From Andalucia godoyi And28 (Eukaryota > Protista > Jakobida), in the NCBI GenBank assembly GCA_009859145.1, contig VRVR01000016.1, forward strand, positions 47,370 to 111,369: a stretch of 64,000 nucleotides of DNA, read 5' to 3'. The stretch's first letter is position 1. Each line of letters begins with the position of its first letter. Position numbers and translations under genes: made by a program. Shown here one piece after another: positions 1-64,000 of the stretch. Below the pieces are notes generated by a model that was not told the origin of the DNA, made no database searches, and saw only the letters and a list, made by a program, of their open reading frames with translations.

Positions 1-728
1 GGACGTGTACGACCGGCTGTGACTCAAACGCTCGGGCTTTATGCGTCCCGTGGATTGTCACTTGTCACTTGTCAGTCTACCCCCCTTCCCCTCCTCCTGT
101 AAGCTGTCAGTTGTTGAGGCGTCTCCTGTCCCTTTTTCGTTCCCTCAATTGCCTTTTGAAAACGGCCGATTTTTTTTCTTTTCTATTCCTTTGCAATCTT
201 TCATCATCATCCATTTTCATCGCACTCGTTTTAAGCACATATCGTTACGCTTCTTTTCTTTTTCTTTTCTCTTTTTTTCTTTCTTTCTTCTTTTGACTTT
301 ACTTTTTGCTCATTTGTTCACATTCGTATAATTCTCCGTAGACACGCTTTTACTGGACTGCATTGCATCTTCTCCACCCAAATCGTCATCATTTGTCTTG
401 CAGAAGCTACAGTGATTGTTGTTATCTTTTTTAACATCGATTCTCAATCTCATTTTTTTATTATAATAATATTGTTTTTCAGTTTCCAAATCAAATCGCC
501 GTCCTTTTTTCCCGCTGAAAAACCTCGTGAAATGCCGTTTTGATCCAAAAGCATCGCATAATTGTCTATATATTTTTCTACTTGAATTGCATCGCATTTT
601 CATTTGCAATTGGTAATTTTCAGATTGTTCATAGTTTTGTTATTGTATTGTATATTTGCGTGCAGAACTAACGGGACCTAGCACGCTCGCACCCGCATCC
701 TCGCACACTGAGATTGATTTTGGAGAAC

Positions 729-3700
729 ATGAGTGCAGGAAATCCAGCCGTGACGCTGTCCCTCGCCAGGTCACTGTCTTCAGCTTCTCTTCTCTTGCAT
801 CCGCTTCCGTCACACTCAGCAATCCCAAAGAAGGATCTTGACACAGGCAGGAAGAAGAATCATGGATCGCAGCAGCAGCAACAGTCGCTGCCCACAACAG
901 CATTTGTACATTCTAACCCTATAATTCCCATGGAGACGCTTTTGAAATCGAGGGAATCAGCTTCGCGCGCGCTGCAGTTGTATTTGAGCCATCTTCCAAC
1001 CCCTCTGCAAATTGCAAATGCGCAGAATAAGGAGCAACGGAAGTATCTGTCTTCGCTCTTCCAGGAAGTGGCAGTCGTTCTTCATCACTGCTTGTATCTC
1101 ACGGAGCGTACGCTTACCGAAGGCATGATCCCCGATGTGATCGCTTGGGTGCCGGTGCTGAGTGCTCATGATAGCCGGCTCTTGTTTACCGCTCCCTTTC
1201 TAACGTATAAGCTGTATTCCAAAGCTGCGATGATGCTGCGAAAGCCTTCTCCACAGCTGCATTCCTCGATCGCTAGTCCGAAAGCAACAAACGCGGTGCA
1301 GGATTCGTCGGCTTCGGATGCTGCAGGAGAGCAGGATCACAGGGAATCCGCAGAATGGGAGACATGTGCCCAGTTTGTGGCGGAAATCCATCAACGAGCA
1401 GTGTCTGCTTACGCAATGCGATCAAAAGGAATGCGTTTAGGAGGAATTGGCGGCCTGCCGACTGGTGCGCCGCCGCTGCCGTCGTCGTCGCATTTATATG
1501 ACGGATGGGCGGCTCTGGGAGCCATTTTGACAGCCACGGCGCATCTGCACATGAGCAGAATGCTACTCTCCATGAAGGGTGTGTCAGCGGCTAGTGGTGC
1601 CGGCAGCGAACGAGCAGAAGATGGCTTGCGACATGCACAAACGGCTGAAAAACTTGTCTCCATGAATGTGGATATGCCACTGGAGTTCCCGTGGGAAAGC
1701 GTATGCAGACAACTGGATCTGACGAACATTCGCGAATTTTGCCAAATGGTAGTTTCTGATGCCAACAAGGCAGTTGAAAGGAAGAGAAAAATGGATTTCA
1801 GAGAAAAGCAGAGGAAGGACGACATGAAAAGAGTATGGGAGAGCGAACATTCGGACGCTGAAAGCGATGGATACGTCACTGTGGAGGAGTACGACGTGCT
1901 TCTCGGAAGCTCGCTGTCTTTGGATGCGAGCTCATCGTCTACGCAGCCGCGGGTCGCGTTTGCAGATGCACAGCACGAAAGAGCCCTTCCGCGGAATGCG
2001 AAAGTTGCTCGTGGAAGCAATAGTAGCAATGGTTCCAAGAATGGCAAACCAAGACCGCCCCTCAGAAAGCAGATCCGCAATGCAAAGCTCTCTCCTGTGC
2101 AGTCCAGAAAATCGCCGCCTCGGAACTCCATGATCTTTCCGCGCACAGTTTCGCCGTCGCCGTTCCCATCTTCTGTGCAAAGCGCGGATCGCCACCCAGA
2201 CACGCATGCCGATGATGAATCCAAAATATCGGTCTCCACTGCATTCGCGTCTAACCTTCATGCACTCCTCTGTGTGCGAAATGACTCAGTCTCAGATAAG
2301 CGAAAATCGAAGCGCCCCAAGACTGGAAACTCCTCTCTGCGATCAGACTTCCTTGTGTTGAGACCCGGTTCGAGCAGCAAGACCCGCACTCGCCTGGAGA
2401 AAGCGCTTGCGTATTCCCAAGTCCCGATGTCCTCCTCCTCCTCTTCTCTGTCGGAAGGAGACTCGCCATCGTCATCACCGTCAATGACGCGCTCCCACTC
2501 TTCCACGTCTGTGCGGAGCTGGAACGCGATGCTGTCTTCCCCGTCCTCCTCTCCGCCAAAGATATTCTCCTCCGACCTGTCTCGTACTCGATCTCGATCC
2601 CGCACAAGCGTCGATTCTCAGTCTCCAACGAGTCCGCGGCCTCGCGGATCTGCTGGCACTGCAGGCTCGGCCCGCAGCTCAGCTAGTGCTCGCAAGCCCA
2701 CAGCTCTTCAGTCTGTTTTCTCTCCGCGCAAGAAAACAGCTGCCAAGCCCAAGGAGCCCAAAGAAAACCCTCTTGTGGCTGCGCAGCGGACTGCGGCGGC
2801 GGTGGTGATACAGAGTACGTACAAACAGTTTGTTCAACGACGGAAGTTTGCAAAATGTGTGGTGTCGATCGGAAAAATTTCCAGATGGTTCAGGGGCATT
2901 CGAGAGCGCATGCGAGTCAAGTCTGCGCGCGTGCTGCTCAGGGCAATGACGACATTGCATGTTCGTCTGCGCTTTATCCGCATCCGTAGATCGACGGTCA
3001 GAATTCAGCGTTGGTATCGCGGAAATGTGGCGAACCGCGAGCTTCGCATGTGCCGATCACTTGTGGTTGACAGCATTCTGCCCGGTGCCATTGCGCATTC
3101 CTTGCATCGTTCCATTTCCGCAGTCAAGATTCAGTCTGCTTACCATTCCTATGCATCCTACAAACGCGAGTTTGCTGCACTTTCCATCCAATCAGCATTC
3201 CGGTACTATCGATCGAGATTGGCCCGGGCAGCGATTCGAATTCAGAGAGCATACAAGGCGTTTATAGCGAGACGTACTCGAAAGGCGATTCTGATCCAGA
3301 GAACATATCGTGATTATCGACGTCGGTTGGCTGCATATGCCGTTATTCTCCGTGCCGTTTGGCATTATTTGAACAGAAAGCGCGCAGGGCGTGCACTGTC
3401 TGCGCTTCTGATCCAGCGCATTGGGCGAGGATACCTGGCTCGAAAGTTGGTCAAACGACGTCGGTTGGAGAGAGACTCCGCCGTGAAAATCCAGTCCATT
3501 GTCCGTGGACGACTGGCGCGGAAGCTCTTTCATGAGCTGCAGGCTGCGGAATTGAGGAACTCTTCCGCATTGTCCATTCAGTGTTGCTTCCGGTCCTCTT
3601 GTGCTCGACAGGAGTTGTCGCGACGACGGTTGCAGAAGACGCAGACTGACGCTGCTCTTTGCATCCAAACGGAGTTCCGGAGATTTTCGAGCCAGCAGTT

Positions 3701-6700
3701 GCTCGCAAGGCTACGTTTAGAGAAGCGGCGGCATGTCGCTGCCATCAAGGTAGAGTGTGCTGTTCGGTGCTACCTTGCCTACCTGAAACTGCAGTCGCTG
3801 AAGAGACTGCGAATCCGTACAAGAGCTGCAATACTGGTTCAGTGCGTCTGGAGGTTTTTCCGAACAAAGAGCGCCGTTTCGCTTGTCCAACGCGTTTTCC
3901 GTGGATACTTGGTTCGGAAATCGGATCTGATTTCGAGCATGCGATCGGCAAATGACCTTCGCCGGATGTCTGCAGGAAGAATCCAGAGGTTATGGAGAGG
4001 CTACGCTGTTCGAAGGTTCAGCGTACCGGCCGCCAAAATTGAAGCCGCATATTTATTATATCGCAGCCGTCTTTTAAGACGCGAAGCGGCGTTGGTCATC
4101 CAAAGGTGGTGGAGGTTCCGCTGGAGCTTGTCTGTCGTGCTTCCGCAGTCTGCTGTTTGCATCCAACGGTGGTGGAGAATCGTGCACAGGAAGATTGCCA
4201 CAGCCATTATCCAGAGAATTTGGCGAGGATATGCGTGTCGAGTGCAAAGTGCCAAGCGGCAGTCATCGGCACTCCTTATTCAGCAAGCTTGGCAGTATCA
4301 TCTTGGTATTCGTCCCTTTATGACCCAGAATGCAACATCCGTTGTGGAGCGGTACGCGAGACGATTTGTTGTTCGTCGTCAGCTGAGAAAGCTGCGCAGA
4401 GCAGCGGTTCTGTTGCAAGCGGTTTGGAGGTTTCGCCGTCTGCGATTTGCTGCCAATCGCATTCAATCGTGGAGTCGTGTGTACGTCCCACGAGCGCAGC
4501 AGCGTCGCCTGAAAGCTGTCCGGTGCATTCAGAAGTTTTACAGAAATCTTTGTGAAAGGCTTCGGAAGCGGAAAACCGCAGCAATGCTCATCTGCCGAAA
4601 CATGAGGTCGTTCACTCGGCAACTCGATCTGCAGCGACGAAACTCGGCGTTTGTTCTCCGACTGCTGGCGCTTGAGCGTTTGATGTACACGACAGCCGTG
4701 CGCTCCATAGCTGCCAGAGTCTTGTCAGCTGCGCTTGGAAGGCATTTGTCGAACAAGACACGTTGCGAAAATGCATTTTTGAGGCAGATTGTGTACCGAC
4801 GTCGATGCGCCGCAATTGAAATGCAGCGGTCTTGGCGGTGTTTTGATTTTCAGCGAGCGATTCTCAGGAAACTGCGTGCTGCTGTTTTCCGAGCCTGGCG
4901 TGACCAGGCGAACACGCAGATTGCAGACCGTCGCCTTCGTTCTGCTGTTGGGATCCAACGTTCGTGGCGGTGCTTTTCTTTCCAGTGTGCTCGTGCAAAG
5001 AAATCGCTGCGTACCAACTTTGAAGCGTGGCATCAGCAATTCAGAGATTTGCATATTCAGCGAGTTCTATTGTTCACCGAAGACAAGCTGTGGTACAACC
5101 ATGTGTTCCTTGTTTCCGTGCGGAAGATCCAAAAGGTATTTCGTCAGTATCGGTTTAACCGGTCCAATTCGTTCATGTCTTCCGTCATCCGCATCCAGTC
5201 CTCATTCCGCATGTATGCTGCTCGCGCGCGATTCCAGCGGATCCGCAAAGGGTTTGTTGCCTTCCAGGTGCTTTATGGTTCTTATGTGCGGAGACAGGCT
5301 TCGTCGGTGAGAATTCAGTCTGCTGTCCGCGGCATGCTGTGTCGTCGACGAAAGCAAAAGATTCTACGAGGGTTTTATCACTTGCAAGCGATCGTCAAGT
5401 TGTACGTGCGTCGCAAGCATGCTGCAGTGAAAATACAGCGTTGGTACCAGACTCTGTGCACCAGATCAGCGTTTGTCCATCGGCTGATACATCAATCCGC
5501 AAGCCGTGTGTTCGAGCGGGTGAAAGCAGGTGTTATCATTTCGCGGTTTGTTGACGTATTCTATCCTATATACACTTCCCGTTGCATCCGAAACAGTGCG
5601 TATCGCATTTGGCATCTGTTCGTCGGATGGAAAACAAGACGCAATCTCAAGACGCAGCATCGTGCAGCACGTCGAATTCAGGCTCTGGTGCGGCGTGTCT
5701 GGTTTGGCCGACAAGTTCGGCTGATGCAAAGCTTGGTTCGAGGATTCCTTACACGATCGAGGTTGAGACAGTCTCAAGAGGCCGCATGGCGTTTGCAGTA
5801 TCGCTCTCGCGCATTCCTTGCGCATCTGGCCACGCAACATCTGCTGCAGAATGCTTTTTATGCTATCTACAGTTTGCAGAAAGTTGCCAAGAGACGCCTT
5901 GCCATGCGTCGGTACGAACAACTGCAGACGATTGTCGTCAGCGTGCAGAGGTCTTTCCGAGGATATTTGAATTTTCTTGAGAGACGGCTGGAGAGTGCAG
6001 AGAGCCTCGTCAAGAGGTGGCATTCGTCTGTAGCTATTCAAAGAATGTGGAGGGGGTACTGCGGCAGAGCATGTATCGGTCGCATGTATGACTCGGCCAT
6101 CAACATTCAGCGAGTTTACCGTGGTTATCTAGGAAGACTGATGTTCCGTCATCAGCTCTACCTGGCGACTCCGGCGTATGTTGAGGACCAGATTGCCCTG
6201 CTTTCTGCTCGAGAGCAGTACTCCAAGATGAACAGAGCAGCTGCCGTCATTCAGCACTGTTGGTTCCGCCATCTAGCCTCCAAGGTTTCTGCATTGATAG
6301 TTGCAAAGCCTTTCGTGATGACGACCAAGATGATCGCTGCAAGCCAGGAAACAGCAGCGACGCGGCGTGTGCAGCGCATCCGTGCTGCCACCAAGATCCA
6401 GCAATGGTTTGTTTACCGGGTGTTGTTTATGAGAGCGTACAAGATGTTGGTTGTCTCGACAATTCACCGAGTCGAAAAGGACGAATGGAACAACTCCATT
6501 AATCTGCATTTCCACGAAGGCATATATTGCAGCGATCAGGAACTGTCAAGATTTCTCTGGGTCTGCTATTTCTCTGCAGTGAGGCTGAATTTAATTCGTC
6601 CTTCGGATTCTAGTCCGATGGCGCAACGCATCTTGAGTTCACGGATTGCGAATCGACGCAAGTTGATCGAAGAGGAAATGGATTTGCTGATCCGAGTTTC

Positions 6701-8309
6701 GGACAAGCGACCCCTTTCTGGAATGGGACCGCGATCTCCACGATCCCCGAGATCTCCCCGGTCTCCCCAATCACGGTCTCTCTTCGTTCGCCCGACTTCT
6801 GCCCCTTTTGCCCATGCAGAGATTGCAAAAGATCTTCGTCGGGAATCGCTAGATCGCATTTCTCCTGTGGTTTCCGAAGACCTGCCGAACTTTGACATCG
6901 TAGATGGCATTCTGCAGTCCAGGCGTCTCTTCCCTCCTTTCGTTCTTTTTGTCCGAAAGATGCTGCATCTCCGATTCTTCATGCGAGAAGAGTCTGTCCA
7001 AGCAGGAACTACGCTGGCAGTTTCTCGTTCTTCGGAAGAAGAGTTCGAGTATGTGCCCTCCGAATCGGATCTATATTCCAACGATGGAGAGGTGACTGAA
7101 GACGATGGTGCGTCCGTACACAATTCTGTCGTGGACATCTCCGGAGAAGCTGCACCCGATCAGCTTGTCCAGACATCCCTGTCCAAGAGAAATGTTCCCA
7201 TCTCGTTTTCCTCGGCTTCCTGGAATAGCATCATGCAGCTGCCATCGGCGTCATCGATGGAAGCGGCGTCTTCTAATGCAAGGCTGTCGCAGACATCAAC
7301 GGACGATGCTCCTCATTCTTCGGACGCAGTTTCACAGTCTGCCTCTGCGACTCGGCTGAGAGACGTCATTTCGTCTGTTGTGAAAGAAACACACGCCAAG
7401 CATGTTGTCAAGCTCACGTTGGACGAATGGAAAGAGCAGGTTCGTCAACGGAGAGAGCACCTGAAGGCTGTTCCCAAAAGTGAAATCCAGCAGCGGTACA
7501 TGTCCTGGAGAGCACAGGCCTCTTCCTCCGCAGCAAGTCGGTCTGCGGAATCACCTCGCGTGTTCACGCCCCGCTCGGGCACCACCGACCTGCGACCTGC
7601 CTCGGGTAGTACTGAGACGCCTCGCTACGAATATGCACTCTCTCCGCAATTCCTTGCGGATTTCCCGAATCCCAACCCGAACTTCCTTTACAGCCCCGCC
7701 GAAAATGTTGATGCTGATGTTGAATTCGATGCCCTGCGAACCCAGTTTGAAGATGCGTCGAGCGTTCTGGAGAAACTAGTACATCCACGTCGTCCATCTG
7801 CCCAGAAGCACTTGTCGAAGCCAATGGCATTGAACATCCGCCCCACACTATCCAGCGGAGCCAACTTTCGAAAACGAGTGTATGGCTCAACCAAGGAGCT
7901 GGGAGCCCGTGCAGACGCGCCGCCTTCTGCTGCCTACGCCTCGTCGTCGTCGTCGTCATCATCATCATCTTCTTCTTCTTCTTCTTTGGACCTGAGCAGA
8001 GTTGCGTACAGGACCACGTCTCCTGGCGCTCGCCGTCCTAGTTCTCGAGAGCGACTGTCTCCGCAGCACGGCTTACCTCCTCGGCCTCCTTCGCGATCCC
8101 GTCCCATTTCTGCGTCTTCCAGACCCTCTTCTGCGAGAATTGGATCCCGACCAGGCTCGGCTTCGTCCAATCGATCCCTCTCCCGACCTCAAAGCGCAAT
8201 GCGTCTCGAGCCGTCTGCGACCCCGGAGCCAGAAGATGAGATCGGTGAATGGTCCGACTTCACAAGCGAGGAGGAGCGTTCGTGGCTTGTGTCGTCTGTC
8301 GTCCGGTAG
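729..8309 (+). CDS. Giant IQ-motif (calmodulin-binding) repeat protein, ASPM/abnormal-spindle-like tail, with S/P/R-rich termini
   Basis: Uninterrupted 2531-codon ORF (first ATG at 729). It has dozens of IQxxxRGxxxR motifs (e.g. IQRIGRGYLARK, IQSIVRGRLARK, IQRLWRGYAVRR, IQRVYRGYLGRL). No CH domain recognised by eye. Confidence 0.8.
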   Translation: MSAGNPAVTLSLARSLSSASLLLHPLPSHSAIPKKDLDTGRKKNHGSQQQQQSLPTTAFVHSNPIIPMETLLKSRESASRALQLYLSHLPTPLQIANAQNKEQRKYLSSLFQEVAVVLHHCLYLTERTLTEGMIPDVIAWVPVLSAHDSRLLFTAPFLTYKLYSKAAMMLRKPSPQLHSSIASPKATNAVQDSSASDAAGEQDHRESAEWETCAQFVAEIHQRAVSAYAMRSKGMRLGGIGGLPTGAPPLPSSSHLYDGWAALGAILTATAHLHMSRMLLSMKGVSAASGAGSERAEDGLRHAQTAEKLVSMNVDMPLEFPWESVCRQLDLTNIREFCQMVVSDANKAVERKRKMDFREKQRKDDMKRVWESEHSDAESDGYVTVEEYDVLLGSSLSLDASSSSTQPRVAFADAQHERALPRNAKVARGSNSSNGSKNGKPRPPLRKQIRNAKLSPVQSRKSPPRNSMIFPRTVSPSPFPSSVQSADRHPDTHADDESKISVSTAFASNLHALLCVRNDSVSDKRKSKRPKTGNSSLRSDFLVLRPGSSSKTRTRLEKALAYSQVPMSSSSSSLSEGDSPSSSPSMTRSHSSTSVRSWNAMLSSPSSSPPKIFSSDLSRTRSRSRTSVDSQSPTSPRPRGSAGTAGSARSSASARKPTALQSVFSPRKKTAAKPKEPKENPLVAAQRTAAAVVIQSTYKQFVQRRKFAKCVVSIGKISRWFRGIRERMRVKSARVLLRAMTTLHVRLRFIRIRRSTVRIQRWYRGNVANRELRMCRSLVVDSILPGAIAHSLHRSISAVKIQSAYHSYASYKREFAALSIQSAFRYYRSRLARAAIRIQRAYKAFIARRTRKAILIQRTYRDYRRRLAAYAVILRAVWHYLNRKRAGRALSALLIQRIGRGYLARKLVKRRRLERDSAVKIQSIVRGRLARKLFHELQAAELRNSSALSIQCCFRSSCARQELSRRRLQKTQTDAALCIQTEFRRFSSQQLLARLRLEKRRHVAAIKVECAVRCYLAYLKLQSLKRLRIRTRAAILVQCVWRFFRTKSAVSLVQRVFRGYLVRKSDLISSMRSANDLRRMSAGRIQRLWRGYAVRRFSVPAAKIEAAYLLYRSRLLRREAALVIQRWWRFRWSLSVVLPQSAVCIQRWWRIVHRKIATAIIQRIWRGYACRVQSAKRQSSALLIQQAWQYHLGIRPFMTQNATSVVERYARRFVVRRQLRKLRRAAVLLQAVWRFRRLRFAANRIQSWSRVYVPRAQQRRLKAVRCIQKFYRNLCERLRKRKTAAMLICRNMRSFTRQLDLQRRNSAFVLRLLALERLMYTTAVRSIAARVLSAALGRHLSNKTRCENAFLRQIVYRRRCAAIEMQRSWRCFDFQRAILRKLRAAVFRAWRDQANTQIADRRLRSAVGIQRSWRCFSFQCARAKKSLRTNFEAWHQQFRDLHIQRVLLFTEDKLWYNHVFLVSVRKIQKVFRQYRFNRSNSFMSSVIRIQSSFRMYAARARFQRIRKGFVAFQVLYGSYVRRQASSVRIQSAVRGMLCRRRKQKILRGFYHLQAIVKLYVRRKHAAVKIQRWYQTLCTRSAFVHRLIHQSASRVFERVKAGVIISRFVDVFYPIYTSRCIRNSAYRIWHLFVGWKTRRNLKTQHRAARRIQALVRRVWFGRQVRLMQSLVRGFLTRSRLRQSQEAAWRLQYRSRAFLAHLATQHLLQNAFYAIYSLQKVAKRRLAMRRYEQLQTIVVSVQRSFRGYLNFLERRLESAESLVKRWHSSVAIQRMWRGYCGRACIGRMYDSAINIQRVYRGYLGRLMFRHQLYLATPAYVEDQIALLSAREQYSKMNRAAAVIQHCWFRHLASKVSALIVAKPFVMTTKMIAASQETAATRRVQRIRAATKIQQWFVYRVLFMRAYKMLVVSTIHRVEKDEWNNSINLHFHEGIYCSDQELSRFLWVCYFSAVRLNLIRPSDSSPMAQRILSSRIANRRKLIEEEMDLLIRVSDKRPLSGMGPRSPRSPRSPRSPQSRSLFVRPTSAPFAHAEIAKDLRRESLDRISPVVSEDLPNFDIVDGILQSRRLFPPFVLFVRKMLHLRFFMREESVQAGTTLAVSRSSEEEFEYVPSESDLYSNDGEVTEDDGASVHNSVVDISGEAAPDQLVQTSLSKRNVPISFSSASWNSIMQLPSASSMEAASSNARLSQTSTDDAPHSSDAVSQSASATRLRDVISSVVKETHAKHVVKLTLDEWKEQVRQRREHLKAVPKSEIQQRYMSWRAQASSSAASRSAESPRVFTPRSGTTDLRPASGSTETPRYEYALSPQFLADFPNPNPNFLYSPAENVDADVEFDALRTQFEDASSVLEKLVHPRRPSAQKHLSKPMALNIRPTLSSGANFRKRVYGSTKELGARADAPPSAAYASSSSSSSSSSSSSSSLDLSRVAYRTTSPGARRPSSRERLSPQHGLPPRPPSRSRPISASSRPSSARIGSRPGSASSNRSLSRPQSAMRLEPSATPEPEDEIGEWSDFTSEEERSWLVSSVVR

Positions 8310-8715
8310 TAGTCATTTGCGCCACCCCTCTCTTCCGCGTGCTTTCTCATTAAATTAAATTTTAAAAAAAACGTTTTCTTTTTTTATATAATCATCGCGT
8401 CCGTCCTTTTGCCGTGTGTAGCGTGCTGCGCTTCGGGCGCCTGCATTGTACGTTGATGCATGACGATGCTCGCTGTTCCGTCCCCATCGGCATCAATTGA
8501 TCCCGGTTCCTCTCTCCTATTCATCATTTCTCCCAGAATCATCGAGCTGGACTTCGGCAGCGATTTTGCATCTTTCGGGTCTTCTTCTGTTTGCCATGCA
8601 GAACATTGGAGGAGGGGCGGCTATCGTCTCTTGGTCTTGGTGTTTTCAAACAACAAAAACAACCAAATAAAATTGATTTAGCTTGCGGTGCACAGTTCAT
8701 ATTAGCGTGGATACG

Positions 8716-10329
8716 ATGCATCGGCATCTGATCCAGCGTTTGCGTTCGTGTGTGCATTGCAGAGAATCCGGTTCCTTTGTTCTTCGATTGTATCGTTCAT
8801 ATTCCAGCGTCGCTGCGGATTCGACGTCTGATTCGCACCATGCGGCGGTGGTAGTGGCATCCGAGTCCAGTCCAAGAAGGGATCCGTCTGCCAAGAATGC
8901 AAGTGAGACGCAAACAACAAGTTCATCATTCAGCACGCACACTGATAGCACTCGTCAGCAGACCGAGAGTCAGAGGCAAGGTGCCTATGGTGGCGGACAT
9001 GGCGTCCACTCTCGTTCGCGAGGCGGTCCTAGAAAGGACAAGATGTCGTCTTCTGGGAAACTGTCGATTTCTCTGGATGGACTGTTTGAACCCGTTCGAG
9101 GATTCCGTAATGTATATGCAGCCGACCATTTTTCATACGCGTCGACGCTGTGCGAGACCGTTCCTCCCGAGTACGCATCGATTGAGCGTGCTGCGGCCGC
9201 GGCTGCGATTCGCGAGCCAGGGAGAGACATGTACAAACGAGGCGCATCCAGGATTGTCTTGTCTCCAGAAACCGGAGCGGTTTCCCCTCCACCTCTTATC
9301 GAAAACATGTATGATCCACCAAGGTTGCTGACATCATTTTCAACTTTGGAGACGGGATCTATTGCACAGCCGGGGACTCTGTCGCTGTTTCGTTCGCCTT
9401 CCGTTCCGTTTAATTCTCTGGAAATGCTGCACTCAGAAGAACTGGCGCTGTTGATGCCACTACCCCCTTTCAACGGGGCCCCTCCAAAGAAGTTTTTGTC
9501 GCAAGACCGTCCTGCGCATGAGGATTTGGACCACATGCTTGCGACACTTCGAAACGTGAACCGTCTGTCGGAGTCACTGACGGTTCTCAGGCCACGTTTC
9601 ATCACGTTTCGCAAAGTCCTGTCGCGCTTCCTTTCCTTGGGATTTGACTGGAGGGAGAGCATACGATTTCGCATCCATCGATTGCATGACTGTTTGTACA
9701 TGGATTGTGTGTCGCACACATCCGAACTGGAGAGAGACCACTTGTACCACAAAGTAGCGAAAGCATTCGAAGCCGCCTGTACTGGAGTTTCATATTCCAC
9801 GGCGCAGAACACTTCGTTTGCTGCAATTTTTGCCACGCGTCTTGCGGGACACGCGGGACTCATGGCCGCCGAGGTGGACTGTGTCGACGCAGGAGGCTAT
9901 TTCCGAGAATTGAAAACTGCGGTGCCGTTCCATGCGATCAGCAACAGCACTGCTGCGTTTAAGTGGATCCGCACGTGGGCACAATCGTTTCTCGTTGGGA
10001 CACCACGGGTGACATATGGTTTTCGATCTCGGGAAGCTCCTGCAACGATATCCGATGTCAAGACGTATGATGTCGCGAGAATTCCGGATATTTGTGCAGA
10101 TTACTGGACCCCGGCCTCTGTGCTGTCATTTTCGGCTCGTTTGTTGGGCGTCTTGCTGGATGAGACGGAAGAAGGCGCGCAGTACATCGTGGATGTTTCC
10201 GGCGAAAAAAACTCGCTCGAGATAGAAATGCTGCCGATTGCGACGCCCTCATTTTTACCGACATGGTATGTGCGATTTTTGCAACAAAGGATGGGGTATC
10301 CTCTGCCAGATGCTCTTAATTATGGATGA
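8716..10329 (+). CDS. DXO: DXO/Rai1/Dom3Z-family decapping 5'-3' exoribonuclease with an N-terminal extension
   Basis: Rai1 motifs FITFRKVL, AEVDC, ELKT and KWIRTWAQSFLVG...YGFRS. First ATG at 8716. Confidence 0.85.
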   Translation: MHRHLIQRLRSCVHCRESGSFVLRLYRSYSSVAADSTSDSHHAAVVVASESSPRRDPSAKNASETQTTSSSFSTHTDSTRQQTESQRQGAYGGGHGVHSRSRGGPRKDKMSSSGKLSISLDGLFEPVRGFRNVYAADHFSYASTLCETVPPEYASIERAAAAAAIREPGRDMYKRGASRIVLSPETGAVSPPPLIENMYDPPRLLTSFSTLETGSIAQPGTLSLFRSPSVPFNSLEMLHSEELALLMPLPPFNGAPPKKFLSQDRPAHEDLDHMLATLRNVNRLSESLTVLRPRFITFRKVLSRFLSLGFDWRESIRFRIHRLHDCLYMDCVSHTSELERDHLYHKVAKAFEAACTGVSYSTAQNTSFAAIFATRLAGHAGLMAAEVDCVDAGGYFRELKTAVPFHAISNSTAAFKWIRTWAQSFLVGTPRVTYGFRSREAPATISDVKTYDVARIPDICADYWTPASVLSFSARLLGVLLDETEEGAQYIVDVSGEKNSLEIEMLPIATPSFLPTWYVRFLQQRMGYPLPDALNYG

Positions 10330-10530
10330 AAAGAAGGAGGCGATGAGTAGGGGAAGAGGGGAATTCTTCTTCTTCTATTATTATTATCATCATCGCCATT
10401 ATTATTATGATTGTGATTGTTATTGTTGCTGTTATTGTTATTGTTATTGTAACTCCTGGTATGATATCTCTAGTAGATCAAACATCTTTTTAGACAATTA
10501 CCGAATGATGCCTTGTATGCTCGACGCAAG

Positions 10531-12633
10531 TCACTCATGCATCGTACGAACGTGTGCAAACGTCCTGAACACATACTGCGTGTCGTTCGCGGACAACACA
10601 GCAGGCGCAGACATTCCAAGAGACAGTGTGGCAAATACGTGGTCTTCGTCACGAATGTCCAGAGACTGAGAAGAGTCCTCTGAAAACGAGAGTCGCCGGT
10701 TCAAATCGACGGGCTCCGAACCATGGAACCACTCACCCATGCAGTTTTGCCACAAGTATTCCATCAGCATAGTATGATCGTTCTTCTCCGATTGGTAAAG
10801 CGCGACAGTGCAGTAAAATGGGAGATGCTTGGGGCTGGCAACCACCTTGCCCTTCATCTCCTCCGGAGAAACACCTCTCGGTCGAGGGAATGTCAGGAAA
10901 CTGTACCTTCCTGGGAAAAAGTAAGCGAGCGCCGCATCACACGCACCGTCAAGGGACTTTTTCGATGAATACGCATATGCAAAAGGATGCACCACGGTAT
11001 CCAAGGGTCCTCGCACTGGAGCGTCGGGGTTGATCAGGGCTGTGTCGCAAGGCTGAGGCAACGGTCGAATCGCCTCTTCTGCGACTTGGACAATAAACTT
11101 TCGCGGTAAGCGAGGAAGCTTTGTGAACGGAATCTCTGACTCCAGCTGCCCTGTATGGTCAAACACATCAGCAGCCAACTTCGCATAATACGACAATGTC
11201 AATGCCGGATACGTGTTAGAACACTGAAAAGCAAGACCGTAGATAAGACCGATATTGAAAAGTGCAATCATCTGCCATTCCGCAACTAACATATCCGATT
11301 TTGCATGGATGTTGTACAGTGACTGGATATTTCGAGCTGACATGGATACCAGCATATCGAACAGATCAAAGTTGCTTTTGGACATGACGGGCTGCTTGTG
11401 GGGAGCGACAGATGGTTCCTTGTCCATGAGGCTCTCCAAAGCGCTGTGAACCTCCAAGACACTGTCCTGCGAGAAAGGATACAAGCTGGAAACAATCTTG
11501 AGAAGTCCACAACAGCACAGCCACGCGTCCGCATATCCAAGCGACAACAAACCCTCAGACTGCACCTTCATCTCGTCGGGACCAGTGTACTGTGAGGAAT
11601 CGCGCAGAACTTCACAGTACATTTCGGCTGCCTCGACATTTCCAAAATACAACGAAAGTTGAATGATTCTACGCAGCAACCGAGCAATCACTCTGAAAGG
11701 CACGCTGTGTCCACTGACAGCTGCGACGGTGCCCTCCAGTCTTTTCAATGCGTCCGGATATGCCCCAACTGCCATCATGGCTTCCGCATCCAACGCACAA
11801 GAGAGCAAGGACAGCGCAAACGTTGACGACTTGTAATGGGAGTTGAGAACAGAGTTTGCGGACGGAAGCCGGAAGGTTGTCAAGTCGCCCCGCAAGTTCT
11901 CAAACGACCGCGGATTGTTACTGATCGCTTCTTGGTCCTCGAGTTCGGCAGTCACCAAACGAGACACGGACTGGAAATACAAAAATGAGTTCGTAAATCG
12001 GCTAGAGTCGTTCATTCGCAAGTAGCAATCGCACAGCGACACCTGAATGGACGAAAACACGTAGAGCAAAAGCGCGAGAAAGCTCCTGTCGATGCCGGAA
12101 ACACACGGTCGGACATACAACGCCTCGGGTTCTCCAAACACAACCATGTTGAAAAAGTAGACCAAATGAACCTGGGCCCTTTTCGCACTTTCCAGCGCAA
12201 GATCTACATGATTCCTCATCCTCAAAAACAGCACCGTCTTGAGTGCGAAACACAGTCCGTCGGCAAACTTGACTGCTTCGATATCGTGCTGCAGGTCTGC
12301 GATAGCCAGCTGGTGCGCCTCGTCCAGCTTCAGCACACTCTTCATCGTAACACCGTGCTCTGAGCACTCCGACGCAATCGTCTGGTATTCGGAAAATATC
12401 CGACTGAGAATGTTTTGTAGTGCTTGCGAAAGCGGAAAGACCAACGGCGAGGTCTCAAACGTCGGCAGCGAAGAGACTGCGAACGGAACGCTACTTCCAT
12501 TCTCGGCGATTCCAGTCGGCGTCTCGCAATTTGGCAAGTGCTCCGAAACGTGGAGCATCTCAAGCTGCTGGACAACACCGCCATGGCCTACGTGGTTTCC
12601 AACCTCCCTCGACCGCGCTTCACTATTGAACAT
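10531..12633 (-). CDS. Hypothetical 700-aa protein, predicted alpha-helical; family not recognised
   Basis: Long ORF with an ATG start and coding-like composition, bounded by AT-rich or microsatellite spacers. Confidence 0.7.
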   Translation of the reverse strand: MFNSEARSREVGNHVGHGGVVQQLEMLHVSEHLPNCETPTGIAENGSSVPFAVSSLPTFETSPLVFPLSQALQNILSRIFSEYQTIASECSEHGVTMKSVLKLDEAHQLAIADLQHDIEAVKFADGLCFALKTVLFLRMRNHVDLALESAKRAQVHLVYFFNMVVFGEPEALYVRPCVSGIDRSFLALLLYVFSSIQVSLCDCYLRMNDSSRFTNSFLYFQSVSRLVTAELEDQEAISNNPRSFENLRGDLTTFRLPSANSVLNSHYKSSTFALSLLSCALDAEAMMAVGAYPDALKRLEGTVAAVSGHSVPFRVIARLLRRIIQLSLYFGNVEAAEMYCEVLRDSSQYTGPDEMKVQSEGLLSLGYADAWLCCCGLLKIVSSLYPFSQDSVLEVHSALESLMDKEPSVAPHKQPVMSKSNFDLFDMLVSMSARNIQSLYNIHAKSDMLVAEWQMIALFNIGLIYGLAFQCSNTYPALTLSYYAKLAADVFDHTGQLESEIPFTKLPRLPRKFIVQVAEEAIRPLPQPCDTALINPDAPVRGPLDTVVHPFAYAYSSKKSLDGACDAALAYFFPGRYSFLTFPRPRGVSPEEMKGKVVASPKHLPFYCTVALYQSEKNDHTMLMEYLWQNCMGEWFHGSEPVDLNRRLSFSEDSSQSLDIRDEDHVFATLSLGMSAPAVLSANDTQYVFRTFAHVRTMHE

Positions 12634-12667
12634 GTCTCCTGTTCGACTCTATATGTGCGTACGGGCG

Positions 12668-12703
12668 TATGTATGTATGTACGTATGTATGTATGTATGT
12701 ATG
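12668..12703. repeat. (TATG)n microsatellite
   Basis: Direct reading: tatgtatgtatgtacgtatgtatgtatgtatgtatg. Confidence 0.85.
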
Positions 12704-13589
12704 TGTGCGCGCGCGTGGTATTCAATTAACTGATGTATGGATTGAAGAAAGGAGAAAACGGGCAAAGCAAAGCACACCTTTTGTCTGACTTGACCAAAAC
12801 CAACTATGACAAAACGAAAGACGGAAAACCACGGAAATAACAGACCAGATTCGTTTGACTTTTGCCGATTGCAAAAGATCGGGGAAAATCGCGTAGATCC
12901 GGATTGCCGCTTGCTCCTACAGTGATCCGTCCCTACAGAAGGTGCTGCGAACCCTGTGGCAATTAATGCAACAAAAAGGGGTAGGAGGGGACCGAGTCTA
13001 GCACGACACAGCAGGCAGCGTTCCTTTGCGACCACCGGATTGTTTCTGAACAGTGGACAGAGGAAAATGGCAAGTAGGAAAACATAGGTAATAAAAGAAG
13101 GAGGGTCGTTGCGGAATTTCGCAGGCAAACAATCTTGTGCATCGTTTGCGACATGTTCGAGGAACCGTATAAAGAGCACCGAGAGCACCGAAGTGAAGGT
13201 TGCTGAAAGGAAGCGCACCTGAGGGTGACTTTCCCCCCACTGCACCCCCCTGAAGCATGTTGTGTGAACGCTCGACGGTGGGTGTTTAATCTCCGTTGCC
13301 ATGCAGCAGTGCAACGACGATCAGGCAGGGGGAAAAACCATCGACAGCTACTGTAGTACGAAGCAGGTTTGCCCTCATTCCCTTTGCTCTGTCGTCAAGC
13401 ATCAAGCCTTCGCTCTTTCAGGTTTCTGAAAAATGCATGCCTTTTGAAAATCACGCAAACACTGCATGTCTTTCGTTCATTCTTTCGTTCGGTTTTTCGG
13501 TTTTTTTTTTTTTTTGGTTTTTTTTGGGTCCTTTTCTTTCTTTTGGTTGCTTGTGTGATTGTGACTATCCTCTTGTTGGGTACGGTAAA

Positions 13590-16500
13590 ATGGCAACAGA
13601 TCTTCAACGTCAGTTGAGCCAGATTCAGCAGGAATTTGGAGGCACTTCGATTGATGACCCACGCAGATTGGGCCAGTTCCCGTCGTTTCTGTACACTCCG
13701 CTGGAGGCACAGCTGCTGGATACGGCTGCAGTGTATGATTTGGGGCTTGCAGGATTCACAGAACTGAAGAAACTGAATCCAGAGTTTTCTTCCTTTAGCA
13801 AGCTTTTTGACATATCAATCCGAAATACGCATCGCGACCAACTAACCAAGGATGCGAACCAGGATCTTGATGCACAACTGAAGGGCTTCCTTCGCATTCT
13901 CTCACCATACTGCCTTTCGCACGCGGCCCATCAGGTTTTTGAATTCCTGATCAGAAAATACGAGGTTCATGATCGGTGTGTGGACAGCGTAATGGCTGCC
14001 ATCTTGCCGTTCCATGAAACCGCGTTTTTTGGGTCGATGATGAAGCTCGTTCGCGTGCATGATAATCGATGGGCGTTTCTTGCAAACTGTCAAAAAGAAG
14101 GAGCTCCTTGCGCTAGAGAGACTCTGGTGAATCGATGCTTGAAGGATTTCGCTGCTCTAGAGTTTGTCATGTCGCTGGTGAGTTCGTTTGTTGCACCACA
14201 AAAGAAATCTCGTGTTGTACCCAAATCAGTCCTCTCCTTTGTGAGCGTCGTTCTCTTGGAGTGTCTTCGTAAGCCGACGGTTGTCTTTTCTTCCATGATT
14301 CGTGTCCTCATTCCTTATTTGGATATATGCATTCACAGTGTGCATGACGCAGAACTGCAACTGTCGTGCATGTCAATCATCGTGGAAATGTGCGCCCGGA
14401 CAACTCTGATCGACAAAGTCTCTCGTCTCTTAGTGGAGTCTCTATGTAGCGCCGTCCCCGCATCAAGACATCCAAACTTGTTCTTGTGTCTGATGGTTGT
14501 CTTCCAAACACAGTCGTTGAAGAAGTTTCCAAAGAAGGCACTCGCATCTCTGGTTGATGCGTCATCACCAAAGGAGGTTTCTCTTCTGTTGAAGGCGCAG
14601 TCTGAAAAGTTTGATTCCTCGCGATTCCTGCAAGCTGTCTTTCGAACAGCATTGACCAATATGCTAATCTCTGGCACAGATCCAGCGTCGCAGGAATTGC
14701 TTGATGTTGTTTGCACCGATGTGGAGCAGAATGCGTTTGTCATCAAGCACTTATTCTACGTTGCTTCCAAGAAAAAGAATGTTTCTAATGAGGATGATGG
14801 TGATGATCAGCATGCAGACTGGAGTCCGACTGCGGTCATGGATACGTGCAGCAACATTGTCAGCCATTTATCCCAAACAAGATCCACTGTTTTTGATGCC
14901 GCTGTGCGCGAGTTCATCCATTCTCAAGCGGGAATTCCATCTGAAGAAGCCGCTACTTCATTCATTTCAGAATGTTTGAAAGCATCTTGGAAATTCAAAA
15001 CTGTCAGAAGCGGAAATAGCGGCAGTGCTTTGCCTCTGGAAATGGCACTCCATGCTTCCGACTCTGCCATTCGTGCATCGGCAATTCGAGAACTCATTGG
15101 CGGTTTCAATCGTTTATCGACACAAAAGAAGACGGACGGGAATCCTGAGGATTTGCTGTACCTTGAGAATGCGCTGATCTCCATAGTAGATCATCAACAG
15201 GAGGTCTCGTTTGATGTGTTGACGGAAGTGTTTACAAATCTGCAAGTGTCATCGTTTTCTGAAAATGCAAAGAAACAGTTCGCCGATTCCCTGTCCAGTC
15301 ATTTGATGGATGTCAGGCGGCGTTCTGCTCCAGCGGATCTCGTTGCCAACATAATCGAGAAGGCCTGTGACTTACTAGATTCTGCGTCACCGTCCACTCG
15401 TCTGTTGGAGGCAGTGTTTGCTTTCTGTTTGCCGTGGAATGGCGCGTCGTCACTGACTGAAGCCAGAAAGTTGTTGTCCACGGTTGCAAGTGCGCTGTCT
15501 CTCCCCGATCTTCCAGGTTCGGTTGCGAGTCCAACAGAGCTGGTGTCTGCGACTTGTGAACGAGCTGCTTCGTTTATTGTCAGGCATAATCTCGAGTTGC
15601 GCATCAATCCGCATTCCAGTGCGAGTCTTCTTTTTGCATGCGGAATCCCGTGCCTGCTGAAAGGTGATCGTCTCGCAACCTTTTCGAGGTTTTTCTCGTC
15701 CATCCATTCGTTTGTTTCCTTTGAGAATACGCATTCCACCAAACTCCAAAAGCTCCTTATGTCTGTGAAATCAGCCGATCTTGTCGCAACGGACAAGATA
15801 GGTTCTCCGTCTGCGAGCTCCTTCGTGGATTTGTTTTTGAACTCTGACGCTTCGACGTTTCCTGTTGTGCAGAACTGCTTAACCACGATCCTTTTTCTCA
15901 ACTTGGTCTCTCAAGGGAGCTTGTCGTGCGCCGATGCAGAGGCTGTATATGTTCGTTCATGTCGAGTGGCAGATTTTTTAGTGGTCTCTGCGCATCTTGT
16001 AGCGTCGCTAATCAGCTCTGTTTGGAAGGATTCTTGTATGGAGCTTGTAACAAGATTGGCGTGCCATCATTCCGACACCAACGTCCGTGCTCGCTCGACT
16101 GCGTACTTGAGACTGATTCTCACATCGCTTCCCGAAGATTATGACTTCTCCTTTTTGCTGCCGTTTGTGCTGTTGCTGCTGAGCGATAAGGAGCCCGAGA
16201 TTCGTCGTGGTGGTCTTGCAATTCTCGGAGATTTGAAGTCGCGGATGCAACGATCTGTCCGCAACTCGACGTCCAAGTCATTGTTAGTATTGATCCCTTC
16301 ATCGTCCAGGCTAGATGTCCTGCGGAAGCGGCCGGAGAGCAATGGCCTGATGTCCTTCATTGATGGCATCCTGCTAGATGAAGTAGAGATTGTTCGCGAT
16401 GCGGGATTCTTTGGCAAGCACGTGCTGGCCAGCGCGGATTCTCAAATTCTCATGTTTGTTCTTGCCGTCGCATGCCGCTGTCAGAGTCCGCAATTGCAGT

Positions 16501-19500
16501 ATTTGTTGTTGTCCTGTCTGAAGGACTGTGATCTCCCAGATTCTCTGTCAGTCACCGCACCAACAATCCAGCAACATCTTTCCGGTTTGGAGAAATCGAC
16601 CCCTGAGAAGAATGGCCCAGTCGATGTGGACCATGCAGTGGAGTTTACGGCCTTTGACGATGCCTTTGTAAACAGTGATCGAGCCGCCAATCCTGAGGAA
16701 ACTGTGCTCCCGAAGGATGCAACGGAAACTGCACTGCACCTTTGCTCGCTGGTAATTATGATGCGACTTATTCAGAAGACCGACAAGAAGCACTTTTCTT
16801 TGCTTTCGGATTGCTTGAAGATGAGCTTGCGTTTGTCTGAAAAGATTGTCCACGACAATTTGTTTTATTGCGTGGGATTCTCCTTCGCGAATCGACTCGC
16901 GTATGCCTTGGATAACTTTTCGATCATATCAAACCTCGGTGCAGTCTGGGGAGCTGCTTCTTCGAATCAAGAACGCGTGGTGCTACTATCGGAGTGTGCC
17001 TCCCTTGCTGTTCGAGGTGTTTCCCTTTCGACTCTGGTTGGGCGCCTTGGTGTTGTTGTCTCTGCTGCGGATATTGTCTCTGTTCTGAAAGCCCTAATCC
17101 CGCTGAGAGACGCCGCTGCGGAAATGCCAAGAAAGCGTTCGCGAAAGTCGGACAGTGTGACATCGAGTACATTGGTCACTGCAGACTCAGCAGCGATTGC
17201 GCAATCCATTCTTGATATGACCCTCCTTTTCATCAACAACTCTCAGTTGGATAACGCTCAACTTTTGTTCCCTGTTGTCCATGAAATTCTGGCTGGATCG
17301 CAATCCTATTTCGGTGCAGATGTCGGATATCCATTCTTTGTGAAGTCTTTGATGGATGTGCTCCAGGCTCTTTTGGACGTCTGCGGTAAAATGCCCGCGT
17401 CCGCGGACGTTCCGCTTGATCAGACATGTTTAGATCTGCTGAATGCCACTGGTCACTCATCCATTCGATCATCTGTCATGCGGCTGCTTTCTGCATACTC
17501 CTTGCTCTACCCCGAGAGAGTTCTTCGTCGCATGGTTGCTGTCATGTCTGTTTTTGGTTCGCTTTCCGTGAACAGCGGTGCAAAAGATGACGTGATGTCC
17601 TTTTCTGCACTGGAGGAAATGGTGCGAGTCGTCGTTCCGCACCTCATGTCCCTCGAGCATCCTGATCAATCTGCGTTTGACATTACGAACGCGTTCGTGC
17701 AAGCCCTTGAACGAATTCCTGCTCATCGACGCGTTCCCCTTTTTGCCGCATTGTTCGACTCGTTTTCCGCAAGACATTCTTACGCAGTTTTGGTGCAGTT
17801 AATTTTCTTGGAATGGAAAAAGCAAAGTATGGATGCCACAAGCCTGTGCTCAAACTTGCTGACGCGCCTTTTACCATCTTTGCAGCTCAGCTGTGTTAAA
17901 CATGTCGTGTCCTTTGCCGTGGATGTTTCAGAACAGCAACTGTTAGGTGTTGCAAGCAACGAATCGGATGCAGAGACTTCTGAAGACGATGAAGGCAGCG
18001 ACACTGTGGGAATGGCCAAGGTTGTCCTTGGAGGTCTGAAGGATCAGATTGCATCGAAGTCCGATGTTCTTCGCTTCCTGAAGACGATGATGTCCTTCGG
18101 ATCAGACCATGTTTCTTCCGAAGAGTACAAGGATGGCATCGTGAATGCTGGAAGAGTCTCGGCGGCCCAGGCGAGTGGAGATGCTTTTGATAGCTCCATG
18201 CAAGAACAATACTTGAGCATCATGCAGAGCCTGCTTCAATTATCGCGCTGCATTGCAGTCCACGAGACGAACCTGAGGACCTCGGAGGAAATGGACTCCC
18301 AGCAACTTTCGGTGACCCAGGACATGAACCGATCAATCGGCTTGTTTATGGATGCCATTTTGCATTTCTTGTCCATCCCGTCTTTCTTGGCGATCGTGTC
18401 CGATCTTTTGTCCACAGAGGAAGATAATGGAACTGCTGAAGAAGATGAAGAGTCCGTCTGGCTCCGTCGTAAGGCGTTGTTGCTCTTAACGGATCGGATT
18501 GAGCGTTTTCCGAAGGAGTTCTCCCCTGAAGAGGCTTCTCTGTTTGTCGAGCTTGTTCCTGAGATTGGAAAGCTGCTGAAGAGCCACACTGCTGAACCGA
18601 GAAGCGCCCAAATTTCTTTGCTTGCACTTGACATTCTGGCTCGTCGCTTCGCAAAGAACATTCCGGAACCGTTTTTGGAAGTGGTTCCGGACCTCATTGC
18701 TCTGCTGCCAGCTCCTGGATCAAAGATTACGCGCGACGTCAACAAGACTGTGCTAGGCGCTGTCTTGGTCACAACTTCGTCGTTCTGTGCTACTCTATCC
18801 AATAGACTGCTACAACATGTGCCGCGACTGTTTCCTCTGGTTACCACCTGTATTGATCACGTTGTTTCGAGTTCGACAAAAGATGAATCTTCTGTCATGT
18901 TGCTTTCTTGTTCTTTGCATGCTTGCAACATTCTCATTGTCGAGTTGGCAGCCTTTATCTCTCCATTCTTGAGCAATTTGTTCTCGACTTTACTGCGGCT
19001 TCTGTATGTCTACTATCCAGAGACGAACGACACTGACATTTCTTTCATCATTGACAAGACACATGGATTGCTGTCGGCGCTTTCGGACCAGGTGGCGCCT
19101 CGACTGTCGCTTCCCGCTCTCATGGACAGCTACACTTCCATCATCACTTTTGATGGCGGAAAGACACTTGCAAACTGCAAGGACAGCCTTCGTCGCCAGG
19201 CTCGTCTGTACGCGCTGCACTCGCTGTTCAATCACCTCGAACGAGTTTCAAAACGTGTCGACCGAGAACTGGCGGTTTCCAAAGCAAAAGACATTTCCCG
19301 TTTCTATCTGACTGTCTTCCAGTTCCGCCAGAAGTTTGGTGATCCGAGGGATCCAACGGAGAGCAACAAGGTGGAAGACGATGCGTTTGGGGCTTTCCTA
19401 ACATATGTTCTCAAGCTCAATGAGGCCACATTCCGTCCGCTCTTTGCCCGCGTAATGGAATGGGCTACAGCTTCCCAGAAGGAGGGCTCGGTCGTTTTTC

Positions 19501-20423
19501 AGAAGACTGTTGTGTTTTTCCGATTCTTTGGCAAATTTGTGCAGCGATTCAAGATTATTGCACTACCCTTCTTTGGTATGCCGGGAGTCCAGGATGTTTT
19601 GAATACGTGTCTTCGGGTGTCTCACATCGACAAGGCTTCCGGTCGGCGCATCACCGTGGATGGCGCAGCGGACGACCCTGCGAATCGCAGGGTCTTGTAC
19701 AATGCGCTCTACTCTGCATTGAATACTTTCTTCGTGCATGATGTATCGGAGAAGAGTGTGAAAACGCTGTCGTCGCTGGGTTCGTTTGTGGAAGCGCTTT
19801 TTGAGTCGCTGGATATTCTTTGTTCTCAGAAGGACAAGGTCATTTTGTCCCGCGAAAATGACACCGCAGAGGAAGCTAAGGCGATGCACGATGCTTCTTC
19901 TGTCGATTCAAGCGACGAGGACGTCGACAAGACTTCGCAGAATTCCGAAGAAGAAGGCGACAGCGAGGACGGAAGCGAGGACGAGGACGAAGATGGTGCT
20001 GCAAGCAGTGACGATGCTGACGAAAGCGATTCCGACAATACCAGCGACAAAGGTTCCGAAGAGTCAGCTGACAATGGCGAGGATTCAATTCCAGATCCTG
20101 CTTCTCTTATCGAAGAGTTTGTTTCTGTTGTCTGTAATTTCGCGCTTGTGCTTGAAACGGAGGAAGCGTGGAAGCCACTTCATTTCGCGGTGTTGGCACG
20201 AGCACGGTCACAGTCCATTTCTGCACGTCTTGCGAGTATCCGCATCTTGGACCAACTGTTTGAGCGTGTTGGAGAGCGCTACATGGCCATGCTTCCCGAA
20301 ACCATCCAGTATCTTGCCGAATTGATGGAAGATTCCAACACGGAAATCGCCGGAAGTGTTCGTGCCCTTATCAGGAAGATTGAAAAGATCACGGGAGAAG
20401 ACCTGCAACCATTCTTCTCTTAG
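13590..20423 (+). CDS. UTP10: U3 snoRNA-associated protein 10 / HEATR1 (BAP28)
   Basis: Typical N-terminus MATDLQRQL...PSFLYTP..A...D, FLRILSPY..H.A..VFEFLIRKYEV. C-terminal BP28CT-like VLKLNEATFRPLF and LLPETIQYLAELMED-type ending. ATG at 13590; the upstream ORF extension is spacer sequence. Confidence 0.95.
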   Translation: MATDLQRQLSQIQQEFGGTSIDDPRRLGQFPSFLYTPLEAQLLDTAAVYDLGLAGFTELKKLNPEFSSFSKLFDISIRNTHRDQLTKDANQDLDAQLKGFLRILSPYCLSHAAHQVFEFLIRKYEVHDRCVDSVMAAILPFHETAFFGSMMKLVRVHDNRWAFLANCQKEGAPCARETLVNRCLKDFAALEFVMSLVSSFVAPQKKSRVVPKSVLSFVSVVLLECLRKPTVVFSSMIRVLIPYLDICIHSVHDAELQLSCMSIIVEMCARTTLIDKVSRLLVESLCSAVPASRHPNLFLCLMVVFQTQSLKKFPKKALASLVDASSPKEVSLLLKAQSEKFDSSRFLQAVFRTALTNMLISGTDPASQELLDVVCTDVEQNAFVIKHLFYVASKKKNVSNEDDGDDQHADWSPTAVMDTCSNIVSHLSQTRSTVFDAAVREFIHSQAGIPSEEAATSFISECLKASWKFKTVRSGNSGSALPLEMALHASDSAIRASAIRELIGGFNRLSTQKKTDGNPEDLLYLENALISIVDHQQEVSFDVLTEVFTNLQVSSFSENAKKQFADSLSSHLMDVRRRSAPADLVANIIEKACDLLDSASPSTRLLEAVFAFCLPWNGASSLTEARKLLSTVASALSLPDLPGSVASPTELVSATCERAASFIVRHNLELRINPHSSASLLFACGIPCLLKGDRLATFSRFFSSIHSFVSFENTHSTKLQKLLMSVKSADLVATDKIGSPSASSFVDLFLNSDASTFPVVQNCLTTILFLNLVSQGSLSCADAEAVYVRSCRVADFLVVSAHLVASLISSVWKDSCMELVTRLACHHSDTNVRARSTAYLRLILTSLPEDYDFSFLLPFVLLLLSDKEPEIRRGGLAILGDLKSRMQRSVRNSTSKSLLVLIPSSSRLDVLRKRPESNGLMSFIDGILLDEVEIVRDAGFFGKHVLASADSQILMFVLAVACRCQSPQLQYLLLSCLKDCDLPDSLSVTAPTIQQHLSGLEKSTPEKNGPVDVDHAVEFTAFDDAFVNSDRAANPEETVLPKDATETALHLCSLVIMMRLIQKTDKKHFSLLSDCLKMSLRLSEKIVHDNLFYCVGFSFANRLAYALDNFSIISNLGAVWGAASSNQERVVLLSECASLAVRGVSLSTLVGRLGVVVSAADIVSVLKALIPLRDAAAEMPRKRSRKSDSVTSSTLVTADSAAIAQSILDMTLLFINNSQLDNAQLLFPVVHEILAGSQSYFGADVGYPFFVKSLMDVLQALLDVCGKMPASADVPLDQTCLDLLNATGHSSIRSSVMRLLSAYSLLYPERVLRRMVAVMSVFGSLSVNSGAKDDVMSFSALEEMVRVVVPHLMSLEHPDQSAFDITNAFVQALERIPAHRRVPLFAALFDSFSARHSYAVLVQLIFLEWKKQSMDATSLCSNLLTRLLPSLQLSCVKHVVSFAVDVSEQQLLGVASNESDAETSEDDEGSDTVGMAKVVLGGLKDQIASKSDVLRFLKTMMSFGSDHVSSEEYKDGIVNAGRVSAAQASGDAFDSSMQEQYLSIMQSLLQLSRCIAVHETNLRTSEEMDSQQLSVTQDMNRSIGLFMDAILHFLSIPSFLAIVSDLLSTEEDNGTAEEDEESVWLRRKALLLLTDRIERFPKEFSPEEASLFVELVPEIGKLLKSHTAEPRSAQISLLALDILARRFAKNIPEPFLEVVPDLIALLPAPGSKITRDVNKTVLGAVLVTTSSFCATLSNRLLQHVPRLFPLVTTCIDHVVSSSTKDESSVMLLSCSLHACNILIVELAAFISPFLSNLFSTLLRLLYVYYPETNDTDISFIIDKTHGLLSALSDQVAPRLSLPALMDSYTSIITFDGGKTLANCKDSLRRQARLYALHSLFNHLERVSKRVDRELAVSKAKDISRFYLTVFQFRQKFGDPRDPTESNKVEDDAFGAFLTYVLKLNEATFRPLFARVMEWATASQKEGSVVFQKTVVFFRFFGKFVQRFKIIALPFFGMPGVQDVLNTCLRVSHIDKASGRRITVDGAADDPANRRVLYNALYSALNTFFVHDVSEKSVKTLSSLGSFVEALFESLDILCSQKDKVILSRENDTAEEAKAMHDASSVDSSDEDVDKTSQNSEEEGDSEDGSEDEDEDGAASSDDADESDSDNTSDKGSEESADNGEDSIPDPASLIEEFVSVVCNFALVLETEEAWKPLHFAVLARARSQSISARLASIRILDQLFERVGERYMAMLPETIQYLAELMEDSNTEIAGSVRALIRKIEKITGEDLQPFFS

Positions 20424-20628
20424 ATTCTTATTATATATACATATATATTTTGTAGATGTAAAAAATCCAGAGAACTGCCTTTTCGGACACGGAAATCCCG
20501 CGAAAGATCGTCTTTCGCAAGTCGCAATTTGCATAACGCCTGCCACCTGCGTTCTTCATGTTCCAGTTTGTTGACCCGACTTTCCAAAAGGTTTGTCGAC
20601 TGCTGCCTGCTGTTAAAAAAAGAAATCG

Positions 20629-21076
20629 GCCGTTGAATAATAACACGTCATTGTCATGCATGCGGAAGAAAGTATACATAAACAGACACGGTCAATACTG
20701 GCCGACACTAGCACGTTTGTTTCACAGGGAATTCGTGCTTACGCGTAGCCATCTGTCATTCGTTCAAGCGCACTGCCAAGAGGCGAACTTCCAAGACACG
20801 ATCTCGTATCTCCAGGTGCATCAATCGCTGCAACTGAGGACACGAAAGCGCCTGCTGCTAGGGCCGTCAGAATCAAAATGCACCCTTCTCAGGAACAATG
20901 TATCACGCTGAGAAAGTGGCTCACCGATTGATCGAGATTGGGGACGGAGCGCGGAACATCTATCTGAAGAGCGCCGTGAGGCGTGTTGGGGGGCCTATCC
21001 CCTTCGCGGCAACGGGATGCAAGATTGAATATGCATGTCTATTCGTAGATATGCATGCTCAGTGTATAATGCAGGT
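20629..21076 (+). mobile_element. Non-autonomous, internally deleted IS607/Fanzor2 (TnpB-like) element, copy 1
   Basis: The 3' ~228 nt are ~96% identical by eye to 49481-49706, and the left ~115 nt match 49153-49265. It encodes PAARAVRIKMHPSQEQCITLRKWLTD* (to 20931) joined to IDRDW-(1-nt frameshift)-DGARNIYLK. It ends in ...CAGTGTATAATGCAGG. Confidence 0.85.
20981..21076 (+). ncRNA. Putative omegaRNA scaffold (element right end), copy 1
   Basis: GGGG-CCUAU-CCCC hairpin, a ~17-bp stem closed by a UUCG tetraloop, and a 3' CAGG able to pair with the CCU loop. Position matches TnpB/Fanzor omegaRNAs. Confidence 0.65.
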
Positions 21077-21341
21077 CAGACGCAAACAAAAATGTCCTAG
21101 CATCAAGTGAGGGAGAACTGTTCATGCGGCAGTTCTCCAATGTCGATGAGCGAAAGTACCATTCTTTTTGTTTTTCCAAATGGTCTTCGTTTTTGTTTGG
21201 CTTTCCATCTCCAAATCCGAAAGCGTGTCTTTTTCACTTTCTTTTCATCTTTTTGTTTTTAGAATTTGAAAAAAATATCAAGCATTCAGATTTCCTTTCC
21301 ATTTTCGTGAGTCTGTTTTTGTTTTGCGGTGGTGATCTAAA

Positions 21342-23858
21342 ATGGGAAAGGCAAAGAAGGCTACGAAGAAGTTCGTGTCGAAGAATCTTGACAAGACACT
21401 GAAGAAGCGCAATGAAAAGAAAGCTATTCAAAGACGCTTTGAAAAGCGAGAAGACAAGAAGCGTCACCAAACGAACATTGAGAGTGTCATGCACAAGAAT
21501 GACGGTTCCTCGGATGCTGCTCCGACAAATAAAAAAGCCAGCCGCATTGAAATGGCTCAGAAGTCAGGAAAGCCGAAGAAGAGTGTGGAAAACTTGGATA
21601 TGGACGAGTTTTTGAATATGGACGAGAAATCGGCGGGTGAGATGTTTATCGATTCTGACGGCTCTGAAGTTGGGTCTGAGGACGCTGCAACTGCCTCGGG
21701 GTCGAACGATGGTGGTGATGGTGATAGTGCAGAAGAGGGGTTGTTTGAATCGATGGACAATGACAATGATGACGATGACGACGGTATTGTTGGTGCCGAT
21801 CTCGACGATATGGATGAAGATGATTTCCAGAAGCACAAACAGGAACTGGAGGACCTGAAAAAGAAGGATCCCGAGTTCTTTGCCTTCTTGAAGAAGAACG
21901 ACCCGCGGCTTGTCGAATTCGGCAATGACATTATTGGCGAGGACGACGACAACAACAACGACGAGGACGACGACAACGACGAAACTGGGGATGCCAATGG
22001 AAACGAAGACCTTTCTGAGGACGACAATGCGGATGCGGAGGAGAGTCGGCAAAAGTCGGGGACCAAGAAGGCGTCAAAGAAGGAGCTGACAACGGCAATG
22101 ATTGACGAATGGGAGGCAAAAATTACCGGAAAGGACATTTCGCCGCAAGTGTTGAAGAAGCTCCTTTTAGCGTTCCGGTCGGCTTGCCACGTATCGGATG
22201 TTGACACGGACAAGAGCCAGAATCAGCTGAAACATAGCTATCGCATTGAAACAGGAGCACTGTATAACAAAATCATCGTGTGCTGCTTGCGCTCTGTACC
22301 GATGGCCATCTACCGTATGAGCGGTGGATCCGAAGCAGATCTTGAAAAGTCTCCTGTTCCGCTTCCGAAGAACATGAAGGGCTGGAAGAAGAGCGAGATC
22401 TTTGCCAAATCATTTCTTGGAAACCTTTTGCATTTGATGTCTGGATTTTCTTCGCCCTCCATGATTCTGTTCACTTTGCGCCAGCTTGGTTCGGCAATCC
22501 CGTTATTATGTTCATTTACACTCTACACTCGAAAGTGCATGAAGCTGCTCTTGCAATGGCTCTCACATACGGATGAAAAGGTGGCCCTTCGTGCCTACCT
22601 TTGCGTACGCAGTCTTGGAGTCAATGCCCCGTCGCCGTTCATGGTTTCGGTCATGAAGGGTGTGTACATGACCGCGGTCCGCGCCTCAAAGTCTTTGAAT
22701 TACATAACTTTGCCTCGCATTACCTTTTTGACACAGTGTGTGGTTGATTTATGGGGTGCAGAGCTGACGACGGCGTACCAGCTGGCATTCATCTACATTC
22801 GACAGTGCGCAATCCACTTGAGAAATGCGCTCATGCACCCTACCCATGAATCCTTTTCGACAGTTTACAACTGGCAGTTCATCCAGTCTTTGCGCATCTG
22901 GACCGCAGTTCTCAGTCAGTACAGCGATAAGGACCATCCTCTGCGTCCACTTGTGTTCCCGCTTGTCCAAACCATCTCCGCTGCAATTCGACTTGTCCCG
23001 ACAGGGCGATTCTTCCCGCTTCGCTTCGCCTGCGTGAAGATGCTCAACACGCTGTCTCGGCACACTGGATTCTACATCCCTGTTTTCCCGTTCTTGCTGG
23101 AGGTCGCGGCTCACTTTACGGATTCCAAAGTTTCCAAAGACGGGTCTGGTTCGATGGCATCCTCCAAGATTGTCGATCTGACATGTCTTCTGCGAGTATC
23201 AAAGACTATTCTTCGATCCCGCGGGTACCATGACGCTTGCCTTGCAGAAATGCTGGAGCTGTGCACTGAACAGTACGCGATATTGGCCCGCTCCATTGCG
23301 TTCCCTGAAATGACCTTCATCACGCTCAAGTCCTTGAAAAAATTTGCAAAGGACACTCGTTCTCCAGCGATCAAAAAGAAGATTGGCGCATTGATTGACA
23401 AGCTGGAAGAGAACTCGAGATTGATTGTGAAGAAGCGCGACGACGCCAACATTGCTCCAAAGGATGTTGAACAGGCCCACGCGTTTGGCGACTTGTTGAC
23501 CGAGAACGCCGAACTTCCGATTGAGAAATTCTATCGCCAAGAAAAGGAAAAGAGAGACCGAGAAAGGAAGGCGCTTGCAGATGCTGCTCTTCAGGATGAC
23601 GGTCAAGGTATGCAGGATGACGACATGTTTGACAGTGACGACGAAGAGAAGGATCGGAAGGCTGCGGAGTCGAAGAAGAACAAGGGCAAGGACAAAGCAA
23701 AGAATGCAAAGCAGGAGGCCAAGAAGCATTCAAAGGAGGCCAAGCAAGTCATTGCTGACGAGTTCGACAATGGTGATGGTGATGAGGATTATGAAATGCA
23801 GGATGCCAACGACAGTGAAGATGACCGTGTCGAAACCTTTGACGTGTCCAAGTTCTGA
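21342..23858 (+). CDS. NOC2: Nucleolar complex protein 2
   Basis: MGKAKKATKKF start, HKQELEDLKKKDPEFFAFLKKND, YQLAFIYIRQCAIHLRNA, VYNWQFIQSLRIW, and acidic tracts. Confidence 0.95.
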   Translation: MGKAKKATKKFVSKNLDKTLKKRNEKKAIQRRFEKREDKKRHQTNIESVMHKNDGSSDAAPTNKKASRIEMAQKSGKPKKSVENLDMDEFLNMDEKSAGEMFIDSDGSEVGSEDAATASGSNDGGDGDSAEEGLFESMDNDNDDDDDGIVGADLDDMDEDDFQKHKQELEDLKKKDPEFFAFLKKNDPRLVEFGNDIIGEDDDNNNDEDDDNDETGDANGNEDLSEDDNADAEESRQKSGTKKASKKELTTAMIDEWEAKITGKDISPQVLKKLLLAFRSACHVSDVDTDKSQNQLKHSYRIETGALYNKIIVCCLRSVPMAIYRMSGGSEADLEKSPVPLPKNMKGWKKSEIFAKSFLGNLLHLMSGFSSPSMILFTLRQLGSAIPLLCSFTLYTRKCMKLLLQWLSHTDEKVALRAYLCVRSLGVNAPSPFMVSVMKGVYMTAVRASKSLNYITLPRITFLTQCVVDLWGAELTTAYQLAFIYIRQCAIHLRNALMHPTHESFSTVYNWQFIQSLRIWTAVLSQYSDKDHPLRPLVFPLVQTISAAIRLVPTGRFFPLRFACVKMLNTLSRHTGFYIPVFPFLLEVAAHFTDSKVSKDGSGSMASSKIVDLTCLLRVSKTILRSRGYHDACLAEMLELCTEQYAILARSIAFPEMTFITLKSLKKFAKDTRSPAIKKKIGALIDKLEENSRLIVKKRDDANIAPKDVEQAHAFGDLLTENAELPIEKFYRQEKEKRDRERKALADAALQDDGQGMQDDDMFDSDDEEKDRKAAESKKNKGKDKAKNAKQEAKKHSKEAKQVIADEFDNGDGDEDYEMQDANDSEDDRVETFDVSKF

Positions 23859-23923
23859 ATCCGCAATATCCTTTTTGTAAAGTGAGCTGCTGCTGCTGTT
23901 GCTTGTTAGACTGCTTTTTATTA

Positions 23924-24442
23924 TTATTGCATTTCTTTGGTCGATATTCTGGTCACCAGCTGGGACTCTAGGTTTTGGAATTGGGTCGTCGGCGGCAGCT
24001 TGAGAAAACTGGAAATCAGCGTTGTGTCTGCTGCGCCTCCCACGGTAATGGGAACCATCTGCGCACCGTGTACTTGAGAAATAATAGAATCCACGTATTT
24101 CTCATTGGCTGGGTTGAATATTCCCACCAAAACACTTCTCGACGTCGCCTGGATTCCGAATATGGACAATGACTGAGCTATGCTTGTGGACGGGGACAGG
24201 CAGTACACGAGCTCCGCATGCAACGACTTGGTCTTCATCTTCCCATGTTCAAAGTTTGAAATCGCTCGGTTCAGTGCACAAAGCAGGTGGAACTCAGACA
24301 ACACATACCGCGCATCCATGAATGCAGCATCCAACTTTGCTTCTCGAATACTCTGCAGCAGTGATTCCGCATTCAGCACATTCTCAAAGTGGTACACATA
24401 AAAATCATACGCCGGATGCGATTCAACTTTAAACAATTTCAT
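23924..24442 (-). CDS. CGI121: EKC/KEOPS complex subunit Cgi121/TPRKB
   Basis: Motifs F.NV.NA..L, HLLCALNRA, KMKTKSLHAELVYCLSPSTSIAQSLSIFGI; 172 aa. Confidence 0.92.
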   Translation of the reverse strand: MKLFKVESHPAYDFYVYHFENVLNAESLLQSIREAKLDAAFMDARYVLSEFHLLCALNRAISNFEHGKMKTKSLHAELVYCLSPSTSIAQSLSIFGIQATSRSVLVGIFNPANEKYVDSIISQVHGAQMVPITVGGAADTTLISSFLKLPPTTQFQNLESQLVTRISTKEMQ

Positions 24443-25325
24443 TCTGGCAATATTGATTATTATTATTTTAGAAAGATATATATATAATAATAATAATTGC
24501 TGTTGTTTTGCGCTTTTCCCTCCGTCGCTTCTTTGTGTATTCCCAAAATGTCGTTAATACTCGCAATTTCCATGCATTTCGTCCTGCTGACGTTTTGAAT
24601 CACTTGTCTTTTTTGCTTGGTGTTTGTGCACGCCTGTTTCTCCCTCGATGCAACCCACCAAAAGCAAACAGGAGGAAAAGCTTTGCCACTACGAACAGCA
24701 GTTACGCACGCCTTCGCCAGATTTCTATCGCTCTCCGCAGCTGTCTTGCTCAGAATGTCTTACTTCCAAGCACACTTTCGATTCGGCAACAGCACCAATC
24801 GAATGAGCATTTCTGCCTGTTGATGGTGGGGTCGGGGTTGCATCAGCGAAGCAACAATGCAAGACCCGCCGCCATATTGCCCATCGAAACAACGGTACTT
24901 GCACATGTGTATCAGTTACAACTGTCGTCCGCATCGGGTTCTACCGAAACGGAAGGAACGGTGTTCTCAACGGGATCAGTCAAACCTTGAAAACGGAAGG
25001 CCTCGTTGTGCAGAAGAAGCTCACGGCACGGCAAGTGCTACCATGAGGATCACATGCAGCAACCGGACCCAAAGAAGGAAACGCAGGCAGAGTCGTCGGG
25101 AACAGCAAGCGCTTTTCGAAGAACGCAAAAGCCGCGTCTCTTCAAAGACTGCTCAACTTGCGAGATTTCGAACGCTGCGCGGCATTCTACAGGAATGATG
25201 CAAAAAGGCACCACGTGATCTGGGAGCATCATGCGCGGAGGAGGCTGTATGCGATGGGAAAGGATCGTCACCTGCGTCCACAGCGGCTGTCGTTGTTTGG
25301 ACAAGCGGACTGCAGAACAAAACCA

Positions 25326-25361
<36 letters not shown>

Positions 25362-25417
25362 GATCTAAAATTTACTCGAAAACCGAAAATGCAGACGTGC
25401 ACTTTCACACATTTCTT

Positions 25418-26971
25418 CTACGTAGAATTAGCACGATCTAGAGATAAAGACCACGTTTGGAAGCTCCGAAGCCACGAGTAGAACGGCGACTCCAAGGCTT
25501 GCACAAGCTTTTGCCAGACCCGGACATAAACCCAGATCCCCATCAGGCTAAGTCGCAGACGCAGTCTATTTCTCCACGACACAAGCTGCTGGATGTGCGG
25601 TCTGAGTGCCATCGTTTGTGGTGAGCTGGGCGCATAGGACTGAACAGCCCTGTTGGCGGCGCTACCAAGGACCAAAAAGTAATCTGTGGGCAATCCAAGG
25701 TCCATTTGCACGGATCTCATGAGATCGTTACACTTGAACAAGAGAAGCATTTGAGAAGGCACGGAGGACAGAACATTCGTCATTTGCGCGATTTCAGCGG
25801 ATCCAATGTTCTTCAAGGCATCTCGCTCCGATGCAGATGCCTTTTGGTGAAAGGCAACAGGTGCTTGTTCCCAGTGTCGAGACGTCATCATGGTTGCCAG
25901 CAATGGATACAAGCTCTCCTTGACCCCCAGCCGCACCGCAGAATCTCGAACCCCGGATTTGTCCTTTAACAGCAAGTTTAGCCATAGGTTTGCATACTCG
26001 AGCCTAAAATCATCATCAAGCTGTCTGTACAACCCGTGATCCAGCAGCACCAGCTGCCCCTTCTCGTTGATCATCAAGTTTCCTGGATGTGGGTCGCAGT
26101 GGACCCACCCGGCATTGAATATTTGGTACGAAAAGGTCTCGGAAATCAGACGAGACACGCGAAAAGGGGAAATACCAATGCGCGACAATTCGCCAAGATC
26201 AGTCACTTTCGTCCCCCGAACATACTCCATTGTAAGAACCGTCTTGCATGTGAGCGGCCACTCGATCGTCGGAACAACAACGTCGTGATTGTCTTTGAAT
26301 ACTTGTCGCGTTCGGTCTGCATTATGTCCCTCCAAAACGAAGTTGCTTTCTGCGGGGATGTTCGCTTCAAATTCTCGAATCAACCATCCGAGCTTGAACT
26401 TTGGGAAGAGGAATTCGACTGCGCGGCACATGAGATCAATCGTGCGACAGTCCGTTTCGAGATACTCCTGAAGACGCGGATATTGGACCTTGACCGCGAC
26501 CTCCCGCCCGTCCTTCAGAACTGCCCGGTGGACCTGCGCCAACGAAGCTGCAGCAATCGGCACCGGCTCAAACTCGGAAAAGTTGTTATCCAAAAATTGC
26601 GGGTCTCTGAACTCCTTTCCCAGAAACTCCTTGATTTCATCAAACGGTCGAAATGGGGCCTTGTCTTGACAAACCTTACAAGGATCCGTCCACTCGCGAG
26701 GAAGCACCTGGTTCATCGCCGAAATATGCTGCCCAGCCTTGATAAACACGGATCCAAGATCAAGAAATGTCTGGGCAAGTCGCATGGAAGATCGCAAGTG
26801 AATCTCTGCAATGTCGTCATCCGAGAACTTGTAATCAAGTGAAATCCGACCTACTGCATATGCAGCCTTTGAAAGCCGTACAACATTGAACTGGTCTTGG
26901 ACGTACGCAAGTCCGCCGAGTGCAATGCTTGTTCCCCCAAAAAGGAGAGCAGCTCGACGACTCGTCCACAT
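25418..26971 (-). CDS. ABC1/UbiB atypical kinase (ADCK1-like), probably mitochondrial
   Basis: Motifs FIKAGQ, PIAAASLAQVHRAVLKDGREVAVKVQYP, VHCDPHPGN and LLDHGLY. ATG at 26971. Confidence 0.92.
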   Translation of the reverse strand: MWTSRRAALLFGGTSIALGGLAYVQDQFNVVRLSKAAYAVGRISLDYKFSDDDIAEIHLRSSMRLAQTFLDLGSVFIKAGQHISAMNQVLPREWTDPCKVCQDKAPFRPFDEIKEFLGKEFRDPQFLDNNFSEFEPVPIAAASLAQVHRAVLKDGREVAVKVQYPRLQEYLETDCRTIDLMCRAVEFLFPKFKLGWLIREFEANIPAESNFVLEGHNADRTRQVFKDNHDVVVPTIEWPLTCKTVLTMEYVRGTKVTDLGELSRIGISPFRVSRLISETFSYQIFNAGWVHCDPHPGNLMINEKGQLVLLDHGLYRQLDDDFRLEYANLWLNLLLKDKSGVRDSAVRLGVKESLYPLLATMMTSRHWEQAPVAFHQKASASERDALKNIGSAEIAQMTNVLSSVPSQMLLLFKCNDLMRSVQMDLGLPTDYFLVLGSAANRAVQSYAPSSPQTMALRPHIQQLVSWRNRLRLRLSLMGIWVYVRVWQKLVQALESPFYSWLRSFQTWSLSLDRANST

Positions 26972-27802
26972 AGGGGGCACCAAAAGAAGTTCCTCACTTT
27001 TTGTCAAACTTTACAAGGAACACTTCAAAGAGCAACGGCACCAACGTAACACCATCATCAGGGCTTGTGTTGCACATTGCGAACACACAGCAAGCCTTTT
27101 GCTGGTTCGGAAGGGGGGAGGGGGGTTCCACAGCAACACGACGAAGAAATAAAAGAATTGAGGAACTTGAGGTGTGTCATGTGTGTGTTTGCGTGTGTGC
27201 GTACGTCAGGACGTCTTTTGCTGGTGCGAGTGAACGGCCCGCGAGGTTGCGAGGGTCCAGGCGGTCTCTCTCGCACTTGGTAAGTGCATGAAGTTGTCCG
27301 TGAGACGTCAACCACAGCACCGGCAGTCACATACAGAGGGAATGCACCGGCGCACTGTCGAAGAAGAAGAAGCCCTTATAACAAGCGAGCGCAACGAGTT
27401 TATTGGTAATAGTTGTTCTGTTTGTCGAGTGCGATTTTCCTCTTTCTCTTCCCTCTCCTTCTCCAACACCCTCTTGCACAGGCTCTCTTCTTGGAACACA
27501 TGAAATACAAGTACAAGCAACAGCCAAACCACAACATCACAACAATAATCTCGCAGCACACACCGCGCTGAAACGAAAGAGGCTGGTCCGATTGCAACAA
27601 GGACAACAAATAACACCCACAGAAGGAATAACAGGAAAACACACAGCAGAGCAAGCGTTGACAGCAGGTACATTACGTCGTCCACCACCACCACCAAATT
27701 TAAAAATTAAAAATTAAAATAAAAAAAGGAAAAGACCAGGAGGAAGAAGAAGAAGAAAAAAAAGAAAAGGCAGAATCGGGGCTGGGACGCGCGCGAGGAG
27801 CT

Positions 27803-29854
27803 TCAAGGGCGATGGAGGGACTGAACGCCGTTCTTGGAAATTTCATACTTGTGGGCGGAAATGTAGTCGCCGGCGATAGGAGCCATGACGCAGTGATCCG
27901 GGATACCGAAAGCATCCACAAGGTCCACAGCACGAGGACGGATGATACGGCAGAGCTTGACGATTTCTTCCTCGATTGCATCGGCCTTCGAAGGAGCAAA
28001 ATAGCGGTACTGCATGTACCAGCCCATGGACTCCTTGATGCGCTGCAACGCATACAGCCCAGTCATGACGTGGAGAATGTCCCGGATGCTGGCTGGTGCC
28101 TTCTCAAGAGCCTTCAAGGACTCCTCCAAGATGTACTTGTTTGTGAACGCCAGCGCAAGATCCTGCACAATATGCAAATTCGAATTCCAGGCATCAAAGA
28201 AGGACATCTTGTTGGCGCCACGGGTCTTGGAACGCATCGAATCTGCCAGCTTCAGAGTAAGGCGATTCACACGATACTCAAAAGCACGCTCCCACATTTC
28301 AGTGTCCATGAGCTTGTGCTCGGCAGTCTGGCGCTTGTTGACGGAGTTCTTGTCACGCACTGCAGTGTACACGCGCTGCCCAACCAAGTTCACCATGGAA
28401 GTAAAGTACTCTCCCTTCTTGAACAAGTTCTGGAAATCCTTGAGCAGAGATTGCGCAACTTGCTGGACAAGAATATCGTTCGAGCCCTCGTAGGTGATTG
28501 CAATGTCAGAGTCAACCTTCAGCAGACCAATGCGGTTGGCCAGAGCGTATCCGTGACCTCCGCAGATCTCACGGCACACTTGCAGAACATCAGCATTGTG
28601 CCAAGAAGTCACTGCCTTCAATCCGGAGGCGATGACATGGATATCCTTCATGGTCTCTTCATCGCGCTTTGCAAAAAGCTTCTTCAAGGCGTTCGTCGCC
28701 ATCTGGTGAGCATACACCGTTGCCAACCGAGGCAGAAGTTTTTGCTGGATCGTTGAGAAGTCCAAGATTGGGATCTCCGGATTTCCAGGCTTCTCGGAGA
28801 ACTGCCGGCGCTGGTTTGCATACTTGATTGCAATCAGCAAACCAAGCTTGGAAAACTGTGTCGTGGCTGTGCAAATGGAGACACGTCCTCCAACCAGCTC
28901 ACCAATCATTGCTGCAAAGCGCTGCGTGGCATTTGGCTTCAAGGTGGTGTACGAGCCATCCGGTGCAACATCCGAGAAACGGTTGAGCAAGTTCTCGCGC
29001 GGAATCCTCACGTTATGGAACCAGATTCGCCCATTGTCGACCCCCTGCAAGCCAAGCTTGTGTCCGCAGTCCGCAATCTGCACTCCAGCGCACAAAGTGC
29101 CGTCGTCCTTGCGCAACGGAACAACAAACGTGTGCACCCCCAAGTTCTCTCCTTTCAAAATTAAGTTTGCGAACACCGTCGCCATCTTTCCGTGCAATGC
29201 TGCGTTTCCGATCCAGTACTTCTGCGCAGTGTCGGTCGGTGTATGAATGATGAATTCCTGTGTTGCCGGATCGTATCTCGCTTCGGTTTCAATTCCACGA
29301 ACATTCGATCCATGCGTCAGCTCCGTCATTGCGAAGCATCCCGGGAGTTTTCCAGTCTCAATGTCATCCAAGTACTTCTTATGATGACGCTCAGTTCCCA
29401 GCGAAAGAATGGATCCTCCCCAAAGATTGAACTGGACACCGGCCTTGGTTGACAGCGACCCATCGATGTACGCAATCTCTTCAATGATGGACACAAACTT
29501 CAAAAAGTCGTCACGGAAATCACGGATCTTCAGGCATCCGGTCTCTGCGATGCGCTTCAAACGCTGCATCGTACGCTCGCGTTGTTCAGCCATCGAAAGA
29601 TCAAAGTGCTGATCAAACAGCTTCTCCTTGAATACCTGTCGAAGAATCTCTCTCTCCTTCATATTGTGAGCAGTCAAGAACTGCGTAAGCCCAGAAATCG
29701 AAAACTCGGGACATTCTTCCAGCTTGAACTTGCCAGCAACGCCTTCCAAGGAGAGGCCATTCGAAAAGGAACCTTCGGATCCACCACACTCGACCTCGGA
29801 GTCGCAACGAGGACACAGATGATTAAAAAGAACTTCCACACGAGATTTAGACAT
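27803..29854 (-). CDS. Peroxisomal acyl-CoA oxidase with an N-terminal PTS2
   Basis: Motifs [50 protein letters not shown] and [14 protein letters not shown]-terminal RVEVLFNHL fits the RVx5HL consensus. Confidence 0.95.
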
Positions 29855-30215
29855 GCTCGATACTCAACAACAACAACAAAACAAAAACAAAAAAATACAA
29901 GAACAAAACTTCAAAACAAACTAATAAAATAGATAAATAAAGAATGAAGGAAATGAGGGAAAAGGATGAAAAAACCAAAAAAAGCCTGAAACCCATAAAT
30001 GAAAAGATGTCAAAATAGCTTTTTGTCCTGCAGCCTTCCAGCTCAATGGCAAGTGTCAAGTGTGCATCCCCGACTGCGGATCGCCGATCATACAGCAGCT
30101 GGGTGCGAAGCTTTCTGCGGATGTCGGGAAGGGGAGGCCGGGTGAGGGAATATGTGATGGGTTTTACGTAATCAACAGCATCTTTCGTGGGCGTCAAAAG
30201 ACGGGACGACTGGAC

Positions 30216-31232
30216 TCAGGACTGGGTATTCATGCATTGCACGGTTGCAGACACAGCATCTCTGATAGAGGTTCTGTGCCAGGATGGACATGCTGAGCAG
30301 AGCAAGGCTGCATCCATGCTCAGATCCGACGGGCGCTTTCCGCCGAGGTTCATTTGAGCAAGCGTCACCGGATGAACGGTAGCTGCCAGATCCATTGCAG
30401 CAATTTGGCACGTAACGCATCCGAGTTCGTATCTGCTGATTCTATCGGGACCTGCAAGGTTGAATGTGTGTCCAAGCAACGGAGCAAGCACCGCTTCCTT
30501 TTGGCACTGTACTGCATCCGCAACAATCTCAAAGAAGCTGATGATATCTCGAATAAAGATGGGCGTGCGGAACTCGTCGGAGAACAGCTGCACTGGAGTT
30601 CCGCTTGCATTGTTCTGCTTTGTCATTTGCGAATACATCCAATTGAAAAAGGTCCCTCGAGATGGAATGAGCATCGAGTTCGGTCCGAGAACAAGCGCAG
30701 ATCGCAAGAGAATACTTCTTTCCTTCACAGACGCATACTCTGGCTTTGCATACACCAACTCTCCACGCAATTTGGTTTTTCCATATGCTGCAAATGCAGT
30801 ATCCAACAAGAATTCAGGTTCGGTAACCATCGTGTGTCTTCCATCATACACCCAGTCCGTGGACATGTGTACGATAACGGGGACTTTCGCACATTGGTTT
30901 GCAGCCCGAACCACAAGCTCGGTTCCACTCACATTTACTGGGTATCCTTCCGCTTCTGAGCAATTCGAGTTGGTCACTGCAGCAGTGTGAAGAATCAAAT
31001 CAGGCGCGTACTCCACAACAAACTTTGCAAACGCATTTTGGACTGTGGCATCTTCCGATCCAAGATCCACGGAATAAGACACAATGCGTTGGTTTTCAGT
31101 AACTGCGCAAGGAACACGAGACTTGTGGAATGTAAATGCAATGGATTCGCAGAACGCATGGCGCCCAGGCCAGAAATGATCCATACTCACGCTGCCCACA
31201 TACCCAGTTCCGCCAGTAATCAGGATCCTCAT
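30216..31232 (-). CDS. NAD(P)-dependent RmlD / methionine adenosyltransferase II beta-like reductase (extended SDR)
   Basis: Motifs MRILITGGTGYVG, HTAA, HMSTDWVYDG, YGKTK, LFSDEFRTP and RPSDLSMD. ATG at 31232. Confidence 0.88.
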   Translation of the reverse strand: MRILITGGTGYVGSVSMDHFWPGRHAFCESIAFTFHKSRVPCAVTENQRIVSYSVDLGSEDATVQNAFAKFVVEYAPDLILHTAAVTNSNCSEAEGYPVNVSGTELVVRAANQCAKVPVIVHMSTDWVYDGRHTMVTEPEFLLDTAFAAYGKTKLRGELVYAKPEYASVKERSILLRSALVLGPNSMLIPSRGTFFNWMYSQMTKQNNASGTPVQLFSDEFRTPIFIRDIISFFEIVADAVQCQKEAVLAPLLGHTFNLAGPDRISRYELGCVTCQIAAMDLAATVHPVTLAQMNLGGKRPSDLSMDAALLCSACPSWHRTSIRDAVSATVQCMNTQS

Positions 31233-31363
31233 TGTAATTCTTCTCTTTCTCCTTCTTTCAGAACTTACCAAAAAAAAAAAATTCGGAACGAGGAGACGAT
31301 GGCGATAATGATGAGAAAATTGTGCTAACAGAATCAAAGATACAGAAGGAACAAGAAAGGAGC

Positions 31364-31405
31364 GAAGAAGAAGAAGAAGAAGAAGAAGAAGAAGAAGAAG
31401 AAGAA
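31364..31405. repeat. (GAA)14 microsatellite
   Basis: Direct reading. Confidence 0.9.
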
Positions 31406-31583
31406 AGGAAGAAAATCCATAACACCCGCAATGCCCAACTCTTCTGCATGAAGATGAATTGGAACTCCAAAGACTTGGACAACACAAAAACACTCCTCTA
31501 CATACATATTTATTTTATTTTCTTAATTTAAAAAAGGCACATCATAGCACACCGGGAAAACAGGATAGAATACAAACGTAAAA

Positions 31584-31925
31584 TTAGGCGTTGGCGGAAG
31601 ACTGCTTAACGGTCCACGTGGATTTCCATTGAGAGAGCGCAGCCCTTTGCGCTTCAAACAGGCGTCCTTCAGGTGAAAGCATCGCATTCATTCTCGAAAC
31701 AGACGTATTTCTAACCGATCCCGCCGTCCAATCCAGAATCACACAATGAGCACGAAACAAGCACATACAAATACACATACACACACATACACACAGAAGG
31801 AGAGGAGGAGGAAGAAGAAGAGGAAAAAAACCACCATACATTTCGTTGGAGAGCTTGTTAATTCCGTCAAGCTCAGCTAGGATGGCTGCTTGTTCATCTG
31901 TGATCGCAACTTCCGACGAGGACAT
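31584..31925 (-). CDS. Small ~70-aa coiled-coil protein with one probable intron (31711-31839); weak resemblance to DASH/Dam1 subunit Dad2
   Basis: A GTATGG...TTAG 129-nt low-complexity segment sits in frame. The spliced product is MSSSEVAITDEQAAILAELDGINKLSNEINTSVSRMNAMLSPEGRLFEAQRAALSQWKSTWTVKQSSANA. Confidence 0.6.
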   Translation of the reverse strand: MSSSEVAITDEQAAILAELDGINKLSNEMYGGFFPLLLPPPLLLCVCVCMCICMCLFRAHCVILDWTAGSVRNTSVSRMNAMLSPEGRLFEAQRAALSQWKSTWTVKQSSANA

Positions 31926-32296
31926 TCCTTTTTGGAGCTATTCGAAACCCCCCTGTTTCTTCACCGGTAACTTCTGCACGATGTAACGATACAATACAAA
32001 ATCCCTTGTCTGAGTGTGACCGAGTCCAATCCAAGTCGAAAAACACGTACTGTCAAAAACAGACCAAAAGTCTGCATTCTGAAAGGTTTCTGAAGATCTC
32101 GTGGACTTGAGGCAGCACGAGTCGATGTGGCGGGAAAAAAAAAGACTTGGGCAAAACCGCCCGAATGTGATCATTCTCCGTCCTTGCTTTCATTTTCCTT
32201 TGGTTTCCTTTCGTCTTCTTTTGCTTCTTGTCGGGTATTCGCTCCCAGTTTTCCGGGTTGTTGTGAGGTTGGTGTTGGTTCAAATAGGCTGGATTT

Positions 32297-34192
32297 ATGA
32301 AAAATAAGAATGGTTTGGAGGCCGGAAGCAAGGTTGTGGGAGAAAGAAGGAAGATGATGCTTGTTGAAGGATGGTGTCCTGACCAAAAGCGAGTTCCCGG
32401 GACGGATTGGATAGTGGATGGATTTTCGTTTCGCGTGAATCCGACGTATCAAACGTATTTTCTCACGCACTATCACTCGGATCATTATGGAGGTCTGGGC
32501 AAGTCGTTTGAGAACGGAGTTGTCTATTGCTCGGAGGCAACTGCGAAGCTGGTGATCTTGTGTTTGCAAGTGGATCCGAAGTTCGTGAAGGGGCTTCCGC
32601 TGAACACGCCACAGGAGTTTCGAGAAGGCGTGCTAACGCTGCTTGATGCGAATCACTGCCCGGGATCTGCATTGTTCCTTTTTGAAATGAACGACGGGAA
32701 AAGATACTTGCATACAGGAGATTTTCGAGCTGATCCGCACGTCGTGCACTTCCCGCTGTTGAAGACAGTCAAAATAGACATCTTGTTCTTGGACACCACA
32801 TACTGTGCTCCTCGGCACGTGTTTCCGCCACAATCGACAGTCCTTTCCAAGATTGTGGAAGTCGTGGTTGCGGAAAGGCTGAAACACGCTGGCAAGAATG
32901 TGTTGATTTTGATTGGTGCGTATTCGATTGGAAAGGAGCGTGTCGCCATGGCAATTGCACGCCGGTTGGAGTGCAAGATCGTTGTTGCGTACAGGCGATT
33001 AGAAATGCTGAGATGCTGTCTCTCGGGGCCCGACCTCGAATTGTTCACTGCGAAAGCGTCCGATAGTGATGTGCACATGATCCCGCTTTGGGGAATGAAA
33101 TTTCAGCATTTGGAGGAGTATGCTGCGCAATGCAAAGGAAAATCCTACGATTCGATCTGCGCGTTTGAGCCCACCGGTTGGACGTTTTCCCAGAAACAAG
33201 ACGGAATGTTCAAGAAGGCCGAAAAGGGCAGATGTTCATTGTACAGAATACCATACTCGGAACACAGCTCCTTCCAAGAACTGCGCATGTTTGTCGAGTT
33301 TGTCAGACCGGCTTGTATATACCCAACTGTCAATGTTTCGTCTGCCAAACGCGTGCGCAATATGCTTTCTCATTTCCACGACTTGGTTTCTCTGCCGCCT
33401 TCGAACGCAGATCATCCTTTGCTTGCTTCCCTTGCAAGGCGAGATGAACGGCGACGATTGAGAGGAGAAGATGCGGCAGATGATGATGTAGATACCAGCC
33501 ATTCATCATCGAAGAATACACCAACGAGTGCCGTCGCAAAGGGCTTGAAGTCCATCATGGCGTTTTTCAAAGGATCGGCATCTGCTCCAGCCCTAACTGC
33601 TGCTTCGATGGTTTGCGCCTCATCTTCGACTGGCCCTTCTGCTGTTCGTATGCCAGCCGCAGCTTCAGTGCCGCCGACGAGATCTCTGCGAAAATTGCCT
33701 CCAGATGACGATTTTGTTGACGACGACGACGATGTTGTTGACGACGACGACGATGACGACGATGACGAACAACATTTGCTCGGTGCCAGAAAGAGAGGCT
33801 TTTTTAAAGATGTGGATGACGAAGGGTTTGTCGATGTGGTGGATGTCAACGAGGCAGAAGGTATTGTTTGTGCTCCTGGCTCACACACGTCTCCGAATGA
33901 AACGGTGTTTGACATTACTTGCGTCGATATTGACGAGCAGCAACGCATCATGCAACAAATACTGTCACGAGATCCGCCAACCTCCTCGCTACCCCGTTCC
34001 ACTGCGGTAGCCTCGGGACCAACGATATCGCATATGGTTGCATGTGTTGCTGATTCACCTGTTCATTCTCCTGGTTCCTTCCCCATGCTTTCGCAGACGA
34101 AGAATCCGCGAAAGCGTTCGTCGTCAGACAGCACCATGAAAGCAACCAGCGCTGCAAAACAAGCGAAGCTCGTGCAGTTTTTCAAAAGATAG
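32297..34192 (+). CDS. SNM1: DNA cross-link repair nuclease SNM1/PSO2 (metallo-beta-lactamase, beta-CASP)
   Basis: Motifs FLTHYHSDHYGGL, DANHCPGS, LHTGDFR, LFLDTTY, GKE, PTGW and PYSEHSSF.EL. Confidence 0.93.
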   Translation: MKNKNGLEAGSKVVGERRKMMLVEGWCPDQKRVPGTDWIVDGFSFRVNPTYQTYFLTHYHSDHYGGLGKSFENGVVYCSEATAKLVILCLQVDPKFVKGLPLNTPQEFREGVLTLLDANHCPGSALFLFEMNDGKRYLHTGDFRADPHVVHFPLLKTVKIDILFLDTTYCAPRHVFPPQSTVLSKIVEVVVAERLKHAGKNVLILIGAYSIGKERVAMAIARRLECKIVVAYRRLEMLRCCLSGPDLELFTAKASDSDVHMIPLWGMKFQHLEEYAAQCKGKSYDSICAFEPTGWTFSQKQDGMFKKAEKGRCSLYRIPYSEHSSFQELRMFVEFVRPACIYPTVNVSSAKRVRNMLSHFHDLVSLPPSNADHPLLASLARRDERRRLRGEDAADDDVDTSHSSSKNTPTSAVAKGLKSIMAFFKGSASAPALTAASMVCASSSTGPSAVRMPAAASVPPTRSLRKLPPDDDFVDDDDDVVDDDDDDDDDEQHLLGARKRGFFKDVDDEGFVDVVDVNEAEGIVCAPGSHTSPNETVFDITCVDIDEQQRIMQQILSRDPPTSSLPRSTAVASGPTISHMVACVADSPVHSPGSFPMLSQTKNPRKRSSSDSTMKATSAAKQAKLVQFFKR

Positions 34193-34278
34193 GAAGCGAG
34201 GGAGTTCCGTTTCACCATACGAGAAGAAGAAGAACTAAACACTCGAGGAATAATACTCGTTCAACACTATTTTTATAC

Positions 34279-35262
34279 TCATGATGACGGCGATGGGGAT
34301 GGAGAGAGGACCTGCGGCAAGTACATAGACGATCGCGACCGCGCACGTGAATCAGCCAGTCTTTCGACGACGGTGAACACTCCCTTGGACCACAAATCAA
34401 ACTCGTCTTGATTGTAGGCGACCAAATGCAGGACTTGTTCTTTTCCGCCCTGAAGGACAAGAAGCTTGATCGAGTATCGCAGCTGCGCGTCGGACACGAA
34501 CTTGGTGTGGAGATAGGCCTGTGGACCCCATTCGACGCCAGTGACGACTGCCGAATTGATGACGCTTGCGTTTCTGTCGTCTCCCCACAACACGGATCCA
34601 GTGTATGGATCCAAAGTAAACAACTGGTCCAGCGGCTTTGACTTGCCCTGTTTCGCGAGCATCATTAACATGCATCCGGACTCGAGTTTGTGCATCTGGC
34701 GAAGTTCCTCTGGCGAGTACCGAACGGATTCGATTTCAACGGTGTCCCGCGTCAGCAACGCCTTCATGTCTGACTCGGCTCTCCGAAGCTGCTCCTCAAG
34801 CCTCTTCTTCACAAACATCTCGGCCTCCGACAGATTCTTTCTCTGCCGAAGGGCATACAAGGATGCTCGGAGATCCGAAATCTCTTCCTGAACATGTTCC
34901 TTCTGCTCGAGCTTCTTCAGTAGCGCCGTCGCATCGCCCAGCAGCTTCGTCTGCTTGGCCTTCGCCTTCCATTTCTGCCCAACAGCCCACACTGTCAGAA
35001 CATTGTTCCAACGAGCGACTGCAACGGATGCATCTCCTGGACGACCAGTCACAAGAAACGACGGCGTGTCAATCCCAATCTCTGCAAGTTTCAGAGAATC
35101 GCCAAGACGCATATTCTCACGCGCGCGCGCTTTTGTGTACTCTTGCTCAAGATAGTCCAGATGATCAAGCTTTTCATTGATCACGTGCGACTGTGCTCTC
35201 TGAAGAACAAGCTCCTTCACTTGGGCCTGCAGCGCCGCAATCGACCGCGTAAGATCCTCCAT
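34279..35262 (-). CDS. Coiled-coil protein with a C-terminal PH-like domain
   Basis: Heptad-rich N-terminal half. The C-terminal segment (LMMLAKQG...FTLDP..GSVLWG...LHLVAYNQDEFDLWSKGV) has PH-domain character. ATG at 35262. Confidence 0.65.
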   Translation of the reverse strand: MEDLTRSIAALQAQVKELVLQRAQSHVINEKLDHLDYLEQEYTKARARENMRLGDSLKLAEIGIDTPSFLVTGRPGDASVAVARWNNVLTVWAVGQKWKAKAKQTKLLGDATALLKKLEQKEHVQEEISDLRASLYALRQRKNLSEAEMFVKKRLEEQLRRAESDMKALLTRDTVEIESVRYSPEELRQMHKLESGCMLMMLAKQGKSKPLDQLFTLDPYTGSVLWGDDRNASVINSAVVTGVEWGPQAYLHTKFVSDAQLRYSIKLLVLQGGKEQVLHLVAYNQDEFDLWSKGVFTVVERLADSRARSRSSMYLPQVLSPSPSPSS

Positions 35263-35302
35263 GTGCACCAGCGGTTAATAAAAAAATTAAAAAAATTATA
35301 TA

Positions 35303-35336
<34 letters not shown>

Positions 35337-35698
35337 AACAACTGACCAAGGGAACAAAGGAACAAACAAAAACAAAAAAAATGCTTGTTTGTGTCAAAGC
35401 GTGTACTAAGATTAGGAAGGGGAGATGTATTGGATATTGTAGCGGGAAAGAAAAATAATAACAATGAAAGCGAGAAAAGAGACAGAAAGAACAAAAGGAA
35501 AATGTAAAGAATGCTAATTAAGAAAAAGAATCGGTGATAAAGAGAGAAGTTGGACAAAGGAAAAATGAGGATGGTGCGAATGCCTGATGGTCGACTTGGA
35601 TTCGAACCATCCGGTGTGCTGAAGGAAAGGGGCATGCGGTGAGCTGATGTGTACAGCAGGCGATCGGGGTTGTTTTGCAAAAAAGCCGGGGGAAGGGC

Positions 35699-35776
35699 CT
35701 GACGTACTTTTGCGGGGCTGACGTACTTTTGCGGGGCTGACGTACTTTTGCGGGGCTGACGTACTTTTGCGGGGCT
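35699..35776. repeat. Perfect 19-bp tandem repeat x4 (CTGACGTACTTTTGCGGGG)
   Basis: GACGTAC recurs at 35701, 35720, 35739 and 35758. Confidence 0.95.
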
Positions 35777-35942
35777 GCGTACGTACACACACTTCCAGAG
35801 ACGTGATTAAATCATTGCTGGTGGCTGCACTCGCAAGAACACCCGCAGTATCACAATCGGATTCATTGGTCCACAAACTGGTTCTTGTTCTTTCTGAATT
35901 TGCTTTAATTTCTGGTTTTGTGCATTGTTTTTGTTTCTGAAT

Positions 35943-35944
<2 letters not shown>

Positions 35945-35984
<40 letters not shown>
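35945..35984. repeat. (AAT)n microsatellite
   Basis: Direct reading. Confidence 0.9.
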
Positions 35985-36150
35985 TTGATTGGAGTTGATC
36001 CACTCGTTGTATTTGTTGTTTTCGCATTGGCATTCGCCTCGCACCTCCAAACTCCCACATTTCATACTTCACACTGCACACTTTTTTCATACCCCAACAA
36101 TTCCTCACTTGCCGATCACAACAGTCTGAAAAAGGGAGCACATGTACTAA

Positions 36151-37725
36151 ATGCCGAGCAAGAACGGAGTCACAACAGTTGTGTGTCTGTACATCATTCT
36201 CATTCTGTACTCGCCATTCATTGTGCTGGTTCTGCCGCCGCTGACGTACTTTGGGTTTCTTTGGATCACGAACCGTCGAGTGTTTTCGAAGTTGGTTGTC
36301 AAAAGAACTGCAAAAGTAGCAGAGCAGAAGTTGCCCATGATGGTGTCGGAATGGCTTCGCAACCACGAGGCGGAATTGGTGCACTTGTCTGTGGAGGCCA
36401 TTGCATCGGACATATCGTTCCATGTTCAAGAACAGCACACCATGCTTCGCTCGGTGAAGGATTGGTTCGGAACACGAAAGCAGCCAGCTGCAACGGAACT
36501 CAGCAGCGATCAGACGCGCAGTCTATTCAGCTTCCTGAAAGATATAGAACCCGCGGCTGCGACTCTCGACAAGAATGCAAAAAAGATGATTACCGAATTG
36601 TCTCTGGCAGCACTCCAAAATCTGTCGGACCGAATGGATCCCGATTTGAAAAAGTCCTGCATGCAAATCTTGGTGGCTGTCGGGGAAGTAAGCGATGTGC
36701 TATCCATGCAAGGTGGAGAGGACGTTGTGGTCGATTCCCTTGCAGAATTGATGGTCGCATCGTCATTGAACCTGGATCTTGCGACGAAGAAGGAAGACGG
36801 AATCGCTGCAGACCAGGCAGTGCTGGATCCGATGATTACAAAGTCCGGGAATTCACTTTCCTCTGGCGGGAGCGCTGCAAGCACTCGCATGCAAGACATC
36901 CTCCGATGGTACTCATTCCCAACCGCCGACATGGTTCGGCCAAAGAAGCCAGCCACGAAGACGGTATCCCTGTGCAACGGAGAATGCTTTGTCATCGTAA
37001 GTCCGTTGCGTTCTGTCGCAGACTACATTATCCTCTTTCCTGGAACTCGAAACTTTGAGACGTACAGCTACTCCCTACTCCCTGGTGCCACCGAATCCAC
37101 AAGGGACCTGTTTGGGAACGGTCTGTCAGAAGATGGGCATGTTCTAAAGGCCTATTCCTCGGTGTTTCGTTGGGCATGGTCTTCGATTATGCCTGTCCTG
37201 GCCGGAGGAGAAACGCAGTCCATTCTGAACTCGCGAATTCTCATCGCAGGGCACGGGTTTGGTGCAGGACTTGCAACGCTTGCAGCCGCGAAGCTGGGCG
37301 TCCTAATGCAGTGCCAAATGGCCAGCGGGCTGGGCAAAATCCAAGTGACCACAACCTCCACGCCCGTTTTATTCGATGGAGCCGCCGCGGCAGCATATCA
37401 ATCGCTGTCGATGATATCCCACCACCAGTTTCGCCATATCCTGGATATCTTGCCGTATGTCCGAATGCAGTCCCGCGGCCTATGCATCTCGGGGAAGGAC
37501 GTTCCGCTTGCTCCTTCCGAATCTCCAGATTCTCTGAATTGGAACGTACTGAACTGCTTGTCCAAGCATAGTGACTATGTAGCAACGATTCAGCAAGTCG
37601 CGCGGACGTGCATGCTTCACTTAGACTCAGTATCCACCGTTCGACTGTATGGAGAATCCAAACGACTGAGCACTAACGAGCTGGCCAACCACTTTTGCTC
37701 CTCAGCATGGAGAATCGAAGAATAA
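36151..37725 (+). CDS. Membrane-anchored lipase class 3-fold protein lacking the nucleophile Ser (GHGFG)
   Basis: N-terminal hydrophobic segment. Lipase_3-like IILFPGT, VLKAYSSVF, ILIAGHGFGAGLATLAA, ILDILPYV and KHSDY. Confidence 0.75.
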   Translation: MPSKNGVTTVVCLYIILILYSPFIVLVLPPLTYFGFLWITNRRVFSKLVVKRTAKVAEQKLPMMVSEWLRNHEAELVHLSVEAIASDISFHVQEQHTMLRSVKDWFGTRKQPAATELSSDQTRSLFSFLKDIEPAAATLDKNAKKMITELSLAALQNLSDRMDPDLKKSCMQILVAVGEVSDVLSMQGGEDVVVDSLAELMVASSLNLDLATKKEDGIAADQAVLDPMITKSGNSLSSGGSAASTRMQDILRWYSFPTADMVRPKKPATKTVSLCNGECFVIVSPLRSVADYIILFPGTRNFETYSYSLLPGATESTRDLFGNGLSEDGHVLKAYSSVFRWAWSSIMPVLAGGETQSILNSRILIAGHGFGAGLATLAAAKLGVLMQCQMASGLGKIQVTTTSTPVLFDGAAAAAYQSLSMISHHQFRHILDILPYVRMQSRGLCISGKDVPLAPSESPDSLNWNVLNCLSKHSDYVATIQQVARTCMLHLDSVSTVRLYGESKRLSTNELANHFCSSAWRIEE

Positions 37726-38052
37726 GCGGAAGGCAAGGGGGGAAAGAAAGAAGAAACATGCAACAACGGAAACGGAAACGGAAACCGGTCAACATTCGCC
37801 GAACATTCCTGCGCAATGCCCATCCTTTCAAAAACGGTAGCGTTGAAAACATCCAAAAGTACAATGCTTTGAATGACGTAAAATATCAAGACAACTCGAC
37901 GTCCTCTCATATTCACGAACCACCTAGTTACCCGGACGCCGTGCTCCGAGCAGCGAGACCTTTCTGCAAACCCGCAAGCCAGCGTTATCGTTCCCGCTCA
38001 CCATTCTTGTCGGTTTATTTTGCCCCAAACCTGCTAGCAGCAAGCCGATGAG

Positions 38053-38119
38053 AATATGAGAGTGGACAATATGAGAGTGGACAATATGAGAGTGGACAAT
38101 ATGAGAGTGGACAATATGA
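38053..38119. repeat. Perfect 15-bp tandem repeat x4.5 (AATATGAGAGTGGAC)
   Basis: Units start at 38053, 38068, 38083 and 38098, with a partial unit at 38113. Confidence 0.95.
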
Positions 38120-38413
38120 TTTCAAAATAGGCTGAGATAGCTCCAAGCAGCTCGATCCTCCAAAGAAAACCAAAAAACGGACAGTGTTTTTTGTTAAAGT
38201 GCTGTGCTTGACGCTACTACATATGACTCGGAAAGAAGATGCGCCACGACAATTCCCACAGTCAAAACCCGACAGTTCAGGTGTTCGGGACGATCGATAA
38301 TCTCGTGGTGCTTCCCCTGTCTCCCCATCTTCTCGCTCGTTCGTTCAATTTCGACAGTGCAACTCGGGGGAGAGGAGGAGGCGGCGACACCGGTGGAGGA
38401 CTTTGTGTGAAAC

Positions 38414-39277
38414 ATGGCGAGCGCGGCGATCTCTGCGCCGCTTGAAGAGTATTTGGAAGAGCATGCAGTTTCGTTTTACATGGAAGATGCAATTTCGCTG
38501 ATTCTTGCTTTTCGAGTTTCCAACGCCGTAGAGTTTCTCTCCGACTACTTTTCTGCGGTTTCGAACGGGACCAATGTTTTTCACCGGGAGTTTGCGTATG
38601 TATCTGCAACAAGACGGAATCGAGTTGCGTTTCTCGCAATGTTCGAGCACTCATTTCTGTTAGATGAAAGGGAAGAGGAAGGCTCAAAGCTTGCGAAATC
38701 AGATTTTCTGGCTTCGGGTGTAACAGCGGCTTCGTTTCATTCGCTAGCGACAATCATTTGTCCTGACTTCCCACTTCTTTGCACCCAAGTTATGTTTGAT
38801 GCGACCGTCCGTTCAAAAACATGTACTTTGCGACAGGCGTTTGATGCATTTGGAACTCTGTTTGTGTATGCGCCGTTTGTGAGCTGGATCTTGAAATTGA
38901 TGAAAGACGACACCCGATCGCTGATTTCTCGACGAGACCTCTTCAGTGCAAGCACCAGCGGGTCGGTCAAAAAGATGCTCTCGCCGTTGATCGCGACTCG
39001 GTTTGAAGCCGCATTGGCGGACGAAAGTGGCCAGTCTGGGCTTCCGTCGTCTTGCACCGTTCATGACGTGCTGGAATTCATTGCGTCCACTATCGTGCTG
39101 GAAAGGAACGTCTTCCAGTCCTCGCTTTGGATGACGCTGCGGAAATCAGTACGTTTGGCATACCGGGATCTGAAGGTCCGCGAGAACACGACGGCCGTTG
39201 CGGCCGCAGTGCAGCCACCAGTCGAGAAGAACAAACCCAAGAAAACAATCGCAAAACCAATGTCGGCGAGAAAGTAA
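38414..39277 (+). CDS. CSTPP1: Centriolar satellite-associated tubulin polyglutamylase complex regulator (C11orf49/CSTPP1-like)
   Basis: EYLEEHAVSFYMEDAI...FLSDYFSAVSNGTNVFHREFAYVSATRRNRVAFL...ICPDFPL parallels the C11orf49 N-terminus as recalled. Confidence 0.85.
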   Translation: MASAAISAPLEEYLEEHAVSFYMEDAISLILAFRVSNAVEFLSDYFSAVSNGTNVFHREFAYVSATRRNRVAFLAMFEHSFLLDEREEEGSKLAKSDFLASGVTAASFHSLATIICPDFPLLCTQVMFDATVRSKTCTLRQAFDAFGTLFVYAPFVSWILKLMKDDTRSLISRRDLFSASTSGSVKKMLSPLIATRFEAALADESGQSGLPSSCTVHDVLEFIASTIVLERNVFQSSLWMTLRKSVRLAYRDLKVRENTTAVAAAVQPPVEKNKPKKTIAKPMSARK

Positions 39278-39497
39278 GGCGCTGCAAACTGCCAATTGTT
39301 GTCGCACAAGAAATATAAGTTATATTTACACAGAAGATCGCGCGTGTGAAGCAAGGCACTTCCCGTCAGTTTGAAGATGAGTGTATAGGCGAATGCAACA
39401 CGGATCAGCAGCGAGAAAATGTCTAATTTTGTGTGCGAGTAAGCGACGGAGAATGCGAGTGCGAGTGCGAGTGCGGCGTGGGCGGAGACGGTACCGC

Positions 39498-42368
39498 TCA
39501 TTGCGAGAATGACTGCTCTGTGCGAAATTCCACTTCTTTGTGCAAGGAGTGCATCAGGGACGATGGCTGCAATGTGTTTTGCATCCATGGATGCTGCAAC
39601 AGTTCCGTGGCTGACGGCCGCTGGCTCCACTCCCGAGCCAGGCATCGTTGGATAAAATCAAGTCCGTCTGGTGAAACGAATTTTGCCATGTCCGCTGGGA
39701 TTGGGCTGATCGAGGGATCCGCAATCGCGAAGAAGACCCGGAATCCTTGTTCATCCGCATATGTCTTGTATCCCGTAAGAAGCTCAATGCTGGTGCATGC
39801 CAGCGACCAAATGTCGCATGCGTACGAATACGGTTCTGCATTCACGACTTCCGGTGCCACATAATGAGGCGTGCCAACAACAGACCGTTGCATTGTTTGC
39901 AGTCCAAGCACCTGGGAACTCGCTCCGAAGTCAGATATCTTCACCACTCCCGACGATGTCAATAAAAGATTCGCTGGTTTGATGTCTCGATGAATAAGGT
40001 GTTTTTCATGGAGATACTGCAGACCGACCACTGTTTGCCGGATGCACGACCGGACAACGTTCTCGGAGAGGCGGCCAATCAGTGACAAATCCAAAACGCT
40101 GCTCAGGGATCCAAGGTCTGCCAACTCCATCACAACCACAAAATCCTTCTCTACCTCGTCGTAATAGCACAGGCGATAAGAAATCACATTTGGGTGATGG
40201 AGATTCTGGAAGATGAACGATTCGAGCTCCATCAATTTTTTTGTCTTATCATTCACATCTGCACAAGGAATAAGCTTGATGGCTACCGGCATTTCATGAT
40301 TCGAATCAGCTCCATAGAGAATGCGGCCACGATACACGCGAGATGTGGCACCTTGACCAATCAATGCATCAAAGACAAGCTCCTCGGATCCCGAGAGTGC
40401 GATCGAAGACGATCCGGAACTTTTCCGGATTACAGAATCGGATGGTGAGATTGGGCCTTCCAAAGAGCTGACAGGAACCGTGAATGGTGCAGCATTGTGA
40501 TTGGCAGTAGAGTCATAAATGGCCGGCGATTCCGACGGAGGAACGTCATCCAGTCCGTCGTCCTCTCGATTCATGTGAAATACTTCAACACTGTCCTTGA
40601 GCTGCCGCATCAACAATTGAAGTTGCTCTTTTTGTTGTGATCCACGGCGACTCAGCACTGCACTTTCAGGACGCGAGCTCATCGCAGACTGCGGTCTCGA
40701 CTTCATGCGATCCAGCAACAGCGGTGCAACCACTGAACCACGAAGCGACATTGGCTCCTCCGAGTGCATGTGCGTTTCCAGATTCGTCGGAGATTCCACG
40801 TACCGAGTTGGGACGGTTCGGCGGTTGGCAGGCATCACGCCAAGACCGTCCGATCTGCTGGACTCGTCGCTTGCTCCAGAAGTGTCCATGGGTTTATCGA
40901 CGTCCGCTTGCAGCTCCTTGCCGTCATCGTCGTAAATCAGAGCACCATCCACTGTCGTTCCCGTGTTCACCACGTCGTCGTCGTCGTCGATGGCGACGGC
41001 GATGGCGCTGTTATTGCCATCTCCGAACGCATCTTGGATTTCCTCGTCCAGGGAATCAATGATGGAAATGGCATCGCTTTTCTGGAAGGACGGGCGTGGT
41101 AGCTGCTTCGCAGTCAGCTTTTGACGCATCACGATCCTCGGAGTGCTGTACGGCGAAGTATCTGGGCAATAACGGGCCTTCGACCCTGGAGTACCGCCAC
41201 TTAAGGGTGCCAGCGAGACGGAAGAGGTTGTGGACAGGTGAACCTGCACATTCTGTACATTGAAATCGACATCAGCAACCTCCGGAGTCGTGATGTCAAT
41301 CGGAGCGACTGTCGGGCGCGGATGCACAAAGGCCTTTGGAGGACTTGGGTAATTTCCGTTAGGAACATCGATATTCAGGTTCATTTCGGAGGAAGGGTCG
41401 TTGCTGCGGTGAATGGCGGCCTTTTCTGATTCCGTAGATGCTGCGGACGGACGATGCTGCCCCTTCACTCCCTGGAACTCAGTAATTTCTCGGATGGTGC
41501 GTCTCTTCCAATGATTGAACTCGTCCCTCGCCTTCTCCTCGTCAAAGGAATTGGAATCGCCGGCGACTGCCAGTGACTCGACCTGTTCTTTCAGCTGCGA
41601 ATAGTAATTCTCGAAATTCATATTCTCCACGATTTCGACACTCCACGACGCAATCTCTTTTTCTCTCCGACCCCTGCGAGCTTCCATGGCTCGATACTCG
41701 GCATCAAACTTCCGATCATCCTTCTCGCCAACAGCCTCCCTGACGGCCTTGTACCTGGTCCAATCCTTCACCGCTGCAGCAAGCAAATTGATGTAGATGT
41801 TCAGCTGATCAATGCGGGCATAGATGGAGTCAATTCTCCTGCGGCGCTTTTCGGACGGACTTGCCTTGAGAATGGATTCCATTGCCAGAATCTGCTGGTC
41901 CATCTCCGAAAGCTCTCTGTACGCAGCATGCAGACACAGCTTCGGATCCGTAGACCTTTCATACACAATCTTGTTTCCCTGGGCGTCCAGTCCACGCGGA
42001 TACAACTGTTCCAACTCGACGTACTCGCCCGAGTCCATCCGTTCTTTCGCAACCGCCAAGCTCTTGAATGACGTCTGGAACTCTCTTACATCCTCCTCCT
42101 CTGTTTTTTTGGGGGATGCGATCATGGAGTTCAGCAGCCGAAACGAAAACGGGCCATCTTCATCACTGTCATAATCACTGTTTTCATGAATACGCTCCTC
42201 AGGAATAGCCACAACTTCCTCCACACCAGCTTGGGCAGCAACATGAACCGGAGACACACTTTGCTCCTGTCTCGCAAACTCCAGGGTCCGGATCGATGAC
42301 GAAGCATGTGCTCGCTCTTTCGCACTCGGGGACCTCAGCGAACCCGATCCGCTCGACTTTTTAATCAT
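39498..42368 (-). CDS. STE-group (MAP3K/Cdc15-like) Ser/Thr kinase with a long N-terminal coiled-coil/low-complexity region
   Basis: Motifs IGQGATSRVY, VAIK, HPNVI, HRDIKPAN, DFG, GTPHYVAPE and DIWSLACT. Confidence 0.92.
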   Translation of the reverse strand: MIKKSSGSGSLRSPSAKERAHASSSIRTLEFARQEQSVSPVHVAAQAGVEEVVAIPEERIHENSDYDSDEDGPFSFRLLNSMIASPKKTEEEDVREFQTSFKSLAVAKERMDSGEYVELEQLYPRGLDAQGNKIVYERSTDPKLCLHAAYRELSEMDQQILAMESILKASPSEKRRRRIDSIYARIDQLNIYINLLAAAVKDWTRYKAVREAVGEKDDRKFDAEYRAMEARRGRREKEIASWSVEIVENMNFENYYSQLKEQVESLAVAGDSNSFDEEKARDEFNHWKRRTIREITEFQGVKGQHRPSAASTESEKAAIHRSNDPSSEMNLNIDVPNGNYPSPPKAFVHPRPTVAPIDITTPEVADVDFNVQNVQVHLSTTSSVSLAPLSGGTPGSKARYCPDTSPYSTPRIVMRQKLTAKQLPRPSFQKSDAISIIDSLDEEIQDAFGDGNNSAIAVAIDDDDDVVNTGTTVDGALIYDDDGKELQADVDKPMDTSGASDESSRSDGLGVMPANRRTVPTRYVESPTNLETHMHSEEPMSLRGSVVAPLLLDRMKSRPQSAMSSRPESAVLSRRGSQQKEQLQLLMRQLKDSVEVFHMNREDDGLDDVPPSESPAIYDSTANHNAAPFTVPVSSLEGPISPSDSVIRKSSGSSSIALSGSEELVFDALIGQGATSRVYRGRILYGADSNHEMPVAIKLIPCADVNDKTKKLMELESFIFQNLHHPNVISYRLCYYDEVEKDFVVVMELADLGSLSSVLDLSLIGRLSENVVRSCIRQTVVGLQYLHEKHLIHRDIKPANLLLTSSGVVKISDFGASSQVLGLQTMQRSVVGTPHYVAPEVVNAEPYSYACDIWSLACTSIELLTGYKTYADEQGFRVFFAIADPSISPIPADMAKFVSPDGLDFIQRCLAREWSQRPSATELLQHPWMQNTLQPSSLMHSLHKEVEFRTEQSFSQ

Positions 42369-42571
42369 CTGTCTGACTCTTCTGTTTTTTGCTGGTTTGC
42401 TTGTTTCCCCAGTGCTTTTTTCCTGCAGATTTTAGCTAGCAACTCCCGTTCCTCATTGACTGTCTGCCAAACGTCGTCGAACAATGTTGAAATAAATATA
42501 CGGACTACAACAACCAAGACGACAAGGATGATGACAATTGGAGATTGGAGATTGTGGAACGTAGATTGTGC

Positions 42572-42617
42572 AGTGTGAAATGTGGAGTGTGGAGTGTGAA
42601 ATGTGGAGTGTGGAGTG
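42572..42617. repeat. 21-bp tandem duplication (AGTGTGAAATGTGGAGTGTGG x2)
   Basis: Direct reading. Confidence 0.8.
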
Positions 42618-42754
42618 CAGATTGGTGATGAGCAGCAAGCTTATCGTGGGCAAACTGCACAGTTCTGATGTTTGATAATAGGATTCCCAATCATACCCGA
42701 AAGAGGATATTGGCGACTCCTTGTCAAATGCATGTCTACGACTGCTTGGGAATT

Positions 42755-43359
42755 GCACGGATGACAGCTTTTTGTGTATGAAAACATCAAACAGCAGCAT
42801 ACAGGAAGTTTGCTTGCACCTAACCGTACGGAGACTCGATTTTCTTTACCGTCGTCAAAGTCTAGCATTTTTCTCCACTTTTCTCTCTTTCTTTCATTTT
42901 CTGCTTGTGTTATTTTAATAATCGAACCTTCAAGCAGCACCTTTCATCAAAGACAAAACATCCCATGGCTCCGAAGAGGGGTCTTCCCAACAAACTCAAA
43001 CCGGCCATACCCGAAGATGCCGAGAACCAAGAAACCCGCTGATCTCTCTCGTCGCAACTTGCTGAGCAAGCGGATGATCATCAAATCACGGAGATGTGAG
43101 CGATTTGCGTTCGGAATGCGTTTTTTTCAAGTCGGAGAAACAAGAAGGAGCAAAAGCAAAAGCGTCGTCAGGCGCGCGGCATCGTTCGCCGACCACATTC
43201 TGTCTCCTTCAACGGTTATTGTTGAATGTTGAATCGACTGGGAGAATATGTTGGCTGCGATGACCTTTGATGTAGAGTTGGGGCTCGCTCCAAATTGGAT
43301 CTCTCTTCGGTGACAGCTTAGCCGATGATCAATCATGATTCATGTTTTGGCGAACGGAT
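42755..43359 (+). repeat. Dispersed repeat family II, copy A (inverted homolog of 56155-56655)
   Basis: Colinear blocks shared with the reverse complement of 56155-56655: cggatgac, aacatcaaac, ggaagtttg, atcgaacc.tcaagcagcac, catggctc..aagaggg.tcttccca.caaactcaaaccgg, gagaaccaagaaa, gcgatgacc, tagccgatgatcaat.atgattcatgtttt. Confidence 0.85.
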
Positions 43360-43707
43360 GGCGTTATCTGTCTGCGCACGCCGGCTGAGATTCAAGAAGC
43401 AGACATCTGGATCGGATTCTGAACACGGCACGCACTGCGTGACACACCAAAACACGTCGGAAGAGTCATCAAAAAAAGAAAGGAAAAAATCATGAGAAAC
43501 GGAAAGAGGTCTGTTTTTGTTTTAAATTAATTATCCAACATTAATATGTAGTAATAGCATCAACATCATAGCAAACACTTCAACGCACACACAGTGCTAG
43601 TTGTTACTGTACGTCATATTCCGCATACAGTGTGTGCGTGCAGCTGCAGCAGCAGCAGCAGGAGTAGTGGTAGTAATAATAATAATAATGGTGGTGGAGG
43701 CATTTCG

Positions 43708-44136
43708 TCATCTGAGCGAGTTGTCGGGCAGAGGAGAAAACTCGGTTGGACTAGGAATGACTTTCCACAGCGATGCGTCATCGAGGGAGACATCTATTCC
43801 AAGGTACAGCTTGTGCATGCGGTCCGGATCGTGAGACTTGAGATAGTCCTCGATCCAAAAGCTCAAATTCGGAATAGGTGCTACTTTTTGCCGAAATGCA
43901 CTTGAAAAAGCATTCTGTTTAATCGCATATTCAACCACCGGTCTGTAGCACAGCAAGTACGCGCCACGATGTGAAAATCGGGCTCGTGCACATGCAAACG
44001 GGACTGCAAATACCTGCCTTGTCTTCACATCACGAGCGAGGCCAAAACGGATCATCATGGAGGACGGATAGCATGTCCGCAACACTGCACACATTCGAAC
44101 TGGTGCATGCATCGGATGCCGAAGAACAGGCTGCAT
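43708..44136 (-). CDS. Possible small hypothetical protein (142 aa from the ATG at 44136); gene structure uncertain
   Basis: The C-terminal half (NLSFWIEDYLKSHDPDRMHKLYLGIDVSLDDASLWKVIP) looks globular. No family recognised. Confidence 0.35.
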   Translation of the reverse strand: MQPVLRHPMHAPVRMCAVLRTCYPSSMMIRFGLARDVKTRQVFAVPFACARARFSHRGAYLLCYRPVVEYAIKQNAFSSAFRQKVAPIPNLSFWIEDYLKSHDPDRMHKLYLGIDVSLDDASLWKVIPSPTEFSPLPDNSLR

Positions 44137-44151
44137 TCTCTTTTCCCCGGG

Positions 44152-44214
44152 TCTCCTTCTCCTTCTCCTTCTCCTTCTCCTTCTCCTTCTCCTTCTCCTT
44201 CTCCTTCTCCTTCT
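44152..44214. repeat. (TTCTCC)n hexanucleotide microsatellite, ~10 copies
   Basis: Direct reading. Confidence 0.9.
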
Positions 44215-44937
44215 TTCTGCACCCTTTACAAAGCCTCTCTCGAGCCTTATTGCGGCGCAGCCAAACAAAACAAGAAATAAATAAATAGAAATTGGATTCC
44301 ACTACGGTGAGGTAACCGACTGACTCGAGTCACTCACATGAGCTTCAGGCACATCGTGTCTCCGTGCTATTTGTTTGTTTGCGTGTGTTCTCGGGTTTGT
44401 TTTCTTCTTGTTTGGCTGCGTTTTCTTGTGTGGTGCATTTTCTCGCCAGAGGGGCCCGTGGTTACAAACCGCCACGTGAAGTCGATCGAGGAGGGATCAT
44501 CAGCGGCAATCGATGCTTCCAGACGAGGAGCGATCCACGGCTCCGATGGCGCTTGTCCGGGTTTCGTGAGGAATGCTTGCACACTGGAAGTGAAGTGTGT
44601 ACTAGGGAAAGCACTTCCACTTCCAAAATCGGCACCATACTGTCTTCTGGGGCTTGCAGCTTGTTCCCCATAGAATCCTTTGTGATGCTGTGAGGAAAAA
44701 ACCAGACGGGTAGTAGGTAGAACATATGCAAAAGCCGAAGGAGAAAGTGGCCGATAAGCAGTGGACCTCCACACTCACCACAAAGACTCTCTTGCGCTCG
44801 TTTTTTCTTCTTGTTTTCTCCCCTCTTCTTCTTAAGTTTCTGTTGCTACATTTGTATTACTCACAATCTGAGAGAGAAAGGAGCTCGCCGTTTCGTTTTG
44901 TGTGTGTGTGTGTGTGTGTGTTTTGAACTTTTTCGCC

Positions 44938-47889
44938 ATGACTTCTGTGAATGCCGATTCCCCGTTTGTGGATTCGCTGGCATCGCCTTGCTCCGGCACG
45001 AGGTTCGATGACGATCTGTTTGGAGGTGATCCAAACGATCTGTCAGAGAAGGAGAAGAGGTATCGGCTGCCGGCGGATGCGGTTGCAACGTTCGAGACGA
45101 TGTTCTGGTCTGGAACCAAGCATGTGAATCGGAAACTTGCAGAAGAGCTGAATGAGCGGTACCAGCTGGGAGGCTCCCAGAAAGTGCTGAACTGGTTCGC
45201 CAACAAGAGGTCGCGCAGCAAAAAGCGGGACTCGGTAGACATGGGAAGCTCAGCACAGCTGCTGCCTGCGATTGTTGCAGGAAAAGCTAGCGAGAACGGA
45301 GGATCTGCGACGAGCAGAAAGCCGCCTATACAGCCTGCTCTTCCGCTTCGAATGGGTCCCAAGGACTCGCTGAAGCAGCTGCACACACGAACACAGTCGA
45401 TGTCTAGTTTGCCGTTCGGCAAAGATCGCGCAGCCGTCAAGGCATCGGAGCTCTTTTGGAATCATGATGCATATCCCATGGTTCCTGAAGTGGACAAGCT
45501 GCCGACCACGACGGCAATGGGCTCGGCAAGTCCTCAGCAATTGCATTCATCCCCGGAAAACAGCGCGTCGGACCACTATGACTCTCCAGACTTCTCAAGC
45601 GACGTACACACAAGCTCTCCAATTCGTGCTGGCATGGACTTGCCTTTCATGTACGGCGACAGTCCGGACTTTGACATTCCATCACATGGCCTTGATGAAC
45701 CTGCAGTTGTGCCGATTGATTCCTTGGGTGATTGCGGCGACGATGAATTCAACAGCGATACAGCGGCTCCTCCGCCAAAGCGGCGGATGTCCACGGTTGA
45801 TCTTTCTGGACTGTCTCTGAATCCAAGCGCAACGCAACGGGGTGGTGAATCGCGCGACACGAGTTCAGTCAGCCATCGGCAGCTTCCTGACAAGAAACTC
45901 TCGTTCCTAAAGAAACGTGCACAGCACATGTCGCTGGACTTTCGAAGTCTTGATGAAAACTTCCGCTGCCTGGATGACATCGACTTGGACAATGCGTTTC
46001 AACAGTCCATGCGACAGCACGCTGCCGTCGCGCCGTTTCCTGGCGTTGATACGGATTCGTTGATTACGGACTCGGTGATGAGCTGCTCTTACGCTGAGAA
46101 AAGAGAGCGACTATTGGATTCCTCGCAGCTGCAGCAGGATTTCAACGATGTTGTGGCAGTCCTTTCCCGCAGCCTTTTCAAGAACGACGGAGAGGTCATC
46201 CGATCCATCGTGTTGTTTCTTGTCGAGAAAGTCTATCCGCGACTCCAGGTCATCTTGGATCTCACTATGAAGGAAAATGTGAACGATGCAGCCTTGCTGT
46301 CGCGCTGTCATCAGATCCTGTGTGCAGTCGGAGAATCATTCCGGTTGTTGCGGGCAGAGACGTCCTTTGAGAAGGAACCGAGTCATCATGTTGCACAGAG
46401 AAAACAGCTTCCCGAAATCGCACCTGAATTTTCGATCACACATCATCGCTTTGAAAGCAGTGAAAAGAACTTTTTTGATCAGATTGTGAAACACCACGTT
46501 TCTGGCATCCTGTTTTCTCCCCTCGGGACTGGAATCGTGATTCGAAACGATGTGAACGCTGGTCTCATGTGCGTTTGGAGGCATTTGCTTATCAGCATTG
46601 CTCGGCACAAACTGTCTCCTCGAGACCAAGTGGAATTTGAGAAAATGATTCGCCAAGCGGCCAGACACGACATGGATGGGACGATGCTCTGCCGTCTCGA
46701 GCCTTCGGAAGATTCCAGAAATGCAATGTTTTTGCCGTATCTGAGTCAGCTATACTGCAGCCAGCTGGTTAATGCCTTCCAATCTGACGCGACCGAGGAA
46801 ATGTTTTCAAGAGTGCTGAAACACAATCCGGACGAGTCGACCAAACGTCAAATGTTCCAACATTTGCTGTCCCAAAAGAACTTTCGTTTGCTCACCAAAG
46901 TGGCGGATATTCCATACGCTGTCGCTCTTGTGAACACCCAGCTTAACGATGCTGAGAACATGGAACATTCGGATTGTGCATACAATGTTGCCTCCAGAAT
47001 TGTGCACCGCGTGAAGAAGGTGTGCCGCAATTCCCAGCAAGCATCCGCAGGCGCAATGGCAAATGGAAATGCATTCAAAAACGATCCGAAACAGAATCCT
47101 TTTGTCGATCATGGTGATGAGCAGGATGACATGAATACTCGTGTTGCCGAGTCCCCGGAACCGGACAGTGTGAAGGGAATTGATCCCGAATTATATGTGC
47201 ATTTGACATGGGCTTACCACCAGGCCGAGTCTCGTCTACCAAGGATTTTTGACGCCTTTGTTCGCATGTTGACTGATGAGCTCAATGAACATTCCCAGGT
47301 TAAGGCGTCTCTTTGTTCGCAGGGAGGCTCTATGGATTGTTCTGCGCTGCACCTCTGGAAGGCCGAATACACGAGACAGATGTTGTCGGCCAAGACTCCG
47401 CGGCAGATGGCGAGGAAGCATTGGGACTGGGTGTCCAATATCGGTGGTTCGCCACAAGAGACTGTGGCATCCCTGAGTGCGTTTGCAGGCTCTCCGGCGA
47501 CGTCCAAACGCCAATTCAAGAAGGGAGAATTCAAAGGAGAATGTTTTGTTGACTGGATATTTCTGCTTCCAGACCAAGAACAACGAATGGTCTTGCAGTC
47601 GCTGAAATCTCGGATTCCGCCGCACTGCTCGTGGCTCTGTGATCCTCAGATCCTCCATGGTCTGCCGAATGTGTGGCAAATTGACGAGGACATCACGGAT
47701 CGCTGGGGCTATCTGCGAGACATTGCTCTCGTGCTGCGCCAGATCTTGTCCGATCGCGCAAAGCTGGAACCCTCGGTTTTGCGGAGTTACAAGCATGACA
47801 AGTTCGGTACCATGGATGCCCCCTTGGTTCCTTCGTTGCAGCTCGGATCTTGGAACGAGTCTTCTCTTCTTTTCAAAGACCTTCAATGA
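44938..47889 (+). CDS. Homeodomain-containing protein (N-terminal atypical homeobox)
   Basis: KRYRLPADAVATFETMF...LAEELNERYQLGGSQKVLNWFANKRSRSKK contains the helix-3 WFxNxR signature. ATG at 44938. Confidence 0.8.
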   Translation: MTSVNADSPFVDSLASPCSGTRFDDDLFGGDPNDLSEKEKRYRLPADAVATFETMFWSGTKHVNRKLAEELNERYQLGGSQKVLNWFANKRSRSKKRDSVDMGSSAQLLPAIVAGKASENGGSATSRKPPIQPALPLRMGPKDSLKQLHTRTQSMSSLPFGKDRAAVKASELFWNHDAYPMVPEVDKLPTTTAMGSASPQQLHSSPENSASDHYDSPDFSSDVHTSSPIRAGMDLPFMYGDSPDFDIPSHGLDEPAVVPIDSLGDCGDDEFNSDTAAPPPKRRMSTVDLSGLSLNPSATQRGGESRDTSSVSHRQLPDKKLSFLKKRAQHMSLDFRSLDENFRCLDDIDLDNAFQQSMRQHAAVAPFPGVDTDSLITDSVMSCSYAEKRERLLDSSQLQQDFNDVVAVLSRSLFKNDGEVIRSIVLFLVEKVYPRLQVILDLTMKENVNDAALLSRCHQILCAVGESFRLLRAETSFEKEPSHHVAQRKQLPEIAPEFSITHHRFESSEKNFFDQIVKHHVSGILFSPLGTGIVIRNDVNAGLMCVWRHLLISIARHKLSPRDQVEFEKMIRQAARHDMDGTMLCRLEPSEDSRNAMFLPYLSQLYCSQLVNAFQSDATEEMFSRVLKHNPDESTKRQMFQHLLSQKNFRLLTKVADIPYAVALVNTQLNDAENMEHSDCAYNVASRIVHRVKKVCRNSQQASAGAMANGNAFKNDPKQNPFVDHGDEQDDMNTRVAESPEPDSVKGIDPELYVHLTWAYHQAESRLPRIFDAFVRMLTDELNEHSQVKASLCSQGGSMDCSALHLWKAEYTRQMLSAKTPRQMARKHWDWVSNIGGSPQETVASLSAFAGSPATSKRQFKKGEFKGECFVDWIFLLPDQEQRMVLQSLKSRIPPHCSWLCDPQILHGLPNVWQIDEDITDRWGYLRDIALVLRQILSDRAKLEPSVLRSYKHDKFGTMDAPLVPSLQLGSWNESSLLFKDLQ

Positions 47890-48038
47890 CGTGAAAACAA
47901 AATCAATATGAAAGAATGTATGCTTTATCAGTGTTGTCTTTGGACCTTTTTTTCTGTGTGTTCGCAAGAAAGAAGAACTAGCTATTAAATCCTTCTTGAT
48001 TTCTCTGATATCTGTGTTCTCTCTTTCTTTTACCATTT

Positions 48039-49004
48039 CTATTCGCGTTTCTTGTGGTTTGCGTGGGTGGCGTCGGTACTGGCCGACTTGCCCGACTTGC
48101 CCGACTTTCCCGACCTTGAGGGATCTTTCAGTACCCCAAATTGCATCAAGACGCTCTTGAAGAACAGACCGCACCAGTAAAAGTTGACGCCAGCATGAAT
48201 CACCATAGCAATGGACAAAATCCATCCGAGTTGCGAAGGGAACACGGTGAGCGCGCTCCACGTTCTCCAGACGACAAACGCATTCCACACGAACCGCGAG
48301 CCCTGGAACGCCACGATCAGCAGCAGCGCATTCACCATCGCAAACACCCCCTTGTATCGGAGCTTGATGAAGAGCCACGAAAAATGCAGAAACGGAGTCG
48401 ACACTTCGTTTGTCATGAACGCCGCCATCACCCAGTGACCGATTCTTCCCCACAGACCAAGTCCAAAGCACACAAAGATGTTGACATGGTGCAGCAGCAA
48501 CGTCGGCCAGCCCAGCAGTCCATACGTCTGGTACGAAGTGATGAAGTCATAGAACATGTATCCGGCCGTAATCGACAGCGCCATAGTGCATCTTCCTTCC
48601 GAGCACGCACACACAACCTCTCCAACGCCTGGGTTCATTATAAAATCTCGGAGAGTCAAGAACTGATTGCCGAGGCTGTCCCATCCTACCCTGGTGCCAG
48701 AAATCAGCGCGATGCACGTAAACGCGCCAACAGTTCCAACGATGGAATGAATCAGCGACACAAACTTCACTCCAGCCGTCCGCACATCCTGTGGCGAAAG
48801 CTTCCTTGTGACAAACGCAGGAAAGATCTTCGGACCAAACACCTCAACCGCATAGTGAAGCACAAACCAAAACACACACGACGAAACCGATATCAACAAC
48901 GAACCCCATGCATACTCTGCAAACGTGGACGATCCGTGAGCACACGAATGAAACGGCAAGCTACGCCACTTTTCCTGGAAATCGCCTCCAAATACACTCG
49001 TCAT
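48039..49004 (-). CDS. TLC (TRAM/LAG1/CLN8) domain membrane protein, TLCD4/TMEM56-like
   Basis: Motifs GYMFYD, LLLHH, NEVSTPFLH and F..SRF, with several TM segments. Likely ATG is 49004; the longer ORF start at 49181 lies inside the transposon left end. Confidence 0.88.
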   Translation of the reverse strand: MTSVFGGDFQEKWRSLPFHSCAHGSSTFAEYAWGSLLISVSSCVFWFVLHYAVEVFGPKIFPAFVTRKLSPQDVRTAGVKFVSLIHSIVGTVGAFTCIALISGTRVGWDSLGNQFLTLRDFIMNPGVGEVVCACSEGRCTMALSITAGYMFYDFITSYQTYGLLGWPTLLLHHVNIFVCFGLGLWGRIGHWVMAAFMTNEVSTPFLHFSWLFIKLRYKGVFAMVNALLLIVAFQGSRFVWNAFVVWRTWSALTVFPSQLGWILSIAMVIHAGVNFYWCGLFFKSVLMQFGVLKDPSRSGKSGKSGKSASTDATHANHKKRE

Positions 49005-49152
49005 TTCCCCGCTTTCCCCCTCCTTCTCTCTGTTCAAAGCAGCCGCCACAAGACAAGCCGCAGATTCACTAATTACTTTAATCAGAATCGCCAAAGACGC
49101 CGTGGCACCGGGGACAGACGGGAGCAAATAGACAAAGTCAATCACATCAAAT

Positions 49153-49706
49153 GCCGATGAATAATGACAAGTCATTGTCATGCATACGCAAGTATACGTA
49201 AACAGACATGGTCGATACTGGCCGACACTAGCCTGTTTGTTTCACAGGGGATTCGTGCTTACGCACGCTCGGCCAAAATTCAGCCTGTGACACAGGCTCC
49301 GCATTTCCGACACTCTTTAATGTAGCATCCGTAGCCATCTATTCTATCATTCGTTGGTTCCACTTTATTAATTCAAATATGGGCGTGAGTGCGCTAGGAA
49401 GACGCATTCGCCTACGCCTACGCCGCTCGATACAGGGCCTCCTAGGTCCCGCAGACCTCCTAAGAGACCGCGTGTCACTACGCCTGCTGCAAGGGCCGTC
49501 AGAATCAAAATGCACCCTTCTCAGGAACAACGTGTCACGCTGAGAAAGTGGCTCACCGATTGATCGAGATTGGGAACGGAGCGCGGAACATCTATCTGAA
49601 GAACGCCCTGGGGCGTGTTGGGGCCTATCCCCTTCGCGGCAACGGGATGCAAGATTGAATATGCATGTCTATTCGTAGATATGCATGCTCAGTGTATAAT
49701 GTAGGT
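49153..49706 (+). mobile_element. Non-autonomous, internally deleted IS607/Fanzor2 (TnpB-like) element, copy 2 (most complete)
   Basis: Frame 49381-49563 reads ...RSRRPPKRPRVTTPAARAVRIKMHPSQEQRVTLRKWLTD* (NLS-like basic patch plus TnpB N-terminal motif). From 49559 it reads IDRDW-(+1 G)-NGARNIYLKNALGRVGAYPLRGNGMQD* (RuvC-III). It ends in ...CAGTGTATAATGTAGG. Confidence 0.88.
49613..49706 (+). ncRNA. Putative omegaRNA scaffold, copy 2
   Basis: GCGU/AUGC and GUUG/CAAC helices, a GGGG-CCUAU-CCCC hairpin, a stem at 49655-49671/49676-49692 with a UUCG loop, and loop CCUA complementary to the terminal UAGG (49702-49705). Confidence 0.7.
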
Positions 49707-49773
49707 GATGGATGCAGCCAGTTCTTCTTAAGGTTACGTTGCAGCAGATGTAGATTTTATTTGTTTTTTAATT

Positions 49774-50760
49774 TTAAACCTTGACAATGGCGGCTCGGAT
49801 GCGGTCAGCGTCTCGATTGGTCTGGTCGATGGCAGCTCGGACCGCGGACTCTCCTACAACCGTGACCATTCTCGCAGGATTCCCAGCGAACCTCGAGTAC
49901 GGAGGGACGACGGTGCATGGAGCGACAACGGACCCGTCCTCAATGACACAGCAGTCATTCAGAATGCATCCGGGTCCGATGCGCACGTGCGACCCTATCC
50001 GCACGTACGACCCTATTCGCAGTGCATGCACCGATGAATGACGACCGATCCACACGTGATTCCCGATCGCCAGCTTGTGGAACTGCAGATTCGCCGTCTT
50101 CTTCGTAATCTCTCCCCCACCCTCCTTGCCGATGCTTTCCGGCGGCACTACAAGTCCATACGTACGATCATCCCTCTTACCACCACCGCCACCACTGCTA
50201 CTACTACCACTGTTGTTGATGGCGATGGAGGAGGTGCCGTCGCTGGTGACGACGCTACTTTGGAAGTGATCCGAGTGGTCCGTCGTTGGATTGAGAAAAG
50301 AGCGGGTAAAAGAGCTTGAAAACCCGAATGGATGTTGGAGCGATTCTACTGGAATAATATGTGTCGGGGCGTCCATGGCCGTTTCAAAAGCCGCCTGATC
50401 TGCAAAAGGCGGTGGAGAGGACGCCGATGAAGCCGTTAAAGTCTTCGTTGTGGCAGTGGTAACAGCGGAATGGGAGGAAAGAGAGAGCAAAGAATCGATG
50501 CGAAGCGAAGGACAAATGACCGAATTTTCGTCCACAAAGCAAATATCACCCATGGAAATTGCAGCCTTGTCCGAGGCTACTTTGACAAAGGGCATGAGGA
50601 CGGTTCCTCTGCCAATGGACACTGCGTCGAGATCCAGTATCTGGGCTGAGTTGGAAATCAGAATAAGCTGTTGAGAAGCAGGAATCGTCAGAGACGGAAC
50701 GGCCGGAGTCAGCTGCATCCATTGCGACGCAGGAGAAGGCGCATACGGAACAGGTTCCAT
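49774..50760 (-). CDS. DCTN5: Dynactin subunit 5 (p25) with a large S/T/G-rich insertion
   Basis: Left-handed beta-helix hexapeptides LAIGNHVWIG...IGSYVRIG...CILNDCCVI...VVPPYSRFAGNPA match DCTN5. ATG at 50760. Confidence 0.85.
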   Translation of the reverse strand: MEPVPYAPSPASQWMQLTPAVPSLTIPASQQLILISNSAQILDLDAVSIGRGTVLMPFVKVASDKAAISMGDICFVDENSVICPSLRIDSLLSLSSHSAVTTATTKTLTASSASSPPPFADQAAFETAMDAPTHIIPVESLQHPFGFSSSFTRSFLNPTTDHSDHFQSSVVTSDGTSSIAINNSGSSSSGGGGGKRDDRTYGLVVPPESIGKEGGGEITKKTANLQFHKLAIGNHVWIGRHSSVHALRIGSYVRIGSHVRIGPGCILNDCCVIEDGSVVAPCTVVPPYSRFAGNPARMVTVVGESAVRAAIDQTNRDADRIRAAIVKV

Positions 50761-51116
50761 CTTTTCTCTCTCTCTCTCTCTCCCTCTCTCTCCCTCCACA
50801 CACGCAGAGTACTGTGTTGCTTCTTTCAGCCTGCAACTCGGGAAACCCCTCCAGAATGCATAATGACATCAAGGAATGTCAAACATGCTCGAAACGGTAG
50901 AGCAAGCATTCACACAATCAAAAAAACAAAACAAAACAAAACATGCAGCGGCTGTACTTTTGTACACTCACTTCGACAGTTCCACTAGAGTATTTTTGTC
51001 TTCTTCCATCTTTCCATTTCTTTCGTTTGGCTCTGCTTTGATTGGTTTGGTTTTGGTTTCTTAAGTATTTCTTATAAGATTTGTTCCATTCTTCGTGTCT
51101 TTTATTGTCTACGGGA

Positions 51117-53006
51117 ATGCCCTTTCCAGTTGAAAACGGGGCTGTTTACGCAGCAATTGCGGCGTCCTTTGGAGCCGGAGCGCTGGCATTGCACTATTTG
51201 CAAGGATCCCGACATCATGAGGTCTCAGCACCATCCGAACCGGCGTTTCCTTCCGCTGGGACGGGCATGGTACGATCGCAGTCTACGGTGGCACAGATTC
51301 TGGAGGATCCGTCGAACAAGTTTTCTGCAATGTCGAAGCGGCGAAACCTGATCCGCAATACAGGAACGACTCCTGGATCCATTTCGAAGAACTCTCGGAT
51401 TGCGAGGCTCGAGGACGTTCGTTTGCTGGATGCAAAGGACATTGTGGAGGAAGATCGGACTTGGGGAGAGTCGTCCGACTTTAAGATTCCACATTTGAGC
51501 CAGTGGGCATCTCCCTTCTGGTACTCTTCTCCATGCCCTTTCAAGCCGGTTGGGTGGGCGGAGTGCGTGGTGGCAGACGTCATAGTTCCCCAGGGTGGCT
51601 CGGAAATGGTGTCGATGACTCCCATCACAAATTCAGCGTACCAGAGACTGCCGACGTCCACAAGCAGCGGTGCTCTTTCGTCCATGCAAGCTACGGCACT
51701 CGCAACTGCGGATCATCGAGACGAGCACGGACCGAGGCTGTTCTTGCGAGGCGGACCACGAGATCGCATCTTTTTCCATCCGTTGGAAGTGAGGGCTGCA
51801 GTCGCAACTTGTGGCGGACTGTGCCCAGGACTGAACACTGTCATCCGGGAAGTGGTAATGTGCTTGCACTACTTCTACGGAGTTCGCGAGGTGTATGGTG
51901 TCCAGTTCGGCTACGAAGGGTTCTACAAGTGGCCATTGGTGCTGTTGACTCCGGATCTTGTTGCGGACGTCCACAATGAAGGTGGAACGATTCTTGGTAC
52001 TTCTCGCGGTGGATTCGATGCAGCCAAGATCTGCGATTCGCTGGAGGCGCAGCGCATTAACCAGGTCTATTTGATCGGTGGAGACGGGACACATCGCGGT
52101 GCATTGACACTTCACCAGGAAGTTGTGAAGCGTGGGCTCAAAATCTCCGTGTGTGGAATGTGCAAGACGATCGATAACGATATTCCACTGTTGGACAGGT
52201 CGTTCGGGTTTGATACTGCCGTCGATCAAGCCATCCATGCTGTGAAGTCTGCACATGTTGAAATCCGATCTGCCCAGAATGGCGTCGGACTGGTGGTCGT
52301 CATGGGCCGCTCATCAGGATTTATTGCTATGCAGTGCGCCTTGGCTGCTCGTGATGTGAACGTTTGTCTAATCCCGGAAATCAACTTTGATCTGAACGGC
52401 GAACACGGGTTGTTGGAGTACATCCGGCGCAGAATCATGCATCGTGGGCACTGCCTGATCCTGTGTGCGGAAGGCGCAGGTCTTGGTGTGATGCCGCCCA
52501 CTGGTGAAGTAGACGCCTCCGGAAACCCCCGTCTTCCGGATATCGGTTCATTCCTGAAGTCCGAAATCAAGTCCTATCTGGCCAAACAGGGCATTGCCGT
52601 GAACCTGAAGTACATTGATCCGTCGTACATGATCAGGTCCGTCGCTCCCAACTCGTCCGACTCCGTGTACTGCACCGTTCTAGGACAGACGGCGGTGCAT
52701 GGCTGCATGGCTGGATTCTCGGGATTCACCACGGGGCTCTGCAATGCGCACCACGTTCTATTGCCGATGCAATGTGTCACAAAGACTCGACGCGTCGAGC
52801 CAAATGACCGCATGTGGTCACGAGTTCTCGTTTCCACAGGCCAGCCGTCATTCACTGTTGAGGAAGAACCTGCTCCGCAGCAGTCAGATGCAAAGAAAGG
52901 GTCGATCAAAAAGAAGGAAGAGGAGGCTGAAAAACAAAAGGCCGCTTCAGTGGCGGCGGTCGTGGGCCAGAGAACTGTGGAATGCCCGGAAGCCTCCACA
53001 GAATAG
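51117..53006 (+). CDS. PFK: ATP-dependent 6-phosphofructokinase (plant/kinetoplastid-like clade) with an N-terminal hydrophobic segment
   Basis: Motifs TCGGLCPGLNTVIR, GGTILGTSRG, IGGDGT, KTIDND, MGRSSGFIA and LKYIDPSYMIRS. ATG at 51117. Confidence 0.95.
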   Translation: MPFPVENGAVYAAIAASFGAGALALHYLQGSRHHEVSAPSEPAFPSAGTGMVRSQSTVAQILEDPSNKFSAMSKRRNLIRNTGTTPGSISKNSRIARLEDVRLLDAKDIVEEDRTWGESSDFKIPHLSQWASPFWYSSPCPFKPVGWAECVVADVIVPQGGSEMVSMTPITNSAYQRLPTSTSSGALSSMQATALATADHRDEHGPRLFLRGGPRDRIFFHPLEVRAAVATCGGLCPGLNTVIREVVMCLHYFYGVREVYGVQFGYEGFYKWPLVLLTPDLVADVHNEGGTILGTSRGGFDAAKICDSLEAQRINQVYLIGGDGTHRGALTLHQEVVKRGLKISVCGMCKTIDNDIPLLDRSFGFDTAVDQAIHAVKSAHVEIRSAQNGVGLVVVMGRSSGFIAMQCALAARDVNVCLIPEINFDLNGEHGLLEYIRRRIMHRGHCLILCAEGAGLGVMPPTGEVDASGNPRLPDIGSFLKSEIKSYLAKQGIAVNLKYIDPSYMIRSVAPNSSDSVYCTVLGQTAVHGCMAGFSGFTTGLCNAHHVLLPMQCVTKTRRVEPNDRMWSRVLVSTGQPSFTVEEEPAPQQSDAKKGSIKKKEEEAEKQKAASVAAVVGQRTVECPEASTE

Positions 53007-53358
53007 CGACCATTTCACTTTTTCCATGTTTTCGCATTAGGAGGTTTTGCAAAGCGATTCTGCATGGTTTTGGGAGCTTCTGGTGGTTTTCGTGGTTTTC
53101 TGTTTTTGTTTTCTGTTTTTGTTTATTATTGCTTTGGTGTAAGTTTGACTGAGCGGAATCACCTTGATGTTTTCATGAAATCTGATATCATTTTTGCTGC
53201 CTCTGTTGTTTTCTTGCCCCCCTATAATGTCGTCATTGCACATAACCGGAAAGTATGTATTGAAAAACTTTTTACTGAGCCGGATACATCACTGGGTACA
53301 GGCCGAAGCACGTGCAGCAATACGCGATCTCAAAACCCGACACGCCCGCGCCCGTGAT

Positions 53359-54591
53359 TCAGTCCTTCGTGGAGAGCACGGCCTTCTTTGCAGCGTCATC
53401 AAGATCGTCTGCAGCGACAATTCGAAGTCCAGAGTCGCGGAGAATCTTCTTTCCAAGCTCAACATTGGTTCCCTCAAGTCGGACAACGAGGGGGACGGTC
53501 AGCTTGAGCTTTCTTGCTGCCTCCACAACTCCTTGGGCAATCACGTCACAGCGCATGATTCCTCCAAACACGTTGACAAGAATCGCCTTCACAGACTTGT
53601 CTGAAGTGAGAATGGAGAAGGCTTCCGCGACCTGCTCTGTCGATGCAGAACCACCCACATCTAAGAAGTTGGCTGGCTTTCCTCCATGCAGCGCAATAAC
53701 ATCCATGGTAGCCATTGCAAGTCCTGCTCCGTTCACCAAACAACCAATGTTTCCGTCCAAGGCAACGTAGTTGAGCCCAGCGGCTTGGGCGCGTGCTTCG
53801 CGCGGATCGTCTTGCTCCGGGTTGTGCATGCTGAACAAGTCCTTCTGCCGGAACGACGCGTTGTCGTCAAACTGCATCTTAGCGTCTACGCAGACAACCT
53901 CATTTGTATCAGTCAATGCAAGTGGGTTGACCTCCACCATAGTCGCGTCTCTCGCAAGGAACAGCTTGTACAGCGATTTGATCTGCACAGCAGCCCTGTC
54001 TCTCAATTCCTTGTTTCCACCAAATCCAATTCGCTCTGCCATTCTGTTCGCCTGCTCGTCCGTTACTCCCTTTCGGAAATCCACTACCTCCGTAAACACC
54101 TTCTCGGGCGTGGTTGCCGCAACATGCTCAATGTCCATTCCTCCCGCAGGCGATCCCACGAGAACCGTTCCCTGTGCAGTCCGATCTAGCAAAATTGCAA
54201 AGTATGCTTCGTGTTTGATGTTCACTGCCTCGCAGATCAAAACCTTGGAAACAAGCGCTCCATTCGGTCCAGTCTGCTGTGTAACAAGCGTGTTGTTAAG
54301 CATTCTCTTCGCAAGGTCCGCAGCACCCGTTGCGCTCTTTGACAAGTGAACACCGCCCTTGAATCCATCTGTGAATGTTCCCTTTCCGCGCCCTCCAGCC
54401 AGAATCTGCGCCTTGATCACAAGTTCAGGTGCAGTCTTTGCCAGATCTGCAGAAACTTTCGCAGCTTCCGTAGCATTCGAGACTGCTGATCCATGCTGCA
54501 CTCGAACACCATACGATGCCATAAGCGCCTTGGATTGGTACTCCTGCAGAGAAATAAAGCGACGAGGAAGCACACTCAAATTCCGAAACAT
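53359..54591 (-). CDS. Succinyl-CoA ligase beta subunit, mitochondrial
   Basis: Presequence-like MFRNLSVLPRRF, then LQEYQSK, KAQILAGGRGKG, EVNPL, DAK..FDDNA, IGCLVNGAGLAMATMD and PANFLDVGG. Confidence 0.97.
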   Translation of the reverse strand: MFRNLSVLPRRFISLQEYQSKALMASYGVRVQHGSAVSNATEAAKVSADLAKTAPELVIKAQILAGGRGKGTFTDGFKGGVHLSKSATGAADLAKRMLNNTLVTQQTGPNGALVSKVLICEAVNIKHEAYFAILLDRTAQGTVLVGSPAGGMDIEHVAATTPEKVFTEVVDFRKGVTDEQANRMAERIGFGGNKELRDRAAVQIKSLYKLFLARDATMVEVNPLALTDTNEVVCVDAKMQFDDNASFRQKDLFSMHNPEQDDPREARAQAAGLNYVALDGNIGCLVNGAGLAMATMDVIALHGGKPANFLDVGGSASTEQVAEAFSILTSDKSVKAILVNVFGGIMRCDVIAQGVVEAARKLKLTVPLVVRLEGTNVELGKKILRDSGLRIVAADDLDDAAKKAVLSTKD

Positions 54592-55097
54592 TTTTCCCCT
54601 CCCTCTTTTTTTTTCCCTTTACCGTTTCTTTGATTCTGCAGATGCAATCTTTTCGCAAAAGAGGAAAGATCCGAGTCAAATGGAGACTGTTTGATTAATG
54701 AATTAATAAAAACGGCAAGGAAAAAAAAAACTCGCGGGACAAACAAGCAAATATACCAGCAATAATAATAGTAAAAGACAAAAGGAAAAGCAAGTTTCCC
54801 GAATGATGAAAGGCATTATGCGAAAAAAGCGAGGGTGATTGCACGATTGCACACAGTTGCAAGGTTGCGCATCTTCAATTTGGATTGGCCGGACTTTTTT
54901 AAATTTTTTGCGAATGCGTACGACTGGTTTGGCACAAGCCATAAAAGTGCGGCTGAATGGATCCTGAATCATGCAGCTCGATAGAGGTGGGGAGAGGCGG
55001 TCAGAGGGCGGATAAGAGTGAAAAGAAAAGAAGATGGATGTACAGAATATATGTATTTAAAATAAAAAAAAGAATTTCGGATGGATTGCTACTCGGA

Positions 55098-55994
55098 TCA
55101 GTGTCGACCTTCACGTGGAGAGATAGCGTCTCTTCTGATCTCTGGTACAGTGGTGCGGGTCCGAGGGATTGCCGTTCTTGCGGAAAGGCCGTGATGACCT
55201 CCTTTCCTTTTGAAGCGCCGGTAGTCGGTATCAGAACGGAACCACGAATCGCACCACGTGAACGTCGTTGCGAAGTTTCCTGCTCTTGAAAAATGGTGGA
55301 AATCGTGGAACTCGGGTCCGCAGTAGAAGGGCAGCCAGTGCGACAGAGACCACGGAAAGTCGTATCCACAGTGTACATCAATTGCCTCGACCTGTCGGAC
55401 CAAAGCCCACAGCCAAATGGTGGTGAAATGGTCGCCCCCAAGAAGCAGGGGTCCAAGAAACGTCCCCGTTCCAAGGAAAATGAACTCTATGGGATGCGCA
55501 TACGACGACACCATTCCAAACGGCTGCTCAAAATCGTGGTGCAGCTTGTGAATCTTGACGTAAAACCGCGGCCAGTGCAGGATCCGATGGCCGACATACA
55601 CCCACAAATCTTCTACAACAAGATAGACAAGTAGTCGAACGCAGACCTCAGTCCACGAAGGATAGGACAACGTATCAAAGCGAACATTGCGAAAAACCAA
55701 AATTGGATACGACACGAAAATCAGTGGGAAAACCAGGAAAACATGATTAAACACCAGCACACGCAGAGCCTTTCGCATTTCGTTGGCGTCAAACTTCCGA
55801 TTCTTTTGAATCTTGTACTGTGGAAACATATCAAAGTAGTCCATCACAAGGAACGGAAGCGACGATGATCCATACACCAAGCACAAAAAGACAAATGTCG
55901 CAGATGTGCAAATATGAAACTCGGAAAGATGGCTCGTGAGAAACGACCACAGCAAATGCCGCACCTCCACACCATCACCATCCAACATCCCCAT
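55098..55994 (-). CDS. ERG25: C-4 methylsterol oxidase (sterol desaturase family)
   Basis: His boxes HRILH, HKLHH and HDFHH, plus YAHPIE and HCGYDFPW. ATG at 55994. Confidence 0.9.
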   Translation of the reverse strand: MGMLDGDGVEVRHLLWSFLTSHLSEFHICTSATFVFLCLVYGSSSLPFLVMDYFDMFPQYKIQKNRKFDANEMRKALRVLVFNHVFLVFPLIFVSYPILVFRNVRFDTLSYPSWTEVCVRLLVYLVVEDLWVYVGHRILHWPRFYVKIHKLHHDFEQPFGMVSSYAHPIEFIFLGTGTFLGPLLLGGDHFTTIWLWALVRQVEAIDVHCGYDFPWSLSHWLPFYCGPEFHDFHHFSRAGNFATTFTWCDSWFRSDTDYRRFKRKGGHHGLSARTAIPRTRTTVPEIRRDAISPREGRH

Positions 55995-56154
55995 GGCTCT
56001 TTCGATGCCTGGAGAAGTCGTAGCAGCGGAATGCAAAAAACAAAATGGTAATAAAATAATAATAATAAATTTGTGTTAACGGATTGTGCTGTGTTTGAAC
56101 TCTATAATTTTACAGCGTCAATTTGCGAAATGGAGCATACGAAAAAACCTCCGA

Positions 56155-56655
56155 ATCCGCTCGCCAAGTTGAGAAGAGGGCTCCGGCTTTCTGCTCGCTG
56201 AAAACATGAATCATTATTGATCATCGGCTACGCTGCCATCGAAGACAGATCCAAGCCAAGCCACGTGTTTTTGACTGCTCTGCATCAAAGGGTCATCGCT
56301 TCTTCTTGCTCTCCGCCTCTGACGACAGGGGAATCAACGAATTTCTTGGTTCTCGCTATCTTCGGGGCATGACCGGTTTGAGTTTGGTGGGAAGATCCCT
56401 CTTTAGAGCCATGCGATGTTTTTGTCTTTGGATGTGGTGATGCGGTGATGCGGTGATGCGGTGCTGCTTGAGGGTTCGATAATTAGATTAAAAAAAATCA
56501 AACAAACAGAAAATAGTAGAATGAAAGAGAAGAACGAAGAAATTCTGGACTACGGTAGGAACACTGCGCCCTCCAAAAGGTTAAATAAACACAAACTTCC
56601 GGTATGTTGTTGTTTGTTTGATGTTAATACACAAAACGGTCAACCGTCATCCGAT
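56155..56655 (-). repeat. Dispersed repeat family II, copy B
   Basis: Reverse complement aligns with 42755-43359. It lacks ~200 nt present in copy A and contains a (GGTGATGC)x3 expansion. Confidence 0.85.
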
Positions 56656-56748
56656 GCAGGAGGTGAATCAGCATCCGCGAGACTGTTTTCTCGTGATTCC
56701 ATTCGTGTTGCCAGCCTCCCCGTTGTTGAGAATTCTGGCCTTTTTGTA

Positions 56749-59700
56749 ATGGAACAGACGTCGTGGTATGCAATTGCGAAATGCAAACGCGAGTCCGTTG
56801 TTTGCTCTTCGCCTGGGAGCGCCGCTTTCCTGAAACAGAATTCTCAGTCTGGAAACCTGGCCCATGAAATTAACGAGCTTGTCCGATCTTCGGAGCTGCA
56901 TTTCAAAGAAGTGGGGGAGGGGGAAGGGGAGTTTTACCTCTGCATCTGCGAGTCCTCTGGAGTGAATCTGAGCAAACTGTGGAACTCTCTGCAATCCCCG
57001 GCTCTCTTTTCGTCGTGTTTCAGAGTATTGGAACCTGCGGCTGATCTTTATGATGCAAACGATCCGCTGAGTTCTCTCTACGCTGCTGCATCTGCGTATA
57101 CATACGAGAGCGTCATGTCGGAGGTCCGTACTTCTACTTGTGATGCAGACTCAGACCCGCAGCTGTGCGTTACTCCCGAGGTACTCTCTTTCATTAATCC
57201 AGAAGTCAAACTGTTTCGTCATCAGCTGCACTCGCTATCGTGGATGATGCGCAGAGAGTCGATCGGCCATCCGCGATTGTCCTTGCTTGTGAACTGTCTG
57301 GACTGTCGTGGTCGACGCTTTCAGATCAATATCAAACATGGAAGAGTGGCCGATTCCACCGCTGGCAGCCGAGAGGACGTGTTGTTGCCGGTCAACGGCG
57401 GAATTTTGGCGGATGATATGGGAACGGGAAAGACAATCGTCTGCCTCGCGGCGTGCCTTACGGATTCACACATACCGTCTCATTATACTTCCAAGAAGCC
57501 AAGGAACGTCGAATCAATACCAGTCTCGTCAAACCTTATCGTCGTTCCGTCTGTTCTAATGGATCAGTGGAAAACGGAGCTTTCATCTCATTTTGCGTCA
57601 TCAGTGACTTCGATTACTGCGACCAAGGATCTGCGAACATCAGCATACTCAGACTTTCTGATTTCCATTTGCAACTCGGAATTCGTGTTCGTGTCCCTTG
57701 AAGATCTGTCGTATCTTCTTGGACGAGAGGAAATCCGACGGCTGCCTCGTCGACACACGAGGAGAATGATCGCGGAGAATGATCTCGAGACTCCTCCGCA
57801 TCCATTTTTCCTTGTTTGCTGGAAAAGACTGGTGTTTGATGAAGCGTTCTTCACCAATGCACTCGTGCGCAAGATGCTGTTGATTGATTCTCGCTATCGA
57901 TGGTGTGTCTCCGGCACGCCTATTCGACCTGAAATGCACAATTTGTCTGAAATGATGCAGTTTTTGTCATGCTCTCACGAATTGTCCGTGTCGATGATTC
58001 AAGCTATCACAAACGACGTTACTCGTGAACGTTCCTTGCCCAGCTTTGTTTGGCTGTGTCTTGCGCTTCGCTGCGTTTTGAGAAGGTCTTCCAAGCAGCT
58101 CATGTTTCAATCTCCCGGGATTAACATTCCTCCACAAATGAACCGGAAAGCAGAGGTTTCGTTGTCAGAAGCCGAGAGCATTGTATACGCTCTGGAACGA
58201 AGTAGAACATTCGGGGACAGCACGGTGAGAGTGAACTCCCTCCGACGGATCGCCGTGCACCCTGGGCTTTCGCTTCCCGGAGATTATGCCGTGTTCTCTC
58301 AAACGCACTACATTATGAATGCCACGTTTCATAGGTATGCGGCCCAGTATGCTGATGAGGCCAAGCGCCTGTTCCAGGAAGAGCTAAGCGAGCTAAACAG
58401 AGTTGGAGACGCTTCAATGTCTTCGGTGTCTTCTGCGGCTCCTGCGGAAACATCTGGAGCGAATCGTGGTGCTGCGTCTCTGGAGGTTCTCCGTCGCATT
58501 TCGATTCACCAACACGATGAACAGTTCCTCTCCACCAAGACTGCCGCTGTCGTGGATCATGCGTGCCATGCACTGTCGAGTCTTTCTAGCTTGCAGGTGC
58601 CCAGCGTCGTGTTTTGTGGTATCACTGGTTCTCCTGCCGAGGTGTTGAAAATGGTTTGCCGCGTTGATTTGGGGTTTGTTGCTGACAAACTGAAGGATGC
58701 ATGGAACCATGTGGTTGCCATTGAAAGAGCAGGAATGGAACCGCTGCCTGCAGCATCCGCGCCACCTCCAGAGTCTGGACTTTTGTCTTCTGTCGACGAT
58801 CTTCAGAAAGCCAACTTGCTTGACGTCCTCGCTTTCATGCAACATCGCCTCGAGCAGCACATTGCAAAAATGCTTTCGTCGGTACACATGCTTCCAGAGA
58901 TTGTTCAGTCCCTGATTTCCTGCTGTCTTCAGATTTTCCAGTGCATCGGGGCAGTTTGCCCTGTTATTCGAACGCGGCGCAATGCCTTGTTTGCATGGGT
59001 GTACCATTTCGTTCGGCAAGTTTGTGAAAATGATATACAAGGCATTCCATTTGTACGGCCATCGTGCCCTCACTGCGTGGCTGGTGTGCTGCCATCCATG
59101 TTAAACGATGATGCAGATGTTGTTTGTCTCCGCGTTTTGTATTTTTTGCGCTACAGAGCATATGTCGACTGTGTGAAACAGGTCATCAAGAAGGACTGTG
59201 GACTGTTTACTGTTTTACCTGGATTGACGCACCGATTGAGGGGAGAGCTGTGGAAGATTTCGAGCTCTTCGTTGACGGATGACCTTCGCTCATTCGCAGT
59301 TGATGCGGTGGAGCCGTTTCTCGTTTGTTTAGATACGCGTTTGTCGCCCTGGGCTTCCGCGTTCTTGAAACAGATTGAAGAAAAACATCTTCGAGAAGTG
59401 ACCGCCGCCTTGAAGAATTTTTCAGACAGGTTGTCTGGCTTGACAGAAAGCATGAAGATACATTCTCGCGATGACGATAGTCCTCTTCTCTTGAAACTCG
59501 GAATGCAGCAGCAGCCTTCAGGTCCTTCGAGCTTGGCCGCGTCGATGCGAGAGAAAGTGGAGTTGTGCATCCGGAATGCCAGGACGCTTCGGGATTTGGC
59601 AATTTCATTTGATCCAGGAGTGCAGTGCACGCTCTGCAGGAGGTTCCGATTGGATTTTCGGATGGTCGGAACGGAAGCTGTCGAATCCACCAGATGCAGG

Positions 59701-60516
59701 CATGCGCTCTGTTCAGGCTGCATTCAAGACTCTTTCGGCGACGCACAGTATGTCTTCCAGAGATGCCCGTGCTGCCACGACAATGCGCTGCGTGCGCGAA
59801 TCAACTGGAATTTTGTTCCCCCAGCAGACATATCCAATTTCGGCTCGAAACTAGTGGCCGTACTGGGGCTAGTTCGAAGCATTTGTGCTGCGGATCCGGG
59901 CGCCAAGATCATTGTGTTTTCTCACTGGTCGGAAGTGCTCGAGTTACTGGAAAAGCTGTTCAATCAGGAGAAAATACGGACATCCTACTTGAAAAATAAT
60001 GTTCGAAAGAATCAGGAATCAATCCTTCATGATTTTCGTTCCAGTTGCATCAAAAAGCGTGTCCCTGTCGCCGATACCAGTGGCAATGTCCATGCGAGTC
60101 AACGAAGCGCTGACGACGACGACGACGATGATGATGATGATGGAGATGGAGATGCCGTGGAAAACACCCTTGACGGCGACGCTTTTCTCAACGAGCCAAT
60201 CAAAACCCCATCTGTCTTGCTGCTGACATACTCAAAAGGTGCGTATGGCCTCAATTTAATTGGCGCGTCGCACGTCCTGCTTGTGGAGCCTGCTGTGGAT
60301 CCTTTCATAGAATCACAAGCCGTTTCCCGGGTCTATCGTATAGGGCAGCAGCATCAGACATTTGTCCATCGACTGGTTACGGTTCGAAGTGTGGAATCCA
60401 AAATCCATTCTGCAAACGAATCTCTCTCAGCAGCAGGGTCGCATGCAGCGTTGTCATCCGAGGAGGTTGCGAGGCGGAATGAAGAAATTCTTCGAATGGA
60501 AGACACTTTGGCCTGA
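56749..60516 (+). CDS. SNF2-family helicase with RING finger (SHPRH/Irc20/Rad5-like E3 ligase)
   Basis: Motifs GGILADDMGTGKT, LIVVP..L..QW..E, RLVFDEA, RWCVSGTP, RING CTLC...CRHALCSGC...CPCC, KIIVFSHW and QAVSRVYRIGQ. ATG at 56749; the upstream ORF extension is repeat II. Confidence 0.92.
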   Translation: MEQTSWYAIAKCKRESVVCSSPGSAAFLKQNSQSGNLAHEINELVRSSELHFKEVGEGEGEFYLCICESSGVNLSKLWNSLQSPALFSSCFRVLEPAADLYDANDPLSSLYAAASAYTYESVMSEVRTSTCDADSDPQLCVTPEVLSFINPEVKLFRHQLHSLSWMMRRESIGHPRLSLLVNCLDCRGRRFQINIKHGRVADSTAGSREDVLLPVNGGILADDMGTGKTIVCLAACLTDSHIPSHYTSKKPRNVESIPVSSNLIVVPSVLMDQWKTELSSHFASSVTSITATKDLRTSAYSDFLISICNSEFVFVSLEDLSYLLGREEIRRLPRRHTRRMIAENDLETPPHPFFLVCWKRLVFDEAFFTNALVRKMLLIDSRYRWCVSGTPIRPEMHNLSEMMQFLSCSHELSVSMIQAITNDVTRERSLPSFVWLCLALRCVLRRSSKQLMFQSPGINIPPQMNRKAEVSLSEAESIVYALERSRTFGDSTVRVNSLRRIAVHPGLSLPGDYAVFSQTHYIMNATFHRYAAQYADEAKRLFQEELSELNRVGDASMSSVSSAAPAETSGANRGAASLEVLRRISIHQHDEQFLSTKTAAVVDHACHALSSLSSLQVPSVVFCGITGSPAEVLKMVCRVDLGFVADKLKDAWNHVVAIERAGMEPLPAASAPPPESGLLSSVDDLQKANLLDVLAFMQHRLEQHIAKMLSSVHMLPEIVQSLISCCLQIFQCIGAVCPVIRTRRNALFAWVYHFVRQVCENDIQGIPFVRPSCPHCVAGVLPSMLNDDADVVCLRVLYFLRYRAYVDCVKQVIKKDCGLFTVLPGLTHRLRGELWKISSSSLTDDLRSFAVDAVEPFLVCLDTRLSPWASAFLKQIEEKHLREVTAALKNFSDRLSGLTESMKIHSRDDDSPLLLKLGMQQQPSGPSSLAASMREKVELCIRNARTLRDLAISFDPGVQCTLCRRFRLDFRMVGTEAVESTRCRHALCSGCIQDSFGDAQYVFQRCPCCHDNALRARINWNFVPPADISNFGSKLVAVLGLVRSICAADPGAKIIVFSHWSEVLELLEKLFNQEKIRTSYLKNNVRKNQESILHDFRSSCIKKRVPVADTSGNVHASQRSADDDDDDDDDDGDGDAVENTLDGDAFLNEPIKTPSVLLLTYSKGAYGLNLIGASHVLLVEPAVDPFIESQAVSRVYRIGQQHQTFVHRLVTVRSVESKIHSANESLSAAGSHAALSSEEVARRNEEILRMEDTLA

Positions 60517-60822
60517 ACTCCGTTCTGCTTGTCTCAGATCCGCCCCGTTGGTTGGTAATACCTGCCCCCGCCACGCAAATCACGGCTCGCAAGTCCGCGC
60601 TTCCCGCCGTTGCCACTTATTGCGAAATGATGAAGCAATCTAAAGCGCACGCAAAGAAAAACACTGCCACGCGCCATGCGCATGCGTTTGCTATCTTAGC
60701 ACCTCCGTCACACGATGCCCGATTCGTTTCGCCCCATTTTGATCATGAAGTCCCTATAAACACGCAGCCGTGTTGCATTCTCGCACAGCGACACTCATTT
60801 CTTATTTTTATTGTCCATGCAA

Positions 60823-60971
60823 CGCAACATCTATCTTGGGAACGTCTCTCATGCCGAGGGGGCGTGTTGGGGCCTACCCCCCTTCCCAATCATGCTATGC
60901 ATGTTGCTGGGTTGCAACATTGATTATAGGTGATCGGTGATGATTATCCGTGGTCAGTGTACAATGTAGGT
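60823..60971 (+). mobile_element. Diverged right-end remnant of a related IS607/Fanzor2 element (copy 3) with putative omegaRNA
   Basis: cgc aac atc tat ctt ggg aac encodes RNIYLGN, versus RNIYLKN in copy 2 with synonymous changes. It also has GGGCGTGTTGGGGCCTA and the end CAGTGTACAATGTAGGT. Confidence 0.7.
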
Positions 60972-61380
60972 GCACCAGCTGACCACGCATTTGTCGACTG
61001 TAGAAATATAGACATTTAGGTCAATGACGATTCGGGCCAACTAAACGGATTGCACAATTGCAATAAAACCCACGTTTTGTTCCTGTTCGTTGCTGAAGAG
61101 GTGTATTTCATTTCATTTCATTTCTGTTTTGTTGCATCGTATGCACATCAGGAGCGTTGAAGAAAAATAATATTACTATTATTATTAAGATTCTGAGCAT
61201 TGGTCTGGTGCTTCATTCGTATATCGAGAATCTACGCCATTGTCTGCTGCTAGCCAACAGTCTCTAGGAGCAGAACAACAGACGAGGTCAGGAAGTGAAC
61301 AGGGACAAGTGTGTGTTTGTTGAAGGTATTTCCCCCATTCCCCCCTTTTTTATCTGGGTGGTGGTTGATGAAGCAAGAAG

Positions 61381-63942
61381 ATGGCGGATCGCTCCTCGAC
61401 TTCATCAACATTTGTACATGACATGGAAGACAGCTCCAGTGACGATTCCTTTGTGGGTCAGTTTTCATCGGACGTCAGTGATGCAAGTCGTGGAGCTCGA
61501 TCAAATCCGCTCCAATCCCCGGTTTCCAGTCGTCAGCCTGTGAATCCCCTGAATGCCTCGCAGCTCAGACAACATCGAGTGTCATTTCGAAGCGGTGGAG
61601 ACGAAGAAGTCGTGATGGTGAATGAGGAAGATCCTGTTCTTCCAAACTCTGTGATTGGACCAGTTGGTCTCGACGAAGCACGTATCGAACGAGAATTGAA
61701 AAGACAGTGGGACTTACTGGACATCGACGATTTGTCTCCCGGCTCTCGAAAGGACAGCAGTGGGCGTGCAAGTTTCTTATTGTCCAAACAGAATGACTCG
61801 ACTCGCTGGAGTGGAATTGACGGCAGCAGCAGCGGCGGCGGCATTGCTGATGCAGATAATGATGCTGGAGACGTACCAGGATCGTTTCTAGGGATTTCTG
61901 CTGCAAACGATCCTCATGAACAGGAGCATGCTGCGAGAGAAAATGCGCTTCGACAGCGAGTGCTGAATCAGCACGCCAAGATGCAGAAGCTCAAAGAGCG
62001 TAACAAGGACCTCTCACTGACCACCCAAAAGCAAAAAATTGACATCGAATCACTGAAAACAGATCTGATCTTGGCAGAGAAGAAGGTTGGTGTTGGTGCA
62101 CCACTTTCGGTGGCATTCACAAATCCCCAGCAAATGGACCTCTTTTCTCGCAAAAGGCACGGGAGAAGAGAAAAAGGAAATGGTGATGTCCTGTTTGACG
62201 ACGAGGGTGAAGATGGTGCTGGAAAGGATTCTTGGAGTCGACAGCAAATTCTGATGCGAGTTCGGAGGTACAAGCGAGCGCTGCTGAAACACCTGCTGGT
62301 TTTCATTCCCCTGATTAGCGAGGTTACGTTCATGGAAACGCATTACGGAACGGGAGTAGCAAAGTTCTTTTCTTTTTTCCGCTGGCTCGTCTGGGTGTTT
62401 CTGTTTCTGGCGTTTGTGAATGTTCCATTTCTGATCCTGCATCTGGTGGAGACGAGCATCATTGGGAACTGGGGGTCCTACATTACTCCCGAGTTCTTGT
62501 TGTACAGTTCTTACGGATCGAGCGAAGCACCGTATGTGATTGTAGTGTTTTCAGTGGCAATCATCACCATGGTGGTTGCTCTCATGTTCAAGTACATTGT
62601 CGAGGATCAAGACAGGAGATCGGGGAAATTGCAGGAACAGTGGGAGCGGCAGAATCGGTTTTCCAAACTGGTATTCAATTGCTGGGATCACTCGGTGCAT
62701 GATCGTCTTCAGATCGAGGAAACAAGGCTGTCTATTGCCGAGAACATCCGCGTCCTGCTCAACGAAGATTCGATCAAAAAGGCGATTCAGAACCGCAATG
62801 CAAAGGAGCGGGCAGATCTTATTGTTCGGCGTGTTATTGCTGCTGGAATCATTGTGTTGCTTGTCATTGCGGTTTGGGTGTTGCTGTTCAGTCTGACTGT
62901 TACGCAAGACCAAATTCAAAGCGCGACAACGAGCACATCTGCAATTTCGGGTTTTATTGTGCCTTGCACGGTTGCGGTTATCAATGCTTTCTTCCCACAC
63001 GTTGTTCTGTTGATTACACAATTTGAAAAATGGGACAATCCTACGTTCATCATGAAAATGCAGCTTTTGCGTTTGTATGCTCTGAAGATTGCATCCATTT
63101 TGATCTACATGTTTACTTTCTTTCAGGTTCTCTCTGGCCGTTCTTTGCTGAGCCAGATATCACCTTCGTTAGTCGAAGTGGGTTGCGGAGAGAATTACGT
63201 TGGAAATGAACTGATGAAACTCTTGATCATTTCGTTCTTCACGGATAAGATTTTTGCGTTCATCGTCATTTGGGGGCGCCGACTTGTGTTTGCGTCCAAG
63301 ACTGCTAAATCCGGGGCCGGCAATCAAGGTCCAGCGGTTCTCGGAGCCGGCGTTTCGAACGTCCGTTCAGAATTTCTTGTCTCGATGGAAACGATTTCTG
63401 TCATTTTCATGACTGCAATTATTCTTGGCTGCATCCCGTTTATCCCTTCTGTCGCCATTGTCGGCTGCCTGTTCATGTATATTAATTTCAAGTTCCTGTC
63501 TTGGCGTCTACGCAACCACATGCGTATTCCTGCAAATCGGACTTCGGCCTCTGATATCGGCGTGTACTTCATGATTGTTTTTCTTCTGACGTTCGTCATT
63601 TCCATGATGTCGTGGTCGTATGTCATGGCATTCCGCTCAAGCTCTACGTGTGGTCCCTTTTCCGGCTCCACGTACTATGAATCGATGTTGTCGTCTATTC
63701 GCTCGGACAGCGCCTCCTCGTACATATTCGACATTTTTACTCAGCCGGTTTTGTTGTGGTCTGTGATCTGTGTCTTGATTGTCTTGTCGGCCACTCGAAA
63801 GCATGCCGCCAAGATCGCGTCGCTGTTTTTGCTGCTGCAGCAGGACCGTTTCGATCGCCACGTGGAACACGTGGATGCTATTATTCGAAAGCAGGCTCGG
63901 GACATCCAGCGCCTTAGGAAAGAGACTGAAGAATCGGTATGA
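61381..63942 (+). CDS. TMC: Transmembrane channel-like (TMC) family protein
   Basis: Motifs ETHYGTGVAKFFSFFRWL, CGENYVGNELMKL, EFLVSMETISVI and CGPF, with about 10 TM segments. Confidence 0.85.
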   Translation: MADRSSTSSTFVHDMEDSSSDDSFVGQFSSDVSDASRGARSNPLQSPVSSRQPVNPLNASQLRQHRVSFRSGGDEEVVMVNEEDPVLPNSVIGPVGLDEARIERELKRQWDLLDIDDLSPGSRKDSSGRASFLLSKQNDSTRWSGIDGSSSGGGIADADNDAGDVPGSFLGISAANDPHEQEHAARENALRQRVLNQHAKMQKLKERNKDLSLTTQKQKIDIESLKTDLILAEKKVGVGAPLSVAFTNPQQMDLFSRKRHGRREKGNGDVLFDDEGEDGAGKDSWSRQQILMRVRRYKRALLKHLLVFIPLISEVTFMETHYGTGVAKFFSFFRWLVWVFLFLAFVNVPFLILHLVETSIIGNWGSYITPEFLLYSSYGSSEAPYVIVVFSVAIITMVVALMFKYIVEDQDRRSGKLQEQWERQNRFSKLVFNCWDHSVHDRLQIEETRLSIAENIRVLLNEDSIKKAIQNRNAKERADLIVRRVIAAGIIVLLVIAVWVLLFSLTVTQDQIQSATTSTSAISGFIVPCTVAVINAFFPHVVLLITQFEKWDNPTFIMKMQLLRLYALKIASILIYMFTFFQVLSGRSLLSQISPSLVEVGCGENYVGNELMKLLIISFFTDKIFAFIVIWGRRLVFASKTAKSGAGNQGPAVLGAGVSNVRSEFLVSMETISVIFMTAIILGCIPFIPSVAIVGCLFMYINFKFLSWRLRNHMRIPANRTSASDIGVYFMIVFLLTFVISMMSWSYVMAFRSSSTCGPFSGSTYYESMLSSIRSDSASSYIFDIFTQPVLLWSVICVLIVLSATRKHAAKIASLFLLLQQDRFDRHVEHVDAIIRKQARDIQRLRKETEESV

Positions 63943-64000
63943 GGTGCCTTGCAGCAACTGGACTTCTTACGCGTGCTCGTCGTCTCTTTGGATAGCATTC

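Follow-up and report, generated by a model that had tools for sequence, protein, structure and literature searches.

An internally deleted, non-autonomous repeat family in the jakobid Andalucia godoyi, probably derived from an IS607-type Fanzor2 transposon

A 554-bp intergenic stretch of the Andalucia godoyi genome, hereafter copy A, belongs with a probability of about 0.85 to a small nuclear repeat family originating from an IS607-type Fanzor2 transposon, internally deleted and non-autonomous. An internal deletion of about 1 kb removed the catalytic core of the nuclease (RuvC-I, RuvC-II and the zinc finger), leaving the left end, a decayed piece of 5' coding sequence and the last ~145 bp, in which RuvC-III tail codons are followed by the non-coding right end. 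In its deleted form the element then reached two or more unlinked intergenic sites, by spreading or by being copied. Derived from a Fanzor2/IS607-type element, the remnants are themselves no nuclease; the copies in the window are frame-broken relics without a partner nuclease in the sequence analysed. The window is the whole 64,000-nucleotide stretch of DNA under analysis, assigned to A. godoyi contig VRVR01000016.1 (assembly GCA_009859145.1) by mapping a window-encoded protein to it, and accession VRVR00000000 is that of the A. godoyi genome paper (PMC7050145). The genome is dense in genes, and both of its strands carry long ORFs with few introns; telomere-like repeats are absent from the window. 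The layout of copy A is given below, where scores in bits refer to R1, a covariance model for which the right ends of copies A, B and C were the sole input.

49153..49706, + strand: mini-element copy A, 554 bp, its limits being the limits of homology with copy B
49153..49254, + strand: left end (LE), 89% identical to copy B, with terminus GCCGATGAATAA
49255..49477, + strand: variable middle, made of A-specific insertions and decayed coding DNA for a disordered N-terminal region
49450-49473, + strand: basic patch RRPPKRPR, within the middle of copy A and not in copy B
49492..49554, + strand: remnant of the Fanzor N-terminal motif, RAVRIKMHPSQEQRVTLRKWL, in the frame starting at 49444; HTH_OrfB_IS605 is its sole Pfam match
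49555..49573, + strand: deletion junction KWL TD / IDRDW, where RuvC-I, RuvC-II and the zinc finger are gone
49575..49658, + strand: remnant of the Fanzor C-terminus, NGARNIYLKNALGRVGAYPLRGNGMQD, with its stop; RuvC-III tail, 58% identical to the C-terminus of P0014, an intact relative
49580..49706, + strand: right-end module, omegaRNA-scaffold-like, 151.5 bits with R1, ending ...AATGTAGG(T)
49620..49632, + strand: small hairpin GGGG-CCTAT-CCCC, its stem invariant in five of five right ends
49648..49703, + strand: long terminal stem-loop (helices 5 and 6), stopping just short of the right boundary

Three-frame translation recovers every peptide that an earlier note on this DNA had quoted. Frame +2 reads RSRRPPKRPRVTTPAARAVRIKMHPSQEQRVTLRKWLTD and a stop at 49444-49563, frame +0 reads IDRDW at 49559-49573 and frame +1 reads (G)NGARNIYLKNALGRVGAYPLRGNGMQD and a stop at 49575-49658. 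That note counted two broken frames; three are needed, because a single extra G separates IDRDW from NGARNI. The N-terminal motif K/R-I-R-x-Y-P-x-x-E-Q...L..W is thus present in copy A as RAVRIKMHPSQEQRVTLRKWL, and the RuvC-III motif DRDxN[GA]AxNI as IDRDW and NGARNIYLK, split by this 1-nt insertion. The basic patch RRPPKRPR, described earlier as NLS-like, does occur in copy A but has no counterpart in copy B.

A Pfam check of both peptides, as the note had proposed, returns one match each. The first peptide matches HTH_OrfB_IS605 (positions 4-24 of 47, E=0.16) and the second matches Cas12f1-like_TNB over its final 11 positions (E=0.26). These matches are weak singly, but they correspond to both ends of one protein family in the correct order, which is more than chance would give. 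No match is obtained when the copy A peptides are searched against NCBIfam. In the PDB, sequence searches starting from these peptides, or from the annotated protein P0010 introduced below, give nothing or chance matches to von Willebrand factor through KTCGxCG.

Two further copies of the element occur in the window.

20629..21076, + strand: mini-element copy B, 448 bp, ending ...AATGCAGG(T), found by BLASTN and nhmmer; its right end, 20948-21076, scores 143.3 bits with R1
60820..60971, + strand: copy C, a divergent right-end module only (nhmmer E=1.4e-38; 106.1 bits with R1)

Copies A and B, the two full copies with both ends (n=2), share the KWLTD/IDRDW junction and an identical +1 frameshift at unlinked sites. 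The limits of 49153 and 49706 given in the note coincide exactly with the limits of homology to copy B. The presence of the same deleted form at two or more unlinked intergenic sites indicates that it behaved as a non-autonomous element, and the note's description of a non-autonomous mini-element is borne out by the same junction and the same ends at unrelated loci. Identity between A and B reaches 96.6% in the right end (49561-49706) and 89% in the left end, and falls to 63% in the middle, which carries large indels (112 gapped columns). By Fisher tests, the right end is better conserved than the left end (p=0.03) and than the middle (p=1.5e-12). With a divergence of 3-11% at the ends and a far greater one in the middle, A and B were not copied very recently.

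Copy C keeps the RNIYL codons, translates as QRNIYLGN and VLGPTPL, and ends ...ACAATGTAGG(T). A putative left end for it, GCCGTTG at 60606, is a 7-mer match with no similarity beyond. Weakly right-end-like 18-mers at 8439-8456(-) and 24271-24288(+) were rejected, as neither has nhmmer or covariance-model support.

A fourth genomic copy is the annotated 82-aa protein ANDGO_01483 (P0010), which reads MHPSQEQRATPRKWLGA up to its own junction and then EYTSKTCGRCGEIH...NGAWGIYLK. It matches Pfam Cas12f1-like_TNB at E=0.0026. In this copy, position 136 of the profile of relatives described below is joined to position 440; the deletion is shorter, so the start of the zinc finger is retained as EYTSKTCGRCGEIH (EYTSKTCxxC). 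Word-index protein searches with the stitched copy A peptide and with P0010 return ANDGO_01483 as sole match, the method being too insensitive for short queries.

A profile made from the window peptide and ANDGO_01483 was run through an exhaustive HMMER search over 1.84 billion representative proteins. It retrieves 24 non-self matches at E<=1e-3, all of them TnpB/Fanzor proteins. Twenty-three of these were scanned for domains, with Cas12f1-like_TNB in all 23, HTH_OrfB_IS605 in 20 and OrfB_IS605 in 14. The scanned relatives are mostly 410-680 aa long and their consensus displays a complete D...E...D RuvC layout. Searched against the PDB, the profile of these relatives finds 9B0L best (E=2.8e-69), with ISDra2 TnpB next and no Fanzor1 structure at E<=0.01. 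The entry 9B0L is ApmFz2, a mimivirus Fanzor2 (PMC11832414), so the nearest solved structure is in line with the Fanzor2/IS607 assignment of the note, as is a remnant profile that retrieves TnpB/Fanzor proteins alone.

Giant-virus contigs hold more than 435 relatives. In 20 of 28 sampled viral loci, the ORF directly upstream on the same strand combines a MerR-type HTH with a Resolvase domain, as in IS607 TnpA; the ORF upstream of one relative, P0015 in L002, is no recombinase. Bao and Jurka detected the HTH_OrfB_IS605-type domain only in TnpB and Fanzor2, its presence in Fanzor1 being undeterminable, and chlorovirus ISvNY2A_1 and ISvAR158_1 are among their Fanzor2 examples (PMC3627910). Judged from profile scores, domains and giant-virus context, the nearest full-length relatives of the remnants thus appear to group with Fanzor2/IS607 rather than with Fanzor1. 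The same KIRxYPxxEQ..L..W and DRDxNGARNI motifs are found in ApmFz2 (mimivirus L79, 9B0L), ISvNY2A_1, ISvAR158_1 and NlovFz2, and, as in known Fanzor2/IS607 elements, the relatives that score best with 9B0L adjoin MerR-Resolvase TnpA genes. The window copies differ from these elements in having neither nuclease core nor TnpA, in their broken frames and in a size of only 150-554 bp. Another discoban, Naegleria, is known to carry a Fanzor2 (N. lovaniensis NlovFz2, PMC10432273).

The extent of the deletion can be read from the profile of relatives. When the 2,471 six-frame fragments of the window are ranked by their match to it, copies A and B fill the first four places, each with its N- and its C-terminal fragment (E=2.6e-6, 1.5e-5, 0.017 and 0.083), and all others have E>0.26. 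Of the 492 profile positions, these fragments cover 105-134 and 461-487, the N-terminal motif remnant of copy A accounting for the former stretch at E=2.6e-6. In the stitched peptide, the alignment passes from positions 107-134 directly to 469-486, so that 334 positions are missing at the junction (~330 codons, ~1.0 kb), in agreement with the loss of about 1 kb of nuclease sequence previously proposed. Profile positions 135-460 are unmatched in the window, and the region of the RuvC-I aspartate (..DPGVRTF..), present in the full-length relatives P0014 and P0048, is absent from A, B and C. As this region is deleted, the window copies are unable to encode a nuclease. Also lost from them is the [TS][TS]xxC4 zinc finger that follows RuvC-II, which ANDGO_01483 partly keeps.

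The decisive result is a 3.9-kb contig from Logan run SRR27710300, L127, which contains a complete element with serine recombinase, intact Fanzor2 and matching right end. On it, an ORF of 242 aa encodes a Resolvase domain (E=4.8e-16) and overlaps the next ORF, that of P0014, an intact 424-aa Fanzor2 whose C-terminus is the most similar to the remnants among the matches. A second contig of the same run, L132, encodes P0048, which is 546 aa long, 68% identical to P0014 and without tnpA. Homology between the two contigs spans ACCG... on the left to ...GTAGGCG on the right. Their protein C-terminus, DRDWNAARNIYLKN...LGPTPF, agrees with the remnants. Nucleotide similarity to the window copies is confined to the ends: the left terminus, RCCGNTNAAYAA, resembles that of the window copies, and the right ending, ...ACAATGTAGG, is the same. 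Thus L127 and L132 provide what the note had looked for, namely longer copies with RuvC-I/II between both motifs and with homologous left and right ends. They differ from the window copies in their intact ORFs and share with them a homologous right end, in DNA and in structure, and an alike left terminus. At most, these relatives are candidates for the autonomous partner of the A. godoyi copies.

In intact relatives, the 3' region of the gene encodes the omegaRNA scaffold, and the flank just past the right end gives the guide. In both contigs, model R1 picks out precisely the 3' end of the intact Fanzor2 gene: in L127 it matches 2113-2261, overlapping the last Fanzor2 codons (59 bits, E=4e-14), and in L132 it scores 40 bits (E=1.7e-9). 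When the five right ends are aligned to R1, 95.4% of cells are paired, versus 36-54% with slid partners. Compensatory changes on both sides occur in 14 of 40 pairs. The observed values were not reached in any of 500 shuffles; the alignment behind this covariation had itself been fitted to R1. Helix 6 alone displays both-side changes in 8 of its 18 pairs among the five sequences. A separate MAFFT/RNAalifold run on A, B and C supports the terminal hairpin with four compensatory pairs. Folded by itself, the right end of copy A has an unremarkable minimum free energy (z=-0.96), and Rfam returns no match at E<=10 over 48900-50000.

The small hairpin GGGG-CCUAU-CCCC has a counterpart in giant viruses. 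The motif GNG-RNMUAK-CNC, in which the middle pair is GC, UA or AU, lies within 300 nt after the RNI codons in 10 of 69 giant-virus Fanzor2 loci versus 7 occurrences in 879 kb elsewhere, an enrichment of ~60-fold. Depending on the locus, it is placed within the ORF, across the stop or past it, which argues for conservation at the nucleotide level. As in Fanzor2/IS607 elements, the structured RNA predicted here overlaps the 3' end of the ORF and extends to the right end. The retained module, of 127-152 nt, is about the size of the reRNA of the bacterial IS607 TnpB of ISXfa1, which measures ~150 nt and runs from the 3' end of the gene past the right boundary (Yoon et al., PMC10711439); here GG stands at the right end and is followed by a nucleotide conserved per copy group. 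Retention of a guide-RNA region, as the note had suggested, is consistent with these data, the right end being the best conserved part and its base pairs changing in a compensatory manner. The high conservation of the right end could also reflect recombinase-binding DNA rather than RNA.

The closest known functional analogue of the mini-element would be the bacterial PATEs, or minimal IS200/IS605 elements, which encode no protein, keep both ends and the omegaRNA, and rely on transposase and nuclease acting in trans (Meers et al., PMC10055086). PATEs are bacterial and move by single-strand "peel-and-paste" with a Y1 transposase, whereas the A. godoyi copies reside in a eukaryotic nucleus, belong to a serine-recombinase (IS607) lineage and carry a putative RNA. 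By analogy, a TnpA serine recombinase acting in trans might recognise both ends and move the element, and a Fanzor2, likewise in trans, could take up the RNA of the right end and cleave donor sites left empty. The note had proposed to look for an intact Fanzor ORF and an IS607 TnpA in this genome; neither an intact Fanzor2 nor a serine recombinase is found for A. godoyi in the window or in the reachable annotated proteins. Among the six-frame fragments of the window, no remnant of a serine-recombinase TnpA is detected either, the best having E=0.41 and lying outside the elements. As a consequence, present-day activity is at most a possibility, and both the "trans-mobilised" of the note and a working guide-RNA module are kept here as inferences. 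The copies may still carry such a module, and the mini-elements may be transcribed or mobilised in trans.

This bears on the possibility that the family is live, with an intact Fanzor2, and perhaps TnpA, in unassembled subtelomeres, omegaRNAs loaded in trans and copies moved or protected in a PATE-like manner. Bacterial PATEs do encode omegaRNAs used in trans (PMC10055086), and a live family is favoured by the right-end module, which is much more strongly conserved than other parts of the element and whose fold is kept by compensatory changes. According to the genome paper (PMC7050145), subtelomeric scaffolds, "primarily transposon/viral-like", are not included, and telomere-like repeats, TAGGGTTT, occur in the flanks of L127 and L132, so that a hidden intact copy is possible. 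However, the lack of an A. godoyi nuclease or recombinase in the window and annotated proteins speaks against a live family, and the divergence of A and B argues against recent copying. We regard a live family as unlikely, and the same doubt attaches to a working guide-only network in which mini-element omegaRNAs would serve a subtelomeric Fanzor2 in trans, with mobilisation by an IS607 recombinase.

The surroundings of the copies bear on two further readings. The flanks of A, B and C are mutually unrelated, and their neighbours are as follows.

Copy A: a TLC-domain gene and a dynactin subunit 5 gene, both on the - strand (Pfam)
Copy B: a UTP10-like gene and a Noc2 gene (Pfam)
Copy C: an SNF2 helicase gene, copy C lying downstream of it, and a membrane-protein gene (Pfam)

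The copies might be scraps of integrated giant-virus DNA instead of a cellular transposon family, given that the protein family abounds in giant-virus contigs and that the small hairpin motif recurs in a subset of their loci. This origin is highly improbable: A and B share a deletion junction and precise ends at unlinked intergenic sites, the neighbours are ordinary housekeeping genes with no other viral sequence flanking the copies, and P0014, the closest full-length relative, has no close match in the viral collection. It is equally improbable that the host has adopted the right-end module as a regulatory or structural RNA or DNA now unrelated to transposition. In favour of host adoption, all three copies are intergenic and near gene ends, and copy C keeps the right-end module by itself. 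However, position and orientation relative to the adjoining genes differ among the three, with nothing in common, and the intact Fanzor2 genes of L127 and L132 carry the same module at their 3' end, which explains its conservation without a host role.

The ends of the elements read RCCG... on the left and ...TGTAGG on the right; in copy A, ...AATGTAGG(T) closes the element at 49705/49706. The first 12 nt are alike in copy A (GCCGATGAATAA), copy B (GCCGTTGAATAA), L127 (ACCGCTTAATAA) and L132 (ACCGTTCAACAA). Terminal inverted repeats are absent from the termini, and no target-site duplication is found in the flanks of A, B, L127 and L132, as in Fanzor2 elements, which have neither (PMC3627910). 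A scan for the 18-nt right-end motif gave 2 matches in viral contigs and 42 in metagenome contigs, rejected as chance because their number is close to that estimated from collection sizes and none extends past the seed.

The GG junction core expected by the earlier note holds for one side of the element. All five right ends close with ...AGG, followed by T in A, B and C and by C in L127 and L132. On the left flank, GG is found in copy B only, copy A having TG, and L127 and L132 having AA/TA and GA/TG. GG boundaries have been published for IS607 (PMC10711439) and duplicate giant-virus copies display GG at both boundaries, whereas the left-junction GG is absent at most junctions here. Alternatively, the crossover may be CG and the left motif CCG; L127 and L132 would then fit in full, and A and C on the assumption of a CpG to TpG change. 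This reading draws on four or five junctions. CCG is the TAM reported for Naegleria NlovFz2 (PMC10432273).

That the copies belong to another superfamily, either Helitron2 or another DNA transposon with Fanzor1, or IS200/IS605 with a Y1 transposase, is hardly credible: stem-loops lie near both ends, as is known for IS200/IS605 and Helitron2 too (PMC3627910), but L127 encodes a serine recombinase and no Y1 or RepHel, the ends are not 5'-TC / CTRR-3', target-site duplications and long terminal inverted repeats are absent, and the nearest proteins are Fanzor2-like with an HTH_OrfB_IS605 N-terminus. A Helitron or Helitron2 with Fanzor1 in particular is at odds with the RCCG.../...TGTAGG ends together with the serine recombinase of L127.

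The preferred reading, an internally deleted IS607-type Fanzor2 element, extends a family known from giant viruses, fungi, molluscs and Naegleria to the jakobids, which are deep-branching and matter for early eukaryote evolution. No link between Fanzor and Andalucia or jakobids was found in the literature searched. In this compact protist genome, the nuclease and recombinase would have been lost, while both ends and a folded guide-RNA region persist and multiply. If A. godoyi harbours no intact partner, the copies would be fossils of a past invasion. Two tools result from the comparison: covariance model R1, which detects intact as well as degraded members of the family, and L127, which gives a compact 424-aa Fanzor2 with its cognate RNA region and recombinase for characterisation. 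The A. godoyi copies offer a natural test of whether omegaRNA modules can survive as trans-acting parts in eukaryotes, like those of bacterial PATEs. If a guide-only network does exist, PATEs would have a first counterpart in eukaryotes, and active serine-recombinase transposition would be indicated for the first time in a jakobid nucleus.

The two mini-elements of the Fanzor2/IS607 type that share a deletion junction, copy A (49153-49706, plus strand) and copy B (20629-21076, plus strand), differ in their interior, as about 100 bp present in copy A are absent from copy B (49255-49385, especially 49311-49325). Within this extra sequence lies CACTCTTTAATGTAG, with 80% similarity to the right-end terminus CAGTGTATAATGTAG; it could derive from a further right end, a fragment of which became nested within copy A. 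At its left end, copy A overlaps (49153-49185) a TLC-domain ORF on the minus strand (48039-49181), whose first ATG (49181) is located within the element. Either the true start codon of this gene stands further downstream, or the insertion of copy A provided its first residues and 5' leader.

Copy C (60820-60971, plus strand) consists only of a divergent right-end module. The heptamer GCCGTTG, found 214 bp upstream (60606-60612), is the same as the 7 nt that open the left end of copy B; it could mark a left end, giving an element of 366 bp whose interior is unrelated, or be a chance occurrence. Repeats containing ATGCAT (CATGCAT / ATATGCATG) recur at 49174-49191, 49655-49690 and 60893-60905; they occur in the left end, within the hairpin that copies A and B have at the right end, and in an insertion within copy C. 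They may be recombinase-binding sites.

Two contigs of run SRR27710300, L127 and L132, carry full-length Fanzor2 elements, and an ORF is found directly beyond the right end of each:

L132 1989-2903, minus strand: ORF of 304 aa
L127 2644-3759, minus strand: ORF of 371 aa

Neither ORF matched in a Pfam scan; by eye, motifs of the 304-aa ORF recall endonuclease/exonuclease/phosphatase proteins. The left flanks of both elements (L127 1-157, L132 25-62) include repeated TAGGGTTT / GTGTAGGGTTT units. Because these units resemble degenerate TTTAGGG telomere repeats, they suggest a subtelomeric location of both elements in their host.

The covariance model R1, built from the right-end modules of copies A, B, and C, gave only two matches across viral loci totalling 522 kb. 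Both are weak, lie in giant-virus contigs (L048 4086-4241, L101 4268-4344) and fall at the 3' end of the Fanzor2 gene on the coding strand. The match in L048 contains GUUGGGACCUAGCCCC and a terminal ...CUAGGU, an ending similar to the right end in A. godoyi.

On metagenome contigs carrying P0021 (L128-L131), a 404-aa ORF is followed by a 62-aa ORF (..EEYISKTCTRCGHIH..LLEIGTALWAFSLKH), and the surrounding genes encode bacterial-looking Pfam domains. The pair resembles a single TnpB whose reading frame has been broken by a frameshift, which would stand at the same RDW position as in the A. godoyi remnants.
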